Assembly: GCA_030295235.1 (NCBI GenBank)
Contig: AP026135.1
Span: forward strand, 868,001-932,000
DNA length: 64,000 nt
Reading direction: 5' to 3'
DNA from: Fistulifera solaris
Taxonomy: Eukaryota
Within the stretch, counting starts at the first letter, position 1. Every line of letters starts with the position of its first letter. Shown here piece by piece: positions 1 to 64,000 of this stretch. The position numbers and the translations under genes are program-made. Below the pieces are notes generated by a model. The model made no database searches. It saw only the letters and a list, made by a program, of their open reading frames with translations, and was not told the DNA's origin.

Positions 1-2
1 AG

Positions 3-152
3 GATGACGCTCTTCCGCAAGTTCTTGATCTCTTGAATGAGATTGACGAATATCCGGATGTCCGACCAATTTTAGCACCGCGCTTCGGACTCGAGGAGAG
101 CCTACAACAGTATCTGTCATCGGAAAAGAGTCGAGCATTTAAGTGTGCTTGA
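3..152 (+). CDS. Possible 3' end of a gene truncated by the window edge (...DDALPQVLDLLNEIDEYPDVRPILAPRFGLEESLQQYLSSEKSRAFKCA*)
   Basis: Open frame from the window start to TGA at 150-152, followed by AT-rich UTR-like sequence; no family recognised. Confidence 0.4.
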   Translation, partial: DDALPQVLDLLNEIDEYPDVRPILAPRFGLEESLQQYLSSEKSRAFKCA

Positions 153-572
153 GCTGCCGTGACATTGTACATGATGCATCCTTTTATTACCGATCCTTGC
201 CTTTTAATCACTCGCTCTTTATACTTCTAACCGCTTACATAATCATGTTTTTCATCAAACTATTGCGATTATAGAAATTGTCGATGCCATGAATCAAATG
301 CAGTGTCACACGGCCAACAGGCAGCATCCATTCATTGTAATAGGCAACTGGTTGTTTATTGTAAATGATTCAAAACCTAGTCGGAGTGGACTATACGTAG
401 TACAAGCAAAGCAGCTCAGTCGTAATGTAAAATGGAGGGGACCATTCGCCACACTAGGGCCTCTTGCGCCACAACTGCTTTCGAGCCTGACTCATACAAG
501 TCTTTGTGAAATTGATAAACTAATAACACTTTTAAAAGCTTATCAGTTATCAGCAGTTCTTAGCACCGTTTG

Positions 573-791
573 AATGCACGTCTTGGTACAAAGTATTTAC
601 GAAGAAAATTCGTTGTTCCAAATCACTATAGACCCAAGTGTCTGCGACGTTTCACCACGACTACATTTCAGTCATGAATTATGATGTTGCCGATCCCGAC
701 ATCTATTCATTCTTCGTTTCTTTGCAACATTGATAAGCAGTACTTGTTTATCACACGATGCGATCAACATCAGCAGCAGTTGTAATGCACG
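573..791. repeat. Single circularly permuted monomer (~211 bp) of the satellite-like family also at 49174-49785
   Basis: Shares long stretches with the 217-bp unit (AAATCACTATAGACCCAAGTGTC, ACGTTTCACCACGACT, TTGATAAGCAGTACTTG, ACACGATGCGATCAACATCAG). Starts and ends with AATGCACG (573 and 784). Confidence 0.85.
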
Positions 792-1112
792 CCTTTCTCA
801 CCAAGAAGAAATAAATGTGAGAACATCGTTGACTTTTTCCGGGACTGGCTCTATTTGATGAATACAGAAAGATTTCTGCCTTTTACATTCCACTCCACAG
901 TAAATGTTGACAGACGACATACGGTGACGTCTTGCGTCTTTCCTTCCATCATTCGTTTTTTCCTGTTCGCGCGTTTTCTCGAAACTCTCGAAACCTCTTG
1001 GTCGCGAGATGGGGCTGGAACGAAGAACGTGCCATTTTCATTCGTTGGCGTAAAGTTCGAAGCAGAAGAATCGAAAGACACCAACCACACACACCTTATT
1101 TTATAATACAAA

Positions 1113-2012
1113 ATGGCGGATTTATTGAAAGAAGCGGCCAAGGTTATCGCCGAACCACAGCAGCAGGAAGATCTGACAATCGTGTCAGATTCGATCATCC
1201 CTTCGGACCCTGACATGACGTGTCGACGATCGGAAGGACAAGTTTGCATTTGTGATGCATGCGAAGCGACGCGAACGAGAATTATACATCGCATGAACAA
1301 AAAGAAAAGAGCAAAGGCAGTCAATGACGTGAAAGATGAGACATCTCTCGCGGTAGCCCCCGACCCTGCCGTTCAGGGCGAATCTCGTCTTGCGAAGAAA
1401 CGAAAGGAACCCGAGGAAGAGAAGGATGATGAAGCAGAACGTCTGTTAAAGATGACAGATGCTTGTAGAACAATACTACGATGCATCGGAGAGGATGAAA
1501 CTAGAGAAGGTCTTCTGAAGACTCCTCAACGATGGGCCAAGGCATTGATGTGTATGTGTTCCGGATACGGCATGGAGGCACAGGACGTCACGAATAACGC
1601 TGTATTCTCCGAAAATCACGACGAAATGGTGGTTGTTCGTGATATTGATATACATTCGTTGTGTGAGCACCACATGTTGCCATTCACAGGACGTGTGTCC
1701 ATTGGTTATATTCCCAACGGAAAAATATTGGGACTCAGTAAGCTAGCGCGTATCGCGGAGTTGTACGCCCGCAGATTACAAGTTCAGGAACGCTTGACTC
1801 GCCAGATTGCGGATGCTATTGTAGAAACGGTAGAGCCCCTGGGAGTGGCTGTTGTCGTGGAATGCACACATTTCTGCATGGTCATGCGGGGTGTTCAAAA
1901 AGTCGGCGCCGTCACCACCACATCGTCGGTCCGGGGTTGCTTTGAAAACAACGCCAAAACACGCGCCGAATTTTTCAGTATCATACAAGGGAATCGCATG
2001 AAAATGTGCTGA
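1113..2012 (+). CDS. GCH1: GTP cyclohydrolase I with N-terminal extension
   Basis: Motifs [54 protein letters not shown] and HFCMVMRGV. Confidence 0.97.
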
Positions 2013-2382
2013 ATGACATATTTTGGCTTGTTAAAAGTCATTCATCGAAATCTACCTCTCAAATAGAAAGTAAAGTAACAACAACATAAGGCTGCATATT
2101 GTGTCTTTATTTAGGAGTGAGAAGTTGTACTCATTATTGCGAGCTAAGCGATGCAAGCTATCACAAAGAAGACCTGCATTTGCAGTGTGGCGAAATCAGT
2201 CAGTTAAAGCACAATTTTAATGTTTCACCACCCTCAGATGTACGAAGGTATAGCAGATAGGATGCTTACGATGCTCTTTTGATGTGCAACGAAGGGCGAC
2301 AAAATATCGGGCTATCCATATAGTTTACTTCATGTAATGATCAACATAAATAAGATTTGTGAGAACATGAAAAGCTATCAGT

Positions 2383-3691
2383 TTAGTCTGTTCCCAAGAG
2401 CGTTTCTTCGATTTCCAAAAATCGTTGATCATGCTCGGGATCTCGACCGCGCGCCCAGCCTTCATTGGTTAGTTTCTTTGTTACTTCTTCAAAGCAACAA
2501 ACTGTGAGATAATTGAAATTCCATGAGGATTCGATTTGACACTTTGATACTCACTACGCTTCAAGGGTTTTAGGTGCAATGGATCTTCACGTTCTAGTTT
2601 TCTCACTTGTTCTTTCACCGGATCTGTGACATGTTCCTTGACCGGTTCAATGATGTTCTTCTTAACGGGATCTGTGATATGCTCCTGAATGGGATCTTTG
2701 CGACCCAGTCCAAAAGGATGCTTAAAGAATCTCATCACAGCCGAATCTCGTTTCAGGGGAGAAGTTCCGTGATGACTCGTATCTTCGATGTCAAGCAGAA
2801 AAAAAAATTTAACCGTGAGGCCAAGCGAACGACAGAGTATATATAATAAAAGGGCCTTTTCAAAACTCACAATCATGACGATTCAATAGATCCACATTCA
2901 ACGGGTCATCGTGCTCAAGCTTTCTCAAGTCATCGTCAGAGGGGTGTTCAATACTTCTCTTGACAGGATCTATGATATTCCTTTTGGCAGGATCTGTTAT
3001 GTGCTCCTTAACAGGGTCACCGTGGCCAAATCCATATGGCACTTTAGAGGATCTTGATGTAGCTTCTTCTTCCATGGGGTGCATACCGTATTGAGCAGAA
3101 CCTAATAGCGAGAGAGGCAAGTTCAGATAGGTGGTTGAAACGTGAGTACTACAGCAATAGTCACTGATAAGGCCGTCGACCTTTACTTACTTCTGTGAAC
3201 GGATTTGAGATGTAGTGGATCCTCCTTCTCAAGCTTTTTGATCCCCTTCTTTACAGGTTCTTTGATGTGTTTCCGAAAGGGTTCCTGAATATGTTCTTTG
3301 ACGGGATCTTTATAACCCAAACCGAAAGGATGCTTCAAGAACTTGACCAAAGCAGATTCTTCAGTTGGTAATGACCCTTCTTTGGCGCGGCCTTTTCAAG
3401 CGAAAATCAAGAAAGGAATAGTTTCAAAGCCATTGTCAGATTGAAAAAGGGAATATCGGAGAAGCGCATGATTTCTTACTCACTTCGGTTCAGCGTTTGG
3501 AGGTACAAAGGATCGTTTCTTCCACTATACGGTTGGCGTTTCTGTAGGTCTGGGTTTGTGGGGTTGTGAATACCCAAACCAAAGGGGTGTTTCAAAAATC
3601 TCATGAGAGGTGACTCTTGCATTGGCAGCGAAGCTTCTTGCCGAGCACAAGCTCCAATAGCAAGCATTGGTATCAATTGAATCACACGCAT
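2383..3691 (-). CDS. Secreted modular repeat protein, five exons (3691-3484, 3391-3191, 3101-2871, 2782-2555, 2459-2383), ~314 aa, unknown family
   Basis: Signal-peptide-like start MRVIQLIPMLAIGACA. Four GT(G/A)AGT...AG introns of 92, 89, 88 and 95 nt, all phase 1, join into one uninterrupted frame. Exons 1-4 each carry an (F)xKHPFGLG / KVPYGFG ... DPL module. Confidence 0.85.
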
Positions 3692-4115
3692 ACTTTTTGA
3701 ATTGCTGGCTTAGCGATTTATTTCTTCTGGTCGATAATTTTTGTCATTGAACGTCTTCAATTTATGCTTGCAGAATGGAACTTTGAGCAGAAAGCTCTTT
3801 TCCTCTTTCGCCTTCGAATGGGAACACCAATCATGGTCACCTGTTCTCAATTGCCTTCGCGCAAGGACACGCGAGTCCGATGCGAACGCCAAATTCAAAT
3901 CGAATTCCGATAAGGACGAGCAACAAAACGACCATAAGACTGTCGATATGCATGCCAACAAGTTCTTTTGCCGTATCTTTCGAGCTTTGCTTCGCCGGTG
4001 ACAAGTTTAAGTTAAGCCGATAATAGTAATGAAATTTTCAGACACATCTAGAAACGGAAAATGTACAGCCGATCTCGTTGCCAAATGTTGCGTCTGTTCT
4101 ATATCAATTTCCTTT

Positions 4116-5115
4116 CTAACGTGTCCACTGAGCAGCCTTGATAGGAGGAAAGGTTTCGACCGTAATGTCATCGTACGCAAATGTGACACAGGAAAGTCGA
4201 TAACTATCGGGATTTTCGCGCAGAGTGGAAGCTTCATCCATGGATTTTCGGTTGGTTCCTAAACTTCCTTTCGTAATATTCACAATGCAAGTTCCACAGA
4301 GCTGCTTGCCTTTACAGTTGGTCCATCGCGTCACGCTTTGGTAAACATTAATGCCATTATCGACCAACAGTTCCCGAACGTTTACTCCTGGTTTCGCTGT
4401 CAAAGTAACGACAGCTTCTTCTTGTGAGCCTTTGTTCTGGATCACCGTCACGGTGATTTGTTCGGATTCACCTTGGATTGAATTACCATTCGCACAGATC
4501 GCTTTCAATTCTTGTTTAGTACCACGAAAGAAAACGAAATCGATCTCGCGCACCGACTTGTCCAGTTCAACAAACGTATTCATGACCAAATCAAACGGAG
4601 CGCCGATCAAGGGAATGGGCACTCCTCCCACGGGCGTCAATTCACACAATTGATCTCCTTTTGCACTTCTCCCGAAAAGGCGGCGTCTCCGGCCGGATCC
4701 ATGTCTCGCACATACACGAATGAGAAACTGAGATCGGTGCCCCAATCAATGCCTAGAGTGAATCCGAACAGTAGAACCATTAATGAGAATATGTTTAAAT
4801 TCCTTCTCTATTCGATGCAAATGAGAATCGGATGCAGTTTTTTCACTTACCAGGAGCGCGACTGAGCCGCACCTTGTACAAACGTGGATCCAAGGAAAGA
4901 TCTATACCTTTGTCTGCATCATTGGCTTTACTGCTATCATTTTCGTCACTGGAGAGGTATACTCTTTTGCTAGCAAAATTGCGGAACGGCAATCCTCGTC
5001 GTTGAAGCGCGTGAAGAGGCACGATGGAAAACGACCAAACGTGATGAAGAAAGAACGCGACAACGAGAAAGGCGAGCTTTCTCTCTGCAGTTGACGATGA
5101 CGAGAAAGAAAGCAT
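4116..5115 (-). CDS. Plastid-targeted PDZ-like + 2Fe-2S ferredoxin-like protein (intron 4850-4753; one frameshift near 4660)
   Basis: Bipartite presequence (...HHVWSF). APG/IDWGTDLSFSFVYVRDMDPAGDA is a PDZ-like segment. Cys ligands NCKGKQLCGTC ... YRLSC. GTAAGT donor and CTAG acceptor. Confidence 0.8.
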
Positions 5116-5650
5116 AATTATACTATTAATGAGATCAAAATGCTTGTCGAATTATCCGACGATTAATGTGCTTTGTTGTTGTCTTCCGCATCAGTCCAGT
5201 TACATTTTCATGGGCTATACCCATGCCCAGGTGGCCAGGGGCAAATTTGAGTCCAAGAGCACGGTTTGTTCACAGTGATTTAAAAGTAGGAGAAAAGTCG
5301 GACTGCTTCCATTGTGTACGTTGTTTTGGAGCGGTACTCATCTTTTGCTTCCTGTCGCAGTGTTTCTGTAAAATATCGCCTGCACGACCACGACCTCTTT
5401 CACAGGTTCGTGATTTTGTAACACGAAAACTACCTCTCGGGACTCAAGTACTACGTAACTTCCTGTCCATGCGGACTACGAGAGAGATCCTAAATAATTG
5501 TGGATGGTGGTGTCCATCAACGAAAAACGCCCTCTCATTCTCAAATACCTGGTATGATTCAATTCACTTGTTCATTCATTCATTCATTCAATCAATACTT
5601 TCCACAACAAAAGAACAAGAAAAACTGTTTTTGTTAAGCTCACAAGCGAA

Positions 5651-6541
5651 ATGTCTGAATCTCCTGCTTTAGCGCACCGCTACCAATGCATCTACTGCGC
5701 TACTCCGTGCAATGCTCTCTATCGCGTGTACGGCGTCTCGGCTGCCAAAACCATCAGATTGAGTCGCTGTACGCATTGTCAACGCGATGTCGATCCCTAT
5801 TGTGAAAGAGAACTCATGTTGGTGATTTTGGATTGTTTGTTGTTCCGCGAAGAAGCCTACCGTCATTTCTTCTTTCATCGCTATCGCGATTTACAACTGG
5901 ATACACGGGAATCCAAAATACTAGTGTTACTGGCCAGTAGTTGCTTGCGGGCTTATGTGATTTCGGTTGCGAAACATGGAGTTTTCGAAGAAAAGGTCGC
6001 GCGCTGGATTATTTACTTTCTCCGACAAACAATCCTTTCCGGTATTGTTTATGGGATGCAATCACAATGCATCTTTGGGGGCATATTGACTCTCGCCAAA
6101 GGAACCAATGAATTCTCTCCGTTATTGGAATCTTGCAGCAGGGAAGGTGCAACAAACGAACTGTTTACACAAATTGGTTTATCCTTATTGTTGCCCACGG
6201 CGTGCCATGTTGCCACTATTTTTGTACAAATTTGGGAAGATAGTGATACCGTTCGCCTGATGGGATCCTGCTTGATACTGGCATATCAATGGTTTGCTTT
6301 GAATACAATTTTGCGTGGAAATTTGGGTGTTTCATCATGTTCGCAAACTTTGATTGTGACGATCGTCTTTGTGATATCCCTCCTCGTGCGGGATGTCGCG
6401 CTCGAACTCATTCGACTTTCATGGAGTGAACGACCGTCTACGATCTGTGCTGGGATGGAACTCAAAATCGTGAATCTGTGGTTGTGGTTACCATTCCTGG
6501 CGTCGAAGGAGCTACAGGTCCCTCACCTATGTCTCTCGTGA
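5651..6541 (+). CDS. ARV1: Arv1-family ER membrane protein
   Basis: N-terminal CIYC...CTHC zinc motif, then DPYCERELMLVILDCLLFREEAYRHFFFH (Arv1 homology domain), then several hydrophobic segments. Confidence 0.85.
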   Translation: MSESPALAHRYQCIYCATPCNALYRVYGVSAAKTIRLSRCTHCQRDVDPYCERELMLVILDCLLFREEAYRHFFFHRYRDLQLDTRESKILVLLASSCLRAYVISVAKHGVFEEKVARWIIYFLRQTILSGIVYGMQSQCIFGGILTLAKGTNEFSPLLESCSREGATNELFTQIGLSLLLPTACHVATIFVQIWEDSDTVRLMGSCLILAYQWFALNTILRGNLGVSSCSQTLIVTIVFVISLLVRDVALELIRLSWSERPSTICAGMELKIVNLWLWLPFLASKELQVPHLCLS

Positions 6542-6790
6542 CTCAGATCATTGTATGATGATTCGTGTTTGCTGCATGCTGTCGCATGGGTGACGCACTC
6601 CATACACCAAGAGTACATGACGTAGGTGTGCAGCCTCATTTGCGTTTTCTCGTTTACTCTTCCATCGAGGCAGAGTCAGCAATGAGCAACAGCGATGAGC
6701 GATGAGTGAATTATTGCTCCTCATCTCTTCTGATAATAAAAGGGAAACAGAAAAGTGAAGCAGCACTCTTGCTCTCTGTTCGGCGGAAAC

Positions 6791-8521
6791 ATGAAGCGTT
6801 CTTGTCTTCTGATCAGCTGCTGGACTATCATTTCCTGTAGAGGCTTTTCGCCGCGCACGTTTTCCTCTTCATTGTCGTCGTCAGTGCAAAGAAGTTTATC
6901 CTTTTCGTCATTTGAGCTTGCCGAAACTTCTTTAAAGTCACTACCACCACTGGCTCAATGTAATACAACCATACAATTACCGTCCTATCCGGATCTCATG
7001 ACACTTTCATCGGGCGAATGCTTTACAAGTGACCCTATTTCCGTGGCGACCGAAAATGGCACATCGTATGATTTTTGCATCAAATTCTATCCACGAGGCG
7101 GTGGACATCCATCGTCCCATTCGGTGCTTTCTACAAAACCAAAAGGTGGCTTTGGTATGTCGTATCGTGTCCTCCCGATGTTTGGGCCACCACCCGACGA
7201 GAAAGTAGGAGTTTACTTGCAATTTTTGCCACGCAGCAAATCGGATACCGTCGATGCTACCTTTGCTCTTCGAATGAAAGGTCAGCCACGCAAAGGGCCG
7301 AAATTTGATGTCGAATGGCGGGCGGGGATGCGCTTTGTTCCTTTAGAGGAAACATAATTAGCCGAAGGAAGGGCGAATGACTTCGGTGCTCATTTGATGC
7401 AAACGCATTTGTTGGCGGATTTTGTAGGCTACGATGACTCAAACAACAAACCTACGCCCGTTTATCTATCTCTGGAAATCGCCATTCACGGTAAACCTTT
7501 GCCGGTTAATGAAAATGGAGGGACGGCGGATTCCCGTCGAGAACAACCCACGACGTCACTTTGGGGACGAGCTTGGCGAGATCTTCGTGAATCGTCCGAC
7601 TCGTCGGTCGCGTATCATGATTTCGAACAAGTGCGTGTCGGTCGTATTGTGGTACCGATTCTACGGAATTTAGCGGAACGACCGGCCATGTTTCGTCAGG
7701 GGACCTATCCCGGTGTCGAGTATCGAATATTGCGAATCATAGACCCAGAGACAGGAGCCGATCTGTTCTACAGTCGTCCCGGAGTCGATTACGAACTCAA
7801 GCCAATCTACCCTCTCGTACAACAACTGGAGCGGTTGTGGCCTGTTCGAGTGAATGAAAAAGATATACCGAGACTCTACACACCAGCCATGTACAACGGC
7901 CTATCGGCCATTGGATCGTTGTTCACAGCTGTTATGGGCCTGCTTGCTGCATTTCTCGTTTCTCAAGCGATTTCCATTTTTGTGATTCCAAGTCGCTCTA
8001 TGGAGCCGACACTGCAAGTAGGAGATGTGTTGCTTGTGGACAAGCTGACACCAAGATTGACTAATAAATTGAATCTGAACAAATACAGTGAATGGGTTGG
8101 ATACATCGTTCTATTTCGTCCTACGGAAAGCTTACAGGATATTGTGTTACAATCGGGTGGAAGAAAATTGACGGACCGCGAGTTATTTGTCAAACGAGTG
8201 GCCGCAGGACCCGGTTCAACATTGAAAATTACGGATGCGTCGGGAGCCGTGGAAATCGACGGACGAAAGCCATTGGAACGAAGGGACTTTTGCGGAGAAG
8301 AACCTACTCGATTAATTGAGAAATTTCTTCGTCAGGGTGACGAATTTCAAGTCGGTCCCAAGCAAGTCGCGGTTTTGGGAGATTGCAGCTCGGTGAGTAT
8401 TGATTCGCGCGTTTGGGGTCCTTTACCGACCGACAACATTGTAGGTCGACCTCTTTTGAGAGTCTGGCCACTCTCTCGAGTTGGTCAGGTTCACTCGCTG
8501 GTAACAGATTGGAGTGAATGA
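6791..8521 (+). CDS. MATH-like domain fused to signal peptidase I (S26); one in-frame TAA at 7355-7357
   Basis: S26 boxes: FVIPSRSMEPTLQVGD (Ser), FVKRV (Lys), VLGDCSSVSIDSRVWG. Upstream FCIKFYPRG..VGVYLQF..DATFAL..NDFG is MATH-like. ORFs 6755-7357 and 7394-8521 are in the same frame. N-terminus resembles a plastid presequence (CRGF). Confidence 0.8.
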
Positions 8522-8687
8522 AACATGCTATAATCCCATTTTACATAAAAGACTTTATTTTTTTGGCATATTGATTTGTTTCCTTGGAAAAGTGCTTTCC
8601 AAGCTAGGAACCATTTTTCAAATTTATCAGTGTACATAGCTGTTTGCAAAATTGTTTTGTAGGTCCGTTTTGTTGTGTTTTTTTTTA

Positions 8688-10133
8688 TTATTCACCATCT
8701 TCATCATCATCATCATCATTATCGTCGTCCTCCAAGGCACTGCGATCCAACCACAACCGTTCATCATCATTCAAAGCATTCTCACACAATGGAACTTGCG
8801 TTTCATCCGGAATCGTCCGATGCAACCACTTTCGGAATTCCACAAAGGTCTGATCGACACGTCCCCGTTTGGTCGACAACCAATCAAAATGAGGATCCGA
8901 CGGTTTCTTCAATTGTTGTCCTTCCTCTCCGCCATTCCAATGCATCCGCGCCGTGGAATCCAAATGCGGATAATGCAACAAGAACGTATTGAGTTGCCAA
9001 AACGTGTACCCCATTCTCCGCAATTGCATCATCCACGTCATTTTGTTTTTCCCGTACCCCGAAAAGACTTCTTGAAAGGGTGGCAAATCTTGACAATACC
9101 GAAAGATTAAATAGGGTTCAAAGCGATTCGATAAGACACACTCGAGTGGCAACAAGGTATCGGAGGCCTGGGTCAACCAATCGCGGTACCGCGTACTCCC
9201 GTGTCCACCGGGATTGGTCGGATCAAACGGATCTGCTTTCCCTTGCATCAACATGTGCATTAATTCTTCGCGTGTTTGCGCCATGAGAGGTATGTTGCGT
9301 TCTTGACAATCCCGCCATTCTTCACATTGTCGAAACATTTGAAAAGCCGGCATAAGTAGTGCTGTTTTAGTACTGGACAAGAGAAAGGCACGATGTCGTT
9401 GCAACGAGTCGTACAAATCGGTGGCTGTCCAAAAATCAATGTCCACGTACACGACATGGGTGGTTTGGACGGCCCGCAAGGCTGTATTCCGCAACACATT
9501 GACGGGATATTCTTCTTCCGAGTATCCCGAAACCAATTGTAAAGTTAAGCGTGATGAATTGGCACAATGGATTTGGTCTTGAATTTGCAAAAGAGGCAAT
9601 TGAGTATAGATGGCAATGGAAATGGGTCCCGGCCATCGTTGACAATGATATTGTAACATCCACAATCGATCTTCGGAAGTTTGTGTGACGAGTGTAAAGT
9701 CGACTTGTTCTTTGTGTATAAGTGGTATACAGGCAGGAGCGTGTTTGGAATGCCATTGGAATGTGGGAGGAGAAGTGTTGCTTATTGTTGTTGTTGTTGT
9801 TGTGGTGGTGGTAGGCCAGTAACGAACGGCGCAATAGGAAATAGCAAACGAAGCCAAGAATATTCCACACGTCAACGAAAGAATCATCACCACTATTTTC
9901 TTCCGCCTTCGTTTGTAATGAATAGTATTCTTGGGAGATGTTTTCGCCGCATGTAAGGGAGTCTGTCGTCGTCGTCGTGGTCGTGGTCGACCGACGAGAC
10001 TTTCGGGAGTGTCGGCAGCATCGTCCGAACCCGATGGCAGTGTTTTGAGTTTTCGGGGACTGCTTTCTTCTTGTAAACTCAATATAATTTCATCGACAGA
10101 TCGGGATCGTGGAACAACATTGCGGCGATTCAT
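8688..10133 (-). CDS. GT49 (LARGE/B4GAT1-like) glycosyltransferase, type II membrane protein
   Basis: Basic cytosolic tail, TM helix and Thr stalk. Motifs DFTLVTQTSEDRL, YPVNVLRN, VYVDIDF (DxD), FEPY and GYGKNK. Confidence 0.88.
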   Translation of the reverse strand: MNRRNVVPRSRSVDEIILSLQEESSPRKLKTLPSGSDDAADTPESLVGRPRPRRRRQTPLHAAKTSPKNTIHYKRRRKKIVVMILSLTCGIFLASFAISYCAVRYWPTTTTTTTTTISNTSPPTFQWHSKHAPACIPLIHKEQVDFTLVTQTSEDRLWMLQYHCQRWPGPISIAIYTQLPLLQIQDQIHCANSSRLTLQLVSGYSEEEYPVNVLRNTALRAVQTTHVVYVDIDFWTATDLYDSLQRHRAFLLSSTKTALLMPAFQMFRQCEEWRDCQERNIPLMAQTREELMHMLMQGKADPFDPTNPGGHGSTRYRDWLTQASDTLLPLECVLSNRFEPYLIFRYCQDLPPFQEVFSGYGKNKMTWMMQLRRMGYTFWQLNTFLLHYPHLDSTARMHWNGGEEGQQLKKPSDPHFDWLSTKRGRVDQTFVEFRKWLHRTIPDETQVPLCENALNDDERLWLDRSALEDDDNDDDDDEDGE

Positions 10134-10180
10134 GACTGTGTTTGGTTGTTTGGTGAATAGTCTTTGTTGTAGATAGAAGA

Positions 10181-10236
10181 GGAAGGAAGGAAGGAAGGAA
10201 GGAAGGAAGGAAGGAAGGAAGGAAGGAAGGAAGGAA
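10181..10236. repeat. (GGAA)14 microsatellite
   Basis: Perfect tetranucleotide run just upstream of the GT49 start. Confidence 0.95.
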
Positions 10237-10416
10237 TAAAAAGCGTAAACACATAGCCACTAAAACAAAAAAGCGTTTGGTTTGGTTTGTTTTTGTCGTT
10301 CGTGGTTGTATGTCGCGAAACACTGGGAAGGTGGGAAGTATGGTTCTGACTTTTGACGACGACTCCTCACCTTTCCGTGTACCCTCAATTATTTGTAGTT
10401 TGTAGTCAGACATTAC

Positions 10417-11171
10417 TTTTTTTTTTTTTTTTTTTTTTTTCAGAGGACATAATTTTTCACATATATATTTTATTCCTAATTTTTTAATCGTCAGAATCTA
10501 ATCTTGACATTCGACTGAATTTTCCACTTTTCATTCACATATATTTCAGTCTGACACTTCTCTGAGTAAACTTTGGTTCTAACTCCCTAGCCTTAGTGCG
10601 CTAGTAGAGGGCCAGTCCCGAGCCCGTTTCCCAATGAGGGGGATTCCGTTTTGGCATTCCTTCTCTTGGATTTCGCGAGAAGCATACTAACTGACCTGAC
10701 CAGGGAAAGACTCATGCGCGCCCGGATGAAGCCACAGATCTCGGAGTATGGCTTGTTCCACTTCCGCTGAAGTTTTCTTGCAAGCTGTCTCGATGCTGAA
10801 ATAGCCTGTTGTCCCATCATTCCGTCAATGGAAAAGACCAGGGGAGTGAAGTCTCGTCTGCGTTCGTGGCAAGGGGGTCCGTACATGCTACGCTTTTCAC
10901 GCTCTTGAGAAGCCAGAACCTTAATCGGGTCACGGTTTCTGTATGACGGTGCGTCGGTATCAGTAACTCGGACATCGAAAATGGTCGTTCGTCTCTCATT
11001 CCAAAAAGCCATAGGCCGAAACATCTCCCTCGAAGCTCTTGAACCTGTGTACTGTTGTTGCTGTTGCCAAATGTGTGAATGGTAGGCTCATCAGCGAACA
11101 GATTTGGGTCCAAAGGCTTGCGTGCAAAGAGACATGAATTCCGCTTTCAGATCGTCGTGTCTCTGGATCAA
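10417..11171 (-). mobile_element. 5'-truncated non-LTR retrotransposon with restriction-like endonuclease (CRE/R2-type), copy 1
   Basis: T24 on + strand is the poly(A) tail. With frameshifts the minus strand reads IQRHDDLKAEF...EPTIH...LRGDVSAYGFW...IFDVRVTD...EREKRSMY...FTPLVFSIDG (RHD / R-D / D / K-Y RLE motifs). Near-identical copy at 62159-62872. Confidence 0.88.
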
Positions 11172-11736
11172 CGGTCGGCATTTTTGTCTCATGACTACTC
11201 ATGACGACTCACGACTTGAAGCGACAGCTGCGGTCTGTCCTTAAGTCCGGATAAACGGATGCGAACAAACAAAGACGCGTCAAAACAAGTCAAATAAAAT
11301 AATAATGACCGTCGCAACCATTGTACTATAGCCGATTGTACTGTAGCCGATGTGACCTGAATCTTCCGATGCTACATTTTGTACGCAGTACTTGTACGCA
11401 GCAAGACGACCTCTCTTGGATCGGAGTGTCGGGGCTGACGTTGTATGGTATCAAATGTACCAGCGAGCATGCGCCCGTGGATTGGGGGACTTCGCAATCC
11501 TCTCTCAATCCCTCCCTGGTTCCACCGCGATGCGACGGGCCAGCAACGAAAAACTACACAACATTTGCCATCGTCGTGGCTGGATGGATGAAACGAAACA
11601 TTCCATACTTGTACCAGTTACATACAGAGTCATAAGATAGGCACGGCCTATTCCGTCTCTTCTTCTTCACAACAACATCAACAAACAAGTGATAATAATT
11701 CGATTACTACTACTACTATTACTACTAATACAAAGT

Positions 11737-15847
<4,111 letters not shown>

Positions 15848-15930
15848 AGCGAGAAACACAACGATGAGAGTTCTAGTAAATCAAAGATATTTCGTTAATT
15901 GAAACTTATAAATTCTCACTTATCCAAACG

Positions 15931-16815
15931 TCACTTAGCAAAATGCTTGCGCATACAATTAGAACTCGGCGAATGCTGAACGGCGCTCCGCAGCTCCAAG
16001 GGGCACTGGGAAGAGCCACGATAGGAAGCATCCTTTCTCCTTTTCTGGAACTTCAAGGTTCGCTTACGAAGCATTTCCCACTCTGTCGGGATTTCAATTC
16101 CGTCTTGGTACTCAGCTTGTTGAATGATTGTTTTCAATACGCGAATGATAAGATCCGATTCGAAGAGCGCAATGTCATCATCGCCGTCGCCGAACTTCGT
16201 TTTGACATAGAAGCAGAAGCACGGATTCATTTTAATCGCCATGTCGATGAATTCAAGAATTTCCATGTCTTCCAACTCACGATAACCGGCTTTCCCGTTG
16301 TACGATACCCGAAACCAGACCGTATCTCCCGACAGGTGCTCTCGATCGTAGACCTCAATGGTCCAAGAATACTTGCGATAATCTGCGATGGCAATCGGAT
16401 AGTCTTTGAGATCCCACACTTCTTCCTCCCATTCTTCTCCTGTCACCACAGACACGTCGGATGAGACGGTGCTGGAGTCGTCATGAGACAGAATCAACTC
16501 GAAAGACGGCGTTTCCTCGGGTTGATGGGGAACAATGGGGATCAAACGACGCATCGGGTGCATATGCTCTTTCAAGTCGGCATCATCACTGGTTGCCTTT
16601 GGCTTGTCTTCACTGTCGGAAGAAGTATTCAGCATTATCTGTTCGGCCATGTCCTTCCGAACGAGAGCTTTGGCTTGCTCCTGCAACAAGAGGGCCTTGC
16701 GAGACGACCCGATCTTCTCCGTCATATCATCATGAAAGTTGAAGACTGGCATGAAGCGAACAAGCTTTGGTTTGGGAAGCAATCGGAGGTCGGATACCTG
16801 CATTTGAGTGCTCAT
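15931..16815 (-). CDS. Hypothetical protein (294 aa)
   Basis: Long ATG-initiated ORF with natural composition, convergent with the previous gene; no family recognised. Confidence 0.65.
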   Translation of the reverse strand: MSTQMQVSDLRLLPKPKLVRFMPVFNFHDDMTEKIGSSRKALLLQEQAKALVRKDMAEQIMLNTSSDSEDKPKATSDDADLKEHMHPMRRLIPIVPHQPEETPSFELILSHDDSSTVSSDVSVVTGEEWEEEVWDLKDYPIAIADYRKYSWTIEVYDREHLSGDTVWFRVSYNGKAGYRELEDMEILEFIDMAIKMNPCFCFYVKTKFGDGDDDIALFESDLIIRVLKTIIQQAEYQDGIEIPTEWEMLRKRTLKFQKRRKDASYRGSSQCPLELRSAVQHSPSSNCMRKHFAK

Positions 16816-17283
16816 GGTGATGTCTTGATGGGTCTGCTTTGACTAACTAGCTTTTATGTCGAGTGAGTATACTCGATTGATTTTTGTGAGACAAACTCAT
16901 CGCACTCCCTTCCGAACACACGACCCAACAAATTGTAAACTGGATCCGTTTTCAATATAAAAACCGCATCGTTCGTTACTTTTTGAAAGACCCGTTTGCG
17001 ATTTGCTTCTTCGTTGCAACAAAACTTGGAAACGGAAACTGCGAGCGGTTTTCTTCGTTTCAAAATTGAGTCTTGCTTCGAAAGCAACATCCGGGTACTC
17101 ACTGTGTCGATCAATTTCCTTACGAGAGTTACGTGAAAGCTACGTTCCAGGTAGACTTTAGAGCGCGTGATGACCATGAAAATAATACTACGTAATGATT
17201 ATTTCAAGTCCTATCGCAAAACATGGCCGATGGCATCACGCCCTATTTCGTTGTCATGAGCTTCAGAGAGCTAGTAGAAAATC

Positions 17284-18617
17284 ATGCCAAGTCATACTCC
17301 TTTGAGACGAAACGTGGAAGGATGCGATTGGGAGGCCACAAATTGTCAATTTGTGCTGTGGGACGATGGACACATTCCCGTCCATGTACGTCGACACGAG
17401 GACTTCCAACCAACCCTTCTTGTGCGTGACCCTACTTATCATCAACAGCATCAAAGCGAAGTTTATACAATTGATGACTCGGTTCATGAATCATTGGTCG
17501 ACGCAATCTACGAATACACAGTACAACAATCAACTCCTTGGGGTGCATACGTTCGGATCCACCAAATTCAAGAAGAATGGAACCGACACGGAGTGTCTTA
17601 CGCTCTTCCCGCATCGTCTTCGGTTTTAAATAGTAAGGAAAGACCTTTGAAAGAAGAAGACATTGTCGTCAAGGTAGCTGCTGCTTATTTTCATCGCGTC
17701 TTACAAGTCTTTCAAGACGAGAAAGACCATTCTGCTTCCAATGTCATGAAAGATGCTCATGGAATAGCGATATGGGGTCTAGCAGCGAAAGAGGGATCTC
17801 AGGTCACGTATCATTTAGATTATGCGGAGCAACTTCGGTATCAATTCAATGTCATAGTTCCACCGATTTACGCCGGAACTCTTCAATGCAGTAAGATGGC
17901 CAACATGGTTGGAGGTTGCTACTGTGTTCACACGGCGGGCCTCCAACATTACGAGAAATACGGCTTCAAGGGCAAGAAATGTGGAAATGGGAACGTTACA
18001 GAAATGCTGAAAGACGAGTATTCGGAAGGTCGATGGTTGACGATTCCGTACCGCTACAATCGAATGATCGTACAAAGGGGACATTTGCCACACCTGAGCA
18101 CTCCCATTGAATCGCTACCGCTTGGACAGCAGCGTGTCATTGTGGGCTTTAACGTGTTCCGACACGACGTGGGACCCTTTGTCGAACGAGCACCGGAACA
18201 TTCTTCGGCATTTCGTCGTAGAATAGCGTTACAAGGTATTTTGGAACGAAACATTGCTGGTCAAGCATTGTCGCTGGATTCGGTCCGCAGTAATCCCGCG
18301 CTGGCTAAACTCTTGGTGCAAGCGAAACGCCTCAAGATCAAGAATGAGCTACTGCTTCAACAAAAGATATTAGACGAGCGTGTCGATTTCATTCTGAAAA
18401 AGAGAGCCCACAATGTGTGGGTGATCTCATCAAAGGTCTTGCACGGCAAGACGGAGAATGGCCGAATGCTGACGATGTCCACGTTCACATCCATCGTCGA
18501 TGTAAAGAAGGACGATGGATGTCAATTTTACAAAGCGAAAATGAACCCATGCAGCAAAAACTCATGACAACTATGGCATGGATATCCTTATCTGAGCCGA
18601 ATAATGAAAGTTTATAA
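17284..18617 (+). CDS. Putative 2OG-Fe(II) oxygenase-superfamily protein (frameshift near 18417)
   Basis: HxD (YHLDY), distal His (YRYNRMIVQRGHLPH) and RVIVGFN follow the jelly-roll motif order. The C-terminus continues in ORF 18417-18617. Confidence 0.6.
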
Positions 18618-18779
18618 ACATGACAGGTAAAACTTTTACTTAGCTCCGGACTCTTGGACTCCATCTTTACATTTCTTTGAAACAAATTACAATTTTTGGC
18701 AACAAGCCCATACGTCAGAAAAATGATCCAAAGTAACTCCGGCCGGATAAAACAGTATCCGTTTCTCCATCTTCGTTCT

Positions 18780-19340
18780 TTATTTCGGCTGACAAACTAT
18801 TCCTTCGTCGTTCCACAATCGCATGATCGTTCGTCGGATCCCATTTTGAACTTTCCGGCTTGCAAAAGGTGGTCGTTTCTTTTGAAAATACAAGACGGGC
18901 CGCGTACATGTTTGCGGATCACAATCTTTCGTTTGCGTGGCTCCGCAGTACTCACAATCTTTGGGCGTCATGTAAACACCAGGTATCGCCGGAGGGTCCT
19001 CCTCCGCCGTACACTGTTCTTGAAAAAACGACAGAAAGTCCAGCGGCCTTCGACAATGCTGCAAAAAAAGAGAGAAAGAGAGAGAGAGTTATGAAAGGGT
19101 AAGAGTTGTCCTTTCGACTTTTCAAAAGTACACAGCAACTACGAAACGTACGGTTAACATTTCCAATTGCTGTTCGAGTCCTACCGTGTTGCAAGCCGGA
19201 AGACACGACGCTTCTTGGTCCCTGGGCATGAAACCCTGACAAGTACTGTCCATGAATCTCATAATAAAATCATCCCCGTCCAAGTCGAAAAAATCGTCGC
19301 GTTTGGAATCATCGTACGTGTCGAAGGAAGTGTTCGGCAT
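18780..19340 (-). CDS. Small two-exon Cys-rich hypothetical protein (exons 19340-19152 and 19058-18780)
   Basis: A GTACGT donor and a pyrimidine-rich TTTTGCAG acceptor join the two ORFs in frame. CEYC...C...C cluster. Confidence 0.6.
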
Positions 19341-20086
19341 ATTTTGTTTTTATATACAATTGGTTCCATAAAATGCAACTACCGAAATTTATCATGGATT
19401 GTATGTGCAAACGAATGAGCAGATAATTTGGATTGTCGTGTTGTATTCTCGTAAGTAACGGGAGACAGCAATATTGTTATCTCGTCAGAAGGATCAAAGC
19501 ATAGGAGGCAGCCGGGGCGGTGGGAGCTGGGAGCATGAAAAGGGACTTACCTGGTAGCGTCGTTGACGTTGATGATCATCATGCGGATGAATTTATTTTG
19601 CGACTACCAGGTACCTGGTACCAGGTACAATTGACGACTATGAAAACAAGTGGAGATGCAGACGCTCGAATTATCGCCGCAATGTGTCTTTTTCCTAGTC
19701 TGAAACCTCTTCTATACCTGTTCGGATACCGAAACGACTTCGAATTGGGGCAATCAGTCCCGGTAATCGTCGATCTTTTAGTCACGATCCTGAACGAGGA
19801 AAGAGTCTGTCCGTCTGTATACCTACGACTTTGATTCATTCTCTGTACGACATTTAGTACCGTTTTCATTTTTGCTACATTACAACGTATTTAACAAATT
19901 CTCAACACGAAAATATTTAACTACTTGTACTAATCCGTCGAATTCTGCAAGGGGATTGACCAATGGCACCAGTTAAGGTAAAATTTCGAATTTTGCCTTT
20001 TCTCGTCGAACAACTAGCATTTATTATTTCTTCTAACTGACAAACATGAAGAGCCATTACAACAATGTTTAACGCTTCATAAAGCA

Positions 20087-20815
20087 ATGAGCACATCATC
20101 TGTTCACATACACAAGCGATCGACACGGGAACGAAGTTGGATCGAGCGAGCCATTATTCTTTTCTTTCATTTTCATCCTCATTTTGCCGACCAACAACTC
20201 AACGTCACGAGCGGAGTATTCGATATTAAAGCGAAAACAATCTACCACTGGTTTCATTACAAAGAAGTTATAAACAAATGGAAGGACATTGTACTCGGAT
20301 TGACGGTCCAGATGGTGTTAGAAGCTTTGCCCAAGCGAAAGGATCGAGAAATGTACGCAACCCGATTTACCGCAGCCGAGCTCGTGCAAAGTATACCCGC
20401 AGCCTGTTTGCCCTCCGCTCCGATTCTTTCGGACGCAAAAGATCCTGGCTCCCGTGGGAGCAACAAGCTCACATCAGAAACAACGAGCGTTAGCACAGGC
20501 CAGCAAAGACGAATATGTGTATCTGAAAAACAGCAAAAGCGTGTCCATACCACGAAACACCGAGTCACCAAATTCGCTGTCGAAGAACGTTGGTTGATCG
20601 AGCAGATCCTTAATGCCAAGGAACGACGCACTTTTTATACAATGAACGAGTTGCGGAACATGGTGCGTCATCAATTCACGCAGGGCAAGTTGTACGAATG
20701 TCACATCCGCGATCTGGAGAGTGGCGCGAAAGATTCGAAAGGATTAAATCAATGGCTCCGTCGGACTCTACAACAAGTGAATTATACGCCCAAGAAGCAA
20801 CCGAGCATTTTGTAG
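20087..20815 (+). CDS. Putative CENP-B/pogo-type HTH DNA-binding protein lacking a DDE domain
   Basis: N-terminal HTH-like FDIKAKTIYHW and a C-terminal KFAVEERWLIEQI...TMNEL...NQWLRR pattern resembling the CENP-B-type HTH. Confidence 0.45.
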   Translation: MSTSSVHIHKRSTRERSWIERAIILFFHFHPHFADQQLNVTSGVFDIKAKTIYHWFHYKEVINKWKDIVLGLTVQMVLEALPKRKDREMYATRFTAAELVQSIPAACLPSAPILSDAKDPGSRGSNKLTSETTSVSTGQQRRICVSEKQQKRVHTTKHRVTKFAVEERWLIEQILNAKERRTFYTMNELRNMVRHQFTQGKLYECHIRDLESGAKDSKGLNQWLRRTLQQVNYTPKKQPSIL

Positions 20816-20881
20816 AGATCGCGTTTCATTGTAGCTATACCAATAGCTTAGAGAAAGTAAATGACTAGTGATTACTTTGCT

Positions 20882-23800
20882 CTAGTGGAAAGTTCTGCGA
20901 CGGTAAAAGAGAACATAGGCTGCTGGAGTAACGATCGCGTCGTTGGCATTCGGGACAGGTCGGACACTGGAATCGTCAAAGAGACACCAGTCATCTGAAA
21001 TTCCAGTTCGTTCGTTCCACGATCGAGCAAACGCCGTATAGTGGCCGGCGCCCAGTCGTCCGTAATGATTGGTCACCGCAAACAAATCGTATATTGCTGG
21101 AACATAGTTGTGCGTAAAGCTGTCCTTCTTGGACGCGCAGTGCCGACTCATGTCGAGTGACGCCAGCGGGAAGTCTACAAAGGTATCCAGCTTGTCGCGG
21201 CGGAGGATATTCTTGAATTCGAAACGCTTCAAGTGAACTATTAGTACGTTCGGGAGGCGCCAGAGTTCCATGGTTTTCATGGCTTGCACATGCTCTTTAC
21301 AACTCGAACAATACCATTTGTTGTTTTCATCCAGTCGTTCCGGTGTCGTGAAGGCGTCAAAGCACTGATCGAGTGTCACGCCAACTTTGGGGGCCGCCAT
21401 TTTACGCCGGGACGCTTCGACCCAACTTGGATGATCGTCGAACATAGCAAAGCGATCACGATCTATCTGGCCCGGATAAACCGTAGACCAGTCCAAGGAC
21501 AAGAAAACGTACGGCTCAGATGCAATGTGCCCGAGTATATTCACCAGTTTTTCTTCCGAGTCTGATGGAACATATGGAGAGAGTTGCTCATTGTCGGACG
21601 GGAAAAGACATAGACTTCTCCCTCTCCCATCATGTAAGCGGATTTTTAACAAGTTTCGTTGATCATTGTTTTCTCCGTTGTCGTTAGAAACAAGGTGCGC
21701 CACTTTACTCCATATATACTCGTGGACCTCTTTGCACGTTGCCTGAACCGTACAGGTTGTCAAGAAGGGGATTCCAAGAGGCTCTGCCTTCACGTCGCTA
21801 TCCGAAAACTCTAAATCAGCGCCTTCCACCACGACATGGCTAGCAACTATCTGTAAGACTGCCCCAGCGTGCTCAACTTCATAGGCAACGATGAAATCAT
21901 CAGAACGTATATCCGACACAGGGTTAAAAATCTTGGGGCGTCCGACAATGACATGATTCATGACTTCACACATGATTAGCTTTTCTGCTGCGAGCCCTGA
22001 GAGTTCAGCCAAAATTGCGCGTAGATCTGCAAGAGTTGCATTGCGCCGAATGTCGACGCTATAACGCGTTGGATTTTTTCCGCTACCAGCAGGGTATACC
22101 CAAATGGAAACAGGTATGATAGCATTCTTCGCTTGCGGTATTTCCAAACTCACGTGGTTAAATGCATCGAACGACAATGAGACGCGATTGCAGTCAGGAC
22201 AGACGCACGTGCTTTTGAACTGTCCATAAAATGTATCCATAACCAAGCTGTCGTTTCTCCGGCAATGAGCTTCCCAAGCTCGTGCAGCTGCAATATTCAT
22301 ATCTTGACCATCCGTCACATCCGGCATTTCCACGTAAGGTGCTTTTCGAATGCGGTTCAGATCTTCGTGCAGTCCGTCAAGAAAATAAGCTAAAAATTCT
22401 TGGGAGTCGTGCTGAATATATCCAGCAAAACGTGGGGCGAACAGTCCAATCGCACGTTTCAGAGCGCTTGGGCTCGTTGATGATTTTCGATTCGCATTCC
22501 ACCACATATCCTTTAACACTACCGCATAGGCGTCCGCCAGCCTTCCGCCGGTACCAAGAGGATTGTCTGGATTCAAATCGAGTTTGTAGGCCCCTGACAA
22601 AAAGTGTCTTGTCAAAGGAACCGTGTGACTTAGCGCTTGCAAGGCCGAATTCATGAAGCAAGTATTTCCTAAATTGTTGAGTCCCACACGACAGGCTCCG
22701 TCGTGGTATGCAATCGCTTGTAAGTCACCGGGCTGCTTCTTGCACTCGAGTTTATGGAACGGCCAATGACTTTCTTGGCAGGAACGATTGCAGTACCGCG
22801 CTCGAAGGCACCTCTGACACCGAGATGTTGCTCTACAAGCCCCGCACGCAGAACACGGTGACGGTTCATCCGGGCTATTTTGTTTATCGGTCGTTGCATC
22901 CTTACCGCCATTCATGAATAACTCCAAGTCCCCTGGTGTGAAATACAATGGCAGAACCAGGTTGCCTGTCGGTGTGTTGACGACACGTCGACAAATAGGC
23001 GAAGACAATTCGCCATACCATGTACGAAGAGCGGAATACACTTCACGTGGAATAGCTTCAGAGTGATAGCCTCGGACCATATTTGGCTTCAAAACGGGTG
23101 ACAACGATAACGATGACACAAATTCAGTTTCGTCTTTGATCAAATTCTCCTTGTCGTTATCGGTTGATTCCACGGTGGCTACATGTTCTTTGTAAGGCTT
23201 GTACCAATCCGCAAAGAATGCGTCGCGAGTATTGGTACCTATTTTTCCGGGAGTTCCAGAATGAGTCTTGAATTATCTATGGGTCCCGGCGGAACGTGCT
23301 CGTCATCATCCTCGTCCATACTATCATCATCGCTGTCCTCATCTCGTGGGTCGAGCGGACATGCCGCCGGTAGTAGCGACTGGATGTCACAACTGGATGG
23401 CGTCGGCAAGTTCTTTTGCGGCACCAATCCCACGTATCGACACCAGTTGTACCACCAGTCCCAGTCCAACAAGAAAAATGCTTCTCCTTCCAACGCAATG
23501 TCGGTCGAGTCGTTGTGATCCGCCGAAGCAAGACACGTACGGCGATTCGTCAGTAGCAACAGCACCGTTGAACGCTGTTCCGCCGGTGTTGGATGCTGTA
23601 TACCCACGGCTCCTTTTGTCGATATTCATGAATTGTTTTTGCAGTCTTGCCTTCAATTGTGCAATGGATTTCTTCATGCCAGCGTCGGTGGGCTGTGGAT
23701 TATTTTCAAATATTTGAATACATTCTTGTAAATCGTTTTGCCCCAATATCAAGATCTCGGTCGCTAGTTGATATCGTAGTTGCTTTTCACGTTGCTCCAT

Positions 23801-24479
23801 TTGTTGTTGCGTTGTTGTTTCTATTGTAGAAGCTTCCGATTGAATTGTATTTATTATCGACGCCCCATTGGTTTTCGACAAATCCACCTCTTTATCGAGA
23901 CTCATTGTAGCAGAAACAGAAGTTGCATCTAGGCTTGGTTCCGAGTGATTTCGATCCGAGTGATGCGTTCCATTGGTAGAAGTGTCGCTCACGGAAGATG
24001 GTTTCCCATTCACTGCGGCCGAATTGTCGCCCCCTACTAGGGATGGTTTCACCACGGCGGCAATCATTTGCCGCGCTCGTCCTTCCCGAGCCAGTGCACG
24101 TCGGTAATAGATTTTCGCAGACCCTGGATTTCGTAATGCCGCCGTACAATCCCTCTCGGCTTCTTCAAATCGTTCCAACTTTAAGAACATGAAGGCTCGA
24201 TTCGAATAAAGAGCATTTTGCAATTCGATGTGTTGCGGTTGCAACGAATGGTTGATGTTGTCGAAACACGCCAATCCTTTAGCGTATGCTTCCAGTGCTT
24301 TTAAATATTCTGTTTGCTGCACGTAAGCGTTACCGGCTTGTTTGTGTGTTTGTGCCTCTTGTTCCCAAACAGGGTTGTTGGCAGCCAACGGCGGCGTCGG
24401 ATGGTCATCGGATTTGTGGGGCGGCGCCTTGTGTGTGCCTTTTTTTGCTGCGGTTGCTTTTTTTCTTTTTGTATCCCAT
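20882..24479 (-). CDS. Ubiquitin-specific protease (C19) with TPR, DUSP-like and MYND domains (frameshifts in 23170-23550 and near 24460)
   Basis: Cys box GLNNLGNTCFMNSALQ, QHDSQEF, His box YDLFAVTNHYG..GHYTA, MYND (CSAC..CQRC..YCNRSCQ..HW..HK..C), three TPRs (KQAGN..Y..ALEAY; LYSNRA; KIYYRRA), DUSP-like FFLLDWDWWYNW...PPGPIDNSRL. Confidence 0.92.
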
Positions 24480-25402
24480 CTTCTTGCCGAATTGAGTAAA
24501 CGCTGATCTTTCCAGTCAGTCAATCCGAATCTATGATATTATATTTTGGTTGCATTATTTATTATTTAGTCTAGGATGACAATTGATAATGGCTTACCAG
24601 GTAAAGTTGATGATCATTCGTTCCGCCATCCAATCAATCCATTGGTGGTACGACATCATCTGCCGCTCACCCTGCTCCGGCTCCCTCATGAGTCTATAAA
24701 ATAAGTCCGTTCGAGCAAGAGAGGAAAAAAGTAGATAGAATATTACAAGCAAAGTCACTTCAAAAGAGTAACAAGAGGGTGTTTCATCGCAAATGCAAGA
24801 TAAATCATATAGAGTCAATTATTTGCAAATAACAAACAAGAAACGAAATAACTCATGACTCAAAATCAGTCGTGGCAAAAGCTCGCCTTCATTTTGGGGT
24901 TATAGTAAATGAAATACTGGTACATGTACAATGGGCCTAAAAATACACGTTTGCTAACCTTACCAGTAACCTTATTGCCCTTCATGTCGATGAAACGCGC
25001 AACGCAGTCTTCAAGTTTTGCACAGTACTTGTAGTTCATCTTTTGCTTTTGATCTTGATGGAAAAGCGCGGTAGCTGCTGTGATTCGAATGAAGTTTTTG
25101 AAGGGAGACTTCCGTTAGGTCTCCAACCAGGGTGAACCTCTTCCGATAGCTCTCCCGTTAGGAGAGACGTTAACTGACTACATTCAACTTTACAGTAGAG
25201 TACGCGCCATTGGATGTGGTACTAATTACTTAAAGGCCTTCCATCCATCATTAGTTCTACTTAGGTCACGCACAATAACCGCACAATCGTTCGCGTTGTG
25301 CGTTTGTTCCGTTCCGACTGCCGACAAGATGATCAGAACGCTGCATTCCTTATTGTCATAGTTGCCCTTCCGTTCCTACTGTTGCTCTTTTACAACATTA
25401 AC

Positions 25403-27270
25403 ATGTCGATCATTGAAACGAAGGGCGGCGATCATTCGTCACGATTATGCAAAAATATGGGGCACTTCCTCCAACCGGTCCGTATGATTTTGAAAAGTTT
25501 CTCTATGACAAACCGATCCCTGAGGATGATCAGGAGCTTCTCCGCAGCATCGCTTTTGTGTAATGCGATCGAAAGCTCTTACGAGATGTCAGCAAGCACG
25601 GAGAAAGCCCTTGCTACGTGTGCACTTGCTGCAAAACGTTCTCACTTAAGTTCAAGGAAGAAAACGGCGAACTTCGATTGCTACGACCATCCTAGTACTA
25701 ACTTCAGGCACAGTTTGTTTTGCACTCCAACAAACGACCTCCCAAAGGACTGCCGCAGAAAATCAATGATAGTGCAGAACATTCCTGCTGTTCAAGACTT
25801 CTTCAAAACATGCTTCCAGGCACCAAACTTCGACAGTCATGCTACTCGCAAGAATCTCAACGCCGTCCTCAGGAAAGAGGGTTTCGACATCGAAGTTGGC
25901 CCGACAATGCATTCAAATCTCAAGAAACACTTCCGTGAGGTCTACCGAAAGGATTTGTTGATGTACAATGAGCTGTTGGCCCAGTATCTTCGGAAATATG
26001 TCGAGCTAAATCCAAATGCCTCCGTCAATTTAGAAACTGACCAGAACTCATGCTTTTTCGGTCAACTGTGTTCATTGAGAATGCCGCGCACTTCTTTAGA
26101 AATGCCTGCATTCCTGCAATCTTTTAGACGGAACACACATCCGTATACCCGAACACGATGGAATTGGAGTCCCGATCATAGGGGTCGATGGAAATGGAAG
26201 TAACATTCCACTTGGTTTTGGGTTGATTCCCTCGGAAAACAAGCAAGGGATGATATATATCCTTCTCATGATGTATCAAGCTGGGTTCAATTTCGAAGAG
26301 TTTCCAGTATTCACTGACCGAGGACACATTCTCGCCGCTGTCCGAGCGTTGGCAGAACATTATGGACTGGTTGTTTCCGTGAAGTATTGCTTGATTCATA
26401 TTCTTCAAACATTTACCATCTATTCAATATCAATCAACGATCGCTGAGAGGGCAGAGCGGTCGCTTGGTTTATGCGAGATGCAAAGCTCCAGATGTTAAC
26501 GCCTTCTTGGATGCTGCGAAGAAGCTTGTCAAAGCGCTTCCACAAATTGAAGAAAACGAAACTCTTAGTACCGGTGCGCTAATTGTTATCTATGTTCTTG
26601 GGACAATTCATCCTACTCATTGGACTGTGTTTGGAAATACACCGAGTCAACATGAATCTATGTGGGAGCCCCTATATTTTACCTATCTAGCTGAAGTGAA
26701 TGGCTTCACAGAGATAAGTGGAGACGTCGGCGAATGGAGGTGGTTGCTCAACGATCACGTGCCAGTTGGAAACAAGTTCCCTTTATATGGTTTCTGTTCA
26801 ACAAATCATGTCGAATCGGCCCAGCAGTGGCTTCTACATCATGAAGTGAGGACTAATACCCCTCCACTAGCCATTTCTAACTTTTTGATGGCGGCTGCCG
26901 AATCTCTTCGACAATTTCGAGATGAAATAACAACCAAATCTGCTAGGTTCCTCACCATATACTTTCGAAGCTTGCAAGATACAGGCAATGAAGATCTAGA
27001 TTTTGTAATAGAGGATGCTGAAGGATGCCCGATGGCAGTTTGAAATTCAAATTGTACGCTGAAAAGCACAAGAAGACGGAGTATGTTACTTATGAACCCA
27101 CGAGCACTCCGTCCCTGTACTGCTCCTGCAGTAGAACAGCGATGCGGGAAATCTACTGCGGCCACATCAACCTTGTTTCACGTGACAAGATCCTCAACTT
27201 GGCCCTCAATCCCACCCTCTGTGTTTTCGCAATTCTACGAAGAGTTTGGAAAAGTTCCGACAAGTGGTGA
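25403..27270 (+). pseudogene. MULE transposase + SWIM, disrupted
   Basis: Catalytic motifs are spread over at least four reading-frame fragments (25298-26203, 26223-26447, 26387-27043, 27025-27270). Confidence 0.85.
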
Positions 27271-29689
27271 TCGTCAGCTTCCTTACAGAGTTTCTTAACA
27301 ACTATCCGCTGACTTGACGTCCCGGGATTTGGGGATATCAAGCTTGCTTATCAATCAGAAAACATTTATCCATCACCAACTTACACTGACAAGCTTAACT
27401 CGGGGAACAGAATAATCAGTAATGGTGAACCGGGACCACGTAAGTCAAAGAAAAGAAGCAATCGGCGCTGGAATCAGCACGAATGACAAAGGAGTATGAG
27501 CCAAGTTCAAAGAACAAGCTCAGTCGAAATAACGATGCAATAGCAGAAGCGATTGCCGCCGATGGTCTGTTTGATTTTGGGACCAAACCAAAGGCGGAAC
27601 ACATGCAACAGCTAGAATCAACTCTTGGACCTTAAACGTAGAGACGGCAAGCCCTTACCTCGGCACTGCTTTCACTGCAGATCACCGAATCACACAATTC
27701 GACAGTGTCTGGACTACCTCAAAGATGATCGAAGGTACATGGATCCTGCATTACTTGAAACTGGCGCAATTCTGGTCAACCATTTCCCAACATGCGTCAT
27801 TGACATGGATGCAGGAATTACTTCTGAAGATTTGGACAACGATGATACCTCCGGAGGACATGGCCTTCACAATATTGACAAGATTGGCTTAGTAGAAGAC
27901 TCTGATGCAGCCAATGCCATTGTCCAGTCACGGATTTTAAAGCTTACTGGAGAAGACGCTGCAGAAATTCACGCTGAAGACGACAACGAAAATAACTATC
28001 TTCTGGATATGGACCTTGCTCCGTCAGGTAGTAACCGAGATATTGTAGTAATTATTCGTGACAAGGATTACACGGAAAGAAGAAGTCACGAACAAGAATT
28101 GACCATGGTTGATGATGTCGAGGTAGGCATCCATGACGATTCCCGTCTGAACAGTGCACACTCGGGTCATCTGTCGACAATTCTAGAGGATGAAGATGTG
28201 GAACCAAGCACCGCACATAATGCTTTTGCCTCAAGTCCCGCAACAACAGAATATTCAGTAAATGAAATGCCAACAACTAGAACAAAGAGGAGATCCAAAC
28301 AAGTAACGAATTTAAAAGCGCAGAAGGCAAGTCCATCTACCGCAAAGTCATCGATATTGAAGACAGCGACCGCATCCAGACCGAATTTGAAACCACCGCC
28401 GACCACAACAGCTTGTGCTTCCAGTCCAGCAACAACAGATTTTTCATTAGTCAAAATGGCAACGAGAAAGAGGAAACGGCCGAAACAGCCACCAAATCAA
28501 AAAGCTGAAGGAACAAGTCCCGCCACAACTGATTCGTCAATCTTTGAGAGGCCGACCATGAAGAGTCAAAATCTGAAGCCACCACCTGATATCAGAGCTC
28601 ATGCCTTGACTATCGAGTCTTCAATGAATGAGAATACAACACAAAAAGGAAAAGATCGAAACTGACAGCAAATTCCAGAGCCAAAGGCCCGACTCATGCC
28701 CGTAAAAGAAGTTGAAACCGCCACCGATTGCAGAAGCAAAAGCAGGAAGTCCCGCCACAGCAGTTTCTTCCATAGTTGAGATGCCAACTATGAAGAGGGG
28801 TAATCTGAGAGCACTGCCAAGATCTCATTCAAACAGTCCAACAACCGAAGTATCACGATTCCTGAAGATATGATTATAAAGATACCGAAGACAGAACCCA
28901 CTAATGCAAGTCCCGCCACGTCTGCTAGTGACGATTCATCACATGTATTTAAAAGGCGATTAGACATCCAAAAGAAGAATGCAAGTCCCGCCAAATCCGG
29001 TAATCTCAGTGACGATTCGTCGCATTTCCTGAAAATGCCGCTAGATCTGCGAAGAAAGAACTTGGCACAAAATGAAGCGCTCTCAAGTTCATTTTCAGTG
29101 GGTATTCCGAAAACCAGAAGAACTCGTAGAGCTATAACAAGTCCCGCTACTGCCACTAGTGGGACCTCATCACAATTCTTGAGAACACCCTTCGACCTGA
29201 GACGTAAGATTGTAGATCCCAGAAATGAAAATCAATTTTCATTACGTCGACAACAAGTAAGGCAAATTGGAGTAGCCCCTTTGCAACCCCCAGTCATTAC
29301 TGATGAACCATCAAAGATCGTATCCTATTTTTACGACACAGCTTATCCATTTGTGGGAACCATTGAGCAATTAAATTGTTTGGTTCAAGAACACGAGTTT
29401 GATATTCCAGAATCATTTCACGGAAAACGGAAACAAATGATTTAACGATGAAAAGAAGGGCTTCAACCCGAAAACGCAAGGGCGCAAACCAGCGAGGACT
29501 TGTGAGTGAGAACAATATTGCAATCCACGTGCGCTGAATACTCTTGCAGAGACAGCAAAAGGAAAGAAGTGGAATAGAATCATTTATCACTGTAGGGACA
29601 AGAAAGAATGGAAACGATCTGATTTACAACAAAGAAGATGCCAGGGGATCTCTTCGGTCACTCCTTTTGCAATCCAGTGCAAAGGGGCG

Positions 29690-30450
29690 CTGATAAAGGT
29701 CGCGAGTCGTCACGACCTGAAGAGGGAAAGAAGCATCATATCAAGGTGCTAGTGGTGCCACGGCATCCATAACCAGTGAATGCCTTGAAATTATGAACTC
29801 GCAATGTTATTTCAATGACGCGATTGTGAACAGTTTCCTTGAAAGCATAACAAGCAAGACCGTAACGGATGAGGGAGTTATTGCACACCCGTCGTATGTC
29901 ATGAGTAATCTGTGGGATTCCGCCAACCAAAATATTAAGAGAGAGGGTAGACTGCAGCTTAGTTCAGCGTTTGTGGCATTGAATTCTATGACAAAATCGA
30001 ACAATTTGGGCATTCATTTATTCCCTATGTGCAAGGAGAGGCACTGGTGGTTGATGGTGGTTGATGCCGATAATCGAGTTATTTATTCGCTCGACTCCCT
30101 CGAAGATCCGGACGATCACTACTCTAATGCTGTCTGGCTTTCAGGTTTATTTAAATTCGCGTGCGGTGAGGCAGCAATTAGAATGCGCGTCAACAAGCGA
30201 GCAGCAGGAATCAACATTACCCGATTTAGCTCCGTGGGAATACCAAGAAATGCGTCTTCCCAATAAACTATTGCAACATGATGGCCATAGTTGCGGACCA
30301 TATGTATGTTTTTATGCGGCGACAATTCTGAAACATGGTCGACGTGCCCTCAATGAGAGGACATGGTTCCTTGACTCTATTTCGGAGATTGGAGTCGGAG
30401 ATGATCTCCGACCTTTTGTATTTGATGTTATGTTTCAATTGGCTGAATGA
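29690..30450 (+). pseudogene. Ulp1/SENP (C48) protease domain within the MULE, frameshifted
   Basis: YFNDAIVNSF, FPMCKERHWWLMVVD, IYSLDSL, then a frame change to LQHDGHSCGPYVCFYA (His, Asp, oxyanion Gln and Cys). Confidence 0.85.
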
Positions 30451-30599
30451 CACGTATAGAGTAATGTGTGATATTAATCAACCAAGTCTAGTTTGAAACT
30501 GAAATTGTGGAGACCTGGATTTGTAATTAGTATTTACTACGTCAGTTAAGTTCTTCGAGCTATCAGCCTTGAATCGGTGGATGAGGTCACAAGAATAGG

Positions 30600-32424
30600 C
30601 TGAAATGGATTTTCTTTCATTGGCAAGAGTCGCGCTCGGCTCTTTGCCATCAGGACAGTCCAGACGTAGGCGGTTTTCTTTATTGTCCACAATTGGAGCC
30701 GTCGAGCGCATGCAGGATCTGTACCAAATGTTGCAAGATGATCCACGCATCGATAGTTCATCGTTTCGTTGTTTGTTACAGGCGTACAGTCGGTTTCAAC
30801 CGAATCATTGGCGACTGGAAGCGTGTTTGGATTGATATGGAACGATTTGTCAGTGTATTCTTATTAGCATCTGGGTGATTCAATGGCCAATCACTCCGGA
30901 CTGCATCTTCATCAGGGCGTTGCATGATGTTAGCTTTATCGAGCGAACGACGTTGCAATGAATAGACATTCTGGCAATCCGTTAATGATGGAGAATGGAA
31001 CCGACGATCATCAATGGGCGCGATGATCTCTACTGGATGAACGAAGGTTGAATCGATAATGACAGCTTTTAACGTCTCTCCTACGACGGGAGATGGACGA
31101 TATCCGGAAAAGCTACATACACACTATTATGAGCCATTTGCGAAGACCTAAACGGAATCTCATACGCATTTAATCCATTAAGCTTGGAATTGGCAATCAC
31201 ATGGAAGTGCGAAGATGGTATCTGTAGCGCAAGACATTTCTGTTCAGGAAATCATGGATCACTTGCTAGAAGAAAAGCGCGCATGATCCCAATCTAGAGC
31301 CAGGGCTTGCACATTACACGTCGTTAATTGGGTCACACGGCTGGAGTAGACGAGATTCCGAATCACAAAAACGTGTTTTCAAGGCCATCAACGATTTAGT
31401 AAAATCAGGTTTAACACTTGATATGCAGGCGTATCAAGCATGCTTTAACGGTTTGACCAGAACCCAGTGCACAGATGGTGCTACGGTTGCGCAACAATTA
31501 CTGAGCCAAAGCATCAAACAAGGCTTACAACCGGATGCAAGATGCTTTCAGGCCGTACTAAGGGCATGGGCTGAAAGCAAGGATCCGCAGGCATTCAATA
31601 ACTGCGAAAAATTGATCTTGGAACTGGAATCATCCTATCTAGCATCTGGGAAGCAATCTTCGTTTCGCCCAAATTCACATTGTTATGTAAGCATGATCAT
31701 GGCGACTATGTATACGGCTGGAAACTGCGGACCGACTGCTGAATCCGTTTTAAATAAAATGCATAGTGCAGCGAAACAGAATATGGCAGATGAACCCGAC
31801 AAAGCCGTTTACTCTTCCGTTATGAAAGCTTACGCTAACGATGGGTCGGCTACGGACGTTGAAAGGATATACGAAAGGATGAAGAAAGCCTTCGCCGATG
31901 GAAATTACAAAGCCGCTCCAGATAATAGAAGTTGTACGATCCTATTGCATGCCTGGGCCAAAAGTGAAGACCCAAATAAGGCATTTCGGACGAGGCAACT
32001 GTTGGTTGACATGTTTAAGGCATACGAAAGTGGGAACGTGGACATGATGCCCAATATCCAATGTTACAACGCAACTCTAAATTCCTGTGCATTCTCTGAT
32101 TCGAAAAACGAGGAACAGAACACGGAGATTGTTCGTCTTGCCGTCGAAACCATCACTGATATGGAAGAGTATCACGGGGAGATTACTGAATATGCTTTTT
32201 GTCAAATATTTCATATCCTCGGCCGTTTTGTCGCTGATAAGACTGACCGACTGGACCTTACGGCCACTTTTTCCAGAAATGCTGTCAAGCTGGTTACGTG
32301 AGCGAACACGTCATGCGAGTTATTAAATCTCGCATTCCAGAGTTTTACAGCAAGCTTCCAGGAGATAACATAGCGAGGCTTCCGTCGCAGTGGACGCGCC
32401 GAGTGGTCTCGCAGTGATCCTGAT
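30600..32424 (+). pseudogene. Pentatricopeptide-repeat (PPR) protein with a degenerate 5' half
   Basis: ~35-aa repeats PDARCFQAVLRAWA, PNSHCYVSMI, PDKAVYSSVMKAYA, PDNRSCTILLHAWAKS and PNIQCYNATLNSCA in 31423-32301. PPR-like fragments with stops lie upstream. The C-terminus is in another frame (..CQAGYV...LPSQWTRRV). Confidence 0.75.
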
Positions 32425-32483
32425 TGAAAATTTTTAAGGGCACATTTTCTAATAACAAAAAGATAACGCATTTTCTATCCGCA

Positions 32484-34435
32484 CTACCTGCCTAATGAAT
32501 CTATTACGCTCCGATTTCTGACAAATTTCAAAATGCGGTCTTCGTTTGACTTGACGCTGATGAGTTTCGAAACCTGGACAGCTGTCATGGAAGTGACATC
32601 CTCGCCGTCGACTGATATTAGACGATCGCCGACAACTACTTTATCAGCTAGCACAGACTCCGGTTTGATTGCATGCACAATTGGCACGCCACCGTTGGGT
32701 GTGTCAATAACCATGCCCAACTTTCCAGGAGGCACGTGTACTTCAAACTTTTGTCTTCTGGAGGCTGATCGTCTTCATATTGCTGTTCAAAAGACGCATC
32801 ATCCGCAAACACACGTGGGAACGTCGCTGTTGTTTTCCCACTAGGTCCCGAATCCACGGATAGTAGACGTTCCCGCGCTTGTCCCATAAGATACTCCTTC
32901 GCGTAGTCGTAATCATCCGCTACGCTCGCTGTTCGTTCGTCACGATCGACAACGTCCATCGCCATCACACCCGTGAACACTGGATCGCCCAGCGTGCTGA
33001 CATCGTCTTGTCGGTCCACAACAATTTCGGTCTGAATACGATTGGGTGCCTCACTTCCTGTCAAAGCAGTCTCTGTATACACTTGCTTGCTCGGTGGATC
33101 TTGGTATTGTTGGCTGCGGCGCGAAAGAAAAAAGGCCGCTAAAGCGAGTCCCACGACACCACCAACAATGCCACCAAAAATAATTCCCAAATTTTTGCTT
33201 TTGGTCGGTTCGACTGCTTCTTCTTCTGGTTTTTCACCATCTACTAATAGACTTACCGATTCTAGTGTTGAAAACTCAGTATTCTTTTCTTTCAATCGAG
33301 CAATATACGAATTTCTTTCCTCATCGCTGTTGAAAGCTTCCTCGACCAATAACGCGGGATCGAACGGATCATTCTGTGAAGAATCTTGATACTCGATCAA
33401 AATCGACAAGGCCACTTGCAATGGTGCGACACTTTGTAACTGGCGTCGGTCACTTTCGACCACCTCCTGATTATTGATGGTCGTTTCTACAGTAAAATTG
33501 GCAATTTGGTAGCCATTCGATTCGGTTGTTTGTTCGATATGCGCTGCCGTGGCCGACTCAAAGTCAATGGCGGCACGACCCCGTAACAAACCATTCATCG
33601 ATTCCAACAACATGATGACATTGACAATTTCGGACGACAATGGCACCGAGGAGGGACGTGCTACCGTGGGCCGCATCGAGGGAGGTGTGGCCGATGGTAC
33701 GATGGAAGGTCGTTCCGTGGGAATGTTGGGCAACAAAGTTGGCAACGGTAGCGCGGTCGGCGACGGAGTTTCCGCCGCCCCGAAGGTTCACTCGTCATCA
33801 GTGGCGTTGTAGGTGATTGGGTCGTTTCGAGGAATGTGGGCAAATGGGAAGGGAGGATGGACGGGGCATCCGAAGGCCGGGGAGTCGGTTTTCTCGTCGG
33901 TTTGGGGGTAGGTTCAAAGGTTGGGACAATGCTCGGTATTTCCGAGGGAGCTCGTGACGGCCAAGGCGTGGGACTCGGTGTTGGTGATTTCGTTCGAGGA
34001 AAGGTTGGCCGAGGCGTGGGAGGTTTAACTGGCGCCGTCACTGGCTGTGTGACTGGCTGCGATACCGGCTCCGCAACTGGTCGTACCACTGGAGCGGCAA
34101 TCGGTTGTGACGCGACCGGCCCTAGCGAAGTGGGCGTAACGACAGGTGAAGGAATAATCACGATACTGGGAGTTGAGGGGAATGTTATTGTCGCTAAAGA
34201 AATCGAATGTGAGAAGATTATCGTTGTTTTGCATGAATTTCACTTGCTGAATTTTTGATTACTTACGTTGTTGTCCTTGTACTGGAACGGGAAAGCAAGC
34301 AGCTATTACTAGTAGAACAATCCAACAGCACCATTGATTGGGAGATAAAAGAGAAGTCGCGTGTAAATGGTCGACAGCATGATCAGTATTGCTTTCCCTT
34401 CCAAGCCTTATCCGTCGATTGGTTGACGACTTCAT
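32484..34435 (-). CDS. Type I membrane protein: Pro/Thr/Ser-rich ectodomain, RXL motif, TM helix, C-terminal PDZ domain (one intron ~34267-34194; frameshifts near 33790 and 32760)
   Basis: Hydrophobic N-terminal segment, PTPRPT/PSIVPT repeats, DRRQLQ, TM GIIFGGIVGGVVGLALAAFFL, DVSTLGDP and PDZ PGKLGMVID...GDRLISVDG. Confidence 0.8.
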
Positions 34436-35143
34436 ATTGATAATATTATTTTTTGTGACAAGCGGAAGAGCAATAGGTTGTATCAACAAGGATTGAAGTA
34501 GTTTGTGGTGGTTTGTGGGGGATGAGCGTTCGTTGTACTCCGAGTAATTCAGTAAAACCCAAAACAAGAGAAGCGAAGGCAAAATTCAATCAATGCAAGG
34601 CTCTCTCTCTCTCTCTCGCAATAATCACTTTTTCCCCTTTCCTTAAAAAAAACAACAGAAGCGCGGATCGTTTCCTTTACTCGTGGTGAGGAGGAAGACA
34701 ATAATATATAAGACAAGTTCAAGTTCATCTAGGAGAGAGACAAACAACGTCGTGCGCTGTTGTACAGTACTTTTGTTGCAGTTGGCATGAGGTTGACTTT
34801 CAACGGAAACGAAACAACGTCCGGCCACGAACGTTCGGTGCTGTGCGCGCAAGTAGAATATGTAATGAAGCCTGCCGGCGCTGCTTTGAAATTAATGGAT
34901 AGCAAACGGGACTGATTACACTTCAGCAGGAAACGTGATTTCGAGAGGTCGTCATCCAGTCCTGCACGAACCAACGATACAACAGTGTACCACTGTATAC
35001 TGTACGTAGTACGATCGATCTTGCCAGCAGGTTGACGCATTCAAGAGAATATTATTATTTCTCGCCTTACGCCTCACACTTCCACCCTTCATTCATTCCT
35101 CCTCCAGGGGAGAAGCAATTCACATCATGCACCTCTTTCTAAA

Positions 35144-36085
35144 ATGACTTTCATCCTTTTGACGCTCGACAAAGATCGACACGGTATTTGGGTCACTCGA
35201 TTGGCGGAATGTTTGCAGCAACACGGGGCTATCGTTCAAATTTTGTCGATGGAAGAAATCCTGCACGGAACAACGACCGATCAAATTCGGAAACAACAAT
35301 GGAAAGGAATCATCAATCGCGTCTCGGATGCGGCGGATCCGATTTCATTCAAAAGTGTTGTAGCATTCCTGCAGGCAGCACGGGTAATGGATATTGCGGT
35401 TTGGAATGGACCCGATGCTTATTCATTGTGTGGAAATAAATGGTGTCATCATATTTTGTTTCAACAAGCGGGTCTGGTCGCTCCGACCACGATGGTGACT
35501 CTTCGCAACAATCCACTTTCAGAAGATAGTACGACAGCCTTTTCGGAGAATGGACCTTTTTTGGCAAAACCCAACGCCGGTGGGTTCGGAGTAGGAGTGC
35601 AGCTCGTCGATCGTCTGGAACAAAATGATATATCATCGTCCAGCGATAATGTCACGCTGCTGCAGCAATACTTTCCTACCGACCGCATTTATCGCGTTTG
35701 GTTTATGAGAGGACGTGTTCAGTGTGGAATGGTTCGTTCCGTCCGTGGGGAATCCGATTTCACCGCCGGTTGTACTGGACACGTGTGCACGAAACGACCC
35801 GCACAAAATGAAGCATTTCTGGTCCCAAATGACATCCAACAGGAAATTGAAGGTTTGTGCCGATTGGTACCCGATGCTCATGCTGGAAGTGTGGAGTTTC
35901 TGTACGATGAAAAGGGTCGTCGTCTCTATTTCGACTTCAATTTGCTATCCACACTCCCTTTTCCAGAAACAATACACAATTCCGCTCTTGCGTGGGGAGC
36001 GGATTACGACCCTTGGAAGCAACAAGCCAGTGAAATGATGAAGTTCTTTGGTGATCATCTGTCATCCAATCCACTAAACTTATAA
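35144..36085 (+). CDS. RimK/glutathione-synthetase-like ATP-grasp enzyme
   Basis: Motifs IINRVS, WNG..A..L..NK, PFLAKPNAGGFGVGV, LLQQYFP and GSVEF...YFDFN; intronless. Confidence 0.8.
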   Translation: MTFILLTLDKDRHGIWVTRLAECLQQHGAIVQILSMEEILHGTTTDQIRKQQWKGIINRVSDAADPISFKSVVAFLQAARVMDIAVWNGPDAYSLCGNKWCHHILFQQAGLVAPTTMVTLRNNPLSEDSTTAFSENGPFLAKPNAGGFGVGVQLVDRLEQNDISSSSDNVTLLQQYFPTDRIYRVWFMRGRVQCGMVRSVRGESDFTAGCTGHVCTKRPAQNEAFLVPNDIQQEIEGLCRLVPDAHAGSVEFLYDEKGRRLYFDFNLLSTLPFPETIHNSALAWGADYDPWKQQASEMMKFFGDHLSSNPLNL

Positions 36086-36572
36086 CTGCTCGAACTTCGA
36101 AAGCTGCTTCCAGTTGCGTCACCATTCGTGGTTTTCTCCATATCGCCAACAGAAGCAGGGTGGTACAAGTTCAAGTTTCTCAGTAAGCGAGAGCTCAACT
36201 GTATTATTTGTAATTTTTTTGGAAAATTAAAAGAGACGAGTTTGATGTGCCTAGTTGCTCCACTCGGAAGGATTGTAGAATTTACTGTAGACGAGACAAC
36301 TCGCTAGTTGCCATAATAACCAACCGCACCGGTACTGAATTATCGTAGTATGAAATACAAAAGTCACTTCAGCCTTCCGTTGGCATTGCCACGCCAGCGT
36401 CGCTGCTCCCTTTGCTTTTTTTTCCATCGGAATCACTTGAATAGCAACAACAAGCGGATTGTGCATTAGATTGACAGCCAGATACATCACACCTAACAAT
36501 TTGGTGAATAAAACATAGAAGTTTGTTGAAACGGTCATAATATAGACGATTTCGCGCTGAAAGAGTCTTGCC

Positions 36573-37470
36573 ATGGCATACGAAAATGAAGAAGTTCGTG
36601 TGTGTAAAGTGTACGACCGGGACGATGTGTTTACGTTGCTAGTACAGATTGTTCTTGCTCTGTTTGCTCTCGGGTCGCTCTATTTCAAGCGGCTACAGGA
36701 GGTTCCTCGTCGAACGTTTCAAACATGGTTTCTCGATGTTTCAAAACAAGGCATTGGGGCTTGTTACGCGCACGTTTTGAACATGGTACGTTCTCTGTTT
36801 TTCTCAATCCTTAATTTCAAGTTTTTGGCTACAGTTGCTCATGAGTTTAATTCAACAATAGATGATCGCGGCGGTTATCTCGCAAAATATAAGAGGCGAA
36901 TCTGTTTTAGAGGATCAGTGTGCTTGGTATGGAATGTCGTACATAATTGATACGTCGCTGGGTTTGATTATTGCTATTGTGTTCCTTCAAATGCTCGACA
37001 GGATTGCGAACGATCGTCAATGGAGAGCTTTGATGCAGTCGGGTGTTTACAGTGGGGCGGATGCTTTCCCTCATTGGGTAGCTCAGGTTGGTGCTTGGAT
37101 GGTAATCCTTACCGTCACGAAATTCATGATATACATTTTTATGTGGGTCTTTTCAAGCCCGCTAGCCTATATTGGAGGACTCTTGTTTGCGCCCATACAG
37201 GGCAATATTCGGTTTGAGCTCGTTTTCGTTATGATTCTTTTCCCAGGCGTCTTGAATGTGATTTACTTCTGGATTGCGGATGGCTTTTTGAAAGCCAAGA
37301 AAGAACATGCGGCCGCTCACGAGACAGATGGATTGGAAGATAAACGAGTGGCTTTAGTAGAGAGGGAGACTCAACAAGAAATGGTGACACCATATGCTGC
37401 AGCACCGTGGAGCTCGCTGGCGACAAATGCTGATAAAAATGATCACGAAACGGCCACTGCGTCGGTCTGA
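36573..37470 (+). CDS. STIMATE/TMEM110 (YPL162C-like) membrane protein; intron 36786-36861
   Basis: Motifs RRTFQTWFLDVSKQ..A..AH..N, DQCAWY..IDT.LG, SGVY and ELVFVMILFP..LN..YFW..D.FLK; GTACGT...ATAG intron. Confidence 0.85.
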
Positions 37471-37759
37471 AGAGTCTTCTTGTATCCCTGTTTATAATAC
37501 GATAACAAACATCGATAAAACATGTTTTCCCCTTTTGAACTTTTGGTCTGAGAAGAATTCATAGGGCTCACTCAATTGCTATGACGGAATTGATTGAAAG
37601 ATTAGAACGAACCAAAATCTAGTTCAGGCCAAAGTCAAGGACATTTCTGCGTAAACACAATTGAACACTCCGTCGTGCATACCCGAGCACTGCCAAAATT
37701 GAAGAAACTAAACCATCCAGTTAAGTTGCGATATGATATTGATCTTATAGACAAATGCA

Positions 37760-38261
37760 AAGCAACACTAAACTATTTTCTTTCGCCCCAAGGTGATTTC
37801 GATGTTTTACCGGGACTGCATTTCAGTCATGGGTCGAAAAACGAGCCAGACTGCTGCCATATCTTTGTTTCATTCGACACGCTTGTTAGGCTTCACTTGT
37901 TTACTATGATGAAACTACAAGTTGTCTACCTTGAAATGCATTTGCAATGTATGTGACGATCATGAACGTCGAAATTTTCTTGGAAACCATTGTAACCCGT
38001 TTGGAAACTTAAGCAACACTAAACTATTTTCTTTCGCCCCAAGGTGATTTCGATGTTTTACCGGGACTGCATTTCAGTCATGGGTCGAAAAACGAGCCAG
38101 ACTGCTGCCATATCTTTGTTTCATTCGACACGCTTGTTAGGCTTCACTTGTTTACTATGATGAAACTACAAGTTGTCTACCTTGAAATGCATTTGCAATG
38201 TATGTGACGATCATGAACGTCGAAATTTTCTTGGAAACCATTGTAACCCGTTTGGAAACTT
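37760..38261. repeat. Tandem duplication, 2 x 251 bp, belonging to the satellite-like family
   Basis: AAGCAACACTAAAC...TTGGAAACTT at 37760 and again at 38011. Contains the core GACTGCATTTCAGTCATG; a third, diverged core follows at ~38279. Confidence 0.92.
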
Positions 38262-38717
38262 GTACTATCGACTTTACCACGATTGCATTTCAGTCATGAA
38301 TCAAAATTCTTTGCTATCTAATCTTCGTTCTTTCGACAAGCTTGCTAAGCTATATATATCGCCAACACGATGCAATTACTTTGAGCCGCATTTGAGATAC
38401 ATGCTCATCGACTACCAGTAATGATGCAAGAGGATCAGCTCGAATGGACTTCATGCAGACCCAACACGATTGTCTAAGTATATTTTGAAAAACTTCCGTT
38501 GAGCAATGCCGTTGTGTTTTACAATGCCCTGATCCCTGATCTTTCTACTTTGTATGAAGCCCTGCTAAACTTGAACGCAAGATGCGCGACAAACGAAACA
38601 CCTTTGAGCACGACGAATTCATTGATCAACCTTCAACCATTTTTTGACCAGCATCGAAGCCTAATTCTTTTAACCATGAAACCAGCCAACAATTTGCTCT
38701 CAAGATACACAGCCTAC

Positions 38718-39347
38718 ATGGCAAATCGTTTTTGCGGTGGCTCGTCGCGCAAATTGATCGCTGCTTGGTGGTAGGTGTATGGCCTCTATTTGACCTTATT
38801 TCATCTTAATGTACAATATTTCTCAATCAGTTTCTGTCGTCTTATCTTGCACAGGTACTCGATCTTAGCGTTGACAGCAGCATTGTCGATTTCTTCACTT
38901 ACAATTCAAGGAAGACGCCCTTTTGCGGAATGCTTCGCCTCCGTTTGAGTGCCTTACTCCTTTGCGTTCTCAGTGTCGGCGGAACAATGATTATGCGCAA
39001 ATTCCACAATTCCTTGGCGGTAGGCTTCTTTTTAGGAGGTGTTGTTGCAAGTAGTCAGCTATTTTTCATGCTCTTCTTGTTTTTTATGGGTTATGGGAAA
39101 GATCTAAGAAATCACGGAATGTCCGCCAAAGCGGGAGACCATCATGTCCTTCTTTTCCTTGGTGCAATCGATACTGCTGGGATCGTTTGCGGCAATCCTA
39201 GCGGCTCATCGTTCTGAGATTCTAGACAAGCCGGGGAATGCTGTCATGGAAATGATGGATGAAATGCATGGCATCAGTAGCAACCAAACAACCGACACAG
39301 CGGGTGTCGACGGTCCATCGTACGAAGCGCCTTCGGTGAGAGCATGA
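38718..39347 (+). CDS. Small multi-pass membrane hypothetical protein (probable intron ~38770-38830; frameshifts)
   Basis: Hydrophobic ORF fragments 38930-39217 and 39144-39347 with an upstream MANRFCGGSSRKLIAAW exon. Confidence 0.55.
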
Positions 39348-39514
39348 GTTCCTTTTTTCTTTCATGTTCGCGTAAATGATGTTTTGTGAGTGTATTTTTA
39401 ATAGTTATTTCCATTTTCATTCTATCTTCCGACGACGGAATATAATGCTTGACAAGCAAATAATAACATAGCAAACAAGCACAAAAAGAAGAGATTGGTA
39501 GTACATTGAAATTC

Positions 39515-41270
39515 CTATCGTTTTACAAGCAGGGCACCACCCTGTCCATTCTTATCTTTACCACGAAAAACGCGGTACCCTTGCTCCAACAACCATTGTA
39601 ATACTGCCGACTCCAATGCACCGCCGCCCTTTTGATGCGTTCGGCTACCCACATGGTGTCCCGTACCTGTCACAATCCAAACTTGTTCCACCATCTCGAG
39701 ACGCTGTGGTAAAACTGTCTCGAGAACTGTAGCAAAAGTTTTGAGCGATTGAAAGTGCAAGTCAATGACACTTTCATCATGATAGGTTGCTGCCATGACG
39801 TGATAGTATCGTTGTAATGGATCTTCAATGTAAAAATGCGGCAGCGTCTCTGTTCTCATGGGGATTCCACAAGTCTTGGGGAATCCGGATCGTTGGAACC
39901 GCGGTCGGCGGGCTCAATGTTGCAGCAATGTTCCTTGCGCCGCTTGGGGCTGCAAAGGACGACGAGCTACTGTAGCCTCTATAAGCGATGCTGGCAAAAG
40001 AACCGGGCGGGGATGAAATTGCATACGATTCTTGGAACTGAGTTGGTGCTGCCCAAGATGAAGCAGTGCCACGGTATGCTTGCACATCCGATTGATAATA
40101 TAAACCGTCATTATAAGCGGTAACTGCTTCTGGTCGATGTGTTTCATGGAACCCGTGGAGAAAGCGACATGTTTCTCCCTTTCCACAACGACCCCGGATC
40201 CAGAAAATGCATGTATGACTGGCAATATTATGTGAGAACTGACAATCGCTACGGTAGCAACCGGACTGTAAAAGATGGCGACAAATGGGAGGAGCGGTCA
40301 TGGCCGCATTGACGACGTATTGCGCGGTACCAATATCAGCTTGTGCCAGAACAGCGGCTTCGTACGCTGCTTCGTGTGACAAGTCAACATTCATGGAGAG
40401 CAACATACTTGCAGTGCTTTCGTACTGTTCTGGTTCAATAAAAGGATCCGGGACAGATACATTTGCGTTCTCTGTTGCAAAAGCAGCAGTTTCATCGATG
40501 CTGGATTGCCGCGATCGGGAAGGACGAAAAAGAGCAGCGGCGAGATCCGACGCAGGGTGACTTTTCCTGGTTCCACCTCGACTTTTCGAATCTAAAGCAG
40601 GAAAATCTTCTCCATCATGATCCACTGGGCTAGTTATGACCTCTTCCTGAACACTACACAATATGCTTTTGCCTTCTATTCCGTCTTCGTCCAGCAAATG
40701 AGGCGGCAGAAGACTATCGGCTCGATTTGGAGATATCAGATTAGTTGGTCGCTTTCTCCCTGTTTTTGTAGCCTTGACGGCAGACAGGGAAGGAAATTCT
40801 TCCTCGTCGTCGGGCGAGATTACAATGCTATCAAAGTGAAACGATGGCTGTGGTTGGGCGTGCACTGAAGATAAGACGTTGTGATACAGTCCTCCCACCA
40901 CTGAGTTTTGTGTTTCCGGAACAGGAACCTGATTTTTCAGCACGGAAATCGAAATCTCCTCCAATGCATCCTTCACTTCATTTTCTGAGGTAAACCCGCA
41001 ATATTCCTGAAGTAACTCTATCAGACCTTCACAGTCGGCGAATTGAGATAAGTCTCCCGAACAATCACGAAGAACTGAAGCAACATACGGCCCCAAGCTA
41101 TCATCAGGAAGCGCCTGCCCTCGTTCCAAAGCATGTTTCTCCAGTACCTGCTGCGCATAAGCATCGATCAAATCCGGACTAGCGTCCACCATGGTGGGTT
41201 CATCTTTCGAGAAAACGGCGTTTCCATCGAGAGACCAGGCGGAAGAAGAAGCTGCCCTAGCGGTCTTCAT
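39515..41270 (-). CDS. C3H1 zinc-finger + Smr domain protein (frameshift near 39835)
   Basis: Two CCCH fingers (CRHLLQSGCYRSDCQFSH; CIFWIRGRCGKGETCRFLH). Smr motifs IDLHFQ..., WIVTGTGHH...GGGAL. Confidence 0.88.
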
Positions 41271-41872
41271 TTTCTCAATAAATACGTGATTACAGTCCTG
41301 AGCCAAGACCTCGAATAGCTCTTAAAACATTACAAAAAGAAGGAGTTTCTCGCACCCGCAGTCGTGCTTTGAATGGAAATATTTAACTACAGTCCTACTT
41401 CTCACGTGCTGGTTCCTCAAGGCAGTTACTTTCCAAAACCAATTGATGATAACGTTGATCTAATTTGTATGTATATTTGTAAAAGGTTTGTTCATCAGCG
41501 ACGTTATACAAGTATAGACGTAATGAAAGAGCGGGGAAAGGTTGAAGTACGCGCATCACGTGTTTATTGAAAACAGCACAACACGCTTTGAGTGGGAAAA
41601 AGATACACGACCTGTGTGTCTTAGGGTGACTAAACTATTCTGTGAGACATACAGCAAAACTAGGTCTTTCAACTTCGAAAACGACATAAAGTACTCTTTC
41701 AATCTTGCCTAATTAATCAGCGTTTCAATTTAGCACCTATGACTGAAAAACCCAGTCATGAAAAAAGGTCTCTTACATTTTTATAGACACTCGTATACTT
41801 CTAATTAGTGTCAATCCGTGTTACTGGCACAGCGGCTACCGGTAAGTATTTTTTCTCGTAGCACGAGGTGCG

Positions 41873-43282
41873 ATGCGGGTTGACCTTTTATTATTGTCAA
41901 TCTATTTGCATGTGACCTCCATCTGGCCTTTAACATTACGGAATATTATATCTTTAATTCTGTCCAAAATAAGGTTGATGAACGACAAATTAAGCAAACT
42001 GAAATCTGCTTTCAAGGAGCGAGATCCTCGTTACCTTGCCCTTTGTCATGTAGTCATTCTTATTCTCTGGGTGTTGGTGCTCGCTTCCCTCAAATGTGAT
42101 TCCGACATCGGAGTTCCGGATGACATTGTATTAACACCATGGTATCAGTTACAAGACTATACTGACAAGTACGATCAGCTAGTGCGACTCAATACGGAAC
42201 ACGAAAAAGCACTTGTCAAACTGCAATCGCTTCAGAATCGTTTCAATGCCGTGTCTAAAACTATCGAAAAAATCCTAGTCGAATACGAGGACCACTCCCT
42301 GTGGGATCAACAAAAGCTGTTGTTTACGCAAGGGACGGAAGCATCCTTTCATGCACCAACGAAACTGCGTCAACTTCTCGAAAAAGAGAATCTCGAAGAT
42401 GCATATCCACTCGAAAATTCTCTTCGCCCAGCATTCCGTGAAGCGGCAGCCGATTTGCAGCAGAATATGGAGCGAGGTATGGGTAACATCGATTGGAAAG
42501 GACTACGATCGGAGTTTCAGTCATTTGCTATTCCCGAGCGGCCTCTAGTGGAAGTGCTACCCAGGAGCTGCGACACAGTTGACGACGGAGAAATAGATGA
42601 CGCAAGCCCGACCGAAGACGACATGAATGAAAAGATTCAGATTATTCGAGACTTGGCTACAAGACGCCGGCAAGTGCTTCAAAGTCGAGGTCGTACTGCG
42701 TTGCAGCTGCCGTTTTCATTTGAAAAGACGGTTGAACGTCAAGTGGCGAAAAGAAAACTGATGCTGACCGAACTTGAAGCGAGTCGCTTAGCTATTGCAA
42801 AAGAACGAAGCACACTGAAGAGCGATGCAAACATGGAGGAAGGGACTATGGAGCAATGCATAAAGTCACAGGACGTGCTTCCTTGGCTAGAAGACGGTCT
42901 TCAAGCCTATTTTCGAGGTCGTGACCCTAGGCAAGCGGTCTTACGCAGAGTGATTGAAGCACATCCAAGCGTTGATGGATCTAGGGCTCTGATCGAATTG
43001 CCATCCTCTTCCGACAACTCCAGAGCAGAACGAGCAGCGCCGAAAAATTTAAGGCAGTTCTTGGATAGCCCGTTAGTTCTGGAGTCGGCCAGGAGTATCA
43101 ATATGATTGTCGATTCTATTGGAGGATATAGCGATTGGTTTGACAACTATATTGACGGGCTGGGGGTCGACGATGTTGGTAAAGTTGTCATCAACGCGCT
43201 GATGCAAAGAGCAGGTAGCATAAATCTACCTCCCATGCCTGAATTTATCGACAAATATCGTAGGCAATCTACTTTCCGCTAA
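41873..43282 (+). CDS. Hypothetical single-pass membrane coiled-coil protein (true start uncertain; an upstream intron is possible)
   Basis: 469-codon ORF with TM LALCHVVILILWVLVLA followed by heptad-rich segments. Confidence 0.65.
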   Translation: MRVDLLLLSIYLHVTSIWPLTLRNIISLILSKIRLMNDKLSKLKSAFKERDPRYLALCHVVILILWVLVLASLKCDSDIGVPDDIVLTPWYQLQDYTDKYDQLVRLNTEHEKALVKLQSLQNRFNAVSKTIEKILVEYEDHSLWDQQKLLFTQGTEASFHAPTKLRQLLEKENLEDAYPLENSLRPAFREAAADLQQNMERGMGNIDWKGLRSEFQSFAIPERPLVEVLPRSCDTVDDGEIDDASPTEDDMNEKIQIIRDLATRRRQVLQSRGRTALQLPFSFEKTVERQVAKRKLMLTELEASRLAIAKERSTLKSDANMEEGTMEQCIKSQDVLPWLEDGLQAYFRGRDPRQAVLRRVIEAHPSVDGSRALIELPSSSDNSRAERAAPKNLRQFLDSPLVLESARSINMIVDSIGGYSDWFDNYIDGLGVDDVGKVVINALMQRAGSINLPPMPEFIDKYRRQSTFR

Positions 43283-43568
43283 TAATAATTACAACAAAGC
43301 CTGGTACGCCCACCGTATCGAGCTGTCTTCGGTAAAGACGGCGTTATAAAAGTAGGCAATTAACTACGATACCCCTGATAGTCCCACAGCTATTTCAGCG
43401 GTAGATCTTGTAGGGAGTACATTAGGTAATCATTTTCACGAGCAAGGCATTGATTACGATAAACGGTCTATCGATGCCGCCTTCTCAACTTCCCCCTAGA
43501 GCATCTAAGGATTAGTATATCTATGCAAAAACCATACACTATTTAGACAGACGCACGTGATTAGAAAA

Positions 43569-46336
43569 CTAGAAGATGACAGCAGACTCGTGGGCTGATT
43601 GCAAATTCGAGTTGCTCTTGGTGGCAATAGCTCGCTTCAAGGTCGACATGAAATAATCCTTGGTAGGGCGGTGGCGTCGTTGGCGCGTCTTACTCTCTAT
43701 GCGTCTACTGAACTCTTTGAGTAAAATTGAATGCACCTGGCCGTCAATCAAATGGCGTTCCTCTGCCCAATCGAGGAGTTGTGACATTTCAGTTTCGACA
43801 CCACCATCGTCTACCGAGCGATGCAACATCGCTGCAGATTCTTTTATTCGGCGAATTTTGAGTATACACTGAGGTTGTTTCCACGGCTCTCCGTCCACTT
43901 GGACAGCAACTTTTTTCTTGATCATAATTGTAGCTTCTCGACATTGACATAAACGCTGTGCATTGCCGAGGCCCACTTTGATTTGACCGAGATGAAATGC
44001 TCCACGAATCGAAACGATTTCAAGAAGTCCATCTTGACAACTACTCGGACGATCACAAGCCGTTACGCGCTCAACGCGTTCTTCATCGGTAATGCTGAGC
44101 TGAGTGTCGTCAATACTTTCAAACGAATTCGTCCGTTTCAAAAGGGGGCGGGAAAACTCAATCAAGCTCATACTTCTTTTAGGCATTCTTCGTTGCACCA
44201 ACCTTGAACGTGTGCTCCGGTCTTCAATCTTAGTACCCGTTGACCAAAGAGGGACTCCCCCGGCGTACGAGTCGATATTCAAAAGGATAATGCCCTGTGA
44301 GTCATGCGGTATGGGGATTTCGACTCCATCAGCTATCAGCCTAATCTCTTTTCGAATATTAAGACTCGATGCCTTGATTATATCCTCCGCCCCGAAGACT
44401 CCGTACCAGGCCTTGTTTAAGATCCGAGAAAAGAACCAGTCAGGACGCGTCTCACGGAGATAATGAACTTGTAAAGCAGCTTGTGCATCAGCACCAACGC
44501 CCAGGTAATTAGTAAAATTCTTGACCTCGCTGACTTTCTTCTTCTTTGTTCCGGTTATAGAGACTTCCCACCTGTCAAGCATGGAAATGTAACTCTCCGA
44601 AATTTGGTTTAAAATACCAAGCAACGACTCGTTGTTATAACCGCCACCCCAACCATGGAAACGGGCCAAGTCGTTCCCCGTCCCGAGCGGAAGTATGGCA
44701 ATAGGCGGCCACTTGCGCTTCAGTTTCATCTTCTCAAGTGTACCAATAATCCAACTTACGGTCCCATCACCTCCACAGACAAGAATACGCAAGCGCGTTA
44801 ACACACAAAACGATTCGAGAACCACATCGGGACTTCCATCAGCGAGATCCCACACTTGTATTGGATTCAATAGCCGTCGCAATTGAGTAATAAGTAAGTG
44901 GCCCTGCTGTGGACCTGATCGAGAGTTCACAAAAACCAACAAGGGCGTACATCGAGACTCGGGTAGCATCTCATCAGCTAATATGTATCCATTTTTGTCC
45001 GGTAACGCAACTTCAACCATGAGCTTGTCGAGAGAATCTTGCGAGTTTGCCGTCTCAAAGAAACAGTTTGTAGGTGATGCGGCCGGCGACTGTAGTTGAT
45101 ACTTTCTTTCTGGTGTAGCAGGGCAGCCTGTCTCATCGTCGTCTGCGGTAACGGATGTTGCGGATGAAACGGTTCCTTTTCGCAAGCGTCCTACTGAATC
45201 ACGTGACAGCACTAGATCTGCATCACTTGTTGTTTTCAGACCATCACCCGGGGATTTCAATTCGGCAATAACGTGCTCCTCAGGCAAATTGCTTGGGCCT
45301 TCAATTTCGTCTTCTTTCAGAGCGACACAATCATCTTTTTCACCAATCGGACTTGACAAAAATCCTTCCTCTTTTTTCTCCTCCTCTGCCTCCACAAGCA
45401 CACTATCGGACAGTGTTCGTGGCACTTCCGGTCTTGTAGAAGACGGAATTTCATGAGTGTTGTCGTCTTCATCATCTTCAAGGTCCTCAATTTGTCGTTC
45501 TTCGCCCTGTCGCACGGGCTCGTTGCTGGATTGCCTATGCCGTCGAATGCCTTGTAACCAACAAATCAAAGTCCACCCAGCATGCGCATAATCAAAGCTG
45601 ATGATGGATCTCAAAAACCATAACACGTAGCGAATATAAGTCTGTATTCGCCGCGCCGGATTATCATCATCGTCACTGCTTGGCGGTGACTTTTGTTTGT
45701 CATCTCCATTCGTGACAACGTTTTTGTTGGACGAAGTTGAGCCGCGAGGACTCGACGACAAGATGGTGGTAACACCAGCCGATGATAGTCTGATTGCGCT
45801 ATTTTGTTCTCCCATGCTTGTTCAAAACGCTCTTCGTCCGTGAGAGTGATTTCATCTACCCGAATATCGGAGAGTTTCGATTCACTGTCGCTGTTGTGCA
45901 CCGAATCCTGATAATGGAATAGTCGATCTGGGAAAATCGCCGGCGAAAAATTATCCCTCCGCGAAGCGGTTCCTGTAAGACTGGAATGCATGGAGGAAGA
46001 CGATTTGACCGCAACCAGCGATCTCGAATCCTCCTCCTTCGATCGACGTGGGGCTAACACAAAGACCGCCACCATGACTAAGGAAAGATACAACGCCAGA
46101 CATAATAAATCCCGTTCCATACGACTCGGATCTTCCCAATATTCAAAAACTATTGGAAACAGGAACTGCATGATTCGGTGCAACTGCATGCGCAAAGTTT
46201 GAATGTCTTCCACAATTCCACTCCACACCGTTTGTGCGGCGGTTTCGACTAAATGCTCTACCGCTTCGATCAATTCTTCGTCGGCATAGATTTCTTCCTC
46301 AGTCCTGTATTCGAAATTATCCACGAAGGAACTCAT
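43569..46336 (-). CDS. DGK: Diacylglycerol kinase with N-terminal membrane anchor (frameshift near 45740)
   Basis: Motifs PLLVFVNSRSG, ILVCGGDGTVSW, LPLGTGNDLAR, NYLGVGADA, NIDSYAGG, DGLLEIV and VQVDGEPW. Confidence 0.95.
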
Positions 46337-46908
46337 GATGCCATGGCAAGAATATCGAAAGGAAGAAAGAATCGATGGGAACGCAATTTTTCGCCAGCGC
46401 TATGCTTCGTATTGCCGATGACGCTTCGGGATACGAATTTCTCGGGTTCCTATATCGTTTGCACCTCTCTGTAGGTTGATTCGTTAAAGAAGACTATTTT
46501 AAATGATTTTTTTTTGCATGAAGTAATATCAATGAACAATATTTTTTATCGTCTTTTCGTATTCTCGCAAACAAGAGAGACGCCACAGACTGCAACACGA
46601 ACAAAAACCGCTTCGATCCGAAAGCTTTGGCAGTGTTTCGTGTCCAACTCTGAGACTCCGAGTACCGGAAACTTGATACAGAACTGTACCGGTGTAATAC
46701 GCACGACTACTTTCCAGCGGACAGTGCATACCAAGGAGCGAAAAAGAGAAAAAGGAATTTGGAATTTGAATTTTCCGTAGATCTTCGAGAACCAATCATT
46801 CGCCCTCGATCGAACACAAGCTGGTTGTTGTTTTTCTTATTCTGTGAGAAGCCTTTGTCGTTGGAATGAACCCCTTTCTATACTGCTTTGATAACAACCT
46901 CCTTTCTT

Positions 46909-48372
46909 ATGAACGAATCAATTACGAATGAAGTGGAAGAGGACGGCGGTATTCTCACGACACAGACGTTTGCTTCGTTAGGACTTTGCAATACGTTGAG
47001 CCAAGCATGTGAACGACTGAATTGGAAAACCGCCACCAAGATTCAAGCTGCCGTCTTACCGGAAGCATTACAAGGACGTGATATTATTGGTGAGTCATTA
47101 TAATTCTAGGTCGACACTACTACTCTGCTTCGATTGTCTCTAACAAATGTGTCTTCGACAAAAAGGTCTGGCCGAAACCGGATCGGGGAAAACGGCTGCT
47201 TTTTGTTTGCCCATTTTGCAAGGATTGCTCGAAAAACAAGTTGGTCGTCGCGTTTCTGCTGTCATCTTGACTCCCACCCGCGAACTCGCCTTTCAAATAC
47301 ATCAAGTCGTCCAAGCGGTAGGACAAGCAATACAGGCCACTTCTCTCTGTGTGGTCGGAGGTGTCGATCGAACGTCACAAGCCATAGCACTGGCGAAACA
47401 TCCTCACATTGTAATTGCAACACCCGGTCGTTTATTGGATCATTTGAAAGATACCAAAGGATTCCATTTGCGCCATGTACAATATTTGGTGTTGGATGAG
47501 GCGGACCGCATGTTGTCCATGGACTTTGAGCAAGAATTACACCAAATTTTAGATGAGGTGCCATCCGAGCGTCAAACCATGTTGTTTTCCGCGACCATGA
47601 CATCGCAAGTACAAAAGCTTCAGCGCGCTTCGCTTACAGATCCTGTCCGATTGCAAGTGAGTAGCAGCAAATTTCAAACCCCGCAACATTTGCTTCAGCA
47701 TTATTTGTTTATTCCCGCAAAATACAAGGACGTTTATTTGACGTACATTGTCAACGAATTGGCTGGTAAATCGATACTGGTTTTTTGCGCTACTTGTCAG
47801 AATGTTCAGCGGTTGACACTGATGTTACGCAACCTGGGATTTCCAGCCGTGAGTTTGCACGGACAAATGACCCAAAACAAGCGGTTGGCCGCCTTGCAGA
47901 AATTTGCGTCGCAACAACGCACCATCATGTTGTGCACGGATGTCGCCAGTCGTGGTTTAGATTTGCCATCGGTGGACACTGTGTTCAATTTTGATTTGCC
48001 CGGTCACGGGAAAGAATACATTCACCGCGTGGGACGTACCGCACGAGCTGGAAAAGCGGGACAAGCGATATCGATGGTCACCCAATACGATGTGGAAGTG
48101 TTTCAACGACTGGAATCTTTATTGGGGACTAAGCTGCCTGCCTATCCTATTGCTAGTGAAGAAACAGTGCTGGTGTTGTTAGAACGAGTCTCCGAAGCCC
48201 AGCGCTTGGCTACTCGCGAATTGAAGGAGCAGCTGGCAGCTCAGAAAGATGGAAGACACCGCAAGAAGAGGCGCGGGGAAGATGACGACGAGAAAGGTTT
48301 GGAAGGAATGTTGGAAAAGAATTGAAACGAGGATATGCGGCTGCTGGTGGCAAGAACAAGCGACGAAGATAG
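46909..48372 (+). CDS. DDX47: DEAD-box RNA helicase DDX47/Rrp3 (intron 47090-47165; C-terminal frameshift near 48320)
   Basis: Q motif; GRDII|GLAETGSGKTAAF, PTRELA, TPGRL, DEAD, SAT, DVASRGLD and HRVGRTARAG; Rrp3-type LERVSEAQR. Confidence 0.93.
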
Positions 48373-48464
48373 GGATACAAGTTAGTCTTGTTAGTTTTAA
48401 TAATCAAAAGATAAGATGATGTAGGATGATTTTTCACGTATGGATACCTGTTAGATTCTTTTCC

Positions 48465-48968
48465 TTAAATCACCAATGTCGAAATAGCATTTCGTATTGT
48501 GGAGTTGTTGGAATCGGAGGTGGTCGGTGCTTTCTCTTGCATTTCCCGAGCATCGAGTAGTAATTGTTGCAACGAATCATCGAGCGGCTTACTTGGTTCC
48601 ACGACTGAATTGGTTGTGGTAGCTTTTGTGGTGAGAGTATTGTACGAAGTAGCCGAAGGTGTCGAGGATGCATTCGACGTGGTTCCGCGAACAAGGTCTC
48701 TAACGTCCGTGACTTTGAGTGAGACACCAGTGTCTTCAAGGCGCGGTTCGAAGTCAACATTCAAATTACTCTTCGTTTGCGGCACTTCAGGTGTGTTTCC
48801 TTCGACAGGAGACTTTCGTCGTACACGGCGTTTGCGATTGTCACTGGTTTCGGCCGTCAAGTGGGATGGACCGGAAAACCGGGATGTTGCTGGGTGCACT
48901 ACAAAAGCACTTCCGGTGCCCCAACAACAGTAGCCACTTATCACCAGCAGAAGTAAATGCTTCATCAT
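48465..48968 (-). CDS. Plastid-targeted hypothetical protein, possibly 3'-truncated
   Basis: Signal peptide plus GSAF-VV presequence and a basic RKRRVRRK patch. Confidence 0.55.
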   Translation of the reverse strand: MMKHLLLLVISGYCCWGTGSAFVVHPATSRFSGPSHLTAETSDNRKRRVRRKSPVEGNTPEVPQTKSNLNVDFEPRLEDTGVSLKVTDVRDLVRGTTSNASSTPSATSYNTLTTKATTTNSVVEPSKPLDDSLQQLLLDAREMQEKAPTTSDSNNSTIRNAISTLVI

Positions 48969-49173
48969 TGTATGTTGCACGTAAATGATCAATGACAATC
49001 AGTACGCAGTAATATGTAATATAGATTAACTCTTCTTGTCGGAAAAGTCGATGATGGTTATGTTGAAGTGCGTCCGAAAGGAGTGTACAATTTCCGTTTG
49101 GTGTCCTCAATACAATCTCTAGTAAGGTTATAGATAACGATTGTACCCAAGATCTTGCCGAGGAGCGAGGAGT

Positions 49174-49785
49174 CATGATGTTTTCCGAGCCCGACATCTA
49201 TTCAATCTTCGTTCCTTTGCAAGATTGATAAGCAGTACTTGGTTATAACACGATGCGATCAACATCAGTAGCAGCTGTAATGCACGTCTTGGTATTTACG
49301 AAGAAAATACTTGTGGAATTTCGTTGTTTGAAATCACTATAGACCCAAGTGTCAGCGACGTTTCACCACGACTGCGTTTCAGTCATGAATCATGATGTTT
49401 TCCGAGCCCGACATCTATTCAATCTTCGTTCCTTTGCAAGATTGATAAGCAGTACTTGGTTATAACACGATGCGATCAACATCAGTAGCAGCTGTAATGC
49501 ACGTCTTGGTATTTACGAAGAAAATACTTGTGGAATTTCGTTGTTTGAAATCACTATAGACCCAAGTGTCAGCGACGTTTCACCACGACTGCGTTTCAGT
49601 CATGAATCATGATGTTTTCCGAGCCCGACATCTATTCAATCTTCGTTCCTTTGCAAGATTGATAAGCAGTACTTGTTTATAACACGATGCGATCAACATC
49701 AGTAGCAGCTGTAATGCACGTCTTGGTATTTGCGAAGAAAATACTTGTGGAATTTCGTTGTTTGAAATCACTATGGACCCAAGTG
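49174..49785. repeat. Tandem array of ~2.8 x 217 bp; more diverged ~210-bp units continue to ~50260
   Basis: CATGATGTTTTCCGAGCCCGAC starts at 49174, 49391 and 49608 (period 217). Diverged core CCACGACTGCATTTCAGTCATG at ~50030. TACCATTCAT...AATCCTT.CGAAAT is repeated at ~49911 and ~50119. Confidence 0.95.
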
Positions 49786-50527
49786 AAATTTCTGTCGTGA
49801 ATCATGAAGCGTCTCGACTTGATTCCAGTCATGAGCCCTAATCCTTTTAAGCCAGATGTTATTCTCGCTCCGTTCATAATGCTAGGTTGGTGAGCCGTTA
49901 ATAACCTTCTTACCATTCATATATCGTTAGTTATATTTGCAATGCACACCGCGAATCATTACGTTGGGAATCCTTGCGAAATCATCGTTTTGGGTAGTCA
50001 CTATAGACCCAAAATGTGTCCTTGACAAACCACGACTGCATTTCAGTCATGGATCAAATTTCATTCGAGCCCGAGGCACGTTCGTTTTGCTAGATTCACC
50101 AACTATGATTGCCACCCATACCATTCATGTAGCAAAAAAAACAATACAATTGTAGTACATGCAACGGTTCATTACATCGGAAATCCTTCCGAAATGGTCG
50201 TCGTATGATTATACTATGAAATCAAACTGCATACCGAACTTCATCTCGATTGAGAATCATGGTGGCGATGGTGGCAAGTGGCAAGGCGGATACGCTGTAT
50301 TTGTTCCTACTACAAGTACGTACAAAAATTCGGTGAACTTGTACAAAGTGATTTCCAGAAATTCTGGAGATGGTATTGGTACCATGTACAGTAGCCTAGA
50401 ACAACTGGGACGAGACGTTTTTATTCGCCGAATGATTGCGCAAGTTGTTGTGAGTTGTGAGGCCAACAGAAACAGAAAACTAAGCAATTTATAACGTTAC
50501 GTTAAATCTGCCCTCGCCAACAAAATT

Positions 50528-51220
50528 ATGATGATTCGAGTATCCAAAAGTTTTGTCACAGCGACGACCCGCAAATGGCAATTCGCCACGACACCGCTCC
50601 GTAATTATTTCAATTCGGTGCCCCTCGCAACGTCGTTGCCCTACCACTTAGTGGTCGGTCTGCCCGCTCTTTCCCCCACCATGAATTCAGGCAGTTTGGC
50701 GGAGTGGTACGTCCAAGAAGGAGATCGATTTTCGGCGGGAGATGCGGTCGCCAAAATAGAGACCGACAAGGCCTCGATTGATTTTGAAGCGCAAGATGAT
50801 GGCTTCGTGGCAAAATTGTTACAACCCGTCGGCGTGGATTTAGCGGTCGGAACTCCGATCATGGTGACCGTGGAGGACGAGGCGGATGTTGCGGCGTTTG
50901 CTGATTATACTTTACCAAAAGAAGAGAAAGCTGCGGTAGCAGCATCGCCACCGACACCTCCACCTGTTCCAGCCCCAGTCGCTACGCCTCCTCCTCCTCC
51001 CTCCGTTCCTTCTACGCCGCCGCCGCCTCCGTCCCCAGTTACAGCGCCAGTAGCAGTATCTCCTCCACCTCCAGTCGCCGCTGTCTCATCAACGTCGTCA
51101 TCCGCCGTTGCCTACGGATTCTCCACCACCAAGGTCTCGCCCTTGGTCAAGACTTTGGCGGCACAACAAAAAGCGTACATTGATCGCTATGGAACCACCG
51201 GTCAACGACCTATCCTATAA
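50528..51220 (+). CDS. Mitochondrial stand-alone lipoyl-domain protein (PDH E2/E3BP-like lipoyl domain only)
   Basis: Arg/Thr-rich presequence; LPALSPTM..G....W...EGD, IETDKA (lipoyl-Lys); Pro/Ala linker; short C-terminal tail; no acyltransferase domain. Confidence 0.85.
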   Translation: MMIRVSKSFVTATTRKWQFATTPLRNYFNSVPLATSLPYHLVVGLPALSPTMNSGSLAEWYVQEGDRFSAGDAVAKIETDKASIDFEAQDDGFVAKLLQPVGVDLAVGTPIMVTVEDEADVAAFADYTLPKEEKAAVAASPPTPPPVPAPVATPPPPPSVPSTPPPPPSPVTAPVAVSPPPPVAAVSSTSSSAVAYGFSTTKVSPLVKTLAAQQKAYIDRYGTTGQRPIL

Positions 51221-51426
51221 AATTGTTTAAGAGCGAGTTTGAAGTACTTTTCAATTAAGAAAAGAGAGATTAGTTAGTTTTCCACTTAAAAAAAATAAAT
51301 ACGGCCTTGAAAGGATTGCTCACTAGCTCTATAGTCCCATGGAGACGCCTCGAATTTGCTGAAGCATCATGACTCATGATTACTCATGCGTCGCTTGTTT
51401 TTGAAAATGGGCAAGAACAATCAATT

Positions 51427-52301
51427 TCATTCGATGATTGTCTGGTAAAGCCACGGACTCGATGGACCGCTGCGATGACTCAAACGACATTGTTTCCACA
51501 ACGACTGCGCTACCGATTGACGACTGGATTCGTTCTGTGGATGCCAACACGTCAAGACCGTCGGTTTGAAATAACATGAAACTGGCCGGAACGTGTCCAA
51601 CGTCGGGGCATTTGTATCGAAACACAATAAAAGAGTGACATGCGTGGGATTGTGGGTATGACATTCGCGTAGTGCGTGTTGAATATTGATATGTGTATAC
51701 CAATGATCGGGATCGATCGTGCGTGGATCACAAGCAACGACATACACAATATGACAGGGATTGGGAAGCGTCTGCGTGTCGTGCTCAAACAAGTGCACGT
51801 AGTGTTGTTCCGTCACGGTCGATGATAAGGCACAACATCGTCGTTCCAGTTGTTGAAGAATGACACGGTCCTGCAGATTCCAGGCACTACGATCAACATT
51901 ATCGCGTTTCAATAAGGACGCCGCGAACAGTTGGGTAAGATGCGTCGGTCCAATCAAAGCGATATGCCATCCGATGACAGGGAGCGGCTGGGGGTCGGTG
52001 ACTGGGTGATGATGATTCGTGCCCGCTTCGGCGACCGATTTTCTGCAACAGAAGTAGATTGCAACATTTCATTAATTTCATCTATTAAAAAAGTTGTCAA
52101 ATTGAGTGGGGATAGAATGCGGTTGGTTGATATTGTATCATTGCTACGGAGTATTTTATTGCTTGACGCAAGCTTGACACTTGAACGTTTCGAATGTAAG
52201 AAATGCCAGAATGAGGCCAACGTCGAACGACTGACGTTCGAGTCACGAATCACAGTCATTCTGAAAATTTGATCGCGCAACGGATCCGCCTGTACATACA
52301 A
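51427..52301 (-). CDS. Hypothetical protein (two overlapping ORFs, probable frameshift near 51955)
   Basis: ORFs 51954-52301 and 51427-51957 abut on the same strand; no family recognised. Confidence 0.45.
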
Positions 52302-52659
52302 AGTGTATTCGAAAATGTACTCTTGTTGTTTCTCTAAGAAGACTGGTCAGCGCGGCATTGGAAACGACTGACATTCGCCTAATTAATTTTTTTTGAAAGG
52401 ATTGAAAATGTCATAGAGTATACAATTCTGAATATTTTCGTATTGACTTAAGTCTTATCTTGCATCGTGTCGGAATGAGAAAGGGAAAAATCCCTCCATC
52501 GCTCCATCCGGTATCCGTCGTCGTCCTGCGGCCTGCCTCCAACAAACATGCGAGTAAAAAAAAAGAGCGGTCCTCGACGGCGTTTTCTCGCGATTGCTCA
52601 ACCAAAGTTGCTCCTGCTCTATCAACAAAGAGACAATTCGTATTAATTCGTATTACACC

Positions 52660-55054
52660 ATGGTCTCTCTACCCAAAATTAAATTGAGAAAACAAACGAG
52701 TGAAGGACCCATGTCCCGCAAACGATCTGGTCTCTTTCGCATCCGCAAAACAGCTAGCCCATCGGAAGAAAGGTCAACCTTACTCGACAACAACAATCAT
52801 CACGAAGACAAGGAGTCCTACATCAAACCATCTACACCCGCAACGACAAGTTCTCTCTCTCCCGATGGATTCAAACGAGTGGATCACAGTACGACTAATA
52901 CACCCCTTCCCGATGTTCAAGTAGCCAAGCGCCGTTCCGATTATAGTCGAGGCGACAACAGCACGGTCATTTCGGAATTGACCAATCCGAAAATCGGGCA
53001 GCAGCAGCAGCAGTCGCCGCCGCCACTCGAGGAACTACCGTCGATGTCGCGCGTCCGTACACAGCAATCCAGTCAGTCGCAGACTTCTACCATCCCCGAA
53101 CCGCCAATCGTCACGCCCACCACGACACCGACCAACAATATTAATGATAATGATAATAATAACAACGCAGAAGCCATCGAGACAAAAGAAGAACCCATTC
53201 CGGATGAAGATGGCTATTTGATGCGTGTCTTGCATATGTTGGAACAGTCTTGTATGGGAACGCTATGGACGCCCAGCGACCGGAAAGTCAGCTTTGCCCC
53301 CGAATGGGGCGTCCCTCCGTCCAAGGATGACGATGATTCGACGCACCCTGGCGATTCCAAACCCACGGTGCGAGCGGCGCCCACTGACGACGCGAGTCAG
53401 GCATCGAGTCGGGCCGAAGTCTTGCTCCGCAAGGCGCGGAGTGCGCGCGAAGAAAAGAAAAAAGGCCGACCAGGAAAAACGATACAAGGACATTGTCATG
53501 TCCTTGAAAGATGGTGGTCGTAGCCTTCCCAAGGTGGATGAAGCCAAAGTCCGTGTGCCGCAAATGGATGGGACGTATCAGTTTTTGCACACTTCGGATT
53601 TTGTCGGTGATGAGGAGGCGACGACGGTCAGCAAGTACAGTACTAACGAACTGTTGGGTGCGCAGCACATGCCGGAAGAAAATTCGAAAATGTTTCGTAA
53701 CAGCCGGGAATGGTTGAATATGCTGGGCATGAAAGAAACTCAGGAAGACGCGACAACGATTCAAACGGAATCGGCCGATACGGACAACCGGGTCCGTCTT
53801 GCTACGGAAACAGTCAAGCCGCAGTGGAAGGAGGTGTATGACCCGGAATCGAGACGAGTTTATTATTACCACCGTTTAACCAGGGAGACGACTTGGAAAC
53901 GTCCTCCAGAAGATCAGCTGGTGAAAAAGATTAGTAGAGTTGGAACCATCACGGAAAGAGAAATTCGAGAAATCATCGACCGGACATTGCCGCATACCTA
54001 CGACGACGCTGTCTTGAGTAAGCGTGACCGTATCGCCAAAATGCTGACGGCAATGGCCCCGCCGAACGCCATTACCGTGGAAGAATTGCTCATGGAGTTT
54101 GCTGGTCGTGAGGATGACTTGATTCACCAACTCCGGACTGTGAACGAATCGAAGCCGTTCGATGAACCAGTACAGCGTCCCGAAAACGAGAACAGCGATG
54201 AAGTGCAGGGGCCCGTCCCAATCCAAGGCCATTCCAGGTCGGCCAAGACTGTCTCGAGTGCGTATAGCCTCAGCACGAAAAGTCGCTTATCGGAAATGAC
54301 GCAGCAAGTTCGAAACACCAGGAACCGTGGCGCATTTGAAAAAATATACGAGGACGCAGGTAATCAAGGAGGGATGCCCAAAGTACCCAGCACGATTCCT
54401 GTCCCTCGTCGTCGTGATCTCAAGGTGGAAGAGTATTCCAGTGATCGTAGAAAAGCAGAGACCTTTGAAAGCCGTCGCACTGGTCCGGTGCCACGCCGAA
54501 TGCTCCACCAACAGAGGAAACGAGACGGCACGTACTCGAGTGACGACGAAGATGTGTATCTAGAGAAAGATATGGAATCTGTCGACATGAACGACTCTGC
54601 TTCGGAATATAGTACCAGTTTATACGATTCTCGACGAAAAGACTTGGAAGATGCCATTGCGAACCGTGATTGGGACTTAGCGGCGGCTCTTTCCGAAGGC
54701 ATGCGATCTATCCCGTCGAAGAGCATCCCCCGAAGAAATACACGGACAACTAATGAACAAAGCGAACTAGATCTACTTATATCCCAAAGGAAATGGGATG
54801 GAGTTTCGGACTATATTGCTCGATTGAGGGCGACAGGAAAGAGCGAGAGTGAGACCGCAACGTCCACCGGTATGCATGCTCCTTCCAAACTCTTCGAAAC
54901 ACAGTCCATGCAACAGCGTACAAGTAAACCATCAGACTTTGCTTACGGCTATCAAAGCAATAACATCCCACACTCCAATTCTGATGACGAGGGATCCTCC
55001 AATGTCCGCTCGGATAATCGATCTCGCTACGGAAAGAATCAATTTGCTTGTTAA
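52660..55054 (+). CDS. Disordered WW-domain protein (frameshift near 53465)
   Basis: WW motif PQWKEVYDPESRRVYYYHRLTRETTWKRP; two related C-terminal helices (AIANRDWD, LISQRKWD). Confidence 0.8.
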
Positions 55055-55103
55055 TAACTGTTAACTTGTAGTGTTTATGTTTACAATGGTTCATTGGTTT
55101 TGT

Positions 55104-56535
55104 TTATGAGCAAATGTTGAGGACGGATCGATCGTTATGACCGGCTGCGGCGGCCTTTTGGGGCATTGGTTGGCCCATTTCAAAAAGCGAAGGGCCCCTT
55201 GTTACAATTGCCCCACCCCCTAGACACACCAATCCACTTGGATCGTATAAGACAGCCTGTTGACCGGAAGTGATCCCCCGAAGCGGAAGATCAAAAGTTA
55301 CTTTGAATTTACCGGCATCGTCATACGCTAAAGTGCAGTCCTGAAGAGGCTGAAGATGACGTATTCGACACTTCAGGCGCAAGCTTGGACCATTAAATCC
55401 ACGTGGAGGCGGACAACCCGTAATCCAATGAACGTTATGTAAAAAGAGAGTATCGGCATAAAGAGCCGGGTGGTGCGTCCCGGCGCAAACTCCGACCCTA
55501 TGATGATGATTATGATGAAAGTCCTTCGTCGGTTCCAAAATACCGACAACAAAATACTTGGTTGGTCTGCCGGATATTTTGGCACCTTGTCCTGGTGTAA
55601 ACAACACGGGGTGGGCATTCTTGGGTGCCGTTGTGCCGACCACATTTTGTGTGTCGACATCGATGAAATCGACTGGTGCGTGCGCCCGAGGAAGATAGTG
55701 ATTTTGCAACAAAAATTGTCGAAAACTCCGTCGTCTTCCGACGAAACAAATTCCCGTGGAATCTTTTTTGTTTGCGACAGGAACCTTCCACTCCATTGCT
55801 AGTTGCCGTACTGTTGGAGCGCCTTGACTGTGATTTGATTTCTTATATAGATCACCTAGAGGGAAACAGGCATCTCGTAAAGCTTGTCCAGAGCAACCCG
55901 AAAGAAAATAAGATTGATCTTTTGAGGAATCCGCTGCTGCTAGTAAGATCGAAGCATTCGACTCCAACGAACTCTCTTTCACCCAATGCAAAAGCCCCGT
56001 CGAGTCGTTATCTAGCACAGATTGCAAAGGGAGGTGCCGCTTCGCGACTAGGATTCCACAGACGCGCATAATGCCCCGTGGCCAAGACCGTATCCTGCCC
56101 ATAACGCTTCTTCACAATCTCGAGCAACGCCCCAAACTTGATATGAGTGTTACAGGCAATATCAGGATTTCCCATTTGTTGTGCAGACAAGCCATCGAGG
56201 AAGGGTTCAAAGACACACGTCCAGTATTCGGCTTCTAAAGCGACGCGTTGAATCGGGCACTGAAAGTGTCGAGCCACTGCTTGTGCGTCTTTCCAATCCA
56301 CTTCTGTCGTACATTGCACGGTGTCATCGTCATAAAGATTCCAATTAGACATGTATATGGCCGATATTGAGTCGCGTTGTTTGGCTAGCAGAAGACCGAG
56401 TGCAACGGACGAGTCGACACCTCCCGAAAGGGCCACAACGACGCGCTCATCGTTCAAGTTGTGATAGCGTCGCTGAAAAATTGGCCTTTGACGAGGATAT
56501 CGTATAGGTTGTACAATCCGACATGAACGTATCAT
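55104..56535 (-). CDS. mnmA: tRNA-specific 2-thiouridylase MnmA/TRMU, organellar (frameshift near 56040)
   Basis: Motifs VVVALSGGVDSSV, MSNW, NPDIACN..IKFG, LATGHYA, KDQSYFL, KKDSTGICFVG and GQQAVLY. Confidence 0.95.
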
Positions 56536-56915
56536 TGTTTATTGTCACGGAAAATGTGAAATGGAGTGGAACAGAGGAGTAATAATATTACGGAGTATGT
56601 TTCTACTTTCGACACGATTTATTTCTGTGAGAGAAGTGTCTTCAAACACACAGAAAATCTGGGGGTGTGGAAGCAGGTGTGACGGTGTTTTCACGTACCC
56701 AGAAAATCTGCAAAAGATCGCTCCGTTGTCGTTTTCTGTTTTGCGTTATACTGGTACTGACGCAAGGACCACGGACCACGGACGGTAAATACGTCACGAT
56801 GAGTTCGAAGTGCGAAGTGACGACGAAGAATGTTTAATCGATCGAGCCATCAACATCTTTGTAACTATTATTTTTAGTAGGCACGGTAATAGAAAGAGAG
56901 AGAGCTGGGAATGAG

Positions 56916-59900
56916 ATGGATATGAATACATTAGCCGGCGGCAGCATGCATCGAAGTAGCGTTAAGCGGCCGCGTTGGCTCATTGGACTCCTTTTGACTC
57001 CGTATTCGTTTCTTTCGGCATTTCACTTGTCCAGTAGCTTGCCATCTTCATTAAATTTCCGAGCAGGTCACACCCATCTGTATTCTACTCCTTGGATCGA
57101 CACAGAAGACGATGAAAAGGCGATTAACCCGGTGGATAGTTCCAGACGGAGAGCTTTTGAATCCATCGCTTTGACATCGGCAGCGACACTGTTTGGGGCA
57201 TCAGAAGCTCGTGCTGGTGTTCCTGAGCTAGACAGCGCCACGGGTCAGCTGTTTTCGCCGAAATCAGAAATGTTCTCTGGAGGTAGTACGGCGGCGCGGG
57301 GGATCCCTGTCACACAGCGTGAACGGTTAAAGGCTGGTCAAGCTCTGCAATCCATTTACGAAACAAGGTTCGTCGCGTACTTGAGTCGCTTTCTTCTCAA
57401 TTTCGATCCAGCTACGCGGGCTTGGTGGCTACAGCAAGGTTTGGCGGACTCTTGGGAGCCCCTAGACAGTAAGAAAAATCCGGAGATGGTCTTGGCGGAG
57501 TTTGCCAATTCGGTCGAGGTGGGTCTGGCCGACTACTTTAGCGGCCCATTCGGATCGTACAGTTCTGTTCGAGCCGCAACGGCAGGTATCTCCGCTGCAC
57601 AATCGGCTCGATCAATGAAATCAGCTCAATCGGAAACAGATAATCTCGTGGCTCGTATTTTTAGTGGTAAACGAAAAGCTATTGTTGACAGTGCAGCAGA
57701 AAATGAAAGCATTCAGTTAGCCAAACAAGGAGTTCTCAACTTGTGTGCGTTGCTAAAGGCGCGCTACACATCCGTTGCGGCGAAACGGCAGCTCGCCATT
57801 CTATTTTCGTTTGTTTCGGACCCACGCTTGCAACCAGTCAATGAAATCTCTAGTCTCCTGGGAGAGGCTGACAATGCATCAATTATGAAGTTGGAATTGA
57901 TATTTCCTGAGCAGAGACCCGTTCGAATGAGTAGCCGAGTAGGTGGAGGTTATGCTTTGGGTGAGTTCCCCGAAATCATTGTAAGCGATCCGCCCCCACT
58001 TGGTGACCTGTACTGCGCTGCACAAGTTGTCCCTCGAATGCGTTCCACGACACGGGTTCTAAGAATCCGCGTTGCTGACGGAGGTGAAGGATATGTTACG
58101 GCGCCACAAGTAACTTTGCAACAATCACGAGGCTTATTAGATCGTCCCTGTCAGGCCGTTGCAATTCTTGATATTCAAGGAAGCGTCGATTCAATCATCG
58201 TCTTGGACCCAGGAAGCGGATATGGAGGATCGACCGGCGAAATACCACCTGAGGTAAAAATCGAAGCACCGCCAAAACGCGTGAATAAGAAGATGCAAAA
58301 AGTTCGTTCAGCGACGGCTATCGCCGATTTAGAATATGAAGTTGTAGGGTTGGAACTCATCGATGGAGGAAATGGCTATTCTGTGTCGGAACCACCAAGC
58401 ATTCAAATTGCCCCTCCAAAGCAAGATCCGGACTGGTACATTCAAGTTCAAGATACCATTGATCAGCGATATCTACCCATGGGAGACTCTGAAATAAAGC
58501 TGAAGGCCCGAGTTGCGGCCATGAAAACAGCAGCAGGCGTCTCTGTTCTTGTTTCTGACAATCCACCCCATTTCGCGACAATTGACAGCGGGTTAATACA
58601 ACTTCTCCAGCGAGAGCCTCTTGAACTCCTCCCGTCATCCTTTCGACCCCGTCTCGTAGTTGACGAGAAAACGGGACTGCGCTCCTACACAATCCCAGCC
58701 CTAAAGGGCATTCCCATGTCGTCGTCTGATTATCCTTTCTTCTATCGCGAATTTGATCCAGTCTTTGGTGGTGTCGGTCGCGTCCCTGTGACAAAGGGCG
58801 CTTCTGCTTTGAAGGTAGATGAATACGCTCGACTAGCGCTAAGTGGTGCGGTTTGCACTGTATTAGTTAGAACGGGGTTGGGACCTCTCGAACTCATCAA
58901 AACGAAGTTACAATTGTTAAATGATGATGAGCTGTTCGAGTTTGCCAGAAAACGAAAAACCAAGGACGAAAAAGTCAACGTGGAAGAACAAGCTAATAGT
59001 TTTTCGATTCTTGCCTCGAAGAATGAGTCTATCTCGTCAGCATCTTTCAGCGCAGTTGCCTTGAAAGAGAAAAACTTCTGTCGAAGTGCCGATAGTAGAA
59101 GAGTTAGAAAAAGCTCCCGCTAGTATAAAGGTGGGGGCCATGGATCTGATTAGAAGTACAATTGAACTTCGCGGATGGACGTCGCTTTTTCAAAGTGCTG
59201 ATATCACGTTCTTAGCTTCTCTGGTATTTGGGTCCTTTGGGTTTGGTGCGACTGAACTATTTAGAAGATCTTTGGCAATCGCGTTCTTGCGTAGTGGTAG
59301 CTCGGACACGGCATCAGAAATCGCTCTCCTTATAGCAGCCGCTGGCGCAACAACTGTAACAGCTGCAGCCGCGGCTCCTCTTGAAGTATTGCGCGTTCGA
59401 AGCATGGGATATGTCACGCCCAAAGGTTGGACAGATGTTCTCAAAGACTTCCTCGTAAGTATTAAGGAGTATGTCAAATATTGATTGCCAGCATACGGTG
59501 CGAGGCACTCACCGAGTTGATTGTGAAACAGGAAGATGAAGGAAAGAACAAAAATGATAATGACATATTCGAATTGAACAATCTGAAGCCGCAAGAGTTA
59601 TTACCTTTATGGTCTGGATTCGCCCCCACTGTTAGCCGCGAGCTGCCTTTCGCAGTCGTTAAATTTCTGGTCTTTGATATCCTCTCAGTTTCCATTGTTA
59701 ATCTACTTAACAGTCATTCAGAAGGCGCACTTCCAATACAAGTTGGCGTCGGCCCCGTTGGTCTTGCGGTTTCGGCTGCCGCTGGGGCAATCGCCGGCGT
59801 TGCAGGGGCTGTTGTGTCCCACCCAGCTGATTTGATTTTGACGAAAACAAACTCTGTTCGAAAGAAGAAAGGTGACGGAAAAGCGGACTGGCGAGAAGTA

Positions 59901-60149
59901 GTGAGAGACCTTACCAGTCAGGAAGGAGGCTTTGCAAACTTGTTTGTGGGTTTGGGCGCCCGTGCAACTTTCTTCTTTTTAGTGATAGGTCTGCAATTCT
60001 TCCTCTACGATTACGTAAAGAACCTTTTCCAAGTTGGACAAGACGACTTGAGTCTTGTTTTAGATGTCTTTACGCAGTGCGAGAGGGACTCGTTGAAGCT
60101 AGTGAATACAGACCACTATGAATGCACTCCTCCCAAAGCTACAGTTTAA
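56916..60149 (+). CDS. Plastid-targeted mitochondrial-carrier-family (SLC25) protein with a long N-terminal extension (frameshift near 59080; intron 59455-59531; 3' end uncertain)
   Basis: Three carrier signatures PLELIKTKLQ, PLEVLRVR and HPADLILTK; RELPFAVVKF is phosphate-carrier-like; LSAF presequence; GxGY repeats in the extension. Confidence 0.8.
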
Positions 60150-60364
60150 TGTCAAAGTGATTGGATTTGTACAAACGCTTGTGCGCCAAAGCCAGGGAAA
60201 CTTACGTAAAAGGCAAGAACAATAGTATGATACATCATGATAAGACTAAATCATGCAATTAATGATGTGTTTTATGTTCAAGAACATATGAACGACTGAT
60301 AAACAATTTTAAACGATATTCCGGTGACGGAAGTCAACGAAAAGTGATAGATAGAGAGATCGCT

Positions 60365-61579
60365 TTAGAATTCCGGTTTTCCTCCCTCTCCGTAAACTGT
60401 TGATATGTCTCCGAATGCTGAAGCATCTTCGTTTGTTGGTGCAACATCATTGTTTGCGGACTCTTCGTCATTCACTGACTCTTGATCCTTGGTGGATTCT
60501 TCGTCGTCTTGGTCTTCTTGCTGTTGTTCTTGTTCCTCGACTGCTGACTCCTCGTCCTCGTCCTCATCTTCATTCTCTTCTTCTTGTTGTTTCTTCTGAA
60601 GCATAGCGCGAGGCATGTCGCTCGGCATCGGTGTGGCAACACTGGGCGAGTATCCATCCAGTGAAAATCCGTAACTTTCCATGGAACTGACGCTCGCAGC
60701 ATCCCCCATATTGCGACGACCTTGTCCATTCATGGCGTTCGCCATACCCGACTGATAGTACAAGGACAGCGAAGTGGCAATATCATCGGTAATGACCGAG
60801 TCGGGGTAATGGTCCGCGGCATTTACGACGGCAGGGAAGTCTTGTCGAGGCGATGAGTTGGGAGTGGTTCGTACACCATCGTCATCAAAGGTGGTATCGG
60901 ATCCGGTTCGACCGGCTTTGCTATTCAGGTACGCTTGACGGTTGCGGCGATCGTATCTCCAAGCCCAGATAACAGCCAGAATCAAGAATAGAAAAGCCGC
61001 ACAAGCCACACCCACGGCAATAACAATCACCATTTCGAGATCGTCTGTACTTTCTTGACCATTGCTTCTTCCCACATCATTCGGATTGAGATAGGACTGA
61101 AGTGCCACGAGCGATGAACCCAAACCGTCTGGATCCGATTGTTGCAGTTCGGATTGCAAGGTCAACATAGCGGTTCTGTTTTGCAGCGTTCTTCGTTGTA
61201 TCTCGAGAATATCCGCGACAGGGACGGCAAGCGATTGCTCCTCGGAAAACGAAAAGGCGGCATGCCCTCCCATACGTGCCGTGTACAAGAACCCCTGAGC
61301 GAGATTGCGATCACCGCGGAGTGCCGGCGTTAGTTCTTCTACTTCCGTTTCATGCAAAGCACGTACTTGTCGATCGTATAATATCACGCGGTTGAAGATG
61401 GCGTATTCTTCTTCTGCCGTGTATCCCCATTCGACGAGCTGGTCTCGAAAGACATCACTCATCCATTCAGAGACAATGTCGGTAACTTCGAAAATAGAAA
61501 TGTCCAAGTTTACCGTTAAAGCAAACTGCACATCGAAAGGGATGAGATCGACCAAATCGACAACGGGTTGTTTTGACAT
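60365..61579 (-). CDS. Single-pass membrane protein with RXL motifs and an acidic cytosolic tail (a 5' exon may be missing)
   Basis: RAL and RNL motifs, TM VIVIAVGVACAAFLFLILAVIWAW, cytosolic SVSSMESYGFSLDG and an E/D/Q-rich tail. Confidence 0.75.
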   Translation of the reverse strand: MSKQPVVDLVDLIPFDVQFALTVNLDISIFEVTDIVSEWMSDVFRDQLVEWGYTAEEEYAIFNRVILYDRQVRALHETEVEELTPALRGDRNLAQGFLYTARMGGHAAFSFSEEQSLAVPVADILEIQRRTLQNRTAMLTLQSELQQSDPDGLGSSLVALQSYLNPNDVGRSNGQESTDDLEMVIVIAVGVACAAFLFLILAVIWAWRYDRRNRQAYLNSKAGRTGSDTTFDDDGVRTTPNSSPRQDFPAVVNAADHYPDSVITDDIATSLSLYYQSGMANAMNGQGRRNMGDAASVSSMESYGFSLDGYSPSVATPMPSDMPRAMLQKKQQEEENEDEDEDEESAVEEQEQQQEDQDDEESTKDQESVNDEESANNDVAPTNEDASAFGDISTVYGEGGKPEF

Positions 61580-62158
61580 GATTGAATTCCCTTATACGAA
61601 AGAATTTGCAACAAGTTATTCCAAATAGGCAGTCACAATAGATATGCTTGACTTGAATGAATGATTTATGAAAAGCTCCACGATTGTGAGGAAGATCGTA
61701 ATCTTGTTACGATGTTTTGCGGAGTGGGAGGCCCACCACCATCGACCTATTTTGTTGCGCGCCTCGTGCCCGAATTTGCCCCCCAAATTCAGTCCACCTG
61801 GTTCGCACGACAATTTCGTGAGACGACGACAAATGCTGTATCCGTTGCTAATTTATATACTCTTCGGGGATGAATACGATCATATCCAGTCAATCCTGTA
61901 AGGGGGATTTTTTGTCGTGTGCGTGGCTCTAAGTAAGTTTCGCGCGTGGGTCACGGAATACAGAAGAGAGTGGCGGCGAACGGTCCAATCCAAAACGCAA
62001 ACGTTCCGATTTCGTTCCCCCACGAAAATACCTTTTTTTAAACAGCTAATTTTCGAAAAGTTAAAATATAAAGCAGATATTTTATAATAATATTGACTTT
62101 TTCCAAGAAAGTGCCCACGATTGGAATCCTTACAAAGTATGTCGAACAGAGTATACAA

Positions 62159-62872
62159 TTTTTTTTTTTTTTTTTAAACGCTTATATATTTTATTCCTAA
62201 TTTTTTAATCGTCAGAATCTAATCTTGACATTCGACTGAATTTTCCACTTTTCATTCACATATATTTCAGTCTGACTGAGTAAGCTTTGGTTCTAACTCC
62301 CTAGCCTTAGTGCGCTAGTAGAGGGCCAGTCCCGAGCCCGTTTCCCAATGAGGGGGATTCCGTTTTGGCATTCCTTCTCTTGGATTTCGCAGAAGCATAC
62401 TAACTGACCTGACCAGGGAAAGACTCATGCAGCGCCCCGGATGAAGCCACAGATCTCGGAGTATGGCTTGTTCCACTTCCGCTGAAGTTTTCTTGCAAGC
62501 TGTCTCGATGCTGAAATAGCCTGTTGTCCCATCATTCCGTCAATGGAAAAGACCAGGGGAGTGAAGTCTCGTCTACGTCAAGTGGCAAGGGGGTCCGTAC
62601 ATGCTACGCTTTTCACGCTCTTGAGAAGCCAGAACCTTAATCGGGTCACGGTTTCTGTATGACGGTGCGTCGGTATCAGTAACTCGGACATCGAAAATGG
62701 TCGTTCGTCTCTCATTCCAAAAGCCATAGGCCGAAACATCTCCTCGAAGCTCTTGAACCTGTGTACTGTTGTTGCTGTTGCCAAATGTGTGAATGGTAGG
62801 CTCATCGCCGAACAGATTTGGGTCCAAAGGCTTGCGTGCAAAGAGACATGAATTCCGCTTTCAGATCGTCGT
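62159..62872 (-). mobile_element. 5'-truncated RLE-type non-LTR retrotransposon, copy 2
   Basis: T17 tail; near-identical to 10461-11158; flanked by TACAATT at 62154 and 62872 (candidate target-site duplication). Confidence 0.88.
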
Positions 62873-63314
62873 ACAATTCTTGTAAACGAATTTTGGTTCA
62901 AAATAACATTTTCTGCAAATATATTGTCTTTTCGGCAGCATAATCGTCAGTGCCGGCCGAAAATTCCACGGAATTCCACGACTACTTTTTGGAGGACAGT
63001 GCGAAAATTGGATAGACACGGAAGCTGCATGGGCACGCCTCGCTTCCTTAACTCCAAAACGAAAAACGATTACCGGATTGTGTCACAAAGGAAAACGTGA
63101 CTGACTACCAGACCTTATTCGTTCGGCTGCCGACTACTCCGTACGTTTTAATTGCTTGTTGCGTTGTTTACCAACAACACAACAATCATCTTAAGTCCTA
63201 CAAGTACTGGTAGTCCCGAACGCGATTGTTACTGTGCAACTATTCATCTTCTTCACACATGACAAAGGGGGGATACGCAGGTGGAAACAAGAAGAAGGAG
63301 ATAAACGGAAGAGT

Positions 63315-64000
63315 ATGAAGGTTGCATTGATACTGACCAATTCACTGGTTGTGTTTTCGTTAATGTACCCGTCGCATGCGTTTTCCTTTCCGCCGAAGAG
63401 CACCTCTCTACAAGTTAATCCATATCGTTACCTCGTTGTTTTACATGCCAAGGAACCAAGATTAGGAAAGAAAGAAGGAGTCTACGTACGCCCCTCCGCC
63501 GCCATCGAACGAGGATCTGGTTTCTTCGTGCCGGGTCTCGAAGGTCCCAAAGTGAGGCTGGTGTCAGGCGTCGTACTTCTTTGTGCTCTTCTCTTTATTG
63601 TCACCAATTCACCAGTAACCAATGCAGGAAATAATTTTGCGAATGGCGTAACTGCGGTCTTCGCCACCATAGTATTGCTACAGGCAGCGATCGAATTTCA
63701 AAAGGGAGCTAATTCCTCGCCAGTAGTACAATCGGGATCGGCGGCGCCGAATTTAGTCACCTGGACCAAGCAATGGCTTGTTCCATCAACAGATACAAAC
63801 TGGAGGGATCGTGTGGAATGGGCTGCTTCGTCCTTTTTGTCAATGACGTCCGCCACAAACATCCTTCTAGTGGGGCCTGGGAAAGTTGTCTTTTCGTTAG
63901 GCACCAATGAGATCGACACCAACCATCCGGAGAGTTGTTTGGCTGCTCTTAGCACGCTTTCCGAGTCGAAAAGTGGAAGAGTCGCAGTACCTATGTCACA
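63315..64000 (+). CDS. Plastid CCB2/CCB4-family (cytochrome b6f heme ci assembly) protein, runs off the window
   Basis: Open frame from ATG 63315 (not in the ORF track because it has no stop). Presequence ..SHAFSF, FFVPGLEGPKVRL, two TM helices and RVEWAASSFLSMTSATNILLV. Confidence 0.6.
   Translation, partial: MKVALILTNSLVVFSLMYPSHAFSFPPKSTSLQVNPYRYLVVLHAKEPRLGKKEGVYVRPSAAIERGSGFFVPGLEGPKVRLVSGVVLLCALLFIVTNSPVTNAGNNFANGVTAVFATIVLLQAAIEFQKGANSSPVVQSGSAAPNLVTWTKQWLVPSTDTNWRDRVEWAASSFLSMTSATNILLVGPGKVVFSLGTNEIDTNHPESCLAALSTLSESKSGRVAVPMS

What the first reader, a model, noticed from the sequence alone, without database searches (positions are those of the whole stretch)
2383..3691. Hidden five-exon gene for a secreted protein built from one repeat module per exon
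Seen in sequence: the ORF track shows only short fragments, but splicing four canonical 88-95 nt phase-1 introns gives a clean 314-aa protein. It has a signal peptide, then four homologous modules: RFLKHPFGLG..DPLYLQ; KFLKHPFGLGYKDPVKEHIQEPFRKHIKEPVKKGIKKLEKEDPLHLK; KVPYGFGHGDPVKEHITDPAKRNIIDPVKR..RKLEHDDPL; RFFKHPFGLGRKDPIQEHITDPVKKNIIEPVKEHVTDPVKEQVRKLEREDPLHLK. A short acidic tail follows. Internal exons are 201, 231 and 228 nt, so any can be skipped in frame. Modules 2-4 contain a variable number of 8-residue [DE]PVK[EK]xIx units. Established knowledge: diatom biosilica precursors (silaffins, silacidins) are cleaved at RXL motifs and carry modified lysines. Inference: RFL/RKL and dibasic KR/KK sites suggest a polyprotein precursor releasing His/Lys-rich peptides (cell wall, adhesion, metal binding or signalling), built by exon duplication and tunable by alternative splicing. 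I do not recognise the family.
Basis: partly seen in the sequence, partly recalled or inferred. Interest (0 to 1): 0.8.

Follow-up and report, generated by a model that had tools for sequence, protein, structure and literature searches.

The report
Diatom secreted four-module repeat protein gene
A real, spliced gene of a Fistulifera diatom encodes a floppy, probably secreted protein built by exon duplication from four related modules; it has no described relatives and lacks the silica-peptide hallmarks tested, and nothing yet shows that it is cut into peptides.

Summary
The gene is real. RNA-type contigs join three of four introns. Intron 4 is 68 nt, not 95, so the protein has 323 aa, not 314. 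The copy on the other subgenome equals the hypothetical protein FisN_25Hh163 of Fistulifera solaris; the copies are 86% identical, dN/dS 0.12. Relatives are few and unnamed; one spliced relative has extra modules and the same tail. Each module has a variable linker, a conserved K-x-P-x-G-x-G head, 0-4 amphipathic 8-residue units and a DPL..R end. No Pfam, PDB or Atlas family fits, and predicted folds are low-confidence. The polyprotein reading is weak: RXL, KxxK and dibasic counts are at chance, Ser is 5%, no pentalysine cluster, no kexin P-domain or PAM found. Only the first RFL lies where diatom propeptides are cut. No exon-skip joint was seen. Best reading: a secreted multivalent binding or scaffold protein (0.45); a module-releasing precursor is the main rival (0.3). 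The scan holds no look-alike; it noted unrelated RXL polyproteins elsewhere in this genome.

The parts
3484..3691 (-). Exon 1 (208 nt): signal peptide (aa 1-16, inferred), short acidic pro-region, RFL at aa 31-33, module 1 (head, no 8-mers, DPL..R end)
   Evidence: contigs of X2-X4 cover part of it
3392..3483 (-). Intron 1, 92 nt, GT..AG, phase 1
   Evidence: joint in X2 and X3
3191..3391 (-). Exon 2 (201 nt): module 2, three 8-mers, Lys-rich (three close KxxK), most conserved exon (dN 0.039)
3102..3190 (-). Intron 2, 89 nt, GT..AG, phase 1; not covered by RNA contigs
   Evidence: same position in the C15 gene model
2871..3101 (-). Exon 3 (231 nt): module 3, divergent head, three 8-mers plus a degenerate acidic one, net charge -6
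2783..2870 (-). Intron 3, 88 nt, GT..AG, phase 1
   Evidence: joint in X2, X3, X4
2555..2782 (-). Exon 4 (228 nt): module 4, four 8-mers, ends in KR
2487..2554 (-).
   Evidence: joint in an X2 contig of the C15 copy; C15 model; P0037
2383..2486 (-). Exon 5 (104 nt): conserved 34-aa tail and stop
   Evidence: 21 of 34 identical to P0037; only match elsewhere in G000 is the C15 copy

Best explanation
A Fistulifera-lineage gene, grown by tandem duplication of one phase-1 exon, makes a largely unfolded protein that enters the ER (inferred). The signal peptide and probably a 15-residue pro-piece ending in RFL are removed (inferred from position). The rest works as beads on a string outside the cell: each bead is a conserved aromatic/Gly head (K-H-P-F-G-L-G type), a Pro-kinked amphipathic rod of 8-residue units whose number tunes length, and a conserved DPL..R cap, joined by fast-changing linkers. 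The likeliest job is multivalent binding or scaffolding at the cell surface (organic coat, mucilage or a membrane), not silica precipitation of the silaffin type. Shown: gene structure, transcription of both subgenome copies, purifying selection, modular anatomy. Inferred: secretion, propeptide cut, disorder, site and function.
For: Spliced contigs for both copies. dN/dS 0.12 between copies; 7 of 36 syntenic ORFs are as low or lower. Substitutions fall in linkers (24 of 96) more than in heads, arrays and ends (12 of 177), Fisher p 5e-5 (classes partly drawn from alignments holding these copies). K, P, G, G, D, P, L, R invariant in 17 of 17 rows. Hydrophobic moment of all 3 arrays peaks at 90 degrees, two turns per unit. 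Unit number varies within the gene (0, 3, 3+1, 4) and between relatives: P0010 has one fewer in module 4; P0037 has 8 units in a row behind one head and two modules without a DPL end, which suits length-variable rods in one chain. No compact fold: pTM 0.15 and 0.16, Atlas model pTM 0.18. No membrane anchor seen (best hydropathy window is the N-terminus). N-terminal RXL marks the propeptide cut in most biosilica proteins (PMC5647440, passages).
Against: No localisation, proteomic or condition-specific expression data. Low confidence of folds from 2 and 17 sequences is weak evidence of disorder. Conserved cores with variable linkers fit a precursor equally well. Every module ends in an invariant Arg and module 4 in KR. 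A non-aromatic +1 residue with mixed charges is also typical of periplastid targeting (PMC12136025, passages). dS is unusually high (0.61); with the neighbours' median dS the ratio would be 0.23.
Confidence: 0.45

Rival explanations
1. Polyprotein precursor: cuts at RFL-type heads, at R-x-L near module ends, or after the terminal Arg release four different His/Lys peptides for the wall, mucilage or metal binding.
For: RFL in 6 of 6 exon-1 copies; R-x-L with variable x (K, Q, H) in 16 of 16 type-3/4 rows, REL in two further P0037 modules; terminal Arg invariant; variable linkers; many subtilase-family matches in the genome (40).
Against: Motif counts at chance. Sites missing from module 2 (KKL), from module 1's end and from heads of modules 3 and 4 (RSS, KSS, GFF). 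A cut at the second site would leave the well-conserved DPL..R cap (3 of 40 changed) in the spacer. No kexin/furin P-domain candidate in G000 (not proof of absence).
Confidence: 0.3
2. A lumenal or periplastid protein (ER, vacuole, periplastid compartment) whose amphipathic units shield membranes or proteins, in the manner of stress-protective disordered proteins.
For: Arg or Gly at +1 and mixed charges after the signal in 6 of 6 copies fit the periplastid pattern described in PMC12136025. Amphipathic arrays. A sub-threshold Perilipin_2 hit for P0037 (E 0.005, 16.7 vs cut-off 30.1 bits).
Against: No HDEL/KDEL-type end (motif recalled); the Pfam hit is below cut-off and absent for P0001; the RFL motif suits the secretory route.
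Confidence: 0.12
3. A silaffin/cingulin-like silica-forming component of the frustule.
For: Signal peptide, N-terminal RXL, Lys 10.7%, three KxxK within 10 residues in module 2 of both copies; 25 of 92 silica-associated proteins lack known targeting motifs (bioRxiv 2021.09.18.460806, section 14).
Against: Ser 4.6-5.3%; 0 pentalysine clusters and 0 of 13 enriched motifs in 3 of 3 proteins; close KxxK pairs arise in 25% of shuffles and are absent from P0037.
Confidence: 0.1
4. Precursor of amidated FGL-amide peptides that mimic arthropod allatostatin A (family motif recalled, not from a call), acting on grazers or as a signal.
For: G-R-K or G-R-R follows the head in module 4 of most relatives, like an amidation signal.
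Against: Signal missing in modules 1 and 2 of the window copy. Both Cu-monooxygenase pairs found in G000 sit behind a DOMON domain in the copy examined, so are not PHM-type. PMC6529398 (passages) states that diatoms lack PAM.
Confidence: 0.02

Closest known systems
FisN_25Hh163 (GAX18179.1), hypothetical protein of Fistulifera solaris
   Same: Identical to the spliced C15 copy; 278 of 323 identical to the window copy.
   Different: It is the other subgenome copy. No function; its identifiers were in 0 papers.
Silaffin precursor Sil1p, silacidins, cingulins (PMC4557024: passages and section 7 part 1; PMC9650480: passages)
   Same: Signal peptide, RXL soon after it, repeats, basic overall.
   Different: Repeats here are 40-77 aa, divergent, one per exon, Ser-poor, Pro-punctuated and amphipathic; RXL does not close each repeat; no Ser/Gly KxxK clusters.
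Frustule-associated protein G7408 of F. solaris (Nemoto et al. 2014; paper not held; seen only as passages and a citation in PMC4712521)
   Same: Same species. I recall an ER signal and an XGXG domain in its abstract (unverified); the heads here contain x-G-x-G.
   Different: Probably another gene: g7407 is an 'apospory-associated C' epimerase (PMC5935921 supplement 4); 0 of 7 aldose-epimerase matches lie on C15/C16; those on C21/C22 are flanked by Gly/Lys ORFs with up to 40-57 x-G-x-G. Assumes gene numbers follow position.
Frustulins (PMC4712521, passages)
   Same: Secreted, repeat-built diatom surface proteins.
   Different: They rest on acidic Cys-rich domains; this mature protein has no Cys.
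Generic Pro-punctuated 8-mer repeat proteins of bacteria, insects and others
   Same: 21 of 31 profile hits match through such repeats.
   Different: None of the 21 has the head motif; read as convergence.

Membership tests
Silaffin/silacidin/cingulin-type precursors | ER signal peptide | tested here: inconclusive
   Hydrophobic N-terminus ending A-x-A in 6 of 6 copies; SignalP not available
Silaffin/silacidin/cingulin-type precursors | RXL shortly after the signal peptide | tested here: met
   RFL at +14 to +18 in 6 of 6 exon-1 copies, inside a block conserved as a whole
Silaffin/silacidin/cingulin-type precursors | RXL at the C-terminus of each repeat | tested here: not met
   2 of 4 modules have R-x-L, and it lies 13-15 residues before the module end
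Silaffin/silacidin/cingulin-type precursors | Rich in Ser/hydroxy amino acids | tested here: not met
   Ser 4.6-5.3%, Ser+Thr 8.3-9.3% in 3 of 3 proteins
Silaffin/silacidin/cingulin-type precursors | Pentalysine cluster or Ser/Gly KxxK clusters | tested here: not met
   0 clusters, 0 of 13 enriched motifs; weak two-KxxK rule met in 2 of 3 proteins but also in 25% of shuffles
Silaffin/silacidin/cingulin-type precursors | Modified Lys/Ser and tight association with silica | not testable with these tools
   needs mass spectrometry and localisation
Frustulins | Acidic Cys-rich domains | tested here: not met
   0 Cys in the mature protein; no Pfam hit over cut-off
Kex2-processed repeat precursors (recalled) | KR at each repeat boundary and a kexin in the genome | tested here: not met
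   KR closes 1 of 4 modules; 0 P_proprotein candidates in G000
Amidated neuropeptide-type precursors | G-K/R-K/R after each peptide and a PAM enzyme | tested here: not met
   1 of 4 window modules; only DOMON-type monooxygenases found
Plastid stromal proteins | Aromatic +1 residue, no acidic residues in the first 15 transit positions | tested here: not met
   +1 is R or G, 2-3 acidic residues in 6 of 6

The most novel reading that the evidence does not exclude
A new class of diatom peptide precursor in which each exon encodes one distinct 40-60 aa secreted peptide (conserved aromatic/Gly head, tunable amphipathic rod, DPL..R cap), released by RXL or single-Arg cuts and acting as a signal or membrane-active agent; its raised synonymous divergence would hint at long-kept recognition alleles.
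Probability: 0.12. Interest if true: 0.7.

Novelty: new variant of a known kind. Interest (0 to 1): 0.36.

Why it matters
Diatom walls and coats are built from lineage-specific repeat proteins that alignments cannot link. This one is unusual in having one module per exon, invariant head and cap motifs and amphipathic units, and it sits in a transformable species, so whether diatom RXL or Arg sites release non-silaffin peptides can be tested directly. Without such tests it is an uncharacterised hypothetical protein of narrow distribution.

Tried and rejected
Run search: no holder is on record as RNA; X1 runs through all introns like DNA, X2-X4 show joints. Missing cover of intron 2 is not used as evidence. 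Pfam: 0 families for 5 of 5 exon peptides; only sub-cut-off hits for P0001 and P0037. PDB sequences: best E 0.17. Atlas: no usable feature hit in 2 of 2 searches, structure TM by query at most 0.28. Fold searches not run because both models were low-confidence. Self-assembly of 3 copies of module 4: no answer, score 0.01, not used either way. Metagenome scan: 1 locus (L009), a 10-residue chance match in bacterial-looking DNA. Viral contigs: 16 pattern matches, 0 relatives. Paralogues in G000: only the C15 copy. Origin of introns from the signal-peptide region: 0 of 10 pairs similar beyond shuffles. In-frame, stop-free intron 2 of the C15 copy (78 nt): the window's intron is 89 nt and variant P0009 leaves the frame, so taken as chance. 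Identity with G7408: rejected on neighbourhood. Print searches: identifiers 0 papers, motifs 0 papers; FisN identifiers absent from 11 supplements of PMC5935921, which use other gene numbers.

Full report
Gene structure. The minus strand of 2383-3691 holds five exons (208, 201, 231, 228, 104 nt) split by four GT..AG phase-1 introns. Four public runs were laid; their RNA status is a guess. X1 is continuous through the introns. X2-X4 join intron 1 (2 runs) and intron 3 (3 runs). One X2 contig joins 2486/2557; all 8 variant letters listed for X2/X3 in exon 4 and the two letters at the joint match the copy on contig C15, so both copies are transcribed and intron 4 ends at 2487 (68 nt here, 67 in C15). 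Intron 2 has no RNA cover. None of the 3 joints within the gene skips an exon.

Second copy and selection. G000 has one other copy, syntenic, on C15. Spliced, it is identical to P0001, FisN_25Hh163 of Fistulifera solaris, a 323-aa hypothetical protein; the species is described as allopolyploid (PMC5935921, passages). The copies share 278 of 323 residues; dN 0.074, dS 0.61, ratio 0.12. Of 52 window ORFs, 45 had a C15 match and 36 were kept (ratio under 0.5, at least 120 codons); median dS 0.32, maximum 0.54, median ratio 0.21. The gene is thus constrained, and its dS is the highest in the neighbourhood, which I cannot explain.

Relatives. The profile search of 1.84 billion representatives gave 31 hits; 10 carry the head motif, 21 match only by generic Pro-punctuated repeats. 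Three word-indexed searches added P0001, P0045-P0047 and nothing from another named species; sensitivity for such repeats is limited. Most relatives are single-exon frames from unnamed records, at 53-94% identity to window modules, many ending at the same donor position. P0037, a spliced 349-aa fragment, has extra modules and units and a tail 21 of 34 identical; its TadA label from the source is not borne out by Pfam. Some rows are near-identical variants, so the independent genotypes number about six to eight by my reading.

Anatomy. After a 16-residue hydrophobic leader, each exon gives a variable linker, a head (R/K)-F-x-K-H-P-F-G-L-G, a run of 8-residue units D/E-P-V-K-E/K-H/N-I/V-x (47 units tabulated from 7 sequences, Pro fixed by the pattern), and a DPL..R cap; P0037's last cap reads DLL. 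The units have their hydrophobic moment at 90 degrees. Modules within the gene are only about 32-49% alike, while each is conserved between copies. AlphaFold gives short helices and no compact fold. No Pfam, PDB or Atlas family fits.

Cleavage. RXL, KxxK and dibasic motifs are not enriched. The first RFL sits where propeptides of biosilica proteins are cut (PMC5647440, passages, which also says processing at RXL remains to be proven). A second R-x-L precedes the cap in modules 3 and 4 in 16 of 16 rows, but not in modules 1 and 2, and its Leu continues the helix face. In Sil1p RXL closes each repeat (PMC4557024, section 7 part 1); here it does not. No kexin P-domain candidate and no PHM-type enzyme was found. 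Silica-targeting marks from bioRxiv 2021.09.18.460806 (passages and section 14) and PMC9650480 (passages) are not met, apart from the weak two-KxxK rule.

Known proteins. The one described F. solaris frustule protein that might have matched, G7408, is probably a Gly/Lys repeat gene on C21/C22; its paper is not held and my note of its XGXG domain is recall. Identifiers and motifs returned 0 papers. Other papers appeared only in search listings or gave nothing relevant in passages. Earlier scan notes list several clearer RXL polyproteins elsewhere in this genome (unchecked); none resembles this sequence.

Verdict. A real, constrained, lineage-restricted gene with an unusual exon-per-module design. 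It looks like a diatom secreted repeat protein but fails membership of the silaffin type. Most likely it is a multivalent surface binder or scaffold with one propeptide cut (0.45); release of module peptides is open (0.3). Interest 0.36.

Noticed in passing
window 24,900-30,700: About 5.8 kb with no match in the C15 stretch, holding broken frames with sub-cut-off MULE transposase (E 3e-4) and Ulp1 protease (E 9e-4) hits and a Cys/His knuckle-like motif: probably a subgenome-specific Mutator-like element. No terminal inverted repeats found.
   Followed up: partly
window 2383-3691 vs L007 4714-5991: dS 0.61 is above all 36 syntenic ORFs kept (median 0.32, max 0.54); exon 2 alone has dS 1.2 and dN 0.039. 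Unexplained.
   Followed up: partly
window 1113-2096 and 4116-4745: Neighbours are GTP cyclohydrolase I (+, poly-A loose end at 2096 in X4) and a 2Fe-2S protein (-); no functional link seen.
   Followed up: partly
L032 3098-3745 and 6192-6866; L033 2946-3428 and 6164-6892 (G000 C21/C22): Gly/Lys(/Ser) repeat frames flank an aldose-epimerase-family gene; the likely place of the described frustule protein G7408.
   Followed up: partly
window 49173-49785 and 37760-38261: Near-perfect tandem copies of 217 nt (2.8x) and 251 nt (2x); the 217-nt unit resembles a stretch at L007 2915-3127, so a dispersed repeat or an assembly artefact.
   Followed up: no
window 12528-12647 and 10180-10236: Perfect (CAA)40 and (AGGA)14 microsatellites.
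   Followed up: no
G000: 40 subtilase-family matches, several in local clusters (C25/C26, C32/C33, C46): candidates for processing secreted precursors.
   Followed up: no
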